Shown here one piece after another: positions 1 to 64,000 of a stretch of 64,000 nt of DNA. The first letter of the stretch is position 1. Each line of letters opens with the position of its first letter. The notes beneath the pieces are model-generated. The model saw only the letters and a program-made list of their open reading frames with translations. It had not been told where the DNA came from and did not search any database. Both the position numbers and the translations under genes were made by a program. Location: the NCBI GenBank assembly GCA_021821785.1, contig JAKACD010000002.1:1629-65628 (forward strand), read 5' to 3'. Origin of the DNA: Thermoplasmata archaeon (GTDB lineage Archaea; Thermoplasmatota; Thermoplasmata; Lutacidiplasmatales; UBA184).

Positions 1-866
1 CCGGCTTCGACGACCGCGTAGTCCGCGGTGGCGAGCGCGAGCTCGATCGCGAGCCGGCTCGTGGTGCCGTGGGCCAGGTTGCCGAACGGTCCCGTGTGGA
101 TGAGCGCCGGAACCCCTTCGGAGGTCTGCACGAGGTTCGGCTCGAGGGCGTCCCGGAGGAGCGCCGCCATCGCCCCGGCCGCCTTCAAGTCGGCCGCGCG
201 CACCACGCCGCCGGTCCGCGTGTAGGCCGCGAGGACCCGCGAGAGGCGTTCCTTGAGGTCCCGGTAGTCCCGGGCCAGGGCCAGGACCACCATCACCTCG
301 CTTGCGGCCGTGATGAGGAAGGAGCCGTCATGCGCGACGAACCGGGGATCGGGCCCCTTGCCGAGGACGATGTGCCGGAGCGCCCGGTCCTCCATGTCGA
401 GGGTGCGGGGCCAGGTGATCCGCGTGGGATCGATTCCGAGGGCGTTCCCGTGGAACAGGTGATTGTCGATCAGCGCCGAGAGCAGGTTGTGCGCGGACGC
501 AACCGCGTAGATGTCACCGGTGAATCCGAGGTTGATCTCGTCCGACGGCTCGACCGTCGACCGACCCCCTCCGGTGGCCCCGCCCTTCACTCCAAAGACC
601 GGACCGAGCGATGGCTGGCGAAGGCACGGCACCGCGGTGCGTCCGATCCGCGCGAACGCATCGGCGAGCCCGATCGTGGTGACCGTCTTTCCCTCGCCGT
701 GCTTGGTCGGGGTCATCCCGGTCACGAGGATCAGCTTCCCCCGACGGCCGCGATCGAGGCGCGTGCGGACGGCCGACACCGAGACCTTCCCGATGTTCCG
801 ACCCGCGGGGTGTACTTCGTCCGGCCCCAGTCCCAGCGCGGCCGAGAGCTCTGCCAGCGTCCGCAT
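1..866 (-). CDS. fhs: Formate--tetrahydrofolate ligase (5' part; runs off left window edge)
   Basis: Not in the ORF track. Manual translation from ATG at 866: MRTLAELSAALGLGPDEVHPAGRNIGKV...KLILVTGMTPTKHGEGKTVTTIGLADA...RQPSLGPVFGVKGGATGGG...INLGFTGDIYAV...HTGPFGNLAHG, which are the Fhs signature motifs. Confidence 0.95.
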   Translation of the reverse strand, partial: MRTLAELSAALGLGPDEVHPAGRNIGKVSVSAVRTRLDRGRRGKLILVTGMTPTKHGEGKTVTTIGLADAFARIGRTAVPCLRQPSLGPVFGVKGGATGGGRSTVEPSDEINLGFTGDIYAVASAHNLLSALIDNHLFHGNALGIDPTRITWPRTLDMEDRALRHIVLGKGPDPRFVAHDGSFLITAASEVMVVLALARDYRDLKERLSRVLAAYTRTGGVVRAADLKAAGAMAALLRDALEPNLVQTSEGVPALIHTGPFGNLAHGTTSRLAIELALATADYAVVEA

Positions 867-963
867 GGTACCACTTGCCGGTAGAGCCGTCGTCAGGAGG
901 TCATCAAGCTAACCTATCGTGCCGTTTAGGAGGAGCTTTAATCCGCGGCCGTCTCGGACGACG

Positions 964-1908
964 GTGACGGAGCGCCTGACCCGCGTCGCCGACGATCTCT
1001 CGGCGGCCCTGCGCCTCGGCCGCGACGCGCTGTTCGCGAACCCCGAAGCCGGTTCGGACCCGGCGGCGCACCTTCCGCAGCTCGAGGCGGTCCTGCGCAG
1101 CGGGAGCGACTCGGGGCGTCTCTGGCGCACCGACGCAGGGGCGGTCGGTCTCGCGCTGTGGGAGCCGTTGGGTCCGATCGGACTTGCGGTACAGCTTTTG
1201 TACCTCGCCCCAACGATCGCCTCGGTGGAGAGCTACCGCCGGTTCCTCCTCGCGCTGGACCGGGAGGTCGCGCCGGTCGCGTTCCTCCCTTCCCGTCTTC
1301 CCGGGCTCACGCCCGAGGTCCAGTCCGCGCTGCTCGGGAATCTCGAGTTCCGCCCGTACTCCCGCTCCGACATGGTCCTGCCCGCGGAGCGGTCGATCCC
1401 GGTCGAGGAGCCGTCCCGCGGGCTCGAGGTCCGACCGTACCGACCCGAGGACGTGGAGGCGGTGGCCCGGGTCCATGCGGCGGCGTTCGAGCACCACTTC
1501 GACCGGTATCTCTTCCTCGAGGACCTCGACCCGGTGCAGGACGCCCGGGCGATGCTCCGGGGCCTCGGCTCGGGCCGCTGGGGTCCGTTCCGTCCGGCCG
1601 CCTCGATGGTGGCCGAAGAGCGCGGGAAGATCATCGGCTCGACCCTCGTGGTCGGGACGCCCCAGGGGGCGCTCATCGCCGACGTCGCCGTCGACCCCGC
1701 CCACGGTGGGCGGGGGGTGGGCCGCAGCCTCATGGTCGCAACGATCCGGGCCCTGCGCGCCGGCTCCGCGGACCCGATCCGGTTGGTGGTCACGGAGGGG
1801 AATCCCCGCGCGGTTCGGCTCTACGAGCGCCTCGGGTTCGTGCGTCGGGCCACGTTCCAGGAATGGTACCGGTCGACGCGCGTGCCGGTGGACCCCGAGT
1901 CCGGCTAG
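964..1908 (+). CDS. GNAT-family N-acetyltransferase with C-terminal GNAT domain
   Basis: Acetyl-CoA binding motif VAVDPAHGGRGVGRSLM and NPRAVRLYERLGF. GTG at 964 lies about 22 nt after TTTAAT (937-942); ORF track starts at 919. Confidence 0.85.
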   Translation: MTERLTRVADDLSAALRLGRDALFANPEAGSDPAAHLPQLEAVLRSGSDSGRLWRTDAGAVGLALWEPLGPIGLAVQLLYLAPTIASVESYRRFLLALDREVAPVAFLPSRLPGLTPEVQSALLGNLEFRPYSRSDMVLPAERSIPVEEPSRGLEVRPYRPEDVEAVARVHAAAFEHHFDRYLFLEDLDPVQDARAMLRGLGSGRWGPFRPAASMVAEERGKIIGSTLVVGTPQGALIADVAVDPAHGGRGVGRSLMVATIRALRAGSADPIRLVVTEGNPRAVRLYERLGFVRRATFQEWYRSTRVPVDPESG

Positions 1909-3236
1909 ACGGGCTCGGCGGCCGGCTCGACCTCTTCGTGCGGCTGGTACCCCAGGCGCCGGAGCGCGCCGAACGAGACGACCATGAGGAGCGCGAAGAG
2001 GACGATCGCTCCGCCGGCCGTGAGGTAGGTCCCCTGGACCCCGAGGGCCAGGACAAGGAGCCCGCCCGCGAACTGGCCGACGGGGACGAGCGCGTAGCTC
2101 CCGACCTCGTCCGCCGAGAAGACCCGGCCCATCATCTCGTCGGGGACCGTCGCCTGGACGGTCGAGAGGAAGATCGTCATGATCATGCCCGGCATGAGCC
2201 CGTACACGAAGGCGATCGGGAGCGCGAGCCAGACCGACCGGACGAGGCCGAAGGCGAGGAGCGCGATCCCCATGAGCCCGGTGATGAGGATGATCATCCG
2301 ACCCGCGCGCATCTCGAACTTCAGGTGCGACGCGAGGACGAACCCGATCGCGGTCCCCGCGGTGAGGGTCGCGACAAGCGCCCCGTACCAGATCCCGTTC
2401 GACAGCCCGAGCCAGCTCTGGAGGTAGAGCGCCACCTCCACCAGGGCGAGCGCCGAGAGGAAGTTCACGATCAGGGCGGCCACGGTCATCTCGAGGAGCT
2501 CCCGCCGCCGGCCGAGATAGGCGAAGCCGGCGCGCGCCTCGGTGAGGACCGAGCGGGGCGGGGTCTTCCGCGTGACCGAGAGGTCGACGTCGACCAGGAG
2601 GAGCGCGGTCTGGGTGCCGAAGAAGAGGACGAACGGCACCCCGATTGCATAGACCGCCGAGGTCGCGCCGAGCAGCACTCCGACCCCGATGGTCCCCACG
2701 AGGCTCGAGGCGGCCGCGACCCCGTAGATGAGGCCGTTGGCGCGGCCGAACTGCGCCGCTTCGACGACCCGGGGTACCGCGGTGTTGAAGGCGGGCCGGA
2801 AGAGCGTCGTCGTGACCGTGACGGTCGCCCACAAGGGATACAGGAAGATCACCCAGAGGGGAACGAAGAAGCCGGCGGGCCCCGGCAACGGGAGCCGGGT
2901 CGCCGGGCCGTAGACGATATCGGCGGCGATCAGCACGGTCGCCACGATCGACAGCAGGTTGATCGCCCGCATCAGGCGGCCCCGGTCGTACCGGTCCGCG
3001 AGGGCCCCGCTGAAGAACGCACCGACCAGCGTGGGGATCGCCGAGGAGAGGCCCAGGAAGGCGAGATCGAGCGCGACGTAGGCGGTGCGGCTTCCGGTGG
3101 GCACCCCCTGGTAGGCGAACGTGACGAGATAGAGCAGAGCGACCAGGAGCGAGCTCGGGGCGGCGAACTGGAGCGCCCCGGCCGCCAGGAACGCGGGGAA
3201 CGATGGCTGTCGAACGAGCGCGCTGTACCGGCCCAG
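1905..3236 (-). CDS. MFS transporter
   Basis: About 12 hydrophobic helices and MFS loop motif GALADRYDRGRLM. The reading frame stays membrane-protein-like upstream of the ORF-track start (3104) up to a CTG at 3236 preceded by AGGAGG. Confidence 0.85.
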   Translation of the reverse strand: MGRYSALVRQPSFPAFLAAGALQFAAPSSLLVALLYLVTFAYQGVPTGSRTAYVALDLAFLGLSSAIPTLVGAFFSGALADRYDRGRLMRAINLLSIVATVLIAADIVYGPATRLPLPGPAGFFVPLWVIFLYPLWATVTVTTTLFRPAFNTAVPRVVEAAQFGRANGLIYGVAAASSLVGTIGVGVLLGATSAVYAIGVPFVLFFGTQTALLLVDVDLSVTRKTPPRSVLTEARAGFAYLGRRRELLEMTVAALIVNFLSALALVEVALYLQSWLGLSNGIWYGALVATLTAGTAIGFVLASHLKFEMRAGRMIILITGLMGIALLAFGLVRSVWLALPIAFVYGLMPGMIMTIFLSTVQATVPDEMMGRVFSADEVGSYALVPVGQFAGGLLVLALGVQGTYLTAGGAIVLFALLMVVSFGALRRLGYQPHEEVEPAAEPV

Positions 3237-3372
3237 GGGCTCCCTCCTACCCGGTAGAGCTCCCGAGCGGAGGGGGGCGCGATAAGCCTATCGACGGAAC
3301 GGTCAGGGACCGGGGTCTCCATCGAAACGGGCTTGTACTCTGCCTTCGTGCTCGAGCCGCTGGGACCTCACT

Positions 3373-4482
3373 GTGCGTCTCCTCCACCGCGACCCCTCGA
3401 CCGGACTCCTTCGCCTCAGGCTCGAGACGCCGAGCGATCTCTGGCGGATCGCCCGTCTCATCCGGCCCGGGGACCGGGTCGGCGCCTCCACGACCCGACG
3501 CGACCCCGAAGCCCCCGCCGACGTCGCGAGTGCGGAGCGCAGCCGACGACGGGTCTTCCTCACGGTCCGGGTCGAGCAGGTCGAGTTCCACGGGTTCTCC
3601 CAGCACGTTCGGCTCACCGGCCCGATCGTCGAGGGACCGTTCGATATCGGACGGCACCACACGCTCGACCTGACGGAGGGGGAGGAGGTCACCCTCGCCA
3701 AGCCCGCCGTCTCGGCCGGGGAGCGGACCCTCCTCGAGGAAGGATTGGCCGGGAAGGGAGAACCGACGATCCTCATCGCCGCCGTCGACTGGGGCGACTC
3801 CTCGTTCGTCCGCCTGCGCGGCCGCGCCGTCGAGCCGATCGCCGATGTCCGCCGGACGATCGCCGGCAAGCGCTACGCCGGCGGCCAAGGAGAGAAGGAC
3901 CGCGCGAGCTACGTCGCCGAGCTCGTCGCGCTCCTCCGCCGGGAGGCGCCGACCGCGTCCGCGGTCGTGGTGGCGGGTCCCGGCTTCCTGAAGGAGGAGC
4001 TGCTGCGCGTGCTCTCCGAGGAGGATCCGGCGCTCGGCAAGCGGGTCCGCCTCTACCCGACCTCGGAGGCCGGGCGGGTCGGCGTCGACGAGCTCCTGCG
4101 CTCCGGCAAGGCGAGCGAGGCGCTCCAGGGGAGCGTCGCCGCCGAGGAGACCGCCGTCGTGGAGCGGCTCGTTCGGGCGCTCGCCGGGGGCGTCCGAGCC
4201 GCGGTCGGTCCGCGGGAGGTCGCCGAGGCCGTGGAGGCCGGGGCGGCGGAGACGCTCCTCGTCTCGGACCGGCTCCTCACCGACCCCACGCTCGCGCCGG
4301 TGTTCGAGGCGGCCCGGGCGGGCCAGGCCCGGCTGTTCGTGGTGCGAGAAGAAGGGGACGCGGGAAAGCGCCTGCGCGCGTTCGGGGGGATCGGGGCCCT
4401 CTTGCGCTACGACTGGGTCAGCCCGTCGCGCGCTACGGGATCGCCTGGATCGCTTCCCGGCTCTCCTCGAAGCGGCGCTTGA
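3373..4482 (+). CDS. pelA: mRNA surveillance protein Pelota/Dom34
   Basis: SDLWRIARLIRPGD, EFHGFSQHVRLTG, GRHHTLDL, VAGPGFLKE (PGF motif), C-terminal FGGIGALLRY. Confidence 0.95.
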   Translation: MRLLHRDPSTGLLRLRLETPSDLWRIARLIRPGDRVGASTTRRDPEAPADVASAERSRRRVFLTVRVEQVEFHGFSQHVRLTGPIVEGPFDIGRHHTLDLTEGEEVTLAKPAVSAGERTLLEEGLAGKGEPTILIAAVDWGDSSFVRLRGRAVEPIADVRRTIAGKRYAGGQGEKDRASYVAELVALLRREAPTASAVVVAGPGFLKEELLRVLSEEDPALGKRVRLYPTSEAGRVGVDELLRSGKASEALQGSVAAEETAVVERLVRALAGGVRAAVGPREVAEAVEAGAAETLLVSDRLLTDPTLAPVFEAARAGQARLFVVREEGDAGKRLRAFGGIGALLRYDWVSPSRATGSPGSLPGSPRSGA

Positions 4483-5278
4483 GGTCCTTCAGGGCGTAGC
4501 GCAGCGCCTCGCGGGGAGTGAGCGCCCCGTCCGTATCGAACCGAAGGAAGAAGCGCTCGGTGTCGGGTTCGACCGAGATCGAGCCGTGCTCGCACGACTC
4601 CTCGCACGCCCCGCAGTCGATGCACTTCGGTTCGTCGGTGACGGAGAGCTTGCCGTTAGAGAACTCAAGGATCTTCACGGGGCAGGAGGCCGCGGTGCGC
4701 TTCAGGCAGGCGTCCGAGCACCCTTCCTTGCGGGCGATCTTGACGTGGGGCCGGGGGAACATCCCGACACCGTGGGCGACCTGCCACTTCGCGTGCTCGC
4801 GCGCGGTGCCGACGACCGCGGTCGCGTAGGCGAGGAGTGCCTGGCGGGCGCCGAGCCGCACGATGGGCACGTCCGGCTCGAGGATCGCGAGCGAGGCATC
4901 CCCGAGGGGGACGACGTCCTTCGCATAGACGGTGCAGGGGCCTTTCTTGTCGACGGAGTACATCACCTGGCAGTGCGGGCAGCCCGTCCCCCCGCACTCG
5001 CACTCCGAGCGGCGGCGGAACTGCGAAAGGTCGGTGGGGATCGGAAGGAGGCCGAGCCGGAGCGCGACCGCCTCGTCGAACATGCTCGTCGAGGAATCGT
5101 AGTCCTTCCCCGTCGCTTCGTCCCGGATCGGACCCAGGTGGAACTCCACATCCTCGATCGCGAGCTTGGGGATGTCGGAGAGCAGGGTGCGGCGGATGGC
5201 ATTCACCTGGCTCGCGGTGACCGCGTCGAACTCGAGCCGGGTCGAGCGGGGGGTGAGCTCCTCGATCGTGACGCCCAT
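4433..5278 (-). CDS. rpoD: DNA-directed RNA polymerase subunit D (Rpo3) with ferredoxin-like Fe-S insert
   Basis: VNAIRRTLLSDIPKLAIEDVEF, RLGLLPI, REHAKWQ, CIDCGAC; last gene of the S13-S4-S11 cluster. Confidence 0.95.
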   Translation of the reverse strand: MGVTIEELTPRSTRLEFDAVTASQVNAIRRTLLSDIPKLAIEDVEFHLGPIRDEATGKDYDSSTSMFDEAVALRLGLLPIPTDLSQFRRRSECECGGTGCPHCQVMYSVDKKGPCTVYAKDVVPLGDASLAILEPDVPIVRLGARQALLAYATAVVGTAREHAKWQVAHGVGMFPRPHVKIARKEGCSDACLKRTAASCPVKILEFSNGKLSVTDEPKCIDCGACEESCEHGSISVEPDTERFFLRFDTDGALTPREALRYALKDLKRRFEESREAIQAIP

Positions 5279-5281
5279 CGT

Positions 5282-5665
5282 CTACACTCGCCGTCCGCGG
5301 CGTCCTCCCTTCGGTTTGGTCCCGTCGTGAGGGACCGGGGTGACGTCCTCGATCCGCTGGATCTTGACGCCGGCCCGCGCGAGCGCGCGGATCGCGGCCT
5401 GGGCGCCCGGACCCGGGGAACGGGAGCGGTTCCCGCCCGGGGCACGGACCCGGACATGCAACGTGTCGTAGCCCTTCTCCTTGATCGCGGCCGCGATCTG
5501 GTCGGCGGCCTTCATCGCCGCGTACGGGCTCGACTCGTCCCGCGCCGCCTTGACGACCATGCCGCCGGTCGCCTTCGCGAGGGTCTCGGCGCCGGTGATG
5601 TCGGTGACGGTGATGTGGATGTTGTTGTAGCTCGCGAAGATGTGCGCGATCCCGATCTTCGCCAT
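5282..5665 (-). CDS. rps11: 30S ribosomal protein S11
   Basis: [28 protein letters not shown]...DESSPYAAM...[14 protein letters not shown]...[11 protein letters not shown]; ATG at 5665. Confidence 0.97.
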
Positions 5666-5667
5666 GC

Positions 5668-6267
5668 TCACGCCCCTCCTTCCGAGGGCGCGGCCGGGGC
5701 GGTCCCGACCGGCGGCGCGGCCCGGGCCTCGAGCCGGGCCCGGAGGTCGACCCGGACCGAGTGCTCGTCGTTCGCGAGCGGGCTCGTGGGCGAGTAGCTG
5801 ATTCGGGCCTCGTCCGCCGAGGGGACCAGGAAACCGGGCCGAGTGACCCGATGGTCCCCGATCGCGAGGTGTCCGTGCACGATCCATTGCCGCGCGCCGA
5901 ACGGTGTCGGGGCGAGTCCTTTCGTGAAGACGATCCACTCGAAGCGGCGGCGCAGCAGGTCCTCGGTCGAGAGCCCGAGCACATCGTCGATGGTCGGCGT
6001 TCCGACCGGCAGGATACCGAGTCGGGTCAGGCGGCCGAGCAGCTGATCGGTCTCGCGACGGGCCTGGGTTTCCCCCGCCCTGAGCCGCGCTTGGAGGTCG
6101 CGCGCCTGGCGACGGAAGCCGCGCAGCACGGACTGGGCCTTCCAGAGCTCCCGCTTGTTCTTGAGACCGTACTTCTGGAGCAGCTTACGCTCCTCCTCCA
6201 TCCGGCCGGCTTCCCACGGGTGCTTCGGCGTCTCGTACGTCCGGCGGAGGAACTTCGGGTCGCCCAC
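5668..6267 (-). CDS. rps4: 30S ribosomal protein S4
   Basis: [19 protein letters not shown]...[12 protein letters not shown]...[15 protein letters not shown]...ARQWIVHGH. Confidence 0.97.
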
Positions 6268-6274
6268 GGATTTT

Positions 6275-6993
6275 CTACTCCTTCTTCGGGGCCGCCGGCG
6301 CCGCCGCCGGCGCGGCGGCCTCTTCCTTTCCGGCCGCCGCGGCCGCTTCCTTCGCCGCCTTCTTCAGCACACCGGCCGCCATCCCCGTGCGGCCGTTTGA
6401 GCGGGTGCGCTGTCCGCGGACCTTCTGTCCGCGCTCGTGGCGGACCCCGCGGTAGCTGCGGACCATGCGCATCTGGTTGATGTCGTCCCGGCGGCGGGTC
6501 TCGAGGTCGGGACCGATGAAGTGGGGGAACTCGCCGGCGATCGGCTCGCGGGGGTGGTTCACCATCCAGGAAGGGACCTTGGTGCTGAGCTGGCCGAGGG
6601 TCGTCTCGATCCCTTCGACCGTCGGCTCGGGGAGATTGCCGATCATCTCCGCGGCGTTGACGTTCGCGAGTCGGCAGGCGACTTCGGCGAGGCGGAGGCC
6701 CACTCCGCGGACGCCGGTGAGAGCGAGCGCGGTCGGGCGCGTGCCGTCGAGGTCGGTGTTCGAGATGCGGACGATGTAGCGGAAGTTCGGGTTGTCGGGG
6801 ACGAGCTTGGTCGGCTTCGCTCCGGGAGCGCCGCGGGACTTGCCCTTCGCTTCCTTGGGCTCCTTGCCCTCCTTCCCTTCCTTGCCCTTCGCGCGCTTCG
6901 AGGGCTTTTCCGCCGCGGGGGCAGCCTCGGGGCTCGCGGCGGTGGCGGGCGCGGCAGCCGGGGCCTCCTTCGATTCCTTGGGCGCGGTCTCAC
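6275..6993 (-). CDS. rps13: 30S ribosomal protein S13 with K/A/E-rich N- and C-terminal extensions; start codon one base out of frame
   Basis: In-frame translation upstream of the ORF-track start gives FRYIVRISNTDLDG...ALTGVRGVGLRLA, then DDINQMRMVRSYRGVRHERGQKVRGQRTRSNGR. There is no in-frame NTG upstream; GTG at 6993 is off by one base. Confidence 0.92.
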
Positions 6994-7068
6994 TCCCCTC
7001 TGGTGCGGGCCGACGATGGATGGCCGAAGGAGAGCAGACGCCCGCCGTTCGACCCCCGCATCGAGGGC
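6991..7068 (-). promoter_or_regulatory. Structured 5' leader of the rps13 operon with kink-turn consensus
   Basis: TGCGGG (7060-7055) pairs with CCCGCA (7009-7004), followed by a 3-nt bulge CCA, tandem G.A/A.G, then G-C, G.U, G-C, G-C; ends 2 nt before GTG. Confidence 0.5.
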
Positions 7069-7090
7069 GGGGCCGCCGAGCAGACCCTTC

Positions 7091-7098
7091 CTTTTAAG
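7091..7098 (-). promoter_or_regulatory. TATA box for the rps13-rps4-rps11-rpoD operon
   Basis: CTTAAAAG on minus strand in otherwise very GC-rich DNA, about 25-30 nt upstream of the leader; it overlaps the TAA of the upstream methyltransferase. Confidence 0.6.
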
Positions 7099-7825
7099 CG
7101 CTTCGGCCGGCCGGGGAGCGCCGGGGGCCGGTCGGGGCCCGTGGCGCGCCGCCGCGGACCGCCCGGGCCCGTCGAGGGCTCTCGGGCCCGGCTCGGGGAG
7201 GCGGAGCCAGCTTCGCCTCGACCACGCGGAAGCCCGAGCCGCGGCCGAGCACCGAGACGGTCCCGGGCCAGTGGGCGACGAGCCATTCCTGGTAGTACCG
7301 GATGCCTTCGCTCCCCTTCCCGACGAGGAGGAGCCGACCCCCTGGCAGGAGGTGGGCGGGGGCTTCCGAGAGAATCCGCAGGATCTGCTCGCGGCCGATC
7401 CGGTACGGCGGGTTCGTCGCCACCACGTCGAACCGCTCATCGGGCACGGGCTCGTAGAAGGCACCGATACGGACCTCCCCGTTCGCGACGTGGTTCCGCG
7501 CGAGGTTCGCCCGCGCGAGCCGCGCGGCCCGACGGTTCACCTCGGTAAGGACCACGTGGCCCTCGGGGCTCGCTTTCGCCGCAGCGACCCCCACCGCCCC
7601 CCAGCCACAGCCGAGGTCGAGGACCCGGTCCTTTCGTCCGAGCCCGAGGTGCTCGATGAGGAGCGCGGTCCCGGGATCGAGGCCGTGGGACGAGAAGACC
7701 CCCGCGTCCACCGTGAACGCGAGGAGCTCGCCTCGGTAGAGGAACCGGCGCTCGAGGGGGGCCGACCGGGACCGTGGCCGCTCGGTCCAGTACGTCTCCT
7801 CGACGTGCGGCGGCGCGCGGTCCAT
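7094..7825 (-). CDS. Class I SAM-dependent methyltransferase (RsmC/MTS small-domain type)
   Basis: GVFSSHGLDPGTALLIE, VLDLGCGWGAVG, VATNPPY. Confidence 0.9.
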   Translation of the reverse strand: MDRAPPHVEETYWTERPRSRSAPLERRFLYRGELLAFTVDAGVFSSHGLDPGTALLIEHLGLGRKDRVLDLGCGWGAVGVAAAKASPEGHVVLTEVNRRAARLARANLARNHVANGEVRIGAFYEPVPDERFDVVATNPPYRIGREQILRILSEAPAHLLPGGRLLLVGKGSEGIRYYQEWLVAHWPGTVSVLGRGSGFRVVEAKLAPPPRAGPESPRRARAVRGGAPRAPTGPRRSPAGRSA

Positions 7826-8977
7826 CTAGCTGGCCCGCCGCCGAAACAGCGGCTCCCGCTTCCCATTGGCCGTCCGAGGAGCCCCGAGCGCTTCCCGCAG
7901 GAGCTCCTTCTCGTGCCCCGAGAGCGAACGAGGTACCTCGACGTGGACGGTGACGATGAGATCGCCCCGGCTCGATCCTCCGAGACGAGGGAACCCTTCC
8001 CCCCGCAGGCGGAACGGCGTCTCGGGCTGGGTTCCTGCCGGGATCGTGAGCTGCGCCTGGCCGTCCACGGTCGGCACGATCGCCGTCCCGCCGAGGAGCG
8101 CGGTGGCGAGCGGGACCGTCGTCTCGGCGAACGCGTCCCGGCCCTCCCGTCGGAGGTGGGGAGAAGCCTCGAACTCCACTTGGACGAAGAGGTCACCGGG
8201 GCGACTGCCCCCGAGCGGCGACGCCATTCCGTGCCCGGGGACGCGCAGCACGGCCCCGTCCTCGATCCCGGCCGGTACGTTCAGCTCGATGCGCTCGACG
8301 CTGCTCAGGCGGCCGCTTCCGTGGCAGGTCGGGCATTTGTCGAGGATGCGGCGTCCGCTGCCGTGGCACCGGGGACATTCGCCGATCGTGAGCAACTGGG
8401 CGAACCCGGTCGAGCGGACCTGGCGGACCTGCCCTTCCCCGTGGCACTCGGGACAGGTCTCGAGCGCCGTACCGTGGAGTGCCCCGGTTCCCTTGCAGTC
8501 CGCGCACGGGTTCGAGCGCGGCACCTCGATCGTCGGTCGCGCGCCGTGGACGGCGGCCGACAGCGGGAGCCGGACCGTGAGCTCCACGTCGCTGCCCCGC
8601 CGGGGCGCGCCGGACATCCCCCCGCCGCCGAAGGGGGAGCCGAAGCCACCAAAGAACTGGCGGAAGAGCGGGGAGGCGCCGAGCAGGTCCTCGAGGTCCC
8701 CCATATGGGTGAAGTTCTGCCAGCTGAAGCCGCCGGGGCCGAAGTCGGGAGTGACGCCGGAGAAGCCCATCTGGTCGTATCGCTGCCGCTTCTCCTCGTC
8801 GGCCAGGACCTCGTACGCCTCCGAGATCTCCTTGAACTTCTCCTCCGCCGCCTTCGGGTTCTCCTTGGCGACGTCGGGGTGATACTGCCGGGCGAGTCGC
8901 CGATAGGCGGACTTGATCTCGTCCTGGGACGCGGACTTCGGTACCCCGAGGACCTCGTAGTAGTCTCGCTTGGGCAT
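7826..8977 (-). CDS. dnaJ: Chaperone DnaJ
   Basis: J domain with HPD, G/F-rich region, four CxxCxGxG repeats, C-terminal GDLFV/GDLIV. Confidence 0.97.
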
Positions 8978-9002
8978 GAACGGATGGGTCGCCGACCCGG
9001 AC

Positions 9003-9854
9003 CTACCTTCGTCTAGGGCCCTCGCTATTTACCATCATCCCGCGCGGCCGCCAGCCGAGCCGCACCCGGGCGCCGACCCGAACGCGGAGCCGGTCGGCGG
9101 CGCGGCCCCGAGCGACCGTGAGCTCGACGAGGCCGAAGCTTGACCCCAGGACGCCGAGACGGCCGGTCCCGAGCGCCTCATAGCTCGCCGCGCGAGGGAG
9201 GGACCGTTCCCGCCCGCGCCCGAGGCGGACCGAGACCCGGGTCCCGCCTTCGGGGAGCCACCCGACGGGCACGTTCGTGATCACGTTCCCGAACCGATCG
9301 ATGTGCAGGATTGCTCCCTCGGCGCCCTCGCGAAGCGCCCGCGGCGCGGGCCACCGTAGAGGTTGAAGGCGGTGGGCCGGTCCTAGTCGGGAGATAGGCT
9401 CGCCCCGGGCGAGGCGGGCAGCGGCTGGCGCGAAGAGGTCCCGTCCGTCAAACGTGGTCCCGACCCGCCCCGGCCGCTCGATGCGAGCGGGGTCGAGACG
9501 GACGGCGCGCCGGATGCCCAGCGCCTCGGCGAGCGGGAAGAGCACCCCGTTGTCGGGTCCGACCAGGTACGAGCCGTCCCGGCACTCGACGGCGACCGGC
9601 GCGCGGGCTCCCCCGACGCCGGGATCGACGACCGCGAGGTGAACCGTGCCGGCGGGGAACTCCCGGGCCATCGACCAGAGGACGAACGCCGCCTCGGGGA
9701 CGGCGTGGGCCGTCAGCTCGTGCGTGAGGTCGATGAGCGCCTCGGGGGGGACGGTGCGCAAAAGGACCGCTTTCATCTGGGCCGCATACGCGGCCCCGAC
9801 ATCGCTGGTCAGCGTGACGAGGCGAAGACGCCGAGGGGCCGGCCGCCGGACCAC
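9003..9854 (-). CDS. SAM hydrolase / SAM-dependent halogenase family (DUF62)
   Basis: [48 protein letters not shown]. Confidence 0.9.
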
Positions 9855-9879
9855 GGTCCGTGGGGAGGGGCCGGTCCGT

Positions 9880-10215
9880 TCAGGACTTCATGATCGCGAC
9901 CAGGAAGATCCCGACCGCGACAAGGGCGCCGATGACGGCCGCCACGATCACGAGGAACGACTGGAAGACGAGCGTGCCCAGGGTGACGCCGTCCTTCGAG
10001 CCGAAGTCGCCCGCCCCGTACAGGAAGGCGATCAATACGCCGACCACGAGGCCGACCACCAGGAGCGCGACGCCGATCGTGCGGCTCTTCCCGCTGCCGA
10101 AGTAGGCGGTGAAGATCCCCGCCAAGATGAGGAAGAGCGCGAACACCAAGAGGAGCACGACCAAGAAGGCGTTCCACTGCGTATAGTCCACCGAGGTACC
10201 GAGTAGCTCGAACAT
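9880..10215 (-). CDS. Small three-helix membrane protein, unknown function
   Basis: ATG with AGGAG upstream, directly after the Lrp-domain gene; three hydrophobic segments. Confidence 0.75.
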   Translation of the reverse strand: MFELLGTSVDYTQWNAFLVVLLLVFALFLILAGIFTAYFGSGKSRTIGVALLVVGLVVGVLIAFLYGAGDFGSKDGVTLGTLVFQSFLVIVAAVIGALVAVGIFLVAIMKS

Positions 10216-10225
10216 TCTCCTTCCT

Positions 10226-10459
10226 TCAGAACTTGATGCCGGTGAGCGTCTTCGTGTCGATCACACCCGACACGGAGCGGATCTTGTCGACCACGAGCTG
10301 GCCGAGGGCGTTGAAGTCCTCCGCTTCGACCTTCGCGATCAGGTCGTATTCGCCGAACAGCGGGTGGAGCTCGACGATCCCCTTCACCCGAAGGAGCTCG
10401 GTGTAGACCTCGTGCTCCTTCGCGGGAGCGGTGCTGATCAGGACGAAACCGATCGCCAA
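10226..10459 (-). CDS. Lrp/AsnC ligand-binding (RAM) domain protein
   Basis: MAIGFVLIST...ELHPLFGEYDLIAKVEA...IRSVSGVIDTKT; TTG start. Confidence 0.9.
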   Translation of the reverse strand: MAIGFVLISTAPAKEHEVYTELLRVKGIVELHPLFGEYDLIAKVEAEDFNALGQLVVDKIRSVSGVIDTKTLTGIKF

Positions 10460-10618
10460 CGCCGGAAACCCCTATCGACGCGCCGCGAGATGTGGCCGAC
10501 CTAATAAGCGTGTCGTGGAACGTTGCGCATCCTTCGGCGGTGCCCGGGTCGCGCGACCCCTGTCGCCAGTCGAAAGTACCTGCCTTAAGTAGGGACCCTC
10601 TCGAGCCGGGGTCGAGCG

Positions 10619-12028
10619 ATGGCGACCTCGTTGCGCACTTGGCCCGGGCGGCTGCTTGCGCGGCCCTGGTTGCTCGCCTTCGTTCCCATCAACGCCGCCA
10701 CGGCCGGGTTCGGCGTCGTGCTCCCGCTCCTGATCCTGATCCCGCTCCACGGAAGCTGGGCGAACGTCGCGCTCGCCGCGACCTTGTTCAATTCGGCGGT
10801 CATCCTGATGAGCGTCGTCTGGGGCCATCTCTCGGACCGGTACCCCCGGCGACGGCTGTTCCTGGTCATCAACTACGCCGGGTACGCGGTCCTCTACCTC
10901 TTGCTGACGCACGTCGGATCGGTGGAGACGCTCTACCTCATCTACACCGTGATCGGGGTGATCGCTCCCGCGGGCGCCAGCGCGTCGAACCTCCTGATCC
11001 TCGAGAAGTTCACGGAAGGCGAGCGGGCGAACGCCTTCGCCTCCTTCCAGGAGATGAGCATGATCGGCTCGATCGTGGGGCTGCTCGTCGGGTACTTCTG
11101 GACCCTCGCGAACGGGGAACTGACCGCGCTCCTGTACATCCTGGGGGCCCTCGCCCTCGTCAGCGCGATCGCGATCTGGTTCGGCATCCGGGAGGCGGAG
11201 CGGACACTCACCACGGCCCAGGTGGCCAAACACCCCGAGAGTCTCCTATCCCGGATCCGCACGATCACCGCCTACCGGATGGCGATCCCCTTCTTCCCGA
11301 AGCGGCCCAACCTGGGCCCGACGCCGCTGCGCCGGCTCCGGGTCTGGGCCCGCGAGGAACTCCATCACGAGCTCCCGCTGATCATCATCGCCTCGTTCCT
11401 GTTCAATTTCTCCGCGAACCTCTACAACATCTCCTACACCCCGTTCCTGTACTCGGCCGGGCTCACGGCCGCGTCGATCTTTCTCGTGAACCTCTCGAAC
11501 AACTTCGCCCAGACCCTCACGTTCCCGATGACGGGCGGGCTCTCGAACCGGGTCGGCCCGGACAAGCTCGTCCAGCGGGCGACCTACCTGCGGAGCATCG
11601 GGTACCTCGCGACCGCCGGGTTCACCTTCGTCATCTTCAGCGAGCCCTCGGCGTTCGCGGCGAACGTCGGCGTGTACGCGGTCCTGGGAGGCGCGATCGC
11701 CGTCTACACCACCGCGAGCTCCCTCATGCTCTTCCGCGGGCTCGCGGGGCGCGACGCGGGGAGCATCCTCGGCGTCAACAGTGCGCTCGGCGGGGTCGCG
11801 GCGGTCCTCGGCGCAGCCCTTTCGGGCGTGCTCTCGGTCTACGGCAGCTACCGCCTCGTCTTCCTCGTCGCCGGCGGGTCGCTCCTCGTTTCGCTCCCGC
11901 TCTGGACCGCCGGCTCGGTCGCGTACGCCCGGCGGCGGTTCTCCCGGCCCGCGCCGGTGGTCGCCCGAGCGGCGTCCGCCGCGCCGAGCCGAGGGGGCGA
12001 TTCTCCCGCCGCCGCAAAAACCCCATAA
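10619..12028 (+). CDS. MFS transporter
   Basis: WGHLSDRYPRRR loop motif; two six-helix halves. Confidence 0.88.
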   Translation: MATSLRTWPGRLLARPWLLAFVPINAATAGFGVVLPLLILIPLHGSWANVALAATLFNSAVILMSVVWGHLSDRYPRRRLFLVINYAGYAVLYLLLTHVGSVETLYLIYTVIGVIAPAGASASNLLILEKFTEGERANAFASFQEMSMIGSIVGLLVGYFWTLANGELTALLYILGALALVSAIAIWFGIREAERTLTTAQVAKHPESLLSRIRTITAYRMAIPFFPKRPNLGPTPLRRLRVWAREELHHELPLIIIASFLFNFSANLYNISYTPFLYSAGLTAASIFLVNLSNNFAQTLTFPMTGGLSNRVGPDKLVQRATYLRSIGYLATAGFTFVIFSEPSAFAANVGVYAVLGGAIAVYTTASSLMLFRGLAGRDAGSILGVNSALGGVAAVLGAALSGVLSVYGSYRLVFLVAGGSLLVSLPLWTAGSVAYARRRFSRPAPVVARAASAAPSRGGDSPAAAKTP

Positions 12029-12064
12029 CCTCCGACCCGCTGGCCGCGTCCACAGGGGCTACTT

Positions 12065-13195
12065 ATGGTGGAAATCGCAGAGGTTCAGCGGGGACTCGAG
12101 GACGTGGTCGCCCTCGAATCGCGGATCTGTTTTATCGACGGAAAGCAGGGGCGGCTCATCTACCAGGGGTACGACATCCGTGACCTGGCCGCGCGCTCCA
12201 CCTTCGAGGAGGTCGCCTACCTGCTCTGGTACGGCCGCCTCCCGACCGCGAGTCAGCTCACGGACCTCAAGACCCGCTTCGGGGCGCTCCGCTCCCTGCC
12301 CCACCAGGTCTGCCAGCAGCTCGACCAGCTCCCGGCCGAGGCCAGCCCGATGGATGTCCTGCGGACCACGGTGAGCGCCCTCGCGCTCTACGAGCCGGAC
12401 GAGACCCGCCCCGGGGCGAGCTCGATCGGTGGGGCGCAGCGGTTGACCGCCGTTCTCCCGACGATCCTCGGGGAGTTCCACCGCCGCCGCCGGGGTCTCC
12501 CGGCGCTGACCCCGCGCCCCGAGCTTTCGCAGGCGGCCTACCTGCTCTACGCGATCCTGAACCGGGAGCCGACCGAGCTCGAGGCAAAGGCGATGGACGT
12601 GGCGCTGATCCTCCACGCCGACCACGAGCTCAACGCCTCGACGTTCGCGGCCCGCGTGACCGCCTCCACCCTGAGCGACCTCTACAGCGCGGTGACGAGC
12701 GCGATCGGTACCTTGAAGGGCCCCCTCCATGGCGGAGCCAACGAGCGCGTGATGCAGCTCCTCGATGAGATCGGGTCGGTCGGCCGGGTCGAGGAGATCG
12801 TGCACGGGAAGCTCGTGCGCCACGAGCGCGTGATGGGCTTCGGGCACCGGGTCTACAAGGTCGAGGACCCCCGGGCGACGATCCTGCGGGACTGGTCGCG
12901 CCGGATCGGGGAGGCGGCGGGGAACCTCCACTATTACGAACTGCTCCGCAAGGTCGAGGAGGTCGTCCACCGCGAGAAGGGGCTCTATCCGAACGTCGAC
13001 CTCTATTCCGGGTCGGTCTACTCGCTCTTCGGGATCCCGCCCGACCTCTTCACGCCGATCTTCGCGTCGAGCCGGGTCGCCGGCTGGACCGCGCACGTGC
13101 TCGAGGAGTACCAGGACCTCCGCCTCATCCGTCCCACGGCGAAGTACGTCGGGCAGGTCGATCTGCCGTACGTGCCGGTCGCCCAGCGCAGCTAG
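12065..13195 (+). CDS. gltA: Citrate synthase / 2-methylcitrate synthase
   Basis: LHADHELNASTFAAR, GPLHGGAN, MGFGHRVYK, YPNVDLYSG, SRVAGWTAH. Confidence 0.95.
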   Translation: MVEIAEVQRGLEDVVALESRICFIDGKQGRLIYQGYDIRDLAARSTFEEVAYLLWYGRLPTASQLTDLKTRFGALRSLPHQVCQQLDQLPAEASPMDVLRTTVSALALYEPDETRPGASSIGGAQRLTAVLPTILGEFHRRRRGLPALTPRPELSQAAYLLYAILNREPTELEAKAMDVALILHADHELNASTFAARVTASTLSDLYSAVTSAIGTLKGPLHGGANERVMQLLDEIGSVGRVEEIVHGKLVRHERVMGFGHRVYKVEDPRATILRDWSRRIGEAAGNLHYYELLRKVEEVVHREKGLYPNVDLYSGSVYSLFGIPPDLFTPIFASSRVAGWTAHVLEEYQDLRLIRPTAKYVGQVDLPYVPVAQRS

Positions 13196-13635
13196 GCGCG
13201 CTCGGCTCGGGGCCCGCGCGCCCGCGAGGCCCGTGGGGCCGCGCGCCGGGCGCGCCTCGGCGCGCCGGCGTGGACCACGCTCATCAGCGGGTAGCGCAGG
13301 TCGGGGCGGTGCGCCAGCTTCGCCTCGACCTCGAGCGGACCGTCCACGAGCCGCACGTGGACCTCGAGCATCTCGGCGGTCAAGTAGTGGTAGGCGAACT
13401 TCCCCTCCCCGACCGGCCCCCCGCGTTCGGGGCGGATCCCGACCCGCGCTTCCCGGACGAACGGTTGGAGGCCGAGCGCCAGTTCGATCGCCCGGGCGAG
13501 CGGTCCGGCGGTCCGGGGGGAGACCGGCGTCCCGAGGTACTGGTGGAAGACCCCGCCGAGCTTGATCCCAGCTTCGAACAGGAGCGCTTCGCGCGGAGTG
13601 AGGCGGGCGCGGTGGATCCGACGGTTCGCGGTCAT
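13192..13635 (-). CDS. mptD: Archaeal dihydroneopterin aldolase MptD family (DUF381)
   Basis: C-terminal part of ORF 13192..14430: LLFEAGIKLGGVFHQYLGTPVS...QPFV...YPLM; ATG at 13635 overlaps the pssA stop (ATGA). Confidence 0.85.
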   Translation of the reverse strand: MTANRRIHRARLTPREALLFEAGIKLGGVFHQYLGTPVSPRTAGPLARAIELALGLQPFVREARVGIRPERGGPVGEGKFAYHYLTAEMLEVHVRLVDGPLEVEAKLAHRPDLRYPLMSVVHAGAPRRARRAAPRASRARGPRAERA

Positions 13636-14396
13636 CCGGGCGGCGGGGCCGTCCCCGCGGGACGGTCCCGTCGAACCGTGAACGGTCCGACCACATAGTA
13701 GCTCGCCACGCCAAGGAGGAAGGCGAACGCCGCCCCCTCGGCGAAGAGGTAGAGCGGACTGCCGGGCGGGGGACGGAACTGGAGGGGAACGAGGGCGAGC
13801 GCGGCGGCCACGGCGGTGAGCGCCATAGGCAGGCGGAGCGCGTTGCCCCGCTTGAGCTTCGGGTACGGGACGGGGACCACCATCATCACGGCGAGCGCGG
13901 TCGCGCCGACGAACAGGCCGATCGGGGCCACGCCCTCGAGCGCGGGAGTGTCGTGGAACAGGAGGGCCACGACGAGCGCGAGGGCGCTCTGGGGCGTCGG
14001 GACCCCGACGAAGTACGGGTGCTGGAAGGCGCGGGCGGTGAAGTAGGTGAGCCGGGCGATCGCCGCCGCGAAGAAGACCGCCGCGACCGCGAGGGCGATC
14101 GGGGCCCACGGGGCCCAGATGTCCACATTCCCGGTGTGGACCGCGATCATCACGGCGGGGGCGAGGCCGAACGTCACCGCATCCGCGACCGAGTCGGCCA
14201 CGCGGCCGAACCGGCTCGGTCCGGCGGCGCTGCGGCGCGAGAAGATCCCGTCGAGGCCGTCGAAGCCGATCGCCACGGCGACGAGCAGCATCCCCCAGAG
14301 CTTGTTCCCGGCGAGGGTGTAGAGGATGGCGCCGACCCCGAGGAGGCCGTTCGCGAGCGTCGCGAGGTTCGCGTAGACGCGGAAGCGATCGATCAC
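13632..14396 (-). CDS. pssA: CDP-alcohol phosphatidyltransferase, (archaetidyl/phosphatidyl)serine synthase
   Basis: Motif DGLDGIFSRR...FGRVADSVADAVTFG; adjacent to psd. Confidence 0.88.
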   Translation of the reverse strand: MIDRFRVYANLATLANGLLGVGAILYTLAGNKLWGMLLVAVAIGFDGLDGIFSRRSAAGPSRFGRVADSVADAVTFGLAPAVMIAVHTGNVDIWAPWAPIALAVAAVFFAAAIARLTYFTARAFQHPYFVGVPTPQSALALVVALLFHDTPALEGVAPIGLFVGATALAVMMVVPVPYPKLKRGNALRLPMALTAVAAALALVPLQFRPPPGSPLYLFAEGAAFAFLLGVASYYVVGPFTVRRDRPAGTAPPPG

Positions 14397-15019
14397 GATC
14401 GCTCCCGGGCGATCGCCGTCGTACCGGCATGGACCGGAGCCCCGACCTTCACGACCGCCTCGGTCCGGTCCGCGGGAAGCCGCACGTCGACCCGCGAGCC
14501 GAGCACGATCATGCCGAGCCGCGCGCCCTTCTCCCGCCGGTCGCCCGGGGCGACGAACGCCACCAGCCGTCGGGCCAGGATACCGGTCATCTGGACGACC
14601 TCCACTTCTCCGATCGCCGTGTCGAGCCGATACGCTCGCTGCACGTTATGGTGCGCATCGGCGCGGTACGCGGGACGGTGGCCGGCACCCGAGGTCGACA
14701 CCTCGCGCACCGTCGCGGCGAGCGGGAAGCGGTTGACATGGACGTTGGTGACGTTCATGAACACCGAGATCACGAGGCGGTCCCCTTCGACCTCGACCGC
14801 GCGCACTCGCCCGTCCGCGGACGAAACGATGTCGGGCCCGGGGGTTCGATCCGGGTCTCGAAAGAACCAGGCGAAGAACCCCACGAGCGCCGCCAATCCC
14901 ACGGCGAAGAGGAGCGGGACCCCGAGCGGAGTCCAGATGCCCAAGGCCCCGAGAAGGGCGACCCCGACCGCGCCGACGGCGACCGGACCGAGGAAGCGGC
15001 CCGCCCCCGGGGCGAACAC
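14393..15019 (-). CDS. psd: (Archaetidyl/phosphatidyl)serine decarboxylase proenzyme
   Basis: FFRDPDR, SSADGRV, SVFMNVTNVHVNRFP, self-cleavage motif LGSRVDV. Confidence 0.92.
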   Translation of the reverse strand: MFAPGAGRFLGPVAVGAVGVALLGALGIWTPLGVPLLFAVGLAALVGFFAWFFRDPDRTPGPDIVSSADGRVRAVEVEGDRLVISVFMNVTNVHVNRFPLAATVREVSTSGAGHRPAYRADAHHNVQRAYRLDTAIGEVEVVQMTGILARRLVAFVAPGDRREKGARLGMIVLGSRVDVRLPADRTEAVVKVGAPVHAGTTAIARERS

Positions 15020-15023
15020 GCGC

Positions 15024-15335
15024 CTAGCCGGTGAGGACGATCTCGATGTTGACGCCGTCCGGGACCTGGATCCGCATCACCTGGCGGAGGGCCCGTTCGT
15101 CGGCGTCGATATCGATCAGGCGCTTGTGAATCCGCATCTCCCAGTGGTCGATCGTGCTCGTCCCGCCGCCGTCGGGTCCCTTGCGGACCGGGACCTTGAG
15201 CTTCTTGGTCGGGAGCGGGATGGGGCCGGCGATCGCGACCCCGGTCTTCGAGGAGATGTCTCGGATCTGCTTGCAGATCGAGTCGACCTTCTGCGAGTCC
15301 GTGCCGGTGAGGGAGATGCGGGCCTTCTGAACCAT
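15024..15335 (-). CDS. rps10: 30S ribosomal protein S10
   Basis: ARISLTGTD...[10 protein letters not shown]...[12 protein letters not shown]. Confidence 0.97.
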
Positions 15336-15387
15336 CGATAGCCCCTCCCCGTTTCCTGGTCTCCGACCCCGATCCCTCTCGGCGGGT

Positions 15388-16665
15388 CTACTCGCGCTTC
15401 TTGACCTCGACGACGACGCCCGCCGCCACGGTCTGGCCCATATCCCGGACGGCGAACCGTCCGAGCTGGGGGAACTCTTTGTACTTCTCGATGACGAGCG
15501 GCCGCTTCGGCGTGATCTTCACGACCGCCGCGTCCCCGGTCTTCAAGGTCTGGGGGTTCTCCTCCGCGACCTGGCCCGTCTTCGGGTCGAGGCGCTTCAG
15601 GAGCTCGGTGAACTCGCAGGCGACCTGAGCGGTGTGGCAGTGGAAGACCGGCGTATAGCCGACCGTGATCACGCTCGGGTGGTTCAGGACCTGGATGTTC
15701 GCCGTGAAGCTCTCCACGACCGTCGGCGGGTTCGACACCGGGCCCGCGACATCGCCGCGACGAATGTCGTTCTTGTCGATGCCGCGCACGTTGAAGCCTA
15801 TGTTGTCGCCCGGGATCGCTTCCTGGACGGACTCGTGGTGCATCTCGATCGACTTCACTTCGCCCGACTTCCCGCTGGGGAGGAAGATGATCTTGTCGCC
15901 GATCTTGACCTTCCCGGTCTCGACACGGCCCACCGGCACCGTACCGATCCCGGTGATGGTATAGACATCCTGGACCGGGAGACGGAGCGGCTTGTCGGTC
16001 GGCTTCTCGGGGACCTTGAGGTTGTCGAGCGCCTGGAGAAGGTTCGGGCCCTTGAACCAGGACATGTTCGGGCTCGCCTTGTTGATGTTGTCGTCCTTGA
16101 ACGCCGAGATCGGGACGAAGACGACCTGCTGGTCGACCTTGAACCCGACGTTCTTCAGGAGCTTCGTCAGCTCCTCCTTGACCTCGTTGTACTTGGCCTC
16201 GGAGTAGTTGACCTCCTGCCGGTCCATCTTGTTGATCGCGCAGATCAGCTGCGTGACCCCGAGCGTCCGGGAGAGGAAGATGTGCTCCCGGGTCTGCTCC
16301 TGGACCCCTTCGGCGGCCGAGCAGACGAGCACGGCCGCGTCGGCCTGGCTCGTCCCCGTGATCATGTTCTTGACGAAGTCACGGTGGCCGGGCGCGTCGA
16401 TGATGGTGAAGTAGTACTTCTGAGTGTCAAAGCGGCGGTGCGCGATGTCGATCGTGACCCCGCGCTCCCGCTCCTCCTTGAGGTCGTCCATGACCCAGGC
16501 GAACTCGAAAGTCGCCTTGCCCTTCGCTTCGGCCTCGGCCCGGAACTTGTCGATCTCCTCCTGGCGGATGTAGCCCGTATCGAGCAGCAGGCGACCGACC
16601 GTGGTCGACTTTCCGTGGTCTACGTGGCCGATGAAGACGATATTGAGGTGGGGCTTCTGTGCCAT
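15388..16665 (-). CDS. tuf: Translation elongation factor aEF-1alpha
   Basis: [48 protein letters not shown]. Confidence 0.98.
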
Positions 16666-16700
16666 GTACCTTGGACTCCGGGCGCGGCCAAAAGGTACCC

Positions 16701-16708
16701 CTATATAG
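16701..16708 (-). promoter_or_regulatory. TATA box for tuf
   Basis: CTATATAG about 37 nt upstream of the tuf ATG. Confidence 0.6.
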
Positions 16709-16771
16709 GCGTTGTCTCGATGAAACTCCGAGACCGGGCCCCAACCTCCCTCGACCGATCCGCGCCGGGCG

Positions 16772-17170
16772 TCACTCTGACGGCATGAGGGTGTGCTCGT
16801 TGCCGTCCGGGTCCCGGATCATGGCGAAGGTCCCCCAGGACTCCGTGCGGGGCTCGACGGAGAACTCGACCCCGCGGCCCTTCAGCGCGGCGCACGCCGC
16901 GGAGAAATCCTTTCCCGGGAGGGTCAGAAGGATGCCCGAGTTCCCGGGCTCCAGGGCCTGCTTCGGGTCGTAGTCTGACGGACGGCACAGGTGGAGCTTC
17001 CCGCCCGCGCCCTTCCGGCCGACGGTGACCCAGTGATCCCTCTCGTCAATGACCTCGAGGCCCAGCTTCTCGGTGTACCACGCCTTCGCGCGTTCCCGAT
17101 CGGAGACGAGGACGGCGACGCTCGCGACGGTCGGCTTGCCGGCAGCGGGTTTGGATGCGTTGGATGCCAT
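16772..17170 (-). CDS. VOC (glyoxalase/bleomycin resistance) family protein
   Basis: [21 protein letters not shown]...RGVEF...[14 protein letters not shown]; ATG at 17170. Confidence 0.88.
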
Positions 17171-17309
17171 GGCGGATCCCTCGGCAAGGCGAGGTCGCGA
17201 ACGCCCATACGGTCGTCGCGAAGGGGCCGCGGAACGGCTCCGCAGGCGGCGTTCCGCGCGAAACGGATTTAGGGGGTGACCCCGTCGGGCGGTCCGCTCA
17301 AAACCGCTC

Positions 17310-17804
17310 ATGAGTCCTCCCGTGCCCCTCGCACCTGTCCCGATCTCCGCGAGCCGCGCGTCGGTCGTGCGGCTCATGGTGCCCACCGACGCGAACTTCG
17401 TGGGGAACGTTTTCGGGGGCCAGATCCTGAGCGAGGTCGACCGGGTCGCCTACATCACCGCGACCCGCCACGCGCGGTCGAACTGCGTCACCGCCTCCTT
17501 CGACCGGGTCGACTTCATCCAGCCGGTCCACGTGGGCGAGGTGGTCGACTTCGACGCGCAGCTCACGTACGTCGGCCACACCTCGATGGAGATCTGGGTC
17601 ACGGTCCGCTCCGAGGCGCTCGCGGGCGGGGAGCCGCGCCTGGTGGGGGAGGCGTTCGTCACGATGGTCGCCGTCGATCCGGCCGGGCGCCCTGTACCCG
17701 TGCCGCCCCTCGCGCTCGAGACGGCCGAGGAGCGGCAGCGGTTCGCCGAGGGCCAGCACCGGATGGAGCAGCGCCAGAAGACCCGGCAACGGGCGAACCG
17801 GTAG
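17310..17804 (+). CDS. Acyl-CoA thioesterase (hotdog fold)
   Basis: DANFVGNVFGGQILSEVD, VTASFDRVDF, VGHTSMEI, FVTMVAVD. Confidence 0.92.
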   Translation: MSPPVPLAPVPISASRASVVRLMVPTDANFVGNVFGGQILSEVDRVAYITATRHARSNCVTASFDRVDFIQPVHVGEVVDFDAQLTYVGHTSMEIWVTVRSEALAGGEPRLVGEAFVTMVAVDPAGRPVPVPPLALETAEERQRFAEGQHRMEQRQKTRQRANR

Positions 17805-17815
17805 GAGGGACCACG

Positions 17816-18271
17816 ATGCTCTGCGAAATGTGCGGGAAGGAGACGGAGACGACCGCCCGGGTGCGGCTCGAACGCAGTATCCTCCATCTGTGCGAGGACT
17901 GCGCGCGGTTCGGCGAGCGCCTCGACCCTCCCCCGCCGCCGGTCGTCCCGGCCGCCCCGGGGGCCCGCCCCCGGCCGCTCGCTCCCCTTCCGCGAGCGCC
18001 GCTCGGCGCGCGCCGCCTCGAAGAGCGCGACCTCTACCGGGAGATCGGTGAGCTCGAGCTCGCGTCCGACTGGGGAAAGCGGGTCCGTGCGGCCCGGGAG
18101 GCACGGGCCTGGACGCCCGAGGACCTTGGGAAGAAGCTGAACGAGAAGAAGTCGGTCGTCCTCAAGATCGAGTCCGGCAACTTCCACCCGCCGGATGCGC
18201 TCGTGCGGAAGCTCGAGCGGCTCCTTCAGGTTCGGCTGCGCGCCGACCCCGGGACTACCGCTCCCGCCTGA
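17816..18271 (+). CDS. mbf1: Archaeal multiprotein bridging factor aMBF1
   Basis: MLCEMCGKE...LCEDCARFG Zn ribbon plus HTH (LGKKLNEKKSVVLKIESG...PPDALVRKLERLL); tail of ORF 17276..18271. Confidence 0.9.
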   Translation: MLCEMCGKETETTARVRLERSILHLCEDCARFGERLDPPPPPVVPAAPGARPRPLAPLPRAPLGARRLEERDLYREIGELELASDWGKRVRAAREARAWTPEDLGKKLNEKKSVVLKIESGNFHPPDALVRKLERLLQVRLRADPGTTAPA

Positions 18272-18285
18272 GCCGACGGGGCGGC

Positions 18286-18675
18286 TTACGCCTCGTCCGG
18301 GGCCGCATCCACCGACTCCGCTTCGGGTGGCCGGTCCGGGGGCGCGCCGGGGCGATGGTGAGGGGACCGTCGCGAAGGCTGGCCCATCGGCTGTTCCAGA
18401 CCGAAGCGAGGAACGAGCTCCGCGCGGGTGAAGCCCTCTAGGTAGGTGCCATCCCGATAGCGTCGGAGGTCGGCCGTGTACGATCCGACGACCGCGTTAC
18501 CCCAGGCCAGGGCCGCTAGGCCGGCGGCCCCGATCCCCACGACCGCGACGAGGCCGAGCCACGGCTCGGGCGCGAGCAGCGCCGCCAGGACGAGGAGGAC
18601 CACCGCTCCCCCGAGCGTCCCGAGGCCCCGCCATACGATGCGGTGCGTGCGGCGGTCGCGGTGCGAATAGGCCAT
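18286..18675 (-). CDS. Small two-helix membrane protein, unknown function
   Basis: ATG 29 nt after the argF stop; two hydrophobic segments. Confidence 0.6.
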   Translation of the reverse strand: MAYSHRDRRTHRIVWRGLGTLGGAVVLLVLAALLAPEPWLGLVAVVGIGAAGLAALAWGNAVVGSYTADLRRYRDGTYLEGFTRAELVPRFGLEQPMGQPSRRSPHHRPGAPPDRPPEAESVDAAPDEA

Positions 18676-18703
18676 CGGAAGGCGGCCCCGGCGCCCGGAA
18701 ACC

Positions 18704-19672
18704 CTATCGCCGTCGACGAGCCGGTGCGGTTCGTCTCAAGAGCAGCTCGAGGATCGCCTTCTGCGCGTGGAGACGGTTCTCGGCCTGGTCCCAGGCCGCC
18801 GAGCGCGGCCCGTCGAGCACGGCGTCGGTGATCTCCTGGCCCCGATGCGCCGGGAGGTCGTGGAGGACGAACGCCGTCGGGCGGGCGAGCGCGAGGAGCT
18901 CGTCGTTCACCTGGAACCCGGCGAACGCCGACTCGCGGACGGCCGCCTCCGCCTCGTCGCCCATCGAGACCCAGACATCGGTGTAGATCGCGTCGGCGTT
19001 TCGGACCGCGGTCCGCGGGTCCTGGACGATCGAGATCTGGGCTCCGCTCGCCCGGGCGAACGCGCGGGCCCGGTCGAGAACCTCCGGGTGGGGCTCGTAG
19101 CCGCGGGGCACCGCGGCGGTGAGATCGACTCCGACCGCCGCCGCCCCCAGGAGCAGGGAATGCAGCACGTTGTTCCCGTCCCCGACCCAGGCGACCCGGT
19201 GCCCTTTCCAGCGGCCCTTCCACCGCTCGTGCATCGTGAGGAGGTCGGCGACGATCTGGCAGGGGTGCTCGAGGTCGTCGAGCGCGTTCACGACCGGCAC
19301 GGTCGCCCAGCGCGCGAGCTCGACCATGTCGGTGTGCCGGTACGCCCGGTAACAGACGGCGTCGACGAACCGCGAGAGGACCCTCGCGGTATCGGCGATC
19401 GTCTCCCCTCGACCGAGCTGGAGGTCCTTCGAAGAAAGGTAGAGCGCGTGGCCCCCCAGGTCGTGCATCGCGACCTCGAAGGAGGTCCGCGTGCGCGTCG
19501 ACGGCTTTTCGAAGATCATCGCGAGCGTCCGGCCCTTGAGCGTCGGGCGTGGGAGGCCCCGGCGCCGCTCGGCCTTGAGACGGGTCGCCCGCGCCAGGAG
19601 GCTCGGGAGCTCTCCGGCGATATCGGCGATGGACAAGACGTCCCGTTTGGGAGGGGCAGCGGGCATCGTCAT
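18704..19672 (-). CDS. argF: Ornithine carbamoyltransferase
   Basis: FEKPSTRTRTSF, HPCQ, WVGDGNNV, TDVWVSMG, HDLP, DQAENRLHAQKA; ATG at 19672. Confidence 0.95.
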   Translation of the reverse strand: MTMPAAPPKRDVLSIADIAGELPSLLARATRLKAERRRGLPRPTLKGRTLAMIFEKPSTRTRTSFEVAMHDLGGHALYLSSKDLQLGRGETIADTARVLSRFVDAVCYRAYRHTDMVELARWATVPVVNALDDLEHPCQIVADLLTMHERWKGRWKGHRVAWVGDGNNVLHSLLLGAAAVGVDLTAAVPRGYEPHPEVLDRARAFARASGAQISIVQDPRTAVRNADAIYTDVWVSMGDEAEAAVRESAFAGFQVNDELLALARPTAFVLHDLPAHRGQEITDAVLDGPRSAAWDQAENRLHAQKAILELLLRRTAPARRRR

Positions 19673-19773
19673 CGCTAGGAGGGCCGCGCGCAAAATGGTT
19701 CCGCAGAGCCTGGCCGCTCCGCCCCGTGCGAAGGTTATCAACCGGTTCTCTTTGCGGAGCGCGAGGGATTCGC

Positions 19774-21198
19774 GTGCCGGCAGGATCGACCCGCAAGAAG
19801 AGCCCGAGGAACGCCCGACCCGCCCCCCGACCCCGACCCGCCTCGCGGGGTCGCCGAGTCTACATGGTGACGGGCGGCGTCACAAAGTTCGCGAAAGCGC
19901 ATCCGGCCATGGACTTCCGCCTCATGGTGAAGCGCGCCTACGACTACGCGCTCAAGGGGATCCCCGGCTTGACGGCCGACCGCATCGACGGCAGCCGTAT
20001 TTCGTACTTCTCGGACCACTTCTCCCGCCAGCTCAAGGCGGCGAGCATGGTGCAGGACTACCTTGGGCTCAACCCGAAGGGATCGGTCCGCATCGAATGG
20101 GGCGGTGCGACGGGCGGCGAGTGCTTTCAGGCCGCGTACGAGGCCGTGGCGAGCGGACGGATGGACGTCTGCCTCGCGGCCGGCTACGAGACGATGAGCC
20201 GGGTCCCGACCTGGAAGGGGAACGAGTTCATCGCTCTCGCATCGGACACGAACTTCGACTTCCCGCTCGGCGGGTTCTATACCGGCTACTACGCCCTGAT
20301 GGTCGTCCGGCACATCTACGAGTACCTGCGGCAGCGCAAGTTCGCCCACATCAAGGATGAACGGGAGGCCCAGCGCCTCGCGATCGCCGAGGGCTCGCGG
20401 ATCATGAGCAAGGTCTCCGTGAAGAACCACCTGAACGCGCTCCACAATCCGTACGCGCAGTACCCGAAGCGCCTCACCGTGGACGATGTCCTTCGCTCGG
20501 AGATGATCAGCTACCCGATCACCCGCGAGCAGATCTGCACGATGAGCGATGGGGCGGCGGTCGCCGTCCTTTGCTCGGAGGAGCGGGCGAAGGAGTTCAC
20601 GGACAAGCCCGTCCGCATCATCGGGGTGGGCACGGGAACGGACACGATGCGGCTCGCCGACCGGCCGTTCGGCAAGGTGCCGTTGCTCCCCCACGAGCGG
20701 CCGCGCGACTACGAGGACCTCGAATACCCAGGGGTCCACTCCTTCCGGGCCGGGCGCGCCGCCGGGATCGAGGCGTACCGCATGGCGGGGATCACGCAAC
20801 CGGGGAAGGAGCTCGACTTCATCGAGCTGCACGACGCCTACGCGTCGAGCGAGATCCAGACGTACGAGGACCTCGGGGTGTGCAAGTATGGGGAAGGGTA
20901 CGACTTCGTCGAGCAGGGCGATCCGTTCCTCGAGGGGATCGACTACGGGTTCCCGACGCCCCGCGCGGGGACGATCCCGGTGAACCCCTCGGGCGGCCTC
21001 ATCGCCTGCGGCCACCCGGTCGGCGCGACCGGCCTCATGCAGGGGGTCTTCGCCTTCTGGCAGCTTCAGGGCACCATCCCGAAGCACTTCGGAGACCCGG
21101 CCCTCCAGCTCGACAACCCCAAACGCGGCGCGATCCACAGTCACGCCGGGACGGGTTCCAGCGTGACCGTTTCGATCCTGGAGCGGGGGTTCCGATGA
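19774..21198 (+). CDS. Thiolase-fold protein lacking the catalytic cysteines
   Basis: RVYMVTGGVTKF, ELHDAY, VNPSGGLIACGHPVGATG. The nucleophile motif reads IEWGGATGG instead of E-x-A-C-A-S-G. Confidence 0.88.
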   Translation: MPAGSTRKKSPRNARPAPRPRPASRGRRVYMVTGGVTKFAKAHPAMDFRLMVKRAYDYALKGIPGLTADRIDGSRISYFSDHFSRQLKAASMVQDYLGLNPKGSVRIEWGGATGGECFQAAYEAVASGRMDVCLAAGYETMSRVPTWKGNEFIALASDTNFDFPLGGFYTGYYALMVVRHIYEYLRQRKFAHIKDEREAQRLAIAEGSRIMSKVSVKNHLNALHNPYAQYPKRLTVDDVLRSEMISYPITREQICTMSDGAAVAVLCSEERAKEFTDKPVRIIGVGTGTDTMRLADRPFGKVPLLPHERPRDYEDLEYPGVHSFRAGRAAGIEAYRMAGITQPGKELDFIELHDAYASSEIQTYEDLGVCKYGEGYDFVEQGDPFLEGIDYGFPTPRAGTIPVNPSGGLIACGHPVGATGLMQGVFAFWQLQGTIPKHFGDPALQLDNPKRGAIHSHAGTGSSVTVSILERGFR

Positions 21199-21722
21199 GC
21201 GACCGACCCGCGACGTTCTCGAAGTTCCGGGACGTCCAGGCCGAGCTGGAGCGGAGCGGCGCGGCGATCTTCCGCGACGCGGACGGGGTCGAAAGCCTCG
21301 TCATCCGCTACCCGTACTCGATCTCGTACATCCACAGCTACGCGGAGGACTCCCCGTTCTTCCTCGGCCTCGCCGAGGGGCGGCTGAAAGGCTCGAAATG
21401 CCGCAAGCCGAAGTGCGGGTTCGTCTACGCGACGCCCCGGGGGCACTGCATGGTCTGCGGTGCGCCGACCGAATGGGTCGATCTGCCGAACCGCGGCCGG
21501 GTCCACTCGTGGACGACCTGCCACTTCGGCAGCGAGGCGTTCCTGAAGGAGACGCCGTACAACCTCGCGCTCGTCGAGTTCGACGGCGTCGGGAGCCTGC
21601 TCCTCGTCCGCCTGAAGGACTGCGTCGAGTCCGATGTCTACGTGGGGATGCCGGTCGAGGCCCGGTTCGACCCCAAGCCGAAGTACTCGGTCACCGACGT
21701 CTGGTTCGTGCCGAGCCGCTAA
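21195..21722 (+). CDS. DUF35 family Zn-ribbon/OB-fold protein
   Basis: LKGSKCRKPKCGFVYATPRGHCMVCG, GRVHSWT, PYNLALVEFD; ATGA-coupled to the thiolase-fold gene. Confidence 0.9.
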   Translation: MSDRPATFSKFRDVQAELERSGAAIFRDADGVESLVIRYPYSISYIHSYAEDSPFFLGLAEGRLKGSKCRKPKCGFVYATPRGHCMVCGAPTEWVDLPNRGRVHSWTTCHFGSEAFLKETPYNLALVEFDGVGSLLLVRLKDCVESDVYVGMPVEARFDPKPKYSVTDVWFVPSR

Positions 21723-22291
21723 CCGGGGCGGGGGGCCGGTTCGCCCTTCGGGGCAAGGCCGACGAGCGCGAGCACGTCGGCCTGGCCGCGTCCGATCTCC
21801 TCGGGCGAGATCGTATCGAGGTCGACGAACGCGAGTTCGGCCCAAGGCCCCTTCGGCGGCGGTCGGGCCGTGGGCCAACGGTACCGATAGACGAAATGAA
21901 GGTCCCAGTGCGGGCCGGTCGCCGGTGCGTTCGGCCGGACGTACGCCTCCGAATGGACCGAGAACCCTTCGCGGGGCGGGAGCGGGGCGCTGAGCTGCTC
22001 GCGCGCGATCCGCTCGGCCGACGTATCGGGGGACTCGAAGAACACTAGCTGGCTCGACGGGAGGAGCCACTGCGATCCGATCCGCTCCACGCGGCTCGGC
22101 TCGAGGGCGGCGATCTCGAACCAGGACGCGGTCGGGTCGAGCCGACCGAGGAGCACCTCGCGCTCCCGCCTGGGCGGGCGGATGACCAGATAGGTCGAGA
22201 GGCACATCCCGTCCTCCGGGACGACATAGTACCCGGGCCCCGGGGAGACCGAGCCCGGCCGAAGCCGGGTAAAACGACGGTCGGACGCCAT
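21719..22291 (-). CDS. NUDIX-like hypothetical protein
   Basis: WLLPSSQLVFFESPDTSAERIAREQL resembles a degenerate NUDIX box; HWDLHFVY. Confidence 0.55.
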   Translation of the reverse strand: MASDRRFTRLRPGSVSPGPGYYVVPEDGMCLSTYLVIRPPRREREVLLGRLDPTASWFEIAALEPSRVERIGSQWLLPSSQLVFFESPDTSAERIAREQLSAPLPPREGFSVHSEAYVRPNAPATGPHWDLHFVYRYRWPTARPPPKGPWAELAFVDLDTISPEEIGRGQADVLALVGLAPKGEPAPRPG

Positions 22292-22401
22292 CGTCTCCGG
22301 CAGACCCTTCGGGTCATGTAGCCTTTCCGCGCCCCGAACCCGTGAGGTGAAGCCGGCTTGACGCCGGCCATATCACCCCCGGTCCCCACGAATGGACCAG
22401 T

Positions 22402-22944
22402 ATGCAGGACTCGGAGTGGTTCGGTACCGTGGCGCTCGTGTTGGCGGTCGTGGTGGTCATCGGCGGAGGGTTCGCCATCGCGGCCGAAGGGGTACCGCCC
22501 GCGACGACGACCGTGGCGGTCTCGGTGAGCCACCTCAACCTCACGATCCAGATCAACGCGACGAACGGCATGCCCCAGTACACTCCGGCGAACTTCTCGG
22601 TCGCCCGGGGCGAGATCATCGTCACGATCGTCGATCAGGACGCTCCGGCGGCCTGGCCCGGGTGCGCCTGCAACGTGACCGGTACGCAGGGGAACGTCGA
22701 GTCGATCAACGGGAGCGCCCCGACCTCCCAGGTCAGCTGGACGACCGTCGCGCACACGTTCACGGTCCCGTCGCTCCACATCAACGTGCTCAGCCCCGCG
22801 CAGTCCACGGTGACGTTCACGCTCTGGCTGAACCAGACCGGTCAGTTCCCCTGGATGTGCATGGACCCGTGCGGGTCGAACGGCTACACCGGGGCCCCGA
22901 TGGGCGTGCCCGGCTACATGGCCGGCACGATGACGGTCTTCTGA
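22402..22944 (+). CDS. Membrane-anchored extracellular cupredoxin-like protein
   Basis: N-terminal TM helix, AHTFT, then C-terminal loop GQFPWMCMDPCG...PMGVPGYMAGTMTV. Confidence 0.75.
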   Translation: MQDSEWFGTVALVLAVVVVIGGGFAIAAEGVPPATTTVAVSVSHLNLTIQINATNGMPQYTPANFSVARGEIIVTIVDQDAPAAWPGCACNVTGTQGNVESINGSAPTSQVSWTTVAHTFTVPSLHINVLSPAQSTVTFTLWLNQTGQFPWMCMDPCGSNGYTGAPMGVPGYMAGTMTVF

Positions 22945-22959
22945 GACGGGGGTCGGGCA

Positions 22960-22985
22960 GGTCCCGCTCCCGGGGGGGCGGGACC
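22960..22985. terminator. GC-rich hairpin between the convergent cupredoxin gene and tRNA-Phe
   Basis: GGTCCCGC ... GCGGGACC perfect 8-bp inverted repeat extended by T.G and C-G pairs. Confidence 0.4.
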
Positions 22986-22993
22986 GGTCAGAA

Positions 22994-23067
22994 TGCCGCG
23001 GGCCGGGCTTGAACCGGCGGCTTCAAGATCTTCAGTCTTGCACTCTCCCAAACTGAGTTACCGCGGC
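22994..23067 (-). tRNA. tRNA-Phe (GAA), intronless, CCA not encoded
   Basis: GCCGCGG acceptor, D arm TAACTCAGTTTGGGAGAGT, anticodon arm CAAGA-CTGAAGA-TCTTG, T loop GGTTCAAGCC; TTTATA box about 26-31 nt upstream (23093-23098). Confidence 0.97.
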
Positions 23068-23263
23068 GCCGCCGACCCCGACCGCGGGCGATGTATAAAG
23101 AGTGGGGGGACCGGGCGAGGTCGCGCGGGTCGCGCCGTCCCACCGCGACGGTGAGTCTCCCTCCCGGCCCCCGTTCCGAACGCGCGCGCTCACGTTCGAG
23201 CGGGCGATGGGCGACCGCCGGTCCCGTCAGTTTATCTACCGCGCTCCGCCTTGGACGGGGGCT

Positions 23264-25741
23264 GTGACGCGTTCGCTCGTCATCACGGAGAAGTTCAACA
23301 CGGCCCTCCGCATCGCGGTCGTCCTGTCCGACGGACGGATGAAGCGCTCCCGGATCGAAGGGACCCCCGTCTTCGAGTTCGATCGTCCGGAGGGACCGTT
23401 CGCGGTCGTGGGGCTGCGCGGCCACATCGTCGAGCTCGACTACCCCAGCGAGCTCGCGGAGTGGTCGCTCGAGAGCCTCGGCACGCTCGTCGAGACCGTG
23501 CCCCACAAGCGCGTGACCGAGAAGGGGATCGTCACCACCCTTCAGCACATCGTCCGCAACTACGACCGCGTGATCATCGCGACCGACTTCGACCGGGAAG
23601 GGGAGCTCATCGGACTCGAGTGCCTCGAGCTCCTGCAGAAGGTCCACCCGACCATCGAGGTCGCGCGAGCGCGGTACAGCGCGCTCACCCGCGACGCGAT
23701 CGAGCAGAGCTTCTCCCACCTCGAGCAGCTCGACCGGGCGCTCGCGGAGGCGGCCGAGGCCCGGCAGGAGATCGACCTCGTCTGGGGCGCCCTCCTCACC
23801 CGCTACCTTTCCCTCACCGCCGGCCAGCGCGGACGCAGCTTCCTCTCGGCCGGCCGCGTCCAGACGCCCACGCTCGCGCTCCTGGTCGAGCGGGACCAGG
23901 CGATCAAGGAGTTCACCCCGACCCCCTTCTGGGAGCTCGTCGCGACGGGCGAGAAGGCCGGAGAGACGTTCCGCTTGGCGCACGCGCACGGCATCTGGGA
24001 GAAGAAGGAGGACGCGGAGCGCATCTACGAGCGCGTCCGCGCGGCGACCGCCGGGGTCGTCCGGGAGTTCGCCGAGGAGGAGACCCGTCGACGGCCGCCG
24101 GTGCCGTTCTCCACGACGCTCTTCGTCGCGGAAGCGACCCGACTCGGTCTCGGCGCCGCGACCGTCATGCGGATCGCGGAGGATCTCTACACGCAGGGGC
24201 TCATCAGCTACCCGCGCACGGACAACACCGTGTACCCGCGGGGCCTCGGTCTCCGCGCGCTCGTCGAGAAGTTCCGGGAGGGCCCGTTCGCCGAGGCGGC
24301 CGAGTTCGTCCTCGCCCAGCCGTCGTTCCGTCCGACCCGGGGTCGCACGGAGACGACCGACCATCCCCCGATCTACCCGACGGGCGCGGTCGATCCGAAG
24401 AAGCTCCGACCGGACCACGCCCGGCTCTACGAGCTCGTCGTGCGGCGGTTCCTCGCCACGCTGTCCCCCGAGGCGATCGGCTGGTCGCGCACCGCGGCGG
24501 TGGAGGTCAACGGGGAGCGGTTCGAGGGGAAGGGCCATCGCGTCACCGACCCCGGTTGGTACCGCGTCTATCCGTACTCCCAGCCGGAGGACGTGCCGAT
24601 GCCGGTGCTCAGCGTGGGAGAGACCGTGCGGATCCAGGAGGTCCGCCTCGCCGAGGACCAGACCCGCCCGCCGCGCCGGTTCACCCAGGGCTCGCTCATT
24701 CAGGAGATGGAGCGGCTCGGGCTCGGGACGAAGAGCACGCGGCACGACGTCCTGCAGAAGCTGTTCGACCGGCACTACGTGGTCCAGCGCCAGCTCGAGC
24801 CGACCTCCACGGGGATCGCGGTCACGGAGGCGCTGCGCGCCCACGCCCCGCTGATCACCCGGCCCGAGATGACCCACCGGCTCGAGGAGGACATGGAGCT
24901 CGTCGCCGAGTCGAAAAAGCCGAAGACGGAGGTGCTCGCCGAGTCGCGCGAGATGCTCCGCGAGGCCCACCAGCTCCTCACGGCGAACGCAGTCGGGGTG
25001 AAGGAGACCCTCACGGGCGCGCTCGACAAGCAGCACTTCGTCGGTCCGTGCGTGAAGTGCGGCGGCGCGCTCCGGCTCGCGCGGAGCCCGCGCGGGGCCC
25101 GCTGGGTACAGTGCGTGAACAATCCGGTCTCCTGCACGGCGACGTACTCGCTGCCGTCGGCCGGCTTCATCGAACCGGCCCCCGAGTTCCTCTGCGCCAC
25201 GTGCAAGGTCCCTCGGGTCAAGATCACGTTCCGAGGCCAGCGGCCCGACCTCTACTGCATCAACCCGGACTGCCCCGAGCACCACAAGGCGTTCCGCATC
25301 GGCGTCTGTCCGAGCTGCGGCAGCCCGCTCCACATCCGCTACTCGTTCGCCGGGAAGCGGTTCGTCGGCTGCTCCGGGTACCCGACCTGCCGGGTCACCT
25401 ATCCGCTCCCCCAGCGGGGGAAGCTCGAGAAGGACCAGCCGCCGTGCCCGGTCTGCCGCGCGCCGGTCGTGACGGCGATCGAGGCCGGACGCCCGCCCTG
25501 GACGCTCTGCATCAATCCCGCCTGCCCGACCCGGGTGAAAGAGCCGCCCGCGGCCGGTGCGGCGCCGAAGGTGAAGGCCGGACGGAAGGCCCCCGCGAAG
25601 CGGCCCGCCCGCTCTCGGTCGACAACGCCACCCTCGGAGGGCGGCCAACCGGCGGCGACGCGCCCGACGCGACGGAAGAAGAAGGAAGCGGGGACGTCCG
25701 CCCCTTCCCCGCCGGCAGGGACCGCCCCCACCTCCCCCTAG
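23264..25741 (+). CDS. topA: DNA topoisomerase IA with four C-terminal Zn ribbons and a basic tail
   Basis: LVITEK, IIATDFDREGELIG, SAGRVQTPTL, LISYPRTD, GLGTKSTR; GTG at 23264 follows TTTATC at 23231. Confidence 0.95.
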   Translation: MTRSLVITEKFNTALRIAVVLSDGRMKRSRIEGTPVFEFDRPEGPFAVVGLRGHIVELDYPSELAEWSLESLGTLVETVPHKRVTEKGIVTTLQHIVRNYDRVIIATDFDREGELIGLECLELLQKVHPTIEVARARYSALTRDAIEQSFSHLEQLDRALAEAAEARQEIDLVWGALLTRYLSLTAGQRGRSFLSAGRVQTPTLALLVERDQAIKEFTPTPFWELVATGEKAGETFRLAHAHGIWEKKEDAERIYERVRAATAGVVREFAEEETRRRPPVPFSTTLFVAEATRLGLGAATVMRIAEDLYTQGLISYPRTDNTVYPRGLGLRALVEKFREGPFAEAAEFVLAQPSFRPTRGRTETTDHPPIYPTGAVDPKKLRPDHARLYELVVRRFLATLSPEAIGWSRTAAVEVNGERFEGKGHRVTDPGWYRVYPYSQPEDVPMPVLSVGETVRIQEVRLAEDQTRPPRRFTQGSLIQEMERLGLGTKSTRHDVLQKLFDRHYVVQRQLEPTSTGIAVTEALRAHAPLITRPEMTHRLEEDMELVAESKKPKTEVLAESREMLREAHQLLTANAVGVKETLTGALDKQHFVGPCVKCGGALRLARSPRGARWVQCVNNPVSCTATYSLPSAGFIEPAPEFLCATCKVPRVKITFRGQRPDLYCINPDCPEHHKAFRIGVCPSCGSPLHIRYSFAGKRFVGCSGYPTCRVTYPLPQRGKLEKDQPPCPVCRAPVVTAIEAGRPPWTLCINPACPTRVKEPPAAGAAPKVKAGRKAPAKRPARSRSTTPPSEGGQPAATRPTRRKKKEAGTSAPSPPAGTAPTSP

Positions 25742-25867
25742 CGTTCCCGTCGCGGGAGCGAGCGGGAGAGGGAGCTCGCCCAAGAGGCGGGCCCGTCCCG
25801 CTCCGGGGGCGAGCGTTTCCCGGCCCCCCGGCCCGCGTTAAATACCCACGGCCGGTGTTTTCGCCTC

Positions 25868-26593
25868 ATGCCTCCCTCCGCCCGCCACCTGTACACGCTC
25901 GATTCCCGCTCCTTTGAGCGCCGGCTCGCCACCAACCCGCTCGTGATCCTTCCGATCGGAGCGCTCGAGGCGCACGGGCCGCACCTCCCGCTCGGGGCCG
26001 ACCAGATCCAGGCCGAAGCCACGGCGTTGGCGCTCGCGGACCGGGTCGACGGGCTCGTCGCGCCCACGGTCGCGTACGGCTCGGCGCCCGGCGCGCGGCG
26101 GTTCCCGGGGACCGTCTCGCTCTCCATGGCCGAGCTCGAGACGCACGTCGCGGGCATCCTCGGCGAGCTCGCCCGCTCGGGCGTCCGCCGGATCCTGGTC
26201 CTTTCGGGCCACGCCGAGCGCGGGCACATGGCCGCCCTTCGCGAGGCCGCGGACGTCGCGATGCGCGCGCACCCGGGCTCCCGGATCGTGGTCCTCTCCG
26301 ACTACGATTTCGTCTACGAGCTCCGGGGGAAGGAGTCGCCTCCGACCGACGGCCACGCCGGCCTGCTCGAGACCTCCCGCGTACTCGCGCTCGCCCCCGA
26401 GACCGTCGGCTCCGAGCGCCCGGTCGGGGCGTACCGCGCGAGCCCCTTCGTGCCCGGGACGCCGAGCCCGGCCGAGTGGCCCGAGAGCGTCATGGGCGAC
26501 ACGCGGGCCGCCTCCCGCGAGCTCGGGGAACGCATCCAGGCCCACGTCCTCGCGCGGCTGACCGAGACCGTCCGCGAGCTGCTCCCCGCGTAA
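25868..26593 (+). CDS. Creatininase family amidohydrolase (ArfB/MftE-like)
   Basis: LPIGALEAHGPHLPLGAD, SGH, DGHAGLLETS. Confidence 0.9.
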   Translation: MPPSARHLYTLDSRSFERRLATNPLVILPIGALEAHGPHLPLGADQIQAEATALALADRVDGLVAPTVAYGSAPGARRFPGTVSLSMAELETHVAGILGELARSGVRRILVLSGHAERGHMAALREAADVAMRAHPGSRIVVLSDYDFVYELRGKESPPTDGHAGLLETSRVLALAPETVGSERPVGAYRASPFVPGTPSPAEWPESVMGDTRAASRELGERIQAHVLARLTETVRELLPA

Positions 26594-26609
26594 GGAGGAC
26601 CCCGCGACC

Positions 26610-29456
26610 ATGCCCGTACCGTCGGAGGTCATCCGCATCCGCGGTGCCCGTCAGCACAACCTCAAGAACGTCTCGCTCGAGCTGCCCCGGGGCAAGTTCA
26701 TCGTCATCACCGGGGTGAGCGGGTCGGGCAAGTCGTCCCTCGCGTTCGATACGCTGTACGCGGAGGGGCAGCGGCGGTACATCGAGAGCCTCTCCTCCTA
26801 CGCTCGCCAGTTCCTTGGGCAGCTCGACAAGCCCGATGTCGATGCGATCGAGGGGCTCTCGCCGTCGATCGCGATCGAGCAGCGCTCGGGCAGCCGGAAC
26901 CCCCGCTCGACCGTCGGGACCGTGACGGAGATCTACGATTTCCTCCGCCTCCTCTTCGCCCGCATCGGGGTGGCGCACTGCCCCAAGGACGGGGCGGAGA
27001 TCGCCCCCCAATCGATCGACCGGATTGCCGAGGCGATCGCCTCGCGCGCGCACGGCGAGAAGGTCGACCTCCTCGCCGCGGTCGTCCGCGGGAAGAAGGG
27101 CGAGCACCGGGACGTCCTGGACCGGCTGCGGAAGGCCGGCTATCGTCGGTTCGTCCTCGACGGGGTGGAGGTCCGGTTGCCGGGCGCCGAGGTCCGCCTC
27201 GAGAAGAACAAGAAGCACACGATCGAGGTCGTCGTCGACAGCTTCGAGGTCGTCGAGGCCGAGACGAGCCGGCTCGCGGAATCGCTCGCCCTCGCCCGGG
27301 AGCTGGGGGAGGGATTGGTCGTCGTGCGCCGGCCGGGGAACGTGCGCGAGACGTTCTCGAGCCGCCGGGCGTGTCCGAACTGCGGCTTCTCGATCGAGGA
27401 GCTGACGCCCCGGATGTTCAGCTTCAACAACCCGATGGGCGCCTGTACCGAGTGCCTCGGGATCGGGGCGACCCTGCACGCCGAGCCGGACCGGATCATC
27501 CCGGACAAGGACAAGCCGCTCGGGAAGGCAATCGTCGTCTGGGGCCTCACTCCGAGCGCGGGATCGATCGCCCGCTTCGGCAAGGCGTTCGGCTACGACC
27601 CGCGCCGTCCGGTGCGCGAGCTCTCGGCCGACGGGTGGAAGGCGATGATGTTCGGGTCGACCCGCGAGGTCGGCGGCTCCGTCGGCGGACCGTCCGAGTG
27701 GTGGTGGGGGACCGGCTGGCTGCGGGAGGGCCTCGTCAACGCGGTCGAGCGCCGATGGAAAGCGACGAAGAGCGAAGGGGCGAAGGAGTACTACCTCGGG
27801 TTCCTGTCGTTCGTCCCGTGCCACGCCTGCCAGGGCCGTCGCCTGAAGCCGGAGAGCCTCGCCGTGACGGTCGAGGGCCGGTCGATCGCCGACGTGGCCG
27901 CCATGACCGTCACGGACGCGGCGGCGTTCTTCCGCGCGCTCACGCTCCTCCCCCGGGACGAGCAGATCGTCGGCCAGGTGGTCAAGGAGATCCGGGCGCG
28001 CATCGGATTCCTCGAGAACGTCGGCTTGACCTACCTCACGCTGGACCGGGGCTCGGGCACCCTGTCAGGGGGAGAATCGGAACGGATCGCCCTCGCGACC
28101 CAGATCGGCAGCGGGCTCGTCGGCGTCCTCTACATCCTGGACGAGCCGTCGATCGGCCTGCATTCGCGGGACCACGCGCGGCTTCTCGCGACCCTGAAGA
28201 CGCTGCGCGACGTCGGCAACACCCTGCTCGTGGTGGAGCACGACGAGATGACGATGCGCGAGTCCGACTGGCTCGTGGACCTCGGGCCCGGTGCGGGGGT
28301 CCACGGCGGAGAGATCCTCTACTCGGGCCCTCCCGACCGCATCGCCGGGACCCCGCGCTCCCTGACCGCGGAGTATCTTTCGGGCCGTCGGACGATCCCG
28401 GTCCCGGAGCAGCGGGCCGCCCCCGGGCAGCGCTCGCTCGTGATCCACGCGCCGCGGGAGCGCAACCTGAAGGGCGACGACATCCGCATCCCGCTCGGCC
28501 TGTTCGTCGCGCTCTCGGGCGTGTCGGGGAGCGGCAAGTCGACGGTCCTCGAGGAGATCCTGTACAAGGCGGTCCAGCGCCATCTCGGCGTCGGGCGCGC
28601 GACCCCGGGGAAGCACGATTACATCGACGGGATCGACCAGGTCGACCGGGCGCTCTTCATCGACCAGTCGCCGATCGGACGGACGCCCCGGTCGAACCCG
28701 GCCACCTACACGGGGATCATGACCCCCGTCCGCGAGCTGTTCGCAAGCCTCCCCGAGGCGAAGGCGCGGGGCTTCGCGCCCGGCCGCTTCAGCTTCAACG
28801 TCGCCGGGGGCCGGTGCGAGGCGTGCGAGGGGGACGGGGTCCTCCGCTACGAGATGCATTTCCTCCCCGACGTCTACGTGACGTGCGAGGAGTGCCGCGG
28901 CCGCCGCTTCAACGCCGAGACGCTCGAGGTCACGTTCAAGGGAAAGACGATCGCGGACGTCCTCGACATGACGGTCGAGGAGGCGCTCGCCTTCTTCGCG
29001 AACCAGCGCCGCATCGCGACCCGGCTCGCGCTCCTGCGCGACGTGGGGCTCGGCTACATCCGGCTCGGCCAGAGCGCGACGACGCTCTCGGGCGGAGAGG
29101 CCCAGCGGATCAAGATCGCCTTCGAGCTCGCGAAGCCCCCGACGGGCCGGACCCTCTACCTCCTCGACGAGCCGACCACCGGACTCCATTTCGCCGACGT
29201 CGACCGGCTCCTCCAGGTGCTGTTCCGGCTCCGGTCGGGGGGCAACACCGTCGTCGTGATCGAGCACAACCTCGACGTCCTGAAGTCGGTCGACTGGCTC
29301 ATCGACCTCGGGCCCGAAGGGGGCGACGCGGGCGGCCATGTGATCGCCCAGGGGACGCCGGAGGAGGTCGCCCGAATCCCCGCGTCGTACACGGGGCGCT
29401 TCCTCGCGCCGTTCGTGCGCCGGCCGATGCCGATCGCCCGGCGTGCCCGGTCATGA
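26610..29456 (+). CDS. uvrA: Excinuclease ABC subunit A
   Basis: Two ABC ATPase domains (GVSGSGKSS, LSGGE twice), Zn fingers, QSPIGRTPRSNPATY. Confidence 0.97.
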   Translation: MPVPSEVIRIRGARQHNLKNVSLELPRGKFIVITGVSGSGKSSLAFDTLYAEGQRRYIESLSSYARQFLGQLDKPDVDAIEGLSPSIAIEQRSGSRNPRSTVGTVTEIYDFLRLLFARIGVAHCPKDGAEIAPQSIDRIAEAIASRAHGEKVDLLAAVVRGKKGEHRDVLDRLRKAGYRRFVLDGVEVRLPGAEVRLEKNKKHTIEVVVDSFEVVEAETSRLAESLALARELGEGLVVVRRPGNVRETFSSRRACPNCGFSIEELTPRMFSFNNPMGACTECLGIGATLHAEPDRIIPDKDKPLGKAIVVWGLTPSAGSIARFGKAFGYDPRRPVRELSADGWKAMMFGSTREVGGSVGGPSEWWWGTGWLREGLVNAVERRWKATKSEGAKEYYLGFLSFVPCHACQGRRLKPESLAVTVEGRSIADVAAMTVTDAAAFFRALTLLPRDEQIVGQVVKEIRARIGFLENVGLTYLTLDRGSGTLSGGESERIALATQIGSGLVGVLYILDEPSIGLHSRDHARLLATLKTLRDVGNTLLVVEHDEMTMRESDWLVDLGPGAGVHGGEILYSGPPDRIAGTPRSLTAEYLSGRRTIPVPEQRAAPGQRSLVIHAPRERNLKGDDIRIPLGLFVALSGVSGSGKSTVLEEILYKAVQRHLGVGRATPGKHDYIDGIDQVDRALFIDQSPIGRTPRSNPATYTGIMTPVRELFASLPEAKARGFAPGRFSFNVAGGRCEACEGDGVLRYEMHFLPDVYVTCEECRGRRFNAETLEVTFKGKTIADVLDMTVEEALAFFANQRRIATRLALLRDVGLGYIRLGQSATTLSGGEAQRIKIAFELAKPPTGRTLYLLDEPTTGLHFADVDRLLQVLFRLRSGGNTVVVIEHNLDVLKSVDWLIDLGPEGGDAGGHVIAQGTPEEVARIPASYTGRFLAPFVRRPMPIARRARS

Positions 29457-31210
29457 ACGGCGAGCGGCCGACCGAGGTCTCCCCGTTCGTCCCCGCGAGC
29501 CAGCTCGCCGCGGCGACGCGCGAGGGGTTCCGGCCGGGGCCGGACGTCCCGGGCGTCTACCTCTTCCGCTCGGCGCAGGGGGAGGTCGTCTACGTCGGAA
29601 AGGCCCGCAGTCTTCGGCGGCGCGTCCTCGACCACCTGCGGGCGCGCATCGAGAAGGACGGCACGATCCTTGCGCAGAGCGCGAGCGTCGAGTTCGTCCC
29701 GACGGAGAACGAGCGGGAAGCGCTCCTGCTGGAGGCGAGCCTCGTCAAGCAGTACCAGCCGCCGCTCAACGTCCTCCTGAAGGACGACAAGAGCTACCCG
29801 TACCTCGCGGTCACCGTCGGCGAGGAGGTCCCTCGGGTCATCCTCGTACGCCGGCCCCGCCGGCGAGCGGGGGTCCTTCTCTTCGGGCCGTACACGAGCG
29901 CCCGGGAGGCCCGCGGGGTCGAGCGTCTCCTCGGCGACCTCTTCCAGCTCCGTCGATGCGTGCGGCTCCCTCGGGAAGCCTGCCTGTACTACCATCTCAA
30001 GGTCTGCAGCGGTCCGTGCATCGGCGCGATCGGGCCGGAGGAGTACCGGTCCCGCATCGACCGGGCCGTCGATATCCTGCGCGGCAAGACCGCGCTCGTC
30101 CGACCGGCCGTCGAGGAGGAGATGCGGCGGGCGGCCGGCCGCGAGGAGTTCGAGCGGGCCGCGATGCTCCGGGACGCGCTCCAGGGGCTCGGAGCCCTGC
30201 GGGACCGGCAGTCGGTCATCGGGCGGGGCGCGGGCCGGGTCGATGTGCTCGCGCTCGCCTACCCGACGGACGCGTCGACGCTGCGGGTCGCCGTCGGGCT
30301 CGTCCGCGTCGAGGAGGGGGAGGTGCGCGGGACCGAGCCCCACCTCGTCACCATCCCACCGGACGACGTGCCCGAGCCGGCGGAGGTCCTGCGCCAGTTC
30401 CTCACCCAGTACTACGGCAACCAGTTCGAACTTCCCGGGCGCATCCTCGTCGCGGGAGCGCGGCCGGCAGGGATCGACGCGACCCTCGACGAGCTGTTCG
30501 GCTACCGCGGAATCGAGGTCGAGTTCCGCCCGTCGGGACGGTACGCGGGGATCGCGCGGCTCGCGGAGCGGCTCGCCCGGGCGACGGTCGACCAGGTCGT
30601 GCCCCGAGCGGCCCCCCGCGAGGTGCTCCGGGCCCTGCAGAGCCTGCTCACGCTCCCCACGATCCCGAACCGCATCGAGGGGATCGACATCTCGATCTTC
30701 CAGGGGGCCGAGGGCGTCGGTTCGCTCGTGGTCTTCGAGCGGGGGATCCCCCAGCGCTCGGAGTACCGCCGGTTCCGCATCCGCTCGGTCGAAGGGACGA
30801 ACGATTTTGCGATGGTCGCCGAGGTCGTCCGCCGCCGCTACCTGCGCCGCCTCGCGGAGTCGGAGATCCTGCCCGACCTGCTCCTCATCGACGGCGGGGC
30901 CGGCCAGCTCTCCGCCGCCCTCTCGAGCCTCGCGGCGCTCGGCCTCGCGGACCGGGTCCCTACGGTCGGCCTCGCGAAGCGCGAGGAGGAGCTCTACCTC
31001 CCCGACCGCGCCGAGCCGCTCAAGCCGAACCCGAACGCCCCGCCGATGCTGCTCCTGCGGGCGGTCCGCGACGAGGCGCACCGGTTCGCGGTGACGTACC
31101 ACCGGACCCGCCGACGGATGCGTCTGCGCGAAGAGTTCGCCCGCGGGCCCAAGCCCGACGGGCCCGGCCCGGCCGGGACCCTCGGGCCCGCGGGGTCTTT
31201 CGACGGGTGA
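29453..31210 (+). CDS. uvrC: Excinuclease ABC subunit C lacking the C-terminal HhH domain
   Basis: GIY-YIG (PGVYLF...YVGKA), YNVLLKDDKSYPY, UVR domain (EEFERAAMLRD), RNase H-like domain (RIEGIDIS, LLLIDGGAGQL, RDEAHRFA); ATG at 29453. Confidence 0.93.
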   Translation: MNGERPTEVSPFVPASQLAAATREGFRPGPDVPGVYLFRSAQGEVVYVGKARSLRRRVLDHLRARIEKDGTILAQSASVEFVPTENEREALLLEASLVKQYQPPLNVLLKDDKSYPYLAVTVGEEVPRVILVRRPRRRAGVLLFGPYTSAREARGVERLLGDLFQLRRCVRLPREACLYYHLKVCSGPCIGAIGPEEYRSRIDRAVDILRGKTALVRPAVEEEMRRAAGREEFERAAMLRDALQGLGALRDRQSVIGRGAGRVDVLALAYPTDASTLRVAVGLVRVEEGEVRGTEPHLVTIPPDDVPEPAEVLRQFLTQYYGNQFELPGRILVAGARPAGIDATLDELFGYRGIEVEFRPSGRYAGIARLAERLARATVDQVVPRAAPREVLRALQSLLTLPTIPNRIEGIDISIFQGAEGVGSLVVFERGIPQRSEYRRFRIRSVEGTNDFAMVAEVVRRRYLRRLAESEILPDLLLIDGGAGQLSAALSSLAALGLADRVPTVGLAKREEELYLPDRAEPLKPNPNAPPMLLLRAVRDEAHRFAVTYHRTRRRMRLREEFARGPKPDGPGPAGTLGPAGSFDG

Positions 31211-31708
31211 CCTCGATCCAGGTCATCCGGGACGTCTCGATGTCGTCCTGCCAGAGCGCGCCGATGATCCCGCCGAGGTGATGCGCCTCCTCGAACGTCG
31301 GCTGGAGGAACCCGTCGCCCGCAGTGTACGCCCCGGACATCCACGGCGCGCGCACCGGACGGAGGAGGTCGGAGCTTCGCAGCCGATCGACCGTGGCGTC
31401 GACCCCGGCCCAGACGCGGGTCGCGTAGCGCCGGAGCCCGGGCCAGTCGGTCGGGTGCCGGTCCGCCTCCTGGAACCGCTCGGGCAGCTCCCCGGTCCGG
31501 CCCGGCACGATGTAGACGAGCCAGACCTCGTGGACGTTCAGGATATGGACCAGGGTGCCGAACAGGGAGCGGTGCCGATCCCCCGGTCGGCGAACACGGC
31601 TTTCCGGGGAAGGCGCGCGATCTGGCGGTAGAAGCGATCGAAGACGGCGCGGTTGTAGTCGACGAGCTCCCGCGCTTGGTCAACGGTTCGCACCGGGGTC
31701 GTGGGCAT
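31020..31708 (-). pseudogene. DinB/YfiT family protein with a single-base frameshift near 31574 (or assembly error)
   Basis: Frame 1 from ATG 31708: MPTTPVRTVDQARELVDYNRAVFDRF...DRGIG. After restoring one C: HRSLFGTLVHILNVHEVWL...FEEAHHLGGIIGALWQ, which are the DinB His motifs. Confidence 0.75.
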
Positions 31709-31768
31709 GCACCCCCCCCCCGCGGGCCCGGACCTTAGCCCTAGCCGAACGCGGGGGGAGGGGTCGGT

Positions 31769-32527
31769 CTAGCTTCGGCTCGCCTTGCGGTCCGGCGTGC
31801 CGATGAACGGCAGGCCCTGGACCCGGCGCGCCACCTCGGCGGCGGGCAGCCGGCGCAGCTCGGTCTCGGGTTCGAGGGTCGCGACATCGAGCGCCTCGGG
31901 CGCGAACGGCGTCGGCGAGCCCTCGGCCACGGCCTGGACGGCGAGCTTGAACGCGGAGTCCTCGTTGAGGTGGTCCGGGATCTTCTCCTCGAGGAAGTCG
32001 GCGACCGCCCGGCGGTTGCGGCCGATCGCGTAAGCCCTCCAGCCGATCGTGGCGCCGCTCGGGTCGAGCTCCACGAGGCCGGGCGTCGAGCCGTGGAAGC
32101 CGCCGAGGAGCAGCGACACCGCGAACGGGCGGGTGCCGCCGAACTGGGTGTACTGCTGCAGGAGCGTGCCCAGGGCGTGCGAGAGCAGCGAGTAGGGGGC
32201 GGACTCCCCGTAGGTGATCCGGTGGCGCTGGGCCTCGACGCGCAGGAACTCCACGAGGACCCGCGAGTCCGCGATGAGGCCCGCGGTCACGCAGCCGAGC
32301 CCCGCATCGATCGCGAAGCTCTTCTCGATCGACCCGGCCTCGGCGAGCGAGCTGACCGGCAGGTTGCGGAACGCAACGAAGACGATACCGGTATCGTAGG
32401 TCACCGCGACCGCGGTGCCTCCCATCTGGATCGCCTGCAGGGCGTACTCGACCTGGAAGAGCCGTCCATCGGGGGAGAAGACGGTGCTCGCGCGGTCGTA
32501 CGCCATCTGACCCGGTTGCATCTCCAT
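31769..32527 (-). CDS. psmA: Proteasome subunit alpha (divergent)
   Basis: QMAYDRASTVFSPDGRLFQVEYA, QQYTQFGGTRPFAVSLL, DPSG. Confidence 0.92.
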   Translation of the reverse strand: MEMQPGQMAYDRASTVFSPDGRLFQVEYALQAIQMGGTAVAVTYDTGIVFVAFRNLPVSSLAEAGSIEKSFAIDAGLGCVTAGLIADSRVLVEFLRVEAQRHRITYGESAPYSLLSHALGTLLQQYTQFGGTRPFAVSLLLGGFHGSTPGLVELDPSGATIGWRAYAIGRNRRAVADFLEEKIPDHLNEDSAFKLAVQAVAEGSPTPFAPEALDVATLEPETELRRLPAAEVARRVQGLPFIGTPDRKASRS

Positions 32528-32548
32528 CGCCGTCGCTCCTCCGAAAGT

Positions 32549-32668
32549 GGGTCGGGCACACCGAGAGGGGGATTTGAGCCTGCCCCTCTTCCCTGCCTCC
32601 AGCCCACTAGGTGGCGTTCGGCCACCACGGGAACTGCGCGTCGCTCGCGGTCGTGCGCGCCGGAGCCC
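32549..32668 (-). promoter_or_regulatory. Candidate structured leader / ncRNA upstream of psmA
   Basis: Long-range stem 32656-32644 with 32567-32556, hairpin GGTGGC-CGAAC-GCCACC, T-loop-like GG-CTCAAAT-CC. Confidence 0.35.
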
Positions 32669-32723
32669 GGGGAGCGGCGCTCGGGCAACCCTTATCCGAC
32701 CGGCGCCGCCTCCCTGCGGGTCG

Positions 32724-33863
32724 ATGGACGCGAACGGGCTCCACCTACTGCCGATGGCCTCGAGCCATCGCGGGGCGCTCTCGCCCGCGTGCGTTCAGTG
32801 CACCGAGGGCCGGAAGATGGTCCTCTTCGTGACCGGCGTGTGCCGGTTCCGCTGTTTCTACTGCCCGGTCTCGCCGAACCGCAACCAGAAGGACGTCGTC
32901 TACGCGAACGAGCGTCGGGTCCGGACCGATGCGGACGTGCTGGACGAGGCGCGGGCGATCGGCGCCGCGGGCACGGGGATCACGGGCGGCGATCCGCTCG
33001 GGGTCGTCGATCGCGTGGAGCATTACGTCCGTCTCCTCAAGGCGGAGTTCGGCCCGTCGCACAACATCCACCTCTACACCCACGAGCCGAACGCCGCGAA
33101 GCTGGAGCGCCTCGCCGCCGCCGGGCTCGACGAGTTCCGCCTGCATATCCCGCACTACCTCTGGGGCTCGCTCACCGCCGACGGGAGCGCCTACCGCGCG
33201 GTGCTCGAGGCCGCGCCCCGATGGGGGATCCGGCGGGGGGTCGAGATCCCGGTGCTTCCCGAGAAGGGCGCCGAGCTCGGGCGCCTCTTGCGCGCCCTCG
33301 ATCGGATCGGCGTCGACTTCGTGAACCTGAACGAGCTCGAGTTCTCCGAGACGAACGAGGCGAAGCTGGCCGCGCGGGGCTATCGCACCGATCCCGCGAA
33401 CGGCTGGGGCGTCCGCGGAAGCCGCGCGCTCGCCGAGAAGATCGTCCGTGAGAGCCGGCTCTCCCTCCCGGTGCATTACTGCTCCTCCCGCTTCAAGGAC
33501 AGCGTGCAGCTCCGGCAGCGGCTCCTGCGCCGCGCGGAGAGGACCGCGCCGGCGTTCGCGGACCGCACGCCCGACGGGACGGTCGTCTTCGGGGTCGTGG
33601 AAGCGACCCGGGTCGCCGACCTTCCGCGGTGGGCCTCGCGCGTGGCGCGCCGGATCCGGATCGGGCCCGACGACTACCGCTTGGACGTCGCGCGTCGGCG
33701 GGTCGAGCTCGCCCCGGACGCCTTGCGGGAGGTCGCGCCGCTCTTGCCGTGGCCGGCCTTCGAGGTCGAGGTGTACCCCACGGCGGACGCGCTCGAGGTC
33801 GAGCGCGCCCCGCTCAACTCGGCGGCGCTCGCGAAGGTGGGCGCCACGGGCGGGGGCACGTAG
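32724..33863 (+). CDS. Radical SAM protein (uncharacterised archaeal family)
   Basis: CRFRCFYC motif, ITGGDP, LDEFRLH, FVNLNELEFSETN; ATG 32724 about 29 nt after CTTATC. Confidence 0.9.
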   Translation: MDANGLHLLPMASSHRGALSPACVQCTEGRKMVLFVTGVCRFRCFYCPVSPNRNQKDVVYANERRVRTDADVLDEARAIGAAGTGITGGDPLGVVDRVEHYVRLLKAEFGPSHNIHLYTHEPNAAKLERLAAAGLDEFRLHIPHYLWGSLTADGSAYRAVLEAAPRWGIRRGVEIPVLPEKGAELGRLLRALDRIGVDFVNLNELEFSETNEAKLAARGYRTDPANGWGVRGSRALAEKIVRESRLSLPVHYCSSRFKDSVQLRQRLLRRAERTAPAFADRTPDGTVVFGVVEATRVADLPRWASRVARRIRIGPDDYRLDVARRRVELAPDALREVAPLLPWPAFEVEVYPTADALEVERAPLNSAALAKVGATGGGT

Positions 33864-34042
33864 GCCTCGTCACAGGCGTGTCCTCCCCACGTCAGGTAGC
33901 GGGTATCCCCGCGTCGGTTCTTGATCGAGCAGGGTCCCCAGCCCCCGTTCTCGGCCCCGTACCACATCGGACAGTCCTGGCACTGGAGCGGACCGGCGCG
34001 CGCATCCTCGCGCGTCCCCCGGGGGGTCGCGCGCGGAGTCAG
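33674..34042 (-). CDS. Small four-Cys protein; start uncertain
   Basis: CQDCPMWYGAENGGWGPCSIKNRRGDTRYLTWGGHACDE in the tail of ORF 33674..35227. Candidate starts are CTG at 34042 (overlaps folD TGA) or an out-of-frame ATG at 34005. Confidence 0.6.
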   Translation of the reverse strand: MTPRATPRGTREDARAGPLQCQDCPMWYGAENGGWGPCSIKNRRGDTRYLTWGGHACDEAYVPPPVAPTFASAAELSGARSTSSASAVGYTSTSKAGHGKSGATSRKASGASSTRRRATSKR

Positions 34043-34932
34043 GGCCCCCCCTCCGGTCGGACTGCGCGCTCCCACGCCCGTACGCAACCGGCCATGAGGT
34101 CCGCGACCGTGACCGGTCCGACACCCCCGGGGACCGGTGTGAGGGAGCCGGCCCACCCCTCGAGGGCGGTGGCGTCCGCGTCTCCGACCGCCCGGACCCC
34201 GCCCGCCCGGTCCGGGTCGGGTACGCTGGAGAGCCCCACATCGACGATGTGCGCCCCCTCGGGCACGTTGCCCCGGTGAAGGAGGCCGGGCTGGCCGACG
34301 CACGAGAAGATCGTCCGCGCGTCCGCGAGGACCCGATCCAGGCGGCGGGTCCGCGAGTGGGCGATCGTGACCGTGGCGTGGATCCCCTCCGCCCGGCCGC
34401 CCAGGAGCAGGGCGAGCGGGAGCCCGACGGTCTCGGAGCGGCCGAGCACGACCACCCGCTCTCCCGCGAGCGGCAGACGATAGTGCTGGGCGATGTCGAC
34501 CGCGGCCCGGGCCACGGCCGGAACATGGATCGGTCGCTGGGCCACCAGGCGACCGAGGTTCAGCGGGCCGACCCCGTCCACGTCCTTCTCGGGCCGCAGC
34601 TCGGCGACGGCGGCGTAGAAGTCGAAGGGGGCCGGCAAGGGGTGTTCGAGGAGCACCGCGTGCACGGACGGGTCCCGATCGAGCGCGCGCACTCGCTCCA
34701 CGAGGTCGGTCGGCCCCGCCCCCGGGTCGAGGGCGATGTCGCGAAAGGTGATGCCGACCGCTTCCGCCGCCTTCGCCTGTCGGCGGAGGTAGAACCGGAA
34801 CGGGCTGTCGACACCCCGATGAACGCTGACGAGGGAGGGGGGAGGCGTGCCGGCGGGACGGGCCGCGATCCGCGCGCGGCTCGCCACGTTCGTGCGTTCG
34901 GCGATCGGCTGGCCGAGAAGCCGTTCGGTCAC
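34039..34932 (-). CDS. folD: Methylene-THF dehydrogenase/cyclohydrolase
   Basis: LLEHPLP, PEKDVDG, VVLGRSETVGLPLA, VDVGLS, TPVPGGVGPVTV; GTG at 34932. Confidence 0.93.
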   Translation of the reverse strand: MTERLLGQPIAERTNVASRARIAARPAGTPPPSLVSVHRGVDSPFRFYLRRQAKAAEAVGITFRDIALDPGAGPTDLVERVRALDRDPSVHAVLLEHPLPAPFDFYAAVAELRPEKDVDGVGPLNLGRLVAQRPIHVPAVARAAVDIAQHYRLPLAGERVVVLGRSETVGLPLALLLGGRAEGIHATVTIAHSRTRRLDRVLADARTIFSCVGQPGLLHRGNVPEGAHIVDVGLSSVPDPDRAGGVRAVGDADATALEGWAGSLTPVPGGVGPVTVADLMAGCVRAWERAVRPEGGP

Positions 34933-35071
34933 GAGGTCTTCCTCGCGCTGTCGAGTCCGGGACGATAGATAACGGGCCGCCCTCTTCGCGCACCGAGTGC
35001 GGCCCGGGGTCAGCCCCCACCCTCCGTAGTGGTCGGACGGAACGATGGTCACCCGGATTCCCCCGAAGTGA

Positions 35072-35077
35072 TTTATA
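35072..35077 (+). promoter_or_regulatory. TATA box for lonB (probably leaderless)
   Basis: TTTATA about 21-26 nt before the in-frame ATG at 35098. Confidence 0.55.
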
Positions 35078-35097
35078 CGAACCCCCGCTTCGTTTAC

Positions 35098-37155
35098 ATG
35101 GCAGAACGGCCCGGGGGGCTCGGACCGAACGCCGACATGGCAGAAGGAGCGGAGTCACCCTCCACCGGGGCCGAAGCGCCGCCGTCGAGCGAGCTGGACG
35201 GCTGGGCGCGGGCGCTTCCCTACACATCGAGCGCTCAGGTCGAGGTCCCGCCCCGCCTCTTGGACCAGGTCATCGGCCAGGACGACGCCGTCGAGGTCGC
35301 CCGCAAGGCCGCGACCCAGAAGCGTCACATGATCCTGATCGGCGAGCCCGGCACCGGCAAGAGCATGCTCGCCCGGGCCATGGTCGACTTCCTTCCCAAG
35401 GAGCAGCTCCAGGACATCCTGGCGTACCCGAACAGCGACGACCCGAACGAGCCGAAGATCCGGGTCGTCCCCGCGGGCAAGGGCAAGGAGATCGTCGCGG
35501 CGCAGAAGCTCGAGGCGGCCCAGAAAAAGGAGCAGCGGACGATCCTCTTCGTCATCCTGGCACTCGCGATCTTCGCCTTCACGATCTACATCGTGATCAC
35601 GACCGGTCAGCTGACGGCCCTGTTGCTCGGGCTCCTGGTCGTGTTCATCGTCTACGCGCTCGTCCGGTTCTCGGGCGGGCGGAACGACTCCTCCGCGGCC
35701 GTTGCGAAGCTCCTTGTCTCCCATTCGCCGGACGATAAGCCACCGTTCATCGACGCCACCGGGGCGCACGCCGGGGCGCTCCTCGGGGATGTCAAGCACG
35801 ACCCGTTCCAGTCGGGCGGCCTCGAGACCCCGCCGCACGAGCGCGTCGAGGTCGGCGCGATTCACAAGGCCCACAGCGGGGTCCTGTTCATCGACGAGAT
35901 CAACCTGCTCAAGATCGAGAGCCAGCACTCGCTCCTGACCGCGCTGCAGGAGCGGAAGTTCCCCATCGTCGGCCAGTCCGAGCGGTCGGCCGGCGCGATG
36001 GTCAAGACCGAGCCGGTCCCGGCCGACTTCGTCCTGGTCGCGGCCGGGAACGTCGACAGCGTCCAGACGATGCACCCGGCGCTCCGCTCGCGGATCCGGG
36101 GCTACGGCTACGAGCTCTACGTCAAGACGACGATGCCCGATACGCCCGAGAACCGGATGAAGCTCGTCCGGTTCGTGGCGCAGGAGGTCCAGAAGGACAA
36201 GAAGATCCCCCATTTCGACCTCGGTGCGATCACCGAGGTGATCCGGGAGGCCCAACGCCGCTCGGGCCGCTCGGGGCAGCTGACCCTTCGGCTGCGCGAG
36301 CTCGGCGGCCTCGTCCGCGTCGCGGGCGACATCGCGCTCTCCGAGGGGCTTTCGATCGTCCACGCCGAGCAGGTCGTCAAGGCGAAGCGGGCGAGCCGCT
36401 CGCTGGAGCAGCAGATCGCCGACCGCTACATCGAGCGCCGCAAGGAGTACCGCATGTTCTCCGTGGAGGGCGCCGCGGTGGGGGTCGTCAACGGGCTCGC
36501 CGCGATCAACGCCCAGACGGGGATGGCCGAGTTCTCCGGGATCGTCCTGCCGATCGTGGCCGAGGTCACGCCGGCCCAGACGCGGGACGGCGGGGTCGTG
36601 GTCGCGACGGGAAAGCTCGGCGAGATCGCGCGCGAGGCCGTCCAGAACGTCAGCGCGCTCATCAAGAAGTACACGGGAGAGGACATCTCCCGCTACGACA
36701 TCCACATCCAGTTCGTCGGCACCTCGGACGGGGTCGAGGGCGACAGCGCCTCGGTCTCGATCGCCACCGCGGTCATCAGCGCGCTCGAGGGGGTCCCCGT
36801 CGACCAGTCGGTCGCGATGACCGGTTCGCTCTCCGTCCGGGGCCAGGTGCTCCCCGTGGGCGGCGTGACCGCGAAGGTCGAGGCCGCCGCCGACTCGGGC
36901 ATCAAGCGCGTGCTCGTTCCCGAGGACAACCTCGATGACCTCGTCCTCGAGTCCCGCTACCGCGGCACGATCGAGGTGATCCCGGTCCGTACGCTCCGGG
37001 ACGTGCTGAAGTACGCCCTCGTCGGTCAGGGGAGCCAGAAGGAGTCCCTTCTCGAGCGGCTCAGTGCGATGGTCCGCGCGACGAGCCGCACCCCCGAAGA
37101 GGTCCCCGCTCCCGGCGCACCGGCGCCGACCTCGGGACGGCCGGCGGGTTCGTGA
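35098..37155 (+). CDS. lonB: Membrane-anchored ATP-dependent protease LonB
   Basis: GEPGTGKS, two-TM insert, [18 protein letters not shown], Ser-Lys dyad GDSAS...[10 protein letters not shown]. Confidence 0.96.
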
Positions 37156-37397
37156 AGGGGACGTTCCACATCCCGGTGCACCTGCCGGCCGCTACCCGGG
37201 GCGTGGGCTCAGGAGGAAGCGCGTCCGACGAGGACGAAGAGGACCGGTTCGTCAACCGTCCGTGCTACGAGTTCAATTCGATGCTCCGACCCGCGTGGAA
37301 CGACCGACGGTGCGAGCATTGCCGGCACTACCTGACCGCCCGGTGCCCGCACATCGAAGACTTTCTGGACGACGTGGAAGATTTGACCCCCGAGTGA
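37152..37397 (+). CDS. Small acidic four-Cys protein coupled to lonB
   Basis: GTGA overlap with the lonB stop; DEDEED then C-x15-CEHC-x7-C, with an acidic C-terminus. Confidence 0.7.
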
Positions 37398-37409
37398 TAT
37401 CGACGGACC

Positions 37410-37949
37410 GTGCGCGGACTTCTCATCGGGCGGTTCCAGCCGTTCCATCGCGGCCATCTCGCGGTCGTGCGGGAGATCCGCGGCGCGCGTCCCGACGCGC
37501 CGCTTCTGATCGGTATCGGGAGCGCCGAGGAGTCGTACACCTGGAAGAACCCGTTCACCGCCGGTGAGCGGTTCGAGATGATCCACCGGGCGCTCGACGA
37601 AGCCGAGATCGACCGAGTCGAGATCGTCCCGATCGCCGACATCCGGCGCCACGCGCTCTGGGTCCGCTACCTCGAGGGTCTCCTGCCCCCGTTCGACCGG
37701 GTCTATACGAACAACCCGCTGACGCGGCTCCTGTTCGAGCGCGCGGGCTACGACGTCGAGAGCCCGCGCCTCGTCGACCGTCGCCGCTTCGAGGGGGTCC
37801 GGCTGCGCATGCGGATCGCCGCGGGCTCGGGATGGAAGGGGCTCGTCCCGCCGGCGGTCGCCCGGTACCTGGGGACGATCGACGCACCGGCCCGCCTGCG
37901 GGTGCTCCGCGAAGGGGAAGGCCGATCGAGCCGCGGGACGTCCCCGTGA
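37410..37949 (+). CDS. nadM: Nicotinamide-nucleotide adenylyltransferase
   Basis: IGRFQPFHRGH, IGIGSAEES...NPFTAGERFEMI, YTNNPL. Confidence 0.93.
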   Translation: MRGLLIGRFQPFHRGHLAVVREIRGARPDAPLLIGIGSAEESYTWKNPFTAGERFEMIHRALDEAEIDRVEIVPIADIRRHALWVRYLEGLLPPFDRVYTNNPLTRLLFERAGYDVESPRLVDRRRFEGVRLRMRIAAGSGWKGLVPPAVARYLGTIDAPARLRVLREGEGRSSRGTSP

Positions 37950-38168
37950 CGTCGATCGACTTGGGTCCTTGAGGGACCTCGGGTACGGCGCGCCCGTCTC
38001 GAGCCGATCCCCGAGGGGGGCGGGCCGTCGAACCATCTCGTCCGCCGGGCCCGTCGTCACGACCTAAACCGGGGCGTCTGAGCGGGCTCCCGGGCCGGTC
38101 CGGAAGGGGATCGGCCCGCTCGCCGGGCGGCAGCATTATAGGTGCTCTCCTTTCGTCCGGGTCGGCGC

Positions 38169-38241
38169 GCCACTGTAGCTCAGTCGGCAGAGCGGCTGAT
38201 TCGTAATCAGCAGGTCGGGGGTTCAAGTCCCTCCAGTGGCT
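38169..38241 (+). tRNA. tRNA-Thr (CGT), intronless, CCA not encoded
   Basis: GCCACTG/CAGTGGC acceptor, anticodon arm GCTGA-TTCGTAA-TCAGC, T arm GGGGG-TTCAAGT-CCCTC; ATTATA about 30 nt upstream. Confidence 0.97.
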
Positions 38242-38394
38242 GCTTTTCGCGTCGGTTCGGCCACCTGTCGAATCCCACGATGGGGCGGGTTCCTCGGACG
38301 ACATTCGGGGTGCGGTCCGCGGGGTCCCTTCCCTAGGGCCCGTCCCACGAGGGCCGGAGATCTGCACGACCCGTACGCGACCGGATTCCTAGCG

Positions 38395-39204
38395 TCAACT
38401 GCGGCGGGAACTCGGACGGGACCGAGGTCGGCGTCGGCCGTGGTTCCACCGCGCCGCCTCCACTACAAGATGGAGCGGGATTTCGGCGATGAGCCTCCCT
38501 TGCGGGCTCCTCCGGATCAACTCGGGCGCCGGGGACGGCTCCTCCATCCGAACGATTCCGAGCCCAGCCTCCCGGAGATAGCGGGAGTACGTCGACAGCG
38601 TTCGGTGAAAGGCGGTGGTGTACGCGAACTCGCCTTCGGAGATCTTCCACGGGATCCGAACCGGTCGCTCGGGTCGATATCCGGCGACCTTCCGATAGAT
38701 CTATTCCTGGTACCAGTGTCGTTCGATCAGCCATCCGGAGCGCTCGTCGACATCAAAGCACGGGTGGTTGAGGGAGAATCCCACGCGCCCCTCCGGGCGC
38801 AAGAGCCGGCCCATCTCTCGGATCGCCCGATCCGCGTCGCGGATGTCCATGATGGACATGTTGGCAACGATACGGTCGAACGATCCCGCGTCGAACCGGG
38901 TGAGCCGAGTGATATCTCCGTGCACAAACTCCGCTCCGGATTGGCGACGGGCTTCTCGTGCCCGGGCCAGCCGGATCGATGGGAGCGAGGCGTCGATCCC
39001 GACGGCGCGGGTCGCTCCCCGACGCTTGAGGCGACGCGTCAGGTAGCCGTTTCCGCGGGCCACGTCGAGGACCTCCAGACCCCGGACCGGACCCAACACC
39101 CTCAGCAAGGTGGGGTCGATGAGGGCGCGAGGCCAGAGGTCGCCTCCCTCACCCATTCGGTGATCGCGCCATTTCGCGAGCGCGTTCCACCCGCGCCGTG
39201 CCAT
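38395..39204 (-). pseudogene. Class I SAM methyltransferase interrupted by an in-frame TAG at 38701-38703
   Basis: After ...ERHWYQE* the same frame continues IYRKVAGY...AFHRTLSTYSRYLREAGLGIVRMEEP...IPLHLVVEA to TGA at 38395. Confidence 0.8.
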
Positions 39205-39273
39205 CCACCCTCGGGAAATGGCCCTGATTCAAATCGCGTACAGGGCGGAGCGAGGGGGGCTTCCATCCCCTGG

Positions 39274-39780
39274 TCACGCCCAACGTTTCGCGGGGCTGCC
39301 GTCCGCAGGGAGGTGCGGGTGGTGGTGACCGGTGGAAGCCCCGATGGTCGAGGGCGCCCCGATCAAGTAGTCCCCCTGCAGGATCCCCTTCACGCCTCGC
39401 AGGTCCTCCGCGGCCGCGCGGACCTCTCCGCGCTTCCCGGCAAGGACCACCACTTCGACGCACGCGTCCCCGCTCAGATGAACGTGGGTCGAGAACTGGA
39501 TGTGCTGTCCCCAGCGATGCTGCGCCGCCGTCAGGCGGCGGAGGACGTTGCGGTCCGTGTGCCGGTAGAGGAGCATCGCCATGCCCACCGCATCCGAGTC
39601 GGGGTCCTTCTGCTCGATCTCGGCGAGCTCCTTGCGGACCAGGAACCGGATCGCGTCCGAACGGCTCGGAGAGTTGCGCTCGCGGACCCAGCGATCAAGC
39701 GCCGCGAGGAGCGCGGGCTCGAGCGAGATGCCGAGCCGGACCACGTACTCGTCGTTCTCCTTGGGATCGGCCAGCGACAC
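39274..39780 (-). CDS. nikR: Nickel-responsive regulator NikR
   Basis: RHH domain VVRLGISLEPALL...SRSDAIRFLVR; Ni ligand pattern QH...HVH...C; His-rich tail; GTG at 39780. Confidence 0.9.
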   Translation of the reverse strand: MSLADPKENDEYVVRLGISLEPALLAALDRWVRERNSPSRSDAIRFLVRKELAEIEQKDPDSDAVGMAMLLYRHTDRNVLRRLTAAQHRWGQHIQFSTHVHLSGDACVEVVVLAGKRGEVRAAAEDLRGVKGILQGDYLIGAPSTIGASTGHHHPHLPADGSPAKRWA

Positions 39781-39925
39781 CCCGCGGTCTGTCCGGGCAC
39801 CGGTCCGGGCGGTCGCTCGCGTGCGAGAGGCTGTTCGGGCCACCATCGGAGGGAATCGATCGGGCCAGCCGGCCCCGGGTCATAATGTCGCGGGAGAAGG
39901 TCGACCGGTCCGACCGCCGACAGGA

Positions 39926-39960
39926 GTGTTACCATTTTTCATTCCCACATAATCATTATA
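39926..39960. promoter_or_regulatory. AT-rich divergent promoter with candidate NikR operator
   Basis: GTGTTAC-CATTTTTCATTCCCAC-ATAAT-CATTATA between nikR and the NiCoT gene. Confidence 0.45.
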
Positions 39961-39983
39961 TCTCCCCGGCCGTCAGCCCATCG

Positions 39984-41126
39984 ATGGTTTCCGGTCCGGC
40001 CTCGCCCGGCGTCGCTCACCTCCGCAACCCGTTCACGCTCGACGCCTGGGAGAAGCGCGGCGCCACCCTGCTCTACGGAGTGATCATCGCCGCGACGGTC
40101 TTCGGGTTCGTGGCCACTCTCCTCATCGGCCGGACCTGGGGCATCTTTATCGGTCTCAGCGTGCTCAGCTACACCCTCGGCCTCCGGCACGGGGTCGACG
40201 CCGACCACATCTGCGCGATCGACAACACCACGCGCAAGCTCCTGCAGGACGGGCAGAAGCCGTACACGGTCGGTACGTGGTTCTCGCTCGGCCACTCCAC
40301 GATCGTCATGGGCATGCTCGTCGGCCTTGTCGTGGCCGCCCGGTTCATCCTCAATGCCTATCCGACGTTCCAGTCGGTCGGCGCGGTCCTCGGCACCGCG
40401 ATCTCGGGCGGCTTTCTCTACCTGATCGCGTTCATCAACCTCCTGATCTTCTGGGAGGTCTACCAGATCTTCCGCCAGCTGCGCACCGGCACGCTCGACA
40501 ACGAGCGCCTCGAGCAGCAGTTGAACAGCCGCGGGTTCATGAACCGCTACTTCAACTGGCTGTTCAAGTTCGTCAACAAGCCCTGGCAGATCTACCCGGT
40601 GGGGGTCCTCTTCGGGCTCGGGTTCGACACCGCGACGGAGGTCACGCTCATCGCGATCACCGTGACGGTCGGGACCGCGGCCGCCGGATTCCCGTTGCTC
40701 GCCGTCCTTCTGCTCCCGTTCATGTTCGCCTGCGGGATGGTCCTCACGGACACCACCGACGGGATCAGCATGCGGTACGCCTACGGGTGGGCGTTCGCCA
40801 ACCCGATCCGCAAGGTGTTCTACAACCTCACTCTGACGCTCATCTCGGTGATGGTGGCGTTCGTCATCGGCACCATCGAGGTCCTCGGGGTCATCGCCGC
40901 CGAGTTCCACTTCAGCGGGGGTCCGTTCGGGTTCTGGACCACGATGGACTGGCTCAACAGCGCCACGGGACCGGCCGGGATCGACGTCTGGGGCTGGGTC
41001 GGGATCGGGATCGTGGTCCTGTTCGTCGGGACCTGGCTCGGCGCGATGGTCGTCTACCGGCTGAAGCACTACGAGCGGATCGGTCTCGGCCCGCGAGAGC
41101 CCGCGGACGCGGCCCTCGACGGCTGA
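39984..41126 (+). CDS. hoxN: NiCoT (HoxN/NixA) nickel/cobalt permease
   Basis: Signature LGLRHGVDADHICAID, FSLGHSTIV, LFGLGFDTATEV; ATG at 39984. Confidence 0.93.
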   Translation: MVSGPASPGVAHLRNPFTLDAWEKRGATLLYGVIIAATVFGFVATLLIGRTWGIFIGLSVLSYTLGLRHGVDADHICAIDNTTRKLLQDGQKPYTVGTWFSLGHSTIVMGMLVGLVVAARFILNAYPTFQSVGAVLGTAISGGFLYLIAFINLLIFWEVYQIFRQLRTGTLDNERLEQQLNSRGFMNRYFNWLFKFVNKPWQIYPVGVLFGLGFDTATEVTLIAITVTVGTAAAGFPLLAVLLLPFMFACGMVLTDTTDGISMRYAYGWAFANPIRKVFYNLTLTLISVMVAFVIGTIEVLGVIAAEFHFSGGPFGFWTTMDWLNSATGPAGIDVWGWVGIGIVVLFVGTWLGAMVVYRLKHYERIGLGPREPADAALDG

Positions 41127-41198
41127 GCGGCGACGGGGCCTACCCTCCGGTGCTGTACCGACCCGGCGGGGGGCCGAGGCCGGACGAAGCCGGGGTCG

Positions 41199-41490
41199 CG
41201 TGCCATCCTCACGGCCGATAGGCAATCACGAACCGCCGAAGGAATGGGAAGAGCACCCGTCCATCGTGCTGGGGAACGTACACCGTACGGATCCGACCGG
41301 TGAGCTCCTCGAGGAACCGCCTTCCGCCACGGACATCTGTGGAGCTCGAGCCACTCCGTGGGGTCGGTGGGTGATGTCTCCGAGGAGACCGTCGCCCGAT
41401 ACGTGCGGGACCCGAAGGCGAGAACCGTAGGCCGCCCGAAGGGGTGGCGAGCATCCTCCCCCCAACAAGTTGGGGGGTCTCCGCCCGCGT
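41199..41490 (+). mobile_element. Decayed IS200/IS605-family tnpA remnant with right-end hairpins
   Basis: From 41322: FRHGHLWSSSHSVGSVGDVSEETVARYVRDPK (TnpA C-terminus with catalytic Tyr). Hairpins GCCGCCC-GAAG-GGGTGGC and CCCCCCAAC-AA-GTTGGGGGG. Confidence 0.7.
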
Positions 41491-41542
41491 GCGATCATGA
41501 ACCGGTATCCCGGCGGTAGGGGCAAGGGGGCCGCGCCCGGAC

Positions 41543-42184
41543 CTATCCCGACGCCGAACTCGGCGTCCGCTCGAGGACCAGTTGGCGGCCCTCGGGCTCA
41601 CCCGCCGCCCCCATACGGACCCGCACCACGTAGTCGAAGAGGGCCGAGAACTCTGGCAGGGGCCGAAGGAGCAGCCCGACGATGACCGTCGCCCGCCGCC
41701 GGGAAAGGATCTCGAGCAGCCGCCGGACATCCTCCATTCCGAGCGGGAGCCGCATCACGAGCCGCTCCGCCCGGGCGACGACCACCGAGACCGTGCGTCC
41801 CGCCCGTTCCTGGGCGATGAGGCTCTCCCGGATCGGGGGCGGGAGCCAGGTCAGGTCCTCGGCCTCCCGTACCCACACCGGGCTCTCGACCGCGCGCCCG
41901 GCGATGAAGGCGCCGAGATTCGCGAGCCCCTGCTCTGGCAGGACCTCGGCCGGCTCGAGCTCGAACCGATGGGGCAAGAGCGCGGTGACCGACGCGTCGC
42001 CCTCCTCTTCGGGGGGCGCCGCGGCGGGTTCACGGACATCGATCCAGAGCGGTTCCTCGCTCACCCGCAGGGCCATCGACACGATCACGGGGTCGAGCGC
42101 GCGACGGGTGTGCGCATAGACGAGGACCGTGGTCGGCCTTCTCCAGACATCGTCGGGAAGGGCCCCGGAGAGATCGGGCAGCAT
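41543..42184 (-). CDS. Hypothetical protein with alpha/beta pattern reminiscent of a degenerate RecA/KaiC-like fold
   Basis: Typical codon usage, ATG after GGTTTATCC; no Walker A visible. Confidence 0.6.
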   Translation of the reverse strand: MLPDLSGALPDDVWRRPTTVLVYAHTRRALDPVIVSMALRVSEEPLWIDVREPAAAPPEEEGDASVTALLPHRFELEPAEVLPEQGLANLGAFIAGRAVESPVWVREAEDLTWLPPPIRESLIAQERAGRTVSVVVARAERLVMRLPLGMEDVRRLLEILSRRRATVIVGLLLRPLPEFSALFDYVVRVRMGAAGEPEGRQLVLERTPSSASG

Positions 42185-42318
42185 GCGGGTCGAGAGCCCC
42201 CGTCACGCGGCGAAGGATAAACCCATGGCTCGTATGGGACCTAGGGCACGACCCGGCCGCCCGGGGGATAGCCTATCGAGCGCGGGACGTGCCTCGCCGC
42301 GGGCTCCCAAGGGTTCGG

Positions 42319-43452
42319 CTAGTCCGAGGGTTCGAGGCGGAGGCGCGACTCCATCGAGACCTTGCGGTCGGTCTTCGCCACCGTTTCGGGCTCGACGCCC
42401 CGGTTGATCGTCACTTCGTTGATGATGACGAGCATCTCGATCGTCATCAGCAAGTTCGACACCACCCGCTGCATCGCCACGGCGACCTTTCGGTCCACGA
42501 TGCGGCGGGCGAGCTGGTCGCCGAGCGCCGAATCTTTCGGGAATCGGTCGTCCATCTCGTTCAGGACCGCGTTCGCATCCACAACGGACATACGGCCGAA
42601 GGCGTCCATCGTCCGCTCGAGGAAACGCTCGACCCGTTCGATCAGGGCGATGAGGTCGGACTGGGCGGCCTTGGGGAGCCGACGGACCCCCGTAAGGTTC
42701 TCGTCGAGCTCGCGCGCGACGCCCGAGGCAAGGTCCCCAGTGACCTCGAGGACCTTCGCGACCAGGCGGTCGCCGATCTGGTAGTGGTGGCTCTCCACAC
42801 CGATGTCGCGCGCGACCTGGAAGTCATCCGAGGAGAGGAGGAGCTGCCGGACCATGAGCAGGTAGAACCGATCGACCTCGTCCTCCATCGCGCCCAGCTG
42901 CTCCATCGCGACGCGGTTCCCTCCCCGGAGGAGGTCCCGGCAGGCTTCGAGCTCGCTGCGGAGGATGCGAACGACCTGGCTCATCAAGCGCTGGAACTGG
43001 TACTTGCCGGGATCTACGAAGTTCTGGATCTCGACCGCGCCCGAGTCCTCCTCGACCACGGTCATGCCGAGCACGTGACCGACGATGCGTCGGATCTCCT
43101 GCCGCTGCTCGGGCGAGAGCCCGGACCGCGCCGTGACGACGATCTGGTCCTGGCCGGTAATGTAGGCCCCCACAAGGAGGCGGGCCAGCAGCTTCGGCGG
43201 GGCCCCGCTCGCATCGATGCGGAGCAGCTTCTGGCGTCGTTCGGCCGGGGCCTCCGGACGCACGGGGCTGATCTCGAGCCGCCCCTCTCCGAGATCGCGG
43301 AAGCGGAGCGAATCCCCGGTCTGGAGGTTCATCGAGTCGGTCCACGCCTTCGGTAGCGTGATCGAGAGCGAGGAGGACCCGGTTCGCTGGACCCGCCGCG
43401 TGAAGCCCGGCGGCGCGCCGGGGGCCTCCGCTTCTTTGCGGGCTCGGGGCAT
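42319..43452 (-). CDS. AbrB-PhoU family regulator (phosphate uptake regulator-like)
   Basis: RRVQRTGSSSLSITLPKAW (AbrB-like), LVGAYITG, MEDEVDRFYLLMVRQL (PhoU-like). Confidence 0.88.
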   Translation of the reverse strand: MPRARKEAEAPGAPPGFTRRVQRTGSSSLSITLPKAWTDSMNLQTGDSLRFRDLGEGRLEISPVRPEAPAERRQKLLRIDASGAPPKLLARLLVGAYITGQDQIVVTARSGLSPEQRQEIRRIVGHVLGMTVVEEDSGAVEIQNFVDPGKYQFQRLMSQVVRILRSELEACRDLLRGGNRVAMEQLGAMEDEVDRFYLLMVRQLLLSSDDFQVARDIGVESHHYQIGDRLVAKVLEVTGDLASGVARELDENLTGVRRLPKAAQSDLIALIERVERFLERTMDAFGRMSVVDANAVLNEMDDRFPKDSALGDQLARRIVDRKVAVAMQRVVSNLLMTIEMLVIINEVTINRGVEPETVAKTDRKVSMESRLRLEPSD

Positions 43453-43525
43453 CGAACCCCCATCGTATCACCCTCATTAACGGTCCGCCCGGACCCGGGG
43501 AAACCCGACCCCCCCGATGGCCCGT

Positions 43526-43543
43526 TCTCCTTACTCTCCTTAC
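43526..43543. repeat. Perfect 9-bp tandem direct repeat TCTCCTTAC x2
   Basis: TCTCCTTACTCTCCTTAC in the divergent intergenic region. Confidence 0.8.
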
Positions 43544-43599
43544 CGGGGGCACGTGGGCCGCATGACCGTCCTTTCCCATTCCCGATTCAGAGGCAGCCT

Positions 43600-43737
43600 A
43601 TGCGACTGGGAGATGGATTCCGACTGTTCGACCGAGCCGACTGGCGCCGGAAGGTCCGGGTTCCGACCTCGACCCGCCGCGCGGAGAACGAGAAGCGCCG
43701 CGTCGTCCTGCCGGGGCGCAAGGGCACGGGGGCGTGA
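43600..43737 (+). CDS. 45-aa basic microprotein (below the ORF-track cutoff)
   Basis: MRLGDGFRLFDRADWRRKVRVPTSTRRAENEKRRVVLPGRKGTGA; GAGG upstream; TGA overlaps GTG of the next gene. Confidence 0.55.
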   Translation: MRLGDGFRLFDRADWRRKVRVPTSTRRAENEKRRVVLPGRKGTGA

Positions 43738-44501
43738 CCATGGCGTTCATCGACTTCCTGGCCCTCCAAGAGGCGATGCTCCTCGTGGCGGCCGTCCTCG
43801 TCGGCTACGTGAGCGTGGCCGCGATGCTGGCGATGCGCCGGAACGACACCGCGGGGCTCAAGGGGGCCCTCAAGGGCGGGGCGGTCCCGATCGGGTTCCT
43901 CGGAGTCATCGCGACTACTCTCTCAGTGTGGGGCGAGATCGTCTGGCCCCTCCCCGGCGCGTACAACATCTTCTTCACGGACGTCTACCTCCTGTTCGGC
44001 CTGACGCTGGTGGTGCTCGCCGTCTCGATGGCGACCTCCTCCCGCCTTCAGTACGCGGGGGTCTTTGCGTTCGTCGCGGGCGGGATCACCCTCGCCTACG
44101 GGTGGTCGGGGTACCAGCTCCACATGACCAAGGAGCCGCTCGAGACGTTCCTGCTCTACGGTGCGTTCGGGCTCACGGGGATCCTCGCCTTCCCCGCCAC
44201 CCTGATCGCGGACCACTACCTCCTGCACCCCACCAGCGCCTCGTTCGCCGTGCCCGCCGGCAGCGCGGCCGCGCGCCGCCGACCGTCCCTCCTCGGGGCG
44301 ACCCGAGCCGTGCAGCCGATCGTCCCGTCGGCCAACGGAGCGAACGCGGAGGAGTCGACCGATGCGCCAGTCCGGTTCCGGGTGCCGATCTACATGAACG
44401 CCACGTTGCTCGTCTTCGTGGTGATGGTCGCGCTCGCGGGGATCGCCGCGCTGCTGTATCTCGACAGCACGCTGCCGGCCCACCTCGCGTCGCCGCCGTA
44501 G
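43734..44501 (+). CDS. DUF981 family membrane protein
   Basis: MAFIDFL, WGEIVWPLPGAYNIFFTDVYLLFG, LHMTKEPLETFLLY. Confidence 0.8.
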   Translation: MTMAFIDFLALQEAMLLVAAVLVGYVSVAAMLAMRRNDTAGLKGALKGGAVPIGFLGVIATTLSVWGEIVWPLPGAYNIFFTDVYLLFGLTLVVLAVSMATSSRLQYAGVFAFVAGGITLAYGWSGYQLHMTKEPLETFLLYGAFGLTGILAFPATLIADHYLLHPTSASFAVPAGSAAARRRPSLLGATRAVQPIVPSANGANAEESTDAPVRFRVPIYMNATLLVFVVMVALAGIAALLYLDSTLPAHLASPP

Positions 44502-44553
44502 ACGACCGAACGCAGACCGAGCCAACCCAGCGCATAGCTCGGCGGGTCGGACC

Positions 44554-45687
44554 ATGAGCGGCGGCCGCCCCCGCGCACTGACCGACCCGTCGATTTCCCA
44601 TGGCGCTCCGACGACCTCCCCCCACGACCTGGGGCGGGGTCGGCTGGAGGCCCACCCCCCCGATGGGCGGGTCCAGAAGGTCGTTCGGATCGACGCGACC
44701 CGGGCCCCGTCGAGCTTGATCGGCCGGCTCCTGGTCGGCAGCTACATCACGGGTCAGGACCGGGTCCACCTCACGGCCCGCGGGGGGCTCACGCCGTCGC
44801 AGCGCCGCGAGATCCACCGGGTCGTCGACCGCCTCCTCGGGATGACGGTCGTCGAAGACTCGCCGGGAGGCGTGGAGATCCAGAATTTCCTCGACCCGGG
44901 AAAGTACGGCGTCCCCCGGCTCCTTCACCGAGTGGTCCAGCTGCTCGAGGCAGAGCTCAGCGCCTGCTACGACGCGCTCGACCGGGGGACGACCGTAGCG
45001 CTGTGCCAGGTTCCCGAGCTCGAGGAGGAGATCGACCAGCTCTACCTCCTGATGGCCCGTCAGCTCCTGCTCTCGCTCGACAGTCCTCGCGTCGCGCGGG
45101 ACATCGACGTCGAGAGCCACCACTTCCAGATCGGCTACCGGCTGGTCGGCAAGGTCCTCGAGGTCACCGGCGACCTCGTGCACGCGGTCAGCCAGGACCT
45201 CGCCGGAGATATGATCAGGCCCGAGGACCTCCCGCGCTCGGTGGCCCGAGAGCTCACGACCCGCGTCCGCCGGCTCGAGGAGATACTCGCCCGCACGATG
45301 GATGCGTTCGCCACCATTTCGGTGACCGAGGCGAACGCGACGCTCGACCTGATCGCCGCCGACCTCCCCAAGGAGGCCGACCTCGGCCCGCTCATTGCCC
45401 GCAACATGCCCGACCCCAAGACCGCCGTCGTAGCCCAGCGGATCGCCTGCAACCTGACGGTCGCCCTCGAGATGCTCGTCATTGTGAATGAGGTGACCAT
45501 CAACCGAGGGATCGAGCCCGAGATGGTGGCCCTCACCCGCGAACGCGTGGTGATGGCGATCAAGGGGGCGTCGAGGGTGCCGCACGAGTCGCACCTCGCC
45601 GCTCTGCTCTCAGAAGCCGGGTGCGAGCGGACGCTCTCTCGATCGACCGGGGCCGCCTCCTCCGGCGGGTTGCGCGAGATCCGCTAA
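44554..45687 (+). CDS. PhoU-family paralog lacking most of the AbrB DNA-binding domain
   Basis: Colinear with 42319..43452 from DLGRGRLE onward (LLVGSYITGQD, EIQNFLDPGKY, VESHHFQIG, NEVTINRG). Confidence 0.85.
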   Translation: MSGGRPRALTDPSISHGAPTTSPHDLGRGRLEAHPPDGRVQKVVRIDATRAPSSLIGRLLVGSYITGQDRVHLTARGGLTPSQRREIHRVVDRLLGMTVVEDSPGGVEIQNFLDPGKYGVPRLLHRVVQLLEAELSACYDALDRGTTVALCQVPELEEEIDQLYLLMARQLLLSLDSPRVARDIDVESHHFQIGYRLVGKVLEVTGDLVHAVSQDLAGDMIRPEDLPRSVARELTTRVRRLEEILARTMDAFATISVTEANATLDLIAADLPKEADLGPLIARNMPDPKTAVVAQRIACNLTVALEMLVIVNEVTINRGIEPEMVALTRERVVMAIKGASRVPHESHLAALLSEAGCERTLSRSTGAASSGGLREIR

Positions 45688-45841
45688 GCGTGCCTGCCGA
45701 GCCGCGTCCCGCGACCTACGGGAGGGTTTGGGGCGGGCAGGCCCGTCGGGGGCGTACGGGGCTCACCGACTTCCCTCTCCCTCCCCCCTCGACGGCAAGG
45801 TTCTTGCGCGATCGGTCGCGTGGAGCGACAGGGCCATTCCG

Positions 45842-46789
45842 ATGCCGGTGCCGGTCCATGGGGAAAGGGAAGCGGAGACCCGCGTCCTCCGGGGCCTTCG
45901 TCTCGCCCTCGAGCTCTCGCTGGTGGTCCTCGTCATCGAGGCGGTCGGAGCGTATTTCTCCCACAGTCTCTCGGTGACGGTCGACGCGGTGCACAACGTC
46001 CCGGACCTCTTCGCGTTCGCGATGTCGTGGGCCGCGCTCCAGGCGACCGAACGAGGGACGAGCGGGGAGTTCACGTTCGGGCCGCACCGGCTCGAGGTCT
46101 TCGCCGGTCTCCTGAACGCCGCGCTGGTTCTCGGCACCGGGCTCGTCTTCGGCTTCGCGGCCGTGGAAGCGCTGTCCCGGGGTGCCCCGTTCGCGGGCCC
46201 GGTCGATCCCTTCTGGATCGTGCTGGTGGCCCTGCCCACGCTGGCGCTCCGTGGCGCCAATCTGAGCGTCCTCGGGCGTCTCCCCGGTCGGGCGCGGGAC
46301 TTGAACCTCCGCAGCGTCCTCACGCACCTCGGAAGCGATGTGGCGATCACGGGAGCCCTTCTGGTGGCGGGCGGGCTCCTGCTCGCCGAGCCGTCGCTCG
46401 CCTGGGTGGACCCCGCGGCAACCCTCGCGATCGCGGCGATCCTTGCCTACGAGTCGTTCCCGCTATTCCGGGATGGCTGGGATGTGCTCACCGAACGGAT
46501 CCCCCGGAACCTCTCCGTCGGCGAGATCGAGCGGGCGGCCCGGGGCGTGCCGAAGGTCGAGGAGATCCACGACGTGCATGTCTGGGCCGTCTGCCCGACC
46601 CTGGTCTGCATGACCGCGCACGTGCGGGTGGGGGAGATGTCGGTACGGGAAGGGATGGAGGTCGTCGACGCGCTCCGAGATCGGATGGCCGAACAGTTCG
46701 GGATCCTCCACGCCGTCTTCCAGGTCGAGACGAGCGAGGGGAGCGCCCGAGGCGGGGAACGCTCGGCGGCGCGGCCGACGAGGAGCTAG
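45842..46789 (+). CDS. Cation diffusion facilitator (CzcD-like) metal exporter
   Basis: DAVHNVPD, FTFGPHRLE, NLRSVLTHLGSD, IHDVHVW; ATG at 45842. Confidence 0.92.
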   Translation: MPVPVHGEREAETRVLRGLRLALELSLVVLVIEAVGAYFSHSLSVTVDAVHNVPDLFAFAMSWAALQATERGTSGEFTFGPHRLEVFAGLLNAALVLGTGLVFGFAAVEALSRGAPFAGPVDPFWIVLVALPTLALRGANLSVLGRLPGRARDLNLRSVLTHLGSDVAITGALLVAGGLLLAEPSLAWVDPAATLAIAAILAYESFPLFRDGWDVLTERIPRNLSVGEIERAARGVPKVEEIHDVHVWAVCPTLVCMTAHVRVGEMSVREGMEVVDALRDRMAEQFGILHAVFQVETSEGSARGGERSAARPTRS

Positions 46790-46882
46790 AGTCGCGGATC
46801 CAGGGCACGTCCCGGGCCCGACCGCGCCTCCATCGACAGATTTTCAAGGGTCGCCCGCCCACGTACATCTCGGGAGCCTGGG

Positions 46883-47707
46883 ATGGGGTCTCCGTTCGTT
46901 CGTCAGGTCCGACGCCCGCCGTTCGCCTATCGGCTCGCCCGGGGGCTCCGACGACTGTCGTCGGTGGTGCTGGTGCTGCTGATGCTGTACCTCGCGACCG
47001 TCGCGTACTCCACCTACGCGCTCGCGCAGTCGGGCCCTCCGGCGGGCAGCTACACTGCCGGGTTCGTCGCAAACGATTCGTTGGCCGTGCAGGGGGAGTT
47101 CTCCATCGCGAACCCCGGCCTGTATCCTGTCGAGGGGCTCGCGCTCACGCTGCGGGTTCTGAACAGCTCGGGCGGCTTCCTCGGACTGGTGCGGTCAGGG
47201 TCGGTGACGCTCGCTCCCGGGGGCACCACCACGTTCCCAGTGGCGGTCTATGTGCCGATCACGCCCTCGTCCGCCGCCGCCTCCCTGCTCGTGACCGATC
47301 AGGTGCTCTCGGTCGGCGTCTGGGGGAACGCCACGTACGCCTACCTCTTCCCCGTCTCGATCCACTTCGTCCAGAACCGTTGGTGGGGCGCCCCCTTCAA
47401 TGGCTTCCGAGCGAGCGCGGGCGTCCCGTCCGGGAGCGGCGGGAACGTGGTGGTCCCGATCACGATCTCCTTCTCCAATCACGCGCCGCTGACCGAGACC
47501 GGCGCGCTCACGCTGATCCTCCGGTCGTCGGGCGGTGCCCCGTGCGGGTCGACGACCTTCGTGCTCAACGTCCCGTCGAACTCGACGTTCGACCAGACGC
47601 AGAACGTCGCCCTCGCCAGCGGCTGCTCGATCTCGGGCGGGAGCGCCGTCGCGACCTATACGAGCGGCGGAACGACGATCGTGCTGCCACCGGAGGCGAT
47701 CCCGTGA
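46883..47707 (+). CDS. Membrane-anchored extracellular beta-rich protein, unknown function
   Basis: N-terminal TM helix followed by S/T/G/N-rich Ig-like-looking domains. Confidence 0.7.
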   Translation: MGSPFVRQVRRPPFAYRLARGLRRLSSVVLVLLMLYLATVAYSTYALAQSGPPAGSYTAGFVANDSLAVQGEFSIANPGLYPVEGLALTLRVLNSSGGFLGLVRSGSVTLAPGGTTTFPVAVYVPITPSSAAASLLVTDQVLSVGVWGNATYAYLFPVSIHFVQNRWWGAPFNGFRASAGVPSGSGGNVVVPITISFSNHAPLTETGALTLILRSSGGAPCGSTTFVLNVPSNSTFDQTQNVALASGCSISGGSAVATYTSGGTTIVLPPEAIP

Positions 47708-48198
47708 GCGCCCCGGCCGAGCGCGTGATCGATTTCGCCGGTCACCGCATCCCGTCGCTCTCGTACCGCATCCTCGCCGGGGCGGCGCTGCTCGTCGGGC
47801 TCCTTGTGGCGCTGGTCGCCTTGCCGGACGCCGTCCTCGCGTACCTCGACAGCCACGGCGTGGCACTCCCCCTCCCGATCGCGACCGCGACCGTCGCGGG
47901 CGGGATCCTGAGCGCCCTCGCGACCGCCCGGTACATTCTGCGCCCGAGCCGTCTCTACGGCCCCCTCTCCATCGCGACCTCGCTCGCGACGATCGGGTAT
48001 CTCCTGCGGTTCTGGTGGGCGGCGTCGTACCGGTTCACGATCCCCGGTAGCTCCTCCGCCACGTTCCAGGTCGGTTACGTGGACCTGATCCTTCTCCTCT
48101 TGGTGGTGCCCGCGTTCGGATTGGCGGCCGGGGTCGTCACGACGATCGAGGACCTTTCCGCCCCCGGCGAGCGGCTGCCGTTCGACTATCCGGCGTGA
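47704..48198 (+). CDS. Four-helix membrane protein, unknown function
   Basis: GTGA overlap with the upstream stop; tail of ORF 45820..48198; C-terminal ERLPFDYPA. Confidence 0.7.
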   Translation: MSAPAERVIDFAGHRIPSLSYRILAGAALLVGLLVALVALPDAVLAYLDSHGVALPLPIATATVAGGILSALATARYILRPSRLYGPLSIATSLATIGYLLRFWWAASYRFTIPGSSSATFQVGYVDLILLLLVVPAFGLAAGVVTTIEDLSAPGERLPFDYPA

Positions 48199-48213
48199 GA
48201 CTGGGCGGGGAGA

Positions 48214-48684
48214 TCACGCCCCGGAGATCACGACCTCAACGATGCGCACCGGCGAGCGGGGCCGGTCGTTCCCATCGCGGGCCACCGCCCCGATCTTCTC
48301 CACCACGTCCTGCCCCCCTCGGACCCGGCCGAAGATGGCGTGCTTCTGGTCCAGCCACGGCGTCGCGGCGAGGGTGATGAAGAACTGACTGCCCCCGGTG
48401 TTCGGCCCCGCATTGGCCATGGAGAGGATGCCGGGGCTGTCGTGCCGAAGGGTCGGGTGGAACTCGTCCGGGATCGTGTAGCCTGGTCCCCCGGTGCCGT
48501 CGCCCTTGGGGCAGCCGCCCTGGATCATGAACCCCGGGATGACGCGGTGGAACGCGAGGCCCGTGTAGAACCCCTTGCGCGCGAGCGAGAGGAAGTTCTC
48601 GGCGGTCTTCGGCGCGCGGTCGCGGTACAGCTCGATCCGGATGTCCCCGAGGGTCGTCCTCAGGGTGACGTTGGGATTCGCCAT
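48214..48684 (-). CDS. ppiA: Cyclophilin-type peptidyl-prolyl isomerase
   Basis: FHRVIPGFMIQGG, LSMANAGPNTGGSQFFIT, WLDQKHAIFG. Confidence 0.96.
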   Translation of the reverse strand: MANPNVTLRTTLGDIRIELYRDRAPKTAENFLSLARKGFYTGLAFHRVIPGFMIQGGCPKGDGTGGPGYTIPDEFHPTLRHDSPGILSMANAGPNTGGSQFFITLAATPWLDQKHAIFGRVRGGQDVVEKIGAVARDGNDRPRSPVRIVEVVISGA

Positions 48685-48804
48685 GGCGGCGCGACCGCAT
48701 CGGCGGCTAAAAGCCGGTCGCCCGCCCGTTCGTCCGTCCGGTTTATACGGGATGAGGAGGCACTAGAACGCAACGACCGTTGCCGGGGCCGCCGGGGATC
48801 ATAG

Positions 48805-49317
48805 ATGAACCGCTCCATCGGGTTAGTTGGCGTGGCGATCATCCTCCTCGGGATCGGTCTCGCCGCCTTTCCGATCATCGTCACGGGCGCGGAGCAGCTC
48901 GACCTCGAGCAGGAGGCGGGGATCCTGCTCGCGCCCATCGGGCTATTGGTGGTCCTGATCGGCGCGGTGCAGCCGAACCCCGAGGCGACGACCGTCAAGG
49001 GAACCTTCGGGAACCCGGACGAGAATGCGCTCCGGCTCGCCCCGCCGCGCCCGAGCGAGCCGAGCCGCCCCCTCGGCTTCAATCCGCGCGAACCGGTGCT
49101 GTGCCGATACTGCCGGACGACGATCACCTTCGACCTGGCCCGCTGCCCGCGCTGCGCCCGCCCGCGCGACTGCCGGGTCTGCGGCAGCCCGCTCGAAGGG
49201 GCCGCCACCGATACCGACTGCCCCGGGTGCCACCGGGTAGAAGCTTTCTGCCGCTGCCCCCGTATTGCCCGGCTCCCGGGCCTGCCCTCGCCGACCGGGC
49301 GGGCCCGGTGGGGGTAA
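48805..49317 (+). CDS. Two-TM protein with cytoplasmic multi-Zn-ribbon tail
   Basis: CRYC, CPRC, CRVC, CPGC, CRC motifs after two helices. Confidence 0.7.
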   Translation: MNRSIGLVGVAIILLGIGLAAFPIIVTGAEQLDLEQEAGILLAPIGLLVVLIGAVQPNPEATTVKGTFGNPDENALRLAPPRPSEPSRPLGFNPREPVLCRYCRTTITFDLARCPRCARPRDCRVCGSPLEGAATDTDCPGCHRVEAFCRCPRIARLPGLPSPTGRARWG

Positions 49318-49329
49318 GGGAGCGGCACG

Positions 49330-49887
49330 ATGGACGACCAGGGAATCCCGCGGGGCGTCGCGACCGTCGATCAGAACCGGGTCGAAGTGCACTTTGACGG
49401 GGCCTGCGAGCCTCCGAAGGGGGGCGGAGTCGCGACCTGGGGCTATGTGGTCCGCGGCGCGGGCCTGTACCACGAGGACTCGGGCCTCGCCGTCCGCCCG
49501 TACTCGTCCCATGCGACCAACAACGTGGCGGAGTACGTGGCCGCCATCCGAGCGCTCGAATGGCTCGGCGCGCAAGGGTTCGAGGGCGAGGTGCTCGCCA
49601 CCGGGGACAGCCAGCTCGTGGTCCGACAGATGCGCGGAGAGTACGAGGTCCGGGCGGAGCACCTGAAGGCCTATCACTCGCACCTCACCGCGCTCACCCG
49701 ACGATTCCGGCACGTCGAGTTCCGTTGGGTCCCCCGCGAGGAGAACCGGGTGGCGGACGCCCTTTCGAAGGAGGCGCTCGAAGAGGCGCGGGCGCAGGCC
49801 GGCTCCCACCGCCCCGAGGTTCCGGTCGAGGTGCCCGAAGAGGACGTCCTGCCGGACAGCGAGCCCGACCGGGGCGAACGATCCTAG
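49330..49887 (+). CDS. rnhA: Ribonuclease HI family
   Basis: HFDGAC, TNNVAEY, GDSQLVVRQM, WVPREENRVADALS. Confidence 0.93.
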   Translation: MDDQGIPRGVATVDQNRVEVHFDGACEPPKGGGVATWGYVVRGAGLYHEDSGLAVRPYSSHATNNVAEYVAAIRALEWLGAQGFEGEVLATGDSQLVVRQMRGEYEVRAEHLKAYHSHLTALTRRFRHVEFRWVPREENRVADALSKEALEEARAQAGSHRPEVPVEVPEEDVLPDSEPDRGERS

Positions 49888-50102
49888 CTCCAGCGGACAG
49901 TGTAGACGAGGGTCCGCCCTTCCATGGCGGCGCGGGCCCGGGCGGAGTCCACGTAGGTCGCGAAAGCGGCCGCGGCTTCGAGCGAGAGCTTCGGTCGGGT
50001 CCCGTAGCCTCGCGGGGTTCCCTGGCCGAGCACGGTTGGTGGCGGGGTCGGTGCCGCGACCGCTTTGACGACCGGCCTGGGTTTTCGGGGCGCCGCGCTC
50101 AC
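49884..50102 (-). CDS. Small hypothetical protein
   Basis: Probable GTG at 50102; stop shares CTAG with rnhA; no recognisable motif. Confidence 0.4.
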   Translation of the reverse strand: MSAAPRKPRPVVKAVAAPTPPPTVLGQGTPRGYGTRPKLSLEAAAAFATYVDSARARAAMEGRTLVYTVRWS

Positions 50103-50433
50103 GGCGCCTCGCCGATGGGGTGGTACTGGCGATACAGTTGCGGTCCAAGGCAAGGCAGGAAGGCGAGCGAACAGGCCGCGTCCGGTGTTTCCTGGGCGCC
50201 GAGCGGCATCGCAGCGAGGATCAGCCCCGCTCCGGAGACGTCCGACATCGTCCCTCGGGGGGTGTCAGACGCACGTCATACATAAAGCCCTAACTTGGAC
50301 AGGAAGAAAGGGGGTGTCCCCCGGCGCCGTGAGGACAGGGAGCGACCGACAGTTGGCAGACGCCGAACCGCCCCGGTTCGGAGGGCGGCGCTCGACCGTC
50401 TTAAGAGGCCGAGCTGGGTCGGATGACGGCAGC

Positions 50434-52173
50434 ATGACCGAGACCACTTCGCGCGCGGACGCGGCACGGTTCCTAGAGACCGCCGAGGGCCGCTTGAAGG
50501 ATCTCGCCATCGCGGCCCAGCAGGCCGACTGGGTGAATGCGACGTACATCACGCCGGACACCGACGCGCTGAGCGCCCGGGCCACCTCCCGCTTCATCTC
50601 TGAGACCCTGGACCTGGCGAAGCGTTCGACGGAGTTCGCCGAAGGATCGCTCGATGAGGAGCTCCGGCGCAAGTTCAAGCTCCTGCGTCTCCTCTTGCCG
50701 CTCGTCGGCCCATCGGACCCGGTGGAGTCGGAGGAGCTCACGCGCCGGGTCACCGCGATGCAGGGGGCGTACGCGAAGGGGCACCACACGCTCGTCGGGG
50801 AGCGCGAGCCGCGCGACCTCCAGGGGCTCTCACATGTCCTCGAGGAGAGTCGGGATCCCGCTCGGCTCGTGGACGCCTGGGCGGGGTGGCATCGCATCGG
50901 TCGGTCGATACGGCCGGACTTCGAACGATACGTGGAGCTCGCGAACCGCGGGGCCGGCGAGCTCGGATTCGCGGACATGGGGGTGATGTGGCGATCGAAG
51001 TACGACATGGAGCCGGAGGCGTTCGCGCGGGAGGTCGATCGGCTCTGGGAGTCGGTGCGCCCCCTCTACGAAGCGCTGCACGCCTACGTCCGCCACCGCC
51101 TCGTCGCGGTCTACGGGGCGGACGTGGTCGACCCTCGGGGGCCGATCCCGATCCACCTCCTCGGCAACATGTGGGCGCAGTCCTGGGACGGCATCTACCC
51201 GATCCTGGTTCCTCCGGGCACGGAGGCGGGCTTCGACCTCACCCGCATCCTGGTCGCCCGTGGCACCACGCCGACCGACCTCGTCCGCTACGCCGAGCGG
51301 TTCTTCGAGTCGCTCGGTCTCGGGACCTTGCCGCCGACGTTCTGGGAGCGGTCGATGTTCGTGCGGCCGCGCGACCGCGAGGTCGTCTGCCACGCGAGCG
51401 CCTGGAACATCGACTTCGCGGAGGACCTCCGGATCAAGATGTGCATCGAGATCACGGACGAGGATTTCCGGACGATCCATCACGAGCTCGGGCACAGCTA
51501 CTACCAGCGGGCCTACTCCGGTCAGTCGTTCCTGTTCCGCGACAGCGCCCACGACGGGTTCCACGAGGCGGTCGGAGATACGGTCGCCCTCTCGGTCACT
51601 CCGGAGTATCTCGCGAAGATCGGCCTCTTGTCCGACGTGCCGCCCGACACCGGGGACCTGGGCCTCTTGCTCCGCCGCGCGCTCGAAAAGATCGCCTTCC
51701 TCCCGTTCGGACTCGTGGTCGACCGGTGGCGGTGGGAGGTCTTCTCGGGGGCGGTCTCTCCGAGCGAGTACAACCCCCGATGGTGGGACCTCCGGCGGCG
51801 CTACCAGGGGGTCGTGCCCCCGGGCGAGCGGAGCGCCGACGAGTTCGATCCGGGCGCGAAGTACCACGTGGCGGCGAACACGCCGTACATGCGCTACTTC
51901 CTCGCGCACATCCTCCAGTTCCAGTTCCATCGAGCGCTCGTCCGCGCGATGGGCGACTCGGGCCCCCTCCACCGCGCTTCGATCTACGGCTCGAAGGAGG
52001 CCGGTCGCCGCCTGAAGACGATGATGGAGCTCGGCCAGCGCCGGGAGTGGCCCGACGCGCTCGAGGCGATCACGGGCGAGCGACGCATGGAGGCGACGGG
52101 GCTCCTCGAGTACTTCCGACCGCTCCAGCGCTGGCTCGAGGAGCAGAACCGCTCGATCCCCACCGGCTGGTGA
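50434..52173 (+). CDS. M2 family zinc metallopeptidase (angiotensin-converting-enzyme-like peptidyl-dipeptidase)
   Basis: HLLGNMWAQSW, VVCHASAW, HHELGH (HExxH), GFHEAVGD, FDPGAKYHV, YMRYF; ATG at 50434. Confidence 0.93.
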   Translation: MTETTSRADAARFLETAEGRLKDLAIAAQQADWVNATYITPDTDALSARATSRFISETLDLAKRSTEFAEGSLDEELRRKFKLLRLLLPLVGPSDPVESEELTRRVTAMQGAYAKGHHTLVGEREPRDLQGLSHVLEESRDPARLVDAWAGWHRIGRSIRPDFERYVELANRGAGELGFADMGVMWRSKYDMEPEAFAREVDRLWESVRPLYEALHAYVRHRLVAVYGADVVDPRGPIPIHLLGNMWAQSWDGIYPILVPPGTEAGFDLTRILVARGTTPTDLVRYAERFFESLGLGTLPPTFWERSMFVRPRDREVVCHASAWNIDFAEDLRIKMCIEITDEDFRTIHHELGHSYYQRAYSGQSFLFRDSAHDGFHEAVGDTVALSVTPEYLAKIGLLSDVPPDTGDLGLLLRRALEKIAFLPFGLVVDRWRWEVFSGAVSPSEYNPRWWDLRRRYQGVVPPGERSADEFDPGAKYHVAANTPYMRYFLAHILQFQFHRALVRAMGDSGPLHRASIYGSKEAGRRLKTMMELGQRREWPDALEAITGERRMEATGLLEYFRPLQRWLEEQNRSIPTGW

Positions 52174-52292
52174 AGCGGCCCACGCCACCCGATACTTGGA
52201 CCGCGGGCCCCGACGGGCCCGACCCCCTCGGGCTCCCGCCTCGTCGCCGCTCGCGACAGGGGTTTTAGCCCGGTCAGGGCTTCCGGGCAACG

Positions 52293-52763
52293 ATGCTCCT
52301 CCACGCCGGCGAGCAAATGCTCCGCAGCGCCTACGCGGTGATCGAGGAGCCGCATCGGCCGAGCGACGTGCGGGGGCCCGGCGTGCTCTACCTCACCAAC
52401 CAGCGCCTGGTCTTCGAGGCGCCGACCACCGCGGGCCTCGTCCGGGACCTTCTGCGGGGACACGACAATCGCACCGTCTTCTCCGGTTCGCTCCTGGACA
52501 TCCGGAACGTCTCGGTGCGGCGCGGGCGGATCGGGAAGACCTGGCTGGTCGTGGAGATGGCGCGCGAGCGGCCCGCGTTCGACGTGTTGGACCCGGACGG
52601 CTGGATCCGCGCGATCGCGCTGGCGAAGCGGGCGCTGCCGGTCCCGGGGAGCGGCGCTCCGACGATCGTGGAGCGCGAGGTGGTCCGGGTGCGGTGCCGA
52701 TACTGCGGCCGGCTCGGGAACGAGGTCGACGGCCGCTGCCCCTCCTGTGGGGCACCGCTCTGA
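52293..52763 (+). CDS. PH/GRAM-like domain plus C-terminal Zn ribbon
   Basis: GVLYLTNQRLVFE; CRYCG...CPSCGAPL. Confidence 0.65.
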   Translation: MLLHAGEQMLRSAYAVIEEPHRPSDVRGPGVLYLTNQRLVFEAPTTAGLVRDLLRGHDNRTVFSGSLLDIRNVSVRRGRIGKTWLVVEMARERPAFDVLDPDGWIRAIALAKRALPVPGSGAPTIVEREVVRVRCRYCGRLGNEVDGRCPSCGAPL

Positions 52764-52857
52764 GCGGGGACCCGGTCCGACATGGAGCGCCCGCGGATCC
52801 CGCGCTCGAGGCCCGGGCGCGCGAGGGCCTTTAACTCCGCTCCTCACTGGAGGAGCC

Positions 52858-53568
52858 GTGGCCAAAGGAGGCCCGTCGCCGGTCGGACAGAGCCGGATCG
52901 CGGCGATCGTTCTCGCCGCGGGAGGCGCCGCCCGCATGGGATCCCCGAAGCCGCTCACCGAGCTAGACGGTCGGACGTTGCTGAGCTGGGTCCTGGGGGC
53001 GATTCCCAGGTCCGCCGTCGGAGAGACGATCGTCGTGCTGGGCGCGTGGGCGGACGAAATCCGCGCGGGGGTCGACCTCACCGGCTGCACGGTCGTAGAG
53101 AACCCCGAGCCTGCTGCCGGGATGAGCAGCTCTCTTCGGAGAGGGGTGGCCGCCGTGTCGGCCACGACCGAGGCGTTCTTCGTCGTGCTGGGGGACGCCC
53201 CGTTGGTGCGACCCACCACCTACCATGAGCTGATCGCCGCACGGCTTCGCGCGCGGGTCCGTATCGTGGTCCCGCTCTACGCGGGCCTCCGCGGCCATCC
53301 GGTGCTCTTCGATCGGTCGCTTTCGAGCGAGGTCGACCGGATCACGGGCGACCGGGGAGCTCGGGCGCTGGTCCTCGAGCATGCGTCCGAAACCCTCGAG
53401 GTCCCGCTCGAGGACCCAGGGGTACTCATCGACCTAGACACACCGGGGGACCTCCGGGAGGCCGAGGACCGTCTCCGTTCCGGGGCCTCGCTCGTTCCCC
53501 TCGCGCTGCGGCTCGCGTCGAGCGGACGTCCCCGGGAGCGCTCGTCGGCCGGCGCTCGGCTGCGGTAG
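52858..53568 (+). CDS. mocA: Molybdenum cofactor cytidylyltransferase (MocA-like)
   Basis: VLAAGGAARMGSPKPL, GMSSSL, LGDAPLV, GHPVLF, GDRGAR, DLDTPGD; GTG at 52858 after AGGAG. Confidence 0.85.
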   Translation: MAKGGPSPVGQSRIAAIVLAAGGAARMGSPKPLTELDGRTLLSWVLGAIPRSAVGETIVVLGAWADEIRAGVDLTGCTVVENPEPAAGMSSSLRRGVAAVSATTEAFFVVLGDAPLVRPTTYHELIAARLRARVRIVVPLYAGLRGHPVLFDRSLSSEVDRITGDRGARALVLEHASETLEVPLEDPGVLIDLDTPGDLREAEDRLRSGASLVPLALRLASSGRPRERSSAGARLR

Positions 53569-53689
53569 CTTTCGAACGGAGCGTCCCCGGGGTCCCGCGC
53601 TCGTGAACGTGACCGACCCTAGCACGCCCATCCTCCCGGAGAAGGAGCGGGGGCCGACCGTGCCTCATCCCCCGGTAGTACGCGGGTGC

Positions 53690-54238
53690 TCAGGCCGATT
53701 CGCTCGGCCCCGACGGGTGCATCTTCCGGTCGGCGAGCTGGATCGCCTTCACGATGTTGACATAGCCGGTGCACCGACAGAGGTTCCCCCGGATCGCCTC
53801 CCGGATCTCCGTCTCCGTCGGGTGCGGGTGCTTCGCCAAGAGCGCGGTCGCGGTCATCATCATCCCCGGGGTGCAGAAGCCGCACTGGAGGCCATGCGCC
53901 TCCAGGAACGCCTCCTGGACCGGGGAGAGCGTGCCGTTGGCCTCCAGCCCTTCGACCGTGCGGACCTGGCCCCCCTGGGCCTGGACCGCGAGGACCGTAC
54001 AGGACTTCACCGGTCGTCCGTCGAGGAGCACGGTGCAGGCACCGCAGCCCGACGTATCGCAACCGATGTGGGTGCCCGTGAGCCCGAGGACCTCGCGCAG
54101 GAAGTGGACGAGGAGCGTACGCGTCTCCACCTCGGCGGACACAGCGGCCCCGTTGACGATGAGCTCCACCCGGACGAGCGGGCCGCCGCCGCCGACAGAG
54201 GACTCGGTCGAAGCGGTCCGGCGCGAGGCCGCGGTCAT
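53690..54238 (-). CDS. coxS: Molybdo-hydroxylase small (2x 2Fe-2S) subunit, CoxS/CutS-like
   Basis: [12 protein letters not shown]...[20 protein letters not shown]. Confidence 0.93.
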
Positions 54239-55114
54239 CTAGACGGCTCTCCCCGCCCGGGCGAGCGCTCGTTCCAATACCTGCCGGGTGAGGAATCGTA
54301 CCATCGCGCGCTTGTACTCGACCGAGCCGCGGAGATCGCTCGCGGGCTGCGCCGAGTCGCTCGCGAGCCGGGCCGCGTGGGCGATCTGGTCCTCGTCGGG
54401 CGATCGACCGACGAGGACCGCCGCGGCCGCCTCCGCGAGGATCGCGGTCGGGCCGACCCCGGTGAGCGCGATCCCGGCCGTCCCGATCCGCCCGGAACCG
54501 TCCAGCACGAGATTCGCGGCGACGCCTGCGATCGCGAAGTCGCCGGTCCGCTTCTCGAGCTTGTGGTACGCGTTCCCCTGGCCGAGCCGAGCGCGGGGGA
54601 CCCGCACCCCGACCAATAGTTCGGTCGGCTCGAGTGCGGTGACAAAGGTGTCCCGGTAGAAGTCGGAGAGCCGGAGGATGCGGGAGCTCCCCGGGCCGGC
54701 GACTTCGACCTCCGCGCCCAGCGCGAGCAGGCAGGCGGGGAGGTCATTCCCCGGGTCGCCGTGACAGAGGTTGCCCCCGACCGTGCCCATGTTGCGCACG
54801 AGCGGGTCGGCGATCTCCGCCGCAGCATCGGTCAGGATCGGGTACGACTGCCGTAGGATCGGCGACTCGAGCAGCTCGCTCGTTCGGGTCGTCGCACCGA
54901 TCCGTAGGTGCGCTCCCTCCTCCCGGAGGTACGCGAGCGAGGGGATACGCTGGATATCGACGAGCGCCCGTGGCCGGGCGAGTCGGAGCTTCATCAGCGG
55001 GAGGAGACTGTGCCCCCCCGCGAGGACCTTCGCGTCGCCCTCGAACCGGTGGAGCAGGCCGACCGCTTCGTCGATCGAGCGGGGAGCATAGTATTCGAAG
55101 GGGGGCGGGATCAT
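54239..55114 (-). CDS. coxM: Molybdo-hydroxylase FAD subunit, CoxM/CutM-like
   Basis: MIPPPFEYYAP, LAGGHSLLPLMKLRL, VRNMGTVGGN, DLRGSVEYK; ATG at 55114. Confidence 0.93.
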   Translation of the reverse strand: MIPPPFEYYAPRSIDEAVGLLHRFEGDAKVLAGGHSLLPLMKLRLARPRALVDIQRIPSLAYLREEGAHLRIGATTRTSELLESPILRQSYPILTDAAAEIADPLVRNMGTVGGNLCHGDPGNDLPACLLALGAEVEVAGPGSSRILRLSDFYRDTFVTALEPTELLVGVRVPRARLGQGNAYHKLEKRTGDFAIAGVAANLVLDGSGRIGTAGIALTGVGPTAILAEAAAAVLVGRSPDEDQIAHAARLASDSAQPASDLRGSVEYKRAMVRFLTRQVLERALARAGRAV

Positions 55115-55268
55115 CGGACCACCAGGAGCATCGTTCCGGTATCGGCACGCCTCTCCTCTATTAGACGTTAGGAAGCGGGCGGGAGCCCGGCGCGGGCCGG
55201 ACATCGCGGGGAGCCGCCACGAGGGGGCTAGGTGGGGTATAAGGGGGGCCGCGGCAGTTGGTCGCTCG

Positions 55269-56243
55269 ATGCTGTCCGACGCGTACGGCCGCGCCGTCAC
55301 GGACATCCGGATCAGCCTGACGAAGCGCTGCAACTTCGGCTGCGTCTACTGCCACGACGAGGGCCTCGGCCCGACCGCTCGGCCCCGCGCCCCGCACGGC
55401 GAGGAGATGACCTCGACCGAGGTCGAACGGATCGTGCGGGTCGCCCGGGAGTTCGGGATCCGTTCCGTGAAGTTCACCGGCGGCGAGCCCCTCCTTCGCA
55501 CGGACCTCGAAGAGGTCATCGGCCGGACCGTGGAGCAGATCCCCGATGTCTCGCTCACGACGAACGGCTCGATGCTCGAGAACCGGGCCGAGGCGCTCCG
55601 CGATGCCGGGTTGAAGCGGGTGAACGTCTCGGTCGATTCGATCGACCCGGAGCAGTTCCGCACGATCCGCAAGGGCGGTCTTGCCCCGGTGCTCCGCGGG
55701 ATCCGGGCGGCGTTGCGCGTGGGCCTCAAACCGGTCAAGCTCAACATGGTCGTCTTCCGCCCGACCCTGGCCAATATCCCTCGGATGATCGACTTCGTGG
55801 GGGAGACCGAGGGCCTCAAGCTGCAGCTCATCCAGTTCATGCCCGAGCTCGTCGCGCACCGGGAGTGGATGGTCGACATCGAGAGCGTCAAGCGCTGGCT
55901 GGAGGAGCATGCGTCGAGCGTCCTGGTCCGCGAGATGCACCACCGCCGGGTCTACCTGTTCCGGGAAGCCGAGGTTGAGGTCGTCGACCCGGTCTACAAC
56001 CCGGAGTTCTGTGCGAACTGCCACCGGATCCGGGTGACCCACCGGGGCGAGCTCAAGGGCTGCCTCAACCGCAACGACGATCTCGTGCCCACCCGTGGAC
56101 TCGACGACGAGGCACTGCGCGCCGCGTTCCGCGAAGTCGTCGCGCTCAGGGTCCCGTACTACGGCGCCTACATCGCAGACCTGCCGCGCCGCGCCCCCGC
56201 GACCGAGGTCCCGGCCGAGCTCGCGAAGGCACGGGACGCGTAG
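55269..56243 (+). CDS. moaA: GTP 3',8-cyclase
   Basis: CNFGCVYCHDEG, KFTGGEP, TTNG, VKLNMV, CANCHRIRVT...LKGCL. Confidence 0.93.
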   Translation: MLSDAYGRAVTDIRISLTKRCNFGCVYCHDEGLGPTARPRAPHGEEMTSTEVERIVRVAREFGIRSVKFTGGEPLLRTDLEEVIGRTVEQIPDVSLTTNGSMLENRAEALRDAGLKRVNVSVDSIDPEQFRTIRKGGLAPVLRGIRAALRVGLKPVKLNMVVFRPTLANIPRMIDFVGETEGLKLQLIQFMPELVAHREWMVDIESVKRWLEEHASSVLVREMHHRRVYLFREAEVEVVDPVYNPEFCANCHRIRVTHRGELKGCLNRNDDLVPTRGLDDEALRAAFREVVALRVPYYGAYIADLPRRAPATEVPAELAKARDA

Positions 56244-56397
56244 GCCGCGGACTTCTCCTTGGGTTCCCGGGACCCGTGGCCCCGGCATCCAATCCGTTCA
56301 GGGTAGGGGAGCGGGGGCGCGGCGAAGCGGGGAAAGGCTCATTCCCGAACGCCCGCTCGCGAGGGCGGCTCGACGGCGGAGGCACCGACCCTCGCTC

Positions 56398-56841
56398 ATG
56401 CACACGGAAGGCACGTTCTCGGCTCGCGGCGACCCTGATCGGGCGTTCGAGTTCTTCTGCGATCCCCGCCAGGTCTTGGACTGTCTCGACGACCCCCACA
56501 CCGTCGAGGTCGGGGACCCGACCCATTTCACCGGGACCGTCACGTCGGGCGTGGCGTTCATCCGGGGAACTTTCCGGATCACCGGCGAGTACACCGAGAT
56601 CGAGCGACCCCGTCGGGTCGCCGTGAAGCTCCATGGATCGGGGATGGGGAGCGGCCTTGATGCGACCGTAGTCACGACGTTCGAGGTGCACGATGGCGTC
56701 ACGGCCGTGCACTGGACCGCCGACCTCGCGCTCTCCGGACCGGTCGCGTCGGTCGGCGAACGGCTGATCCGTGGGACGATCAGCAGGAAGACCCAGACGC
56801 TCTTCGCCCGGGCCCGCGAGCGGCTCGAGGCGAGAGCGTGA
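56398..56841 (+). CDS. coxG: CoxG / SRPBCC family protein
   Basis: DPRQVLDCL...LSGPVASVGERLI; ATG at 56398. Confidence 0.8.
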   Translation: MHTEGTFSARGDPDRAFEFFCDPRQVLDCLDDPHTVEVGDPTHFTGTVTSGVAFIRGTFRITGEYTEIERPRRVAVKLHGSGMGSGLDATVVTTFEVHDGVTAVHWTADLALSGPVASVGERLIRGTISRKTQTLFARARERLEARA

Positions 56842-56908
56842 GGTGGGCCGGGCAGTTCGCATACCTACCTTTTTAGTTCGCCACCCGCTCTCGGCGTAGG
56901 AAGGGACC

Positions 56909-57376
56909 ATGACGGTCGATTTCGTGCTGAAGCGCGCTCCGGCCTACCGCGTGGCGGCGATCCGGTGGAACGGCCAGTGGAGTGACGCCGCCATCCACCG
57001 ACAGTTCGATCGAGTGGCCGCCTGGACCCGGGCGCATCACCTCCGGACGGGTCGATGGATATTCCGAGAGCCGGACGAGCAGACCTTCGAGGTCGCGATC
57101 GAGATCCGGGGGTCGGCGCGCTCCGAGGCGCCGGTCCGCGTGAAAACCTACCGCGCGGGGTCGGTCGCGAGCGTCGTCTACGACCCCGCGGTGGTCGCTT
57201 CCCCGGTCGTCTACCATGGCCTCTCCGACTGGCTCCGCTATCGTCGCCGCGATGGGACGATCACGGCCGTGGGGGACTACCGCGAGATCTACCGCGGCGA
57301 CCCCTGGCGTGACCGGGCCGCGTTCGCCCGGACCGAGGTCCAGTTCCTGGTGAAGCGGCCGAAGGCCGGGCCCTAG
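56909..57376 (+). CDS. GyrI-like small-molecule-binding domain protein
   Basis: LKRAPAYRVAAIR...YHGLSDWL...YREIYRGDP...TEVQF. Confidence 0.75.
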   Translation: MTVDFVLKRAPAYRVAAIRWNGQWSDAAIHRQFDRVAAWTRAHHLRTGRWIFREPDEQTFEVAIEIRGSARSEAPVRVKTYRAGSVASVVYDPAVVASPVVYHGLSDWLRYRRRDGTITAVGDYREIYRGDPWRDRAAFARTEVQFLVKRPKAGP

Positions 57377-58257
57377 GCCGATTTTCGGGCCGCCCGGCTC
57401 CCGGAGCTCGCGAGCGCCGTCCCCGCGGCCCTCGCACCGTGGGCGAACGACCGTCCGTACTTCTTCGCCACCATTTCGGCCACGATCGATAGGGCGATCT
57501 CGGTCGGGGTCGTCGCGCCGAGGTCGAGCCCGACCGGTGCATGGAGCCGCTCGAGGAACTCGGCCGGGACGCCCCCGTGCCGTAGCTCCTGTCGGTCCTT
57601 CTCGAGCCGATGGCGGCTCGCGAGAAGGCCGATGTAGCGGGCCGGGCTCTTTGCGAGCTCGGTCAGGATCGCGACATCCCGTTCGCCTTTCGTGAGGACG
57701 ACGACCGAGTCCCGTTCCCCCAGCGCAAGCTCTGCAAGATCGGGATGGGCCGCGCGGATCACCCGGTCGGCGGTCTCCGACAACTGCGGGTTCGGGTCGA
57801 CGACCACCACCTCGAAATCGAGCAGGCGGCCCACCCGCACCAGCGCGTCCTCGATGTCGTCGCGGCCCCCTTGGCCGATGAGGATGAGCCGCTCCGAGGG
57901 GAGCATCGGCTCGATGTGGACCTCGAGGGTCCCCCCGCAGTCGGTCTCGACATAGACCTCGTCCGGACCGGGGTTCCCCGCCATACCCCGGACCGCCGCC
58001 GCCGCATCGACGAGATGGACCCGGAGCACGCGGCTCTCCCCACTTTGCATCGCCTCCCGAGCCACCGCGACGATGGGTCCCTCGGGGCAGCCCCCGCCGA
58101 ACGTTCCACCGACGACGCGGCCGTCGTGGGAGATCAGGATCTTGAAGCCCGTCTTCGCGAGCGTCGAACCCTCGGTCCGGACGACCGTCGCCATCGCGAA
58201 CGGGCGGTGCTGGGCCGCGAGCTCCTGTACCCGCTGAGCGAACACGTGGGGGCGCAC
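57373..58257 (-). CDS. xdhC: XdhC/CoxF family molybdoenzyme maturation factor
   Basis: ATVVRTEGST, GTFGGGCPE, DCGGTLEVHIEP, YIGLLASR, LHAPVGLDLGATTPTEIALSIVAE; GTG at 58257. Confidence 0.92.
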   Translation of the reverse strand: MRPHVFAQRVQELAAQHRPFAMATVVRTEGSTLAKTGFKILISHDGRVVGGTFGGGCPEGPIVAVAREAMQSGESRVLRVHLVDAAAAVRGMAGNPGPDEVYVETDCGGTLEVHIEPMLPSERLILIGQGGRDDIEDALVRVGRLLDFEVVVVDPNPQLSETADRVIRAAHPDLAELALGERDSVVVLTKGERDVAILTELAKSPARYIGLLASRHRLEKDRQELRHGGVPAEFLERLHAPVGLDLGATTPTEIALSIVAEMVAKKYGRSFAHGARAAGTALASSGSRAARKSA

Positions 58258-58371
58258 GGTCGGGCCGAGCCTCTCCGGGACTATCTGGTTGTCGCGGCCG
58301 TCGCCCGTCGGTGGCGAGCTTAGATATCCTTCTCGCACGTGGTCTCGAGCACAGTCACCCCCTGAGGTAGC

Positions 58372-58941
58372 ATGATCCCGAACCGTACCGCGGACCCCGG
58401 CACCACCGCCGACACGATCGTGCTCGCCGGAGGCTGCTTCTGGTGCACCGAGGCCGTCTTCTCGGAGCTGAGGGGGGTGCGCTCGGCCGTTCCCGGCTAC
58501 GCCGGGGGGCACGTGCCGAACCCGTCGTACGAGCGGGTCTGCACGGGGCGGACGGGCCACGCCGAGGTGATCGAGGTCACGTTCGACCCGGCGATCATCG
58601 ACCTGCACGACCTGCTCATGGTCTTCTTCACGACCCACGACCCGACGACCTTGAACCGCCAGGGGAACGATACCGGGCCGCAGTACCGGTCGGCGATCTT
58701 CTACCGGACCCCGACGCAGAAGGCGGTCATCGACGCGGTGATCCGGGAAGTGGAGGCGGCCCGCCTCTGGCCGGGGAAGCTCGTGACCGAGGTCACGGCG
58801 CTCACCGAGTTCTACCCGGCGGAATCGTACCACCGGGACTACTTCCGGCGGAATCCGGAGAAGGCCTACTGTCAGCTCGTGATCGCTCCCAAGGTCGCGA
58901 AGCTCCGCCACCAGTACTCCGATCGGTTGCGCTCCGCCTAG
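58372..58941 (+). CDS. msrA: Peptide-methionine (S)-S-oxide reductase
   Basis: AGGCFWCTE, TGHAE, HDPTTLNRQGND.G.QYRS, AESYHRDY. Confidence 0.96.
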   Translation: MIPNRTADPGTTADTIVLAGGCFWCTEAVFSELRGVRSAVPGYAGGHVPNPSYERVCTGRTGHAEVIEVTFDPAIIDLHDLLMVFFTTHDPTTLNRQGNDTGPQYRSAIFYRTPTQKAVIDAVIREVEAARLWPGKLVTEVTALTEFYPAESYHRDYFRRNPEKAYCQLVIAPKVAKLRHQYSDRLRSA

Positions 58942-58959
58942 CGGCGGGTGGCCCCAAGA

Positions 58960-59541
58960 TCAGCCGAGGGCCAGGACGACGAAGTACCCGGCGAAGGCGA
59001 TCATCGCGCCGGCCGACACGAGGGTGACCACTGGCGCGAAGCGCGGCGATCGCTCGGCCCCTGCACGGACGACGATCGGGAAGGCAACGACCCAGACCGC
59101 GATCGCGCCGAACAGTCCGACCAGGAGCACGGCGCCCCCAAGATAGGCGAAGGCGAGACCGGCGGTCAGCCACCATAGGATCTGGAACGGGTTCGAGAGC
59201 CCGATCCCGAGGGCGGTCGTGTACGTCCGGGCGTCGCTGGGCCCCGCGGCGCCGGTCTCCGCTCGGGTGCGGAGCAGATGCACCCCGAAGTACGCCATCA
59301 CCACGGCGCCGACCAGGTAGAGCCCTCGGGCGTAGGCGCTGAGGTCGAGCGCCGAGGAGAGCAGGAAGACGACGGCCGCGAGCACCGCATCCGCGCTCAT
59401 CGCGCCGAGACCCGTCAGGGTGCCACGGCGCCGGGAACGCACCGACTGGGCTGCGATGAACGCATTCATGGGTCCGGGCGGCACCGCGAGCGAGAACCCG
59501 AGCGCGAGTCCGAAGGCCAGTTCGAACCCCCCGCTCGCCAT
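58960..59541 (-). CDS. LysE family exporter
   Basis: GLALGFSLAVPPGPMN, GLSNPFQILWW. Confidence 0.88.
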   Translation of the reverse strand: MASGGFELAFGLALGFSLAVPPGPMNAFIAAQSVRSRRRGTLTGLGAMSADAVLAAVVFLLSSALDLSAYARGLYLVGAVVMAYFGVHLLRTRAETGAAGPSDARTYTTALGIGLSNPFQILWWLTAGLAFAYLGGAVLLVGLFGAIAVWVVAFPIVVRAGAERSPRFAPVVTLVSAGAMIAFAGYFVVLALG

Positions 59542-59640
59542 CTACGTCCGGACGGTCCGGGAGAACCGCCCACGGCGGGCGTATCCGAGAGATCCACAAA
59601 AGGGGCGGGGCCCGATCCGGGCCATCGGTTCCTCTGAGGT

Positions 59641-60030
59641 TCAGCCCGTGGGCGGGAAGGGGGGAACGCTCCGCGCCTCCACGGTGATCACGGGGCCCTC
59701 CCGGAAGGGGTGCCAGCGGACCGCGAGGATCCCGCCGAGGAACGTGAGGACGAAGCCGACGAACAGGCCGGCCAGCGCGAACGGAATGCTCAGGAGCGCG
59801 AACAGAAGCGCGAGGATTCCCCATACCGTGTGCAGGGCCGGTGCCGCGATCATGAGGAGACCGAGAAGGATGGAAAGCAGTCCCACGAGCAGGCCCAGCA
59901 GGAACAGGTCGCGGAACGGACCGAGGACCGCGCCGAGGATATCCCCGACCAGCGCGAACAGGGCGCCCCCCACCACGATGAACAGACCGCCCAGGATCGT
60001 GAGAAGCCCCGCTCCCACCGGACGCGACAT
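59641..60030 (-). CDS. Small membrane protein (DUF6114-like)
   Basis: Gly-rich hydrophobic helices, GLFVGFVLTFLGGILA. Confidence 0.65.
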   Translation of the reverse strand: MSRPVGAGLLTILGGLFIVVGGALFALVGDILGAVLGPFRDLFLLGLLVGLLSILLGLLMIAAPALHTVWGILALLFALLSIPFALAGLFVGFVLTFLGGILAVRWHPFREGPVITVEARSVPPFPPTG

Positions 60031-60174
60031 CCGTACCCCGTTCGGCCGAGGGTCTCGCTCGGCATATAGTCGTGCGCGACGGCCGCCGCGAGCGGGCCCG
60101 CGCCGACGCTCGCGCCCCGGCGTTCCCCTTCCCTATTAGAGGGGAGGACCATTCGGGCGGAGCGGAGCCCCTTC

Positions 60175-61554
60175 GTGTCGAGCGATCCCATCCTCTACCG
60201 CCTCGGGAGGTCGTGGACGATCGCCCGCATCCTCCTTGTCGGGACGTTGGTCCGCGAGGCGTTCTCGTTCTGGACCGGCCATCCGTTCGACTTCGAATCG
60301 TGGATCCGGACCGGCTACGTCGTGGCCCACGGGGGGAACCCCTACAGTGCCTTCTGGCCCCCGGTCCCCGGGGCCAGCTTCGAATTCCTGAACTCCAACC
60401 TGACCTCCGCCGCCTACCTGCCGTTCTGGCCCGAACTGCTCGCGGGGCTCTACCTCCTGTGGACGGCCGTGGGGGGCGGCGACCGCTTCGTCCTGTACTT
60501 CCTTCTGAAGCAGCCGGTCATCCTCGCCGATGTCGCCTCGGCCTATCTTCTCTACCGGCTCGTCCTCCGCCACACCGGGGACGGGGCCCGCGCCCGGCAG
60601 GTGGCTCTGTTCTGGTCGCTCTTTCCGTACGCGATCACGATCACGGCGATCTGGGGCCAGTTCGACTCGATCATCGTCGTCCTCCTCCTCGCGCTCTTCT
60701 ACGCCCGCGGGGCGATCGAACGGAACCTCCTCCTCGGGCTCGGGATCTTCGTGAAGTGGCTCACGGTGATCTACCTCCCGCTCGAGTTCTTCCGCGCGAA
60801 GGGGCTCGCCCGCGCCACCTTTCTCGTCGCCCTCGCCCTCGCGGGCGGCCTCACGCTCCTCGTCTTCGGGCTCGAGGGCTGGTCGATCGCCGGCTTCGGC
60901 ACGCAGGGACTCGCCTCGGTCGCGCTCTCTCAGTCGCAAGGCGGCGGACTCGGGATGAACTACGCCCTGATCCTCGGCCTCTCGAACGTCCAAGCGGTCC
61001 TGGGCCAGATCCCGTACTTCTACCGCCTCGCCCCGTACGCCTGGGTCCCCGGGATCCTGCTCGGGGGCTGGGCCGCCGCCCGGTGGGTCGGTCGAGACGA
61101 GCCCATTTCAGAGATGCGGGCGCTGCTCTTCGTCCTGGTCCTCTTTCTCCTGCTGCGATGGGGTCTCTACGAGCAGTACTTCCTCTACCTGTTCGGCCTC
61201 CTCGCGCTCGCGGTCGCCGTCTTCCGTCCGGGCTTCCGGGCGCTCTTCCGATTCACGTGGGGTCTCGCGGCGATCGACCTTCTCGTCAACAACGACCTCG
61301 GGATGCGGTTTGTGAGCCCGATCGACCCCGGAATCTACGCCTACACCGCCGCGCTCGACGCAAACGACGGGTACGGGATCGTGCGGACGTTTCTCCTAGT
61401 CGTGCTCGCGGTCGCGGTCACGCTCACCCTCGTGCAGTGGGCCTGGACGCTGTGGCGTGACGACCCCGAGCCGCGTCCCTGGCCCTGGTCCGCCCGCGAC
61501 GCGTGGCGTCGCTGGAGGGAGGCGCGGACCGACGCGAGGGGGACCGCGCTCTAG
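60175..61554 (+). CDS. GT-C superfamily membrane glycosyltransferase (GT87-like)
   Basis: WTGHPFDFESW early loop, AYLP, KQPVILAD, WGQFD, GIFVK; multi-pass. Confidence 0.75.
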   Translation: MSSDPILYRLGRSWTIARILLVGTLVREAFSFWTGHPFDFESWIRTGYVVAHGGNPYSAFWPPVPGASFEFLNSNLTSAAYLPFWPELLAGLYLLWTAVGGGDRFVLYFLLKQPVILADVASAYLLYRLVLRHTGDGARARQVALFWSLFPYAITITAIWGQFDSIIVVLLLALFYARGAIERNLLLGLGIFVKWLTVIYLPLEFFRAKGLARATFLVALALAGGLTLLVFGLEGWSIAGFGTQGLASVALSQSQGGGLGMNYALILGLSNVQAVLGQIPYFYRLAPYAWVPGILLGGWAAARWVGRDEPISEMRALLFVLVLFLLLRWGLYEQYFLYLFGLLALAVAVFRPGFRALFRFTWGLAAIDLLVNNDLGMRFVSPIDPGIYAYTAALDANDGYGIVRTFLLVVLAVAVTLTLVQWAWTLWRDDPEPRPWPWSARDAWRRWREARTDARGTAL

Positions 61555-61733
61555 TCACGTCGGGGTCCGCGAGGGGCGGACGTCCCGGGCTTCCCATCGA
61601 GGGTCTCGTGCGACCGGCGGGCGGGACCGAAGGACGGCCGGATGGCCTCCCCCCGCTCCCGAACTCGCTCCTGCTTGCTCGGTGCCGGGCCGACCCTCCA
61701 AGTATATATCTCCCTCTGCCGACTCCACGACCA

Positions 61734-61970
61734 ATGCCCCCACGATGGATCTCCGAGCGGAGGACCATCAAGGTCCTGGTCGAGCCGGAGGGGGCGGTCG
61801 TCGCCATCACGATGAAGACCTTCTCCTACCTCTTGATCGTCTCGAAGCGGTTCGTGGGCCTCAAGAAGATCCGGACCGCCGACCGCATCGTGGCCCGGGC
61901 CGGCTACTCCACCCCGCGTGTCGTCACCCTCATCGCCGAGGTCTACCCGCACGGCGTTCCGGTCCCATGA
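61734..61970 (+). CDS. 78-aa hypothetical protein
   Basis: ATG about 25-30 nt after TATATAT (61703-61709); tail of ORF 61503..61970. Confidence 0.65.
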   Translation: MPPRWISERRTIKVLVEPEGAVVAITMKTFSYLLIVSKRFVGLKKIRTADRIVARAGYSTPRVVTLIAEVYPHGVPVP

Positions 61971-62007
61971 GCCCGGCGCGGGCGCTCCGAGCCCGGGCCG
62001 CGCCATC

Positions 62008-63282
62008 GTGAGCGCCGCGCCGTCGACCGACACTCCCCTCACGACCGGGCGCCGTCCGTCCCTCGATCTTTCGCCGGACCTGGTGGCGTGGGTCCGTCTC
62101 CTCTATGTCGAGGAGAACGGGCGGCTCTTCGTGGTCGCGAGCGACCCCGCGGCGGACTGGATGGCCCGCGCGGTGCGTGAGGGGCGGGCCTGGATCCGAT
62201 TGGAGGACGGGCCGGAACGACCGGTCACGGCGGAGCCGACGCGCGAACCCGAGGTCGTCGCTCGGGTCCACGCCCTCGGTCGGGACCGGTACGGCCACGA
62301 TACCTGGGACGCCTACTTCCGAGGGACCGACGAAGTGCTCGCTCTCGATCCGGGCGAAGCGCCCGACCGGCTGCCCCTCCACACGCGACTCCAGCGGGAG
62401 TTCGATCGGGCCGCCGTCGTCTACGACCGCGCGCTCGAGGGGAACCCGGTCGAGCGGTACCTCAAGGAACGGGCCGCGGCGCTGATCGAGGAGACCGTGC
62501 GCCGGGCCGATAGGGTACTCGAGATCGGGCCGGGGACCGGGTTCCACACGCTCCGGCTGCTCGCCCGGGGCCATCGGGTCCTGGCGGTGGACCTCTCTCC
62601 CAAGATGCTCGACACGCTCGTCGCCCGCGCGCGGTCTCGGGGGCTCGCCGACCGGCTCGAGGTACGCGAGCTCGCCCTCGGTCACATCGGGTCCGGTCTC
62701 GCCGACCTTCCGAGCGGGAGCTTCGGCGGGATCGTCTCGGCGTTCGGAGCCTTCGACCTCGAGCCGGACCTCGATCGCGCGGTGCCGACCTTGGGCCGTC
62801 TCGCGTCCCCGGGGACGGCGCTCGCCTTCACGGCGCTCAACCGGCCGGGATGGGGGCCGATGGCCTGGGAACTCGCGGCGGGGCGGCCCGGCGCGGCGTT
62901 CCGGCGGACCCGCGCGGTGGTGCCGGCCGGTGGGATCGGCTATTCCCTCGAGCTGCACCTGCGCACTCCCTCGACCTGGGACGCGCTGCTCCAGGATCAT
63001 TTCCGCCGCGCCCGTCTCCTTCCGATCTCCGTCCTCTCTCCCCCGTTCCGCTCGGAGCGGCTCCTCCGGTGGCTCGGCGGCGAAGGGGCGACCCGGGCGC
63101 GGCAGTTCGACGAGCGCGTCTCCGCCCACGCGTCCCTCTGGTCCGGGGCCGAGTGGCTCTTCCATGCCTATGTCCGGACCGGGCCGAACGATATCGCCGG
63201 ACCCCTGCGTCGGGCGCGGCCGCGACGCGGGTCGCGGGACCGAGCGGAACGGAGCCGTGCCGTGCCGAGGCCCCCGGTCTAG
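62008..63282 (+). CDS. Class I SAM methyltransferase with N-terminal split-barrel (DDN-like) domain
   Basis: LTTGRR...LLYVEENGRLFVVAS...W; then VLEIGPGTG, AVDLSPKML, SAFGAF; GTG at 62008. Confidence 0.8.
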   Translation: MSAAPSTDTPLTTGRRPSLDLSPDLVAWVRLLYVEENGRLFVVASDPAADWMARAVREGRAWIRLEDGPERPVTAEPTREPEVVARVHALGRDRYGHDTWDAYFRGTDEVLALDPGEAPDRLPLHTRLQREFDRAAVVYDRALEGNPVERYLKERAAALIEETVRRADRVLEIGPGTGFHTLRLLARGHRVLAVDLSPKMLDTLVARARSRGLADRLEVRELALGHIGSGLADLPSGSFGGIVSAFGAFDLEPDLDRAVPTLGRLASPGTALAFTALNRPGWGPMAWELAAGRPGAAFRRTRAVVPAGGIGYSLELHLRTPSTWDALLQDHFRRARLLPISVLSPPFRSERLLRWLGGEGATRARQFDERVSAHASLWSGAEWLFHAYVRTGPNDIAGPLRRARPRRGSRDRAERSRAVPRPPV

Positions 63283-64000
63283 CCCGCCGCGCCCTTCCAC
63301 CGCGGCACGCCCTCGGGAACGAATCGCAGGTCGATCACGGGCCCGGAGCGAGCGCCCACGGGGCCGCACCGATCGCAGCGGATCTCGCTGTCGCCCGCAG
63401 GGAACGGAAGGGCCGCGCGGCACCGGGGACACGCGAGGATCGCGTCGGGTCCGGGAAGGGGTCCCGCGTCGGTCCCGGTCCGCTCGAGCACCGCAAAGCG
63501 CACCGGGAATCCGGGCGCTCGTCCGATCGCGAAACCGAGATGGACGAAGAGCGCGGCCGGCGCCCGCCGGGCGATCCGGTACTCCTCCATCCCGGCCACC
63601 ACCTCGGCCCGCGGGTCGAAGCCGGCCGCCCGGACGATCCGTGCGAACGTGCGTCGATCGGGGACCTCCACGGGGAACGGGGCCGGGGGGAGCGTCACCG
63701 AGCCCCGCGCGAAGGTCGCCGAACGGAAGCGGGTTCCCGCCCGAGCCGGTTCGAGGGCGCGACGGACGTCCTGGACGAACGTGCCGACGGAGGGGCGTGG
63801 GTTGTAGGAGAGCACGAGGCGAGCGCCCGCTCGGAGGACCCGGCCGAGCTCGGTGAGGGCGCTCACCGGGTCGGTCAGGTGGTGATAGACCCGCACCATG
63901 CTCGCGCTCGTGAACGCTCCGTCCACGAACGGGAGATGGTAGAGGTTCGCCGCTACCCGAAGCGGCTCGCGGGGAGCGAGCTTCTCGGGAATCTCTCCGA
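63279..64000 (-). CDS. Class I SAM methyltransferase with C-terminal Zn ribbon (3' part; runs off right edge)
   Basis: AANLYHLPFVDGAF...RVYHHL...ELGRVL; ACPRC...CDRC. Confidence 0.85.
   Translation of the reverse strand, partial: GEIPEKLAPREPLRVAANLYHLPFVDGAFTSASMVRVYHHLTDPVSALTELGRVLRAGARLVLSYNPRPSVGTFVQDVRRALEPARAGTRFRSATFARGSVTLPPAPFPVEVPDRRTFARIVRAAGFDPRAEVVAGMEEYRIARRAPAALFVHLGFAIGRAPGFPVRFAVLERTGTDAGPLPGPDAILACPRCRAALPFPAGDSEIRCDRCGPVGARSGPVIDLRFVPEGVPRWKGAAG

Follow-up and report, generated by a model that had tools for sequence, protein, structure and literature searches.

We identified, in the archaeal DNA stretch of 64,000 nucleotides analysed here (the window), a gene for an archaeal/SCP2-type thiolase-fold protein in which glycine replaces the nucleophile cysteine, followed directly by the gene of a DUF35 partner. 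Loss of the nucleophile is ancient and the family is old and widespread. Our leading interpretation, which we regard as quite possible though somewhat short of probable, is that the protein is an active enzyme, heteromeric with DUF35, which acts non-covalently on C-C bonds of acyl-CoA. Coordinates of the relevant features are collected in Table 1.

Table 1. Features of the thiolase-fold/DUF35 gene pair (window positions).
Feature	Position	Strand	Remarks and basis
Cys-less thiolase-fold gene	19774..21198	+	Start probably GTG 19774, alternative ATG 19864
Core protein P0001 of the thiolase-fold gene	19855-21195	+	Core of the gene product
Basic N-terminal tail, Pro/Arg/Lys/Ser-rich, ~30 residues	19774..19863	+	Homolog gene models
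Gly83-Gly84 codons, GGC GGT	20101..20106	+	Gly84 is at the nucleophile Cys position; alignment and DNA read
Arg266	20650..20652	+	Clade-specific invariant; Ala in Cys-bearing relatives
HDAY motif, counterpart of HDCF	20830..20841	+	His326 kept, second catalytic Cys replaced by Ala328
NPSGG...GHPVGATG segment	20983..21033	+	Asn377 and His387 retained, invariant
Ser429-His430 of the H-S-H-A-G-T-G loop	21139..21144	+	Clade-invariant; alignment
ATGA stop/start overlap, thiolase-fold gene/DUF35 gene	21195..21198	+	ORF reads
DUF35 partner gene, 175 aa	21195..21722	+	Pfam zf-ChsH2 and OB_ChsH2_C
DUF35 zinc ribbon, Cys69, Cys74, Cys85, Cys88 (C-x4-C ... C-x2-C)	21399..21458	+	Translation and partner alignment

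Results

A thiolase-fold protein with an obligate DUF35 partner

The product of gene 19774-21198 matched Pfam Thiolase_N and Thiolase_C_1. Its top NCBIfam match was full-length (positions 18-427 of 430), to the uncharacterised 'thiolase domain-containing protein' PRK06365 (NF004982), with a score of 629 bits that does not reach the curated cut-off of 695. Members above the cut-off were located in a single family within the same class (f4: G073, G085, G091). These members (L007-L009) are 54-65% identical to the protein and have in common with it E-G-G-G-A-T-G-G, HSHAGTG and an adjoining DUF35 gene, whereas Trp82, Cys90 and the basic N-terminal tail are particular to the source lineage. A fold search with the AF2 model of the protein (pLDDT 96.9) returned 6esq_A as the closest solved fold (rank 1, TM 0.93, 29% identity). 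The same chain, the thiolase of Methanothermococcus thermolithotrophicus, was also the closest sequence match (E 1e-37); Sal and Ltp2 appeared at fold ranks 38 and 39, with 20-21% identity.

The thiolase-like frame ends in ...GFR-TGA with the stop at 21196-21198, and the DUF35 ATG lies at 21195-21197, so that the ATGA overlap described in the sequence-only reading is present as described. Such a stop/start overlap indicates that the two genes are probably translationally coupled. The GTG start proposed in the same reading is probably right, since gene models of homologs (462-499 aa) have N-terminal tails of the same kind that likewise start with M/V-P-A/T-R, and the ORF sequence holds no in-frame start before ATG 19864. 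Among close homologs the composition of the tail is kept and its sequence is variable.

The DUF35 protein carries N-terminal Y-x-H-S-Y, a zinc ribbon, an OB fold and C-terminal T-D-V-W-F-V-P. Its top PDB match was 6esq_E, and its subfamily motifs were common to partners from six phyla in an alignment. It is a free protein without a hydratase domain (Pfam). Partnership with DUF35 is obligate in the clade, as shown by a DUF35 gene directly downstream in every examined locus with DNA available there; a natural thiolase-like/DUF35 fusion was also found (P0135).

The active site lacks the nucleophile cysteine

Reading the DNA confirmed the absence of the nucleophile Cys from the motif IEWGGATGG, as noticed earlier from the sequence. 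Positions 20086-20130 encode V-R-I-E-W-G-G-A-T-G-G-E-C-F-Q, and in the HMMER alignment Cys85 of 6esq_A pairs with the second Gly of EWGG (Gly84). A sequencing error converting TGC to GGC was rejected, the site being conserved across hundreds of homologs.

In the same alignment, EVHDCF of 6esq_A pairs with ELHDAY. The C of HDCF is the second catalytic Cys of SCP2/archaeal-type thiolases (PMC12329534), and HDxF and GHx have been named as thiolase motifs (PMC12960953). The previous observation that ELHDAY and GHPVGATG are kept holds for both histidines, the HDxF His (His326) and the GHx His (His387), but hides the change of the HDCF Cys to Ala. HDAY was found in 120/120 close relatives (cluster representatives); loss of this Cys is not decisive alone, as HDAF also occurs in some thiolases with a nucleophile Cys. 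Similarly, the C-terminal loop does lack Cys, as had been pointed out, but this is not diagnostic, since Cys-bearing archaeal-type thiolases of the same genome also lack it (THNVGGAG, AHNVGATG). Ser429 of this loop pairs with Asn in the A-N-V-G-G loop of archaeal enzymes, at a site which we take to be where bacterial type II thiolases place their acid/base Cys. The clade has acquired new specific invariant polar residues at Ser429-His430, Arg266 and His55. Arg266 is predicted to lie in the pocket, and the placement of Ser429 and His430 relative to the pocket is likewise a prediction from sequence.

The remaining Cys of the region, Cys90 of GGECF, lies in the AF2 model six residues into helix 86-99, which follows the nucleophile position. 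Although conserved in 119/120 close cluster representatives, it gives way to Leu, Ala or Asn in orthologs (55-65% identity) whose other site residues are all retained. Cys90 is therefore not a displaced nucleophile and was rejected as such; the possibility, raised at the outset, that the Cys of GGECFQ occupies the nucleophile site was not borne out.

The cysteine-less state is ancient and conserved

In the tree, 28/28 representatives of the clade (SH-aLRT 99) were Cys-less; members come from Thermoplasmata, Asgard archaea, Bathyarchaeia, Methanolliviera and Nitrospinota. Gly-Gly did not vary among 24 orthologs with identities as low as 37%, and the motif E-W-G-G-A-T-G-G-E-C was present in 119/120 close cluster representatives, so the absence of Cys is not due to chance. 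Conservation of the W of EWGG (Trp82), which had been singled out for checking, extends to 119/120 close relatives but not to Thermoplasmatales orthologs, which have Gly; Trp82 and Cys90 are both conserved only in close relatives. In agreement with the original proposal, a conventional role as acetoacetyl-CoA thiolase is excluded by the missing nucleophile Cys and by the age and conservation of that loss.

The catalytic loops are the most conserved part of the protein. Across the 24 orthologs (37-90% identity) 35 residues were invariant, and 16 of these lay in the five catalytic loops, which account for 43 of 447 positions (odds ratio 12, Fisher p 4e-9). Within the source lineage of Thermoplasmata, constraint is nearly at the level of EF-1alpha: identity to a related genome was 85-88% for the thiolase-fold protein, compared with 92 for EF-1alpha, 90 for S10 and 84 for citrate synthase and, at the lower end, 81 for topoisomerase and 69 for OTCase. 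Strong conservation also fits a purely structural or ligand-binding role.

A different picture was obtained for a Cys-less paralog near HMG-CoA synthase in this genome and its relatives, in which the GHP His is also lost (GRP, GDP or GNP), as would be expected of a decaying site and unlike the Gly-Gly clade. Literature searches returned no match for a Thermoplasma thiolase complex or for thiolase-like proteins reported to be without the catalytic cysteine.

Genomic context points to acyl-CoA metabolism in other phyla

We surveyed ten neighbourhoods from seven lineages. Only the DUF35 gene was constant among them, and a conserved third partner gene was rejected. An acyl-CoA dehydrogenase gene recurred in three of the ten, and a Beta_elim_lyase-family gene lay near the pair in two lineages. 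In other phyla the pair is tied to genes of acyl-CoA metabolism, as shown by beta-oxidation-type operons. The Nitrospinae operon consists of the thiolase-like gene, DUF35, 3-hydroxyacyl-CoA dehydrogenase, acyl-CoA dehydrogenase and enoyl-CoA hydratase; this subfamily has a Cys one residue past the nucleophile position. The presence of 3-hydroxyacyl-CoA dehydrogenase there fits a 3-oxoacyl-CoA substrate better than simple retro-aldol cleavage. The Methanolliviera pair is followed by acyl-CoA dehydrogenase, CoA-transferase and beta-keto acid cleavage enzyme genes, and the Atabeyarchaeum pair adjoins acyl-CoA dehydrogenase. A KS/CLF-like heterodimer with a Cys-bearing paralog received no support: the pair is mostly alone, and the tandem thiolase-like neighbour in Atabeyarchaeum is also Cys-less.

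Within Thermoplasmata no conserved metabolic neighbour of the pair was found. In the window it is flanked by argF and an unassigned ORF, and synteny with argF, a 4HBT thioesterase and topA is limited to close relatives. The source genome holds 7 ACAD, 11 ECH and 3-4 HADH genes.

Comparison with characterised thiolase-fold proteins

The archaeal acetoacetyl-CoA thiolase of M. thermolithotrophicus (6ESQ/6ET9) likewise possesses the HDxF His, the NPSGG Asn and the GHx His, and its thiolase/HMG-CoA synthase/DUF35 complex has a separate DUF35 gene, as here. By comparison, the present protein has Gly for Cys85, HDAY for HDCF, ~55 extra residues in four insertions, and the clade-specific Ser429-His430, Arg266 and His55. 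Unlike in that system, no HMG-CoA synthase gene was found among the adjoining genes; it resides on a different contig, accompanied by a thiolase-like and a DUF35 gene of its own (L002).

Ltp2-ChsH2(DUF35) (PDB 6OK1) and Sal-Shy(DUF35) (PDB 9MYR) are steroid side-chain retro-aldolases with an obligate DUF35 partner; CtSal carries Gly where thiolases have the nucleophile, and Ltp2 reportedly has an equivalent one (PMC12329534). Their catalytic base is the Tyr that opens YDHF/YDCY, and the second catalytic residue is Tyr344 in Ltp2 and Cys304 of YDCY in Sal (PMC12329534). Thiolase fold, Gly for nucleophile Cys and DUF35 partner are common to these proteins and ours, and by analogy the Gly-Gly clade may share their non-covalent C-C cleavage of acyl-CoA. 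However, His326 (HDAY) stands here where they have the catalytic base Tyr, Ala328 replaces the essential Cys304 of Sal, their DUF35 is the C-terminal domain of a MaoC-type hydratase rather than a free protein, and no steroid-catabolic context was seen here. The suggested kinship with Ltp2 consequently stands as a fair functional analogy, in view of the Gly site and the DUF35 partner, but membership of the Ltp2/Sal family was rejected, given the HDAY motif, the low identity and fold ranks, and the much greater closeness of archaeal thiolases.

Among other proteins of this type, ST0096 of Sulfolobus tokodaii (PDB 4YZO; fold rank 3) is an archaeal-type thiolase fold without the nucleophile Cys. 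It has Ser at the nucleophile site in the alignment, as against Gly here, is 27% identical and falls outside the Gly-Gly clade. TbSLP and mycobacterial TLP1 are other Cys-less SCP2-type thiolase-like proteins; the counterpart of HDxF is HDMA in ST0096, YDCF in TbSLP and HDAY here. Decarboxylating ketosynthases (KSQ and chain-length factor domains) carry Gln at the active-site Cys position, where the present protein has Gly84.

Discussion

That the complex is catalytic at all is our inference, as are its reaction, its substrate class and the part given to each residue in the following scheme. The thiolase-fold protein and DUF35 would form a heteromeric complex that has lost the covalent nucleophile by an Ala-Cys to Gly-Gly change, with His326, Asn377 and His387 kept to bind the CoA thioester and stabilise its enolate. 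A C-C bond beside the thioester could then be made or broken without an acyl-enzyme intermediate. The likeliest reaction would be one of retro-aldol or retro-Claisen type, possibly with water as nucleophile, in which a 3-hydroxy- or 3-oxo-acyl-CoA is split to yield acetyl-CoA. The Gly83-Gly84 cavity, with its backbone amides, might hold the C3 oxygen of the substrate or a water molecule, Ser429-His430 might serve as acid/base in place of the lost Cys, and Arg266 might touch a polar or anionic substrate group. Since the catalytic base Tyr of Ltp2/Sal is absent, our choice of acid/base residues is a guess. DUF35 would clamp the dimer and help to shape the CoA/substrate cleft, as in solved DUF35 complexes. 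Subunits of related complexes are insoluble when produced singly. A more specific version, which we consider improbable, makes the Gly-Gly clade a thiol-free C-C hydrolase of 3-oxoacyl-CoA, in which water activated by His387 in the Gly-Gly cavity would attack the substrate. Many archaea, and some bacteria, would then use it for the thiolase step of a variant beta-oxidation, as suggested by the Nitrospinae operon and by the CoA-transferase in the Methanolliviera cluster.

Pseudoenzymes are classically recognised by a lost nucleophile, and the pair could be non-catalytic, a scaffold or a module for binding acyl-CoA through which other enzymes are organised or regulated, much as the DUF35 and thiolase subunits organise the archaeal HMG-CoA synthase complex. 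We judge this unlikely, though it carries appreciable weight. A clear pseudo-thiolase case exists in this genome and its relatives, namely the paralog by HMG-CoA synthase without Cys and GHP His; the basic, disordered, lineage-specific N-terminal tail suggests binding to a macromolecule; the Thermoplasmata pair is without a conserved metabolic neighbour; and DUF35 proteins serve as scaffolds, one of them acting in translation (PMC6996347). What argues against a non-catalytic role is that His326, Asn377, His387 and the catalytic loops are invariant across phyla, where the evident pseudo-thiolase paralog has drifted, that Ser429-His430, Arg266 and His55 have become invariant, and that the Nitrospinae pair fills the thiolase slot of a beta-oxidation operon.

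In two further readings the protein is an enzyme of another kind. The His-Asn-His set is used by condensing enzymes for decarboxylation, and its retention, together with a clade-invariant Arg266 that could hold a carboxylate, would suit an enzyme that removes CO2 from carboxylated acyl-CoAs (malonyl- or methylmalonyl-CoA, for example) through this enolate-stabilising apparatus, as Cys-to-Gln ketosynthase domains do. TbSLP does decarboxylate malonyl-CoA, if very slowly, but CtSal, with Gly at the Cys position as here, has no malonyl-CoA decarboxylase activity (PMC12329534). Gly rather than Gln at that position, and the lack of a linked acyl-CoA carboxylase or related gene in the contexts examined, also speak against decarboxylation, leaving it with little probability. 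Least credible of all, and in our opinion very improbable, is a true thiolase that uses Cys90 as nucleophile or lets CoA attack the 3-oxoacyl-CoA directly without an acyl-enzyme. Conservation of Cys90 in close relatives and the place of the Nitrospinae pair in a complete beta-oxidation operon are in its favour, but Cys90 is variable in more distant orthologs and is modelled away from the helix N-terminus that houses the nucleophile, the direct mechanism needs two CoA in one site and is without precedent, and the job is covered in this genome by three Cys-bearing archaeal-type thiolases and one type II thiolase.

Clade genes, thousands in archaea and some in bacteria, carry the annotation "acetyl-CoA C-acetyltransferase", and their products cannot be ordinary thiolases. 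For Asgard archaea, Bathyarchaeia and Thermoplasmata, this misannotation brings them as thiolases into reconstructed mevalonate, fatty-acid and butyrate pathways. Conservation near that of EF-1alpha within the lineage implies that the function matters to the cell. Once found, the reaction would represent a third active-site solution of the thiolase-fold/DUF35 platform, after the thiolases and the Ltp2/Sal aldolases, and would correct pathway models, including arguments on Asgard fatty acids that count thiolase/DUF35 pairs.

The gene pair and its start codon

The pair lies in a 1.69-Mb genome of ~70% G+C, and its closest protein relatives are annotated as Thermoplasmata MAGs. The stop codon of the thiolase-like gene (protein P0001) overlaps the start of the DUF35 gene (P0002) in an ATGA, as the sequence-only reading had reported. 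The neighbours bear no obvious relation to the pair: a glyoxalase-fold protein, a 4HBT thioesterase, an HTH protein that is presumably MBF1-like, a divergent argF, topoisomerase I and a convergent ORF without family match.

Only two in-frame starts are available, GTG at 19774 and ATG at 19864. Since the ATG would cut off the first beta-strand (R-V-Y-M-V), and since close homologs (gene models of 462-499 aa) carry a similar K/R/P/S-rich tail of ~30 residues, beginning M/V-P-A/T-R and constant in composition but variable in sequence, we accepted GTG as the probable start. The tail is lineage-specific, present in many close homologs and missing from the gene models of the more distant homologs P0123, P0125, P0129, P0131 and P0134; it may bind another macromolecule.

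Features of the gene pair and of the loci compared with it
Feature	Location	Strand	Description
Thiolase-like ORF	window 19774-21198	+	core P0001, 447 aa, from 19855; Pfam Thiolase_C_1 and Thiolase_N
Basic tail	window 19774-19863		Lys/Arg/Pro/Ser-rich, disordered
ATGA overlap	window 21195-21198		stop of thiolase-like gene, start of P0002
DUF35 ORF (P0002)	window 21195-21722	+	175 aa; ChsH2-type zinc ribbon and OB fold (Pfam)
ORF	window 21719-22291	-	190 aa; no Pfam or NCBIfam match
ORF	window 22402-22944	+	180 aa; no Pfam or NCBIfam match; N-terminal hydrophobic stretch; C-terminal C-x-x-x-C...M pattern recalling a cupredoxin-like copper site
L001, same genome	G000:C47:9908-13342		Cys-bearing thiolase (I-E-N-A-C-A-S-G, HDCF), then 345-aa protein (ORF 1958-2995)
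L002, same genome	G000:C33:14990-18421		second Cys-less thiolase-like gene, between HMG-CoA synthase and DUF35 genes
L050, Atabeyarchaeum	5150-8787		tandem of two distinct Cys-less thiolase-like/DUF35 pairs, beside acyl-CoA dehydrogenase
L052, Nitrospinae	JADFQL010000001.1, 7001-13290		thiolase-like, DUF35-like (199 aa, no Pfam recognition), HADH, ACAD, ECH, 292-aa protein without family match

Loss of the catalytic cysteines

Read from the DNA, the nucleophile loop is V-R-I-E-W-G-G-A-T-G-G-E-C-F-Q, and the nucleophile Cys85 of the Methanothermococcus thermolithotrophicus archaeal thiolase (6esq_A) aligns with the second Gly of EWGG (E 1e-37), bearing out the proposal that this Cys is missing. 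In SCP2/archaeal-type thiolases the second catalytic Cys is the C of HDCF (PMC12329534). EVHDCF of 6esq_A aligns with ELHDAY, placing Ala at this position, so that both catalytic cysteines are lost. ELHDAY and GHPVGATG, earlier described as kept, are indeed present together with NPSGG, but the former carries this substitution. Only loss of the nucleophile is decisive, because some relatives that retain it also read HDAF. The Cys-less C-terminal loop, previously taken as a sign of repurposing, proved not diagnostic: the Cys-bearing archaeal-type thiolases of the same genome also lack Cys there.

P0001 cannot form an acyl-enzyme and is therefore not a conventional thiolase, in agreement with the claim that it is no acetoacetyl-CoA thiolase. 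That it is a thiolase employing another thiol is very improbable; Cys90 lies inside the helix normally opened by the nucleophile (residues 86-99) in the AlphaFold2 model (pLDDT 96.9, pTM 0.95; 93-sequence alignment).

Thirty-five residues are invariant across 24 orthologs (37-90% identity), 16 of them within the five catalytic loops that make up 43 of 447 positions (odds ratio 12, p 4e-9): Gly83, Gly84, Glu324, Asp327, Pro375, Asn377, Gly380, Gly381, Leu382, His387, Gly390, Gly393, Ser429, His430, Gly432 and Gly434. His326 is nearly invariant. Gly83 and Arg266 (Ala in Cys-bearing relatives) are specific to the clade, as are His55 and Tyr142 (Phe in 6esq_A) relative to 6esq_A; Tyr291-Pro292 fall in a segment gapped in that structure. 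In the archaeal A-N-V-G-G loop, Asn is the counterpart of Ser429, at a position that we take to be that of the acid/base Cys of type II thiolases.

Relation to archaeal thiolases and retro-aldolases

Foldseek ranked 6esq_A first (TM 0.93, 29% identity) and the Sulfolobus tokodaii thiolase-like protein ST0096 third (4yzo, 27%), with the steroid side-chain retro-aldolases Sal (9myr, 21%) and Ltp2 (6ok1, 20%) at ranks 38 and 39. The suggestion of an aldolase-like enzyme survives in part: P0001 shares with Ltp2 and Sal a Gly at the nucleophile position and a DUF35 partner, but lacks the base Tyr of their YDHF/YDCY motifs and the essential Cys of Sal, and is much closer to archaeal thiolases. P0001 is therefore best read as an independent repurposing of the thiolase fold and not as a member of their family.

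Distribution and genomic context

The best NCBIfam model was NF004982 (PRK06365, 'thiolase domain-containing protein'), matched over its full length with 629 bits, just below the 695 cut-off. Of 151 phylum genomes sampled, 39 contained a match at E <= 1e-60, and almost all of these had a single one. The cut-off was exceeded in just one family (f4), which belongs to the same class; 15 genomes from a further family in this class had no match. Fetched orthologs were 40-65% identical to P0001, with a DUF35 gene immediately downstream at all 13 loci; E-G-G-G-A-T-G-G and H-S-H-A-G-T-G were read at the four loci whose motifs were inspected (L007-L009 and L016).

Searching 1.8 billion cluster representatives gave 145 matches at E <= 1e-30. 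The nucleophile Cys was absent from 41 of 93 full-length matches (Gly 23, Asp 5, Pro 5, Ser 4, Ala 3, Glu 1). In a quick maximum-likelihood search, rather than a finished careful tree, P0001 fell in a clade of 28 representatives, Cys-less throughout (SH-aLRT 99); other Cys-less groups had separate origins in the tree. Its named members, whose database labels are either 'acetyl-CoA C-acetyltransferase' or 'thiolase domain-containing protein', are from Atabeyarchaeum, Njordarchaeum, Thor-, Loki-, Odin- and Promethearchaeota, Bathyarchaeia, Methanolliviera, Thermoplasmata and Nitrospinota. Their DUF35 partners have two motifs in common, Y-x-H-S-Y-[GA]-x-x-S-x-F-F in the N-terminal part and T-D-V-[WY]-F-V-P in the C-terminal part. 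One 752-aa thiolase-like-DUF35 fusion (P0135) looks natural; another (P0124, 559 aa) seems instead to result from a frameshift that reads through the ATGA junction.

The DUF35 gene is the only constant neighbour, the rest depending on lineage. The Nitrospinae operon adds 3-hydroxyacyl-CoA dehydrogenase, acyl-CoA dehydrogenase and enoyl-CoA hydratase, and would make up a full beta-oxidation set provided that its first pair stands in for thiolase; its thiolase-like protein is Cys-less at the nucleophile position, with a Cys one residue later. Acyl-CoA dehydrogenase, CoA-transferase and a BKACE enzyme follow the pair in Methanolliviera; acyl-CoA synthetase, FMN oxidoreductase, hydratases and further thiolase/DUF35 pairs surround it in Promethearchaeota. 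The first thiolase-like protein of the Atabeyarchaeum tandem also lacks the GHP His. Neighbourhoods in Bathyarchaeia and Thorarchaeota were uninformative.

The genome under study is rich in beta-oxidation genes (7 ACAD, 11 ECH, 3-4 HADH) and encodes three Cys-bearing archaeal-type thiolases and one type II thiolase. At L001, the last ~135 residues of the 345-aa protein are a DUF35 domain (6esq_E, E 6e-6), and the first ~200 gave no family or structure match. This pair recalls bacterial ACAT and inactive-HMGS-DUF35 fusions (PMC12960953), except that HMGS similarity was not detected.

Scaffold or enzyme

The second Cys-less gene (L002) served as an internal control. In this gene and in the corresponding genes of four relatives (L026 in genome G025; L023, L024 and L025 in three f4 genomes), the GHP His has been lost too (GRP, GDP or GNP) and the nucleophile position reads Gly, Asp or Thr, whereas the Cys motif of the accompanying HMG-CoA synthase is intact. 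Bacterial type II thiolases (TIGR01930, >400 bits) occur in each of the five genomes. With Cys and GHP His lost and type II thiolases present, the thiolase subunit of the classical archaeal mevalonate trio looks, in this class, like a dead scaffold, and another thiolase would make acetoacetyl-CoA.

Such residue drift is what a non-catalytic scaffold should show, and P0001 behaves differently; that its pair is a scaffold or binding protein is unlikely, though the most probable of the alternatives. Against the related genome L019, the thiolase-like protein (85-88% identity) ranked below EF-1alpha (92%) and ribosomal protein S10 (90%) and above citrate synthase (84%), topoisomerase I (81%) and OTCase (69%). 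A decarboxylase is a less probable reading again. Retention of the His-Asn-His set, invariance of Gly-Gly, the appearance of a new Ser-His pair and Arg, strong purifying selection and acyl-CoA-metabolic contexts together favour catalysis. We tentatively read P0001/DUF35 as an active enzyme that acts non-covalently on a C-C bond of acyl-CoA, and its chemistry could be retro-aldol cleavage, hydrolytic retro-Claisen cleavage or the reverse condensation.
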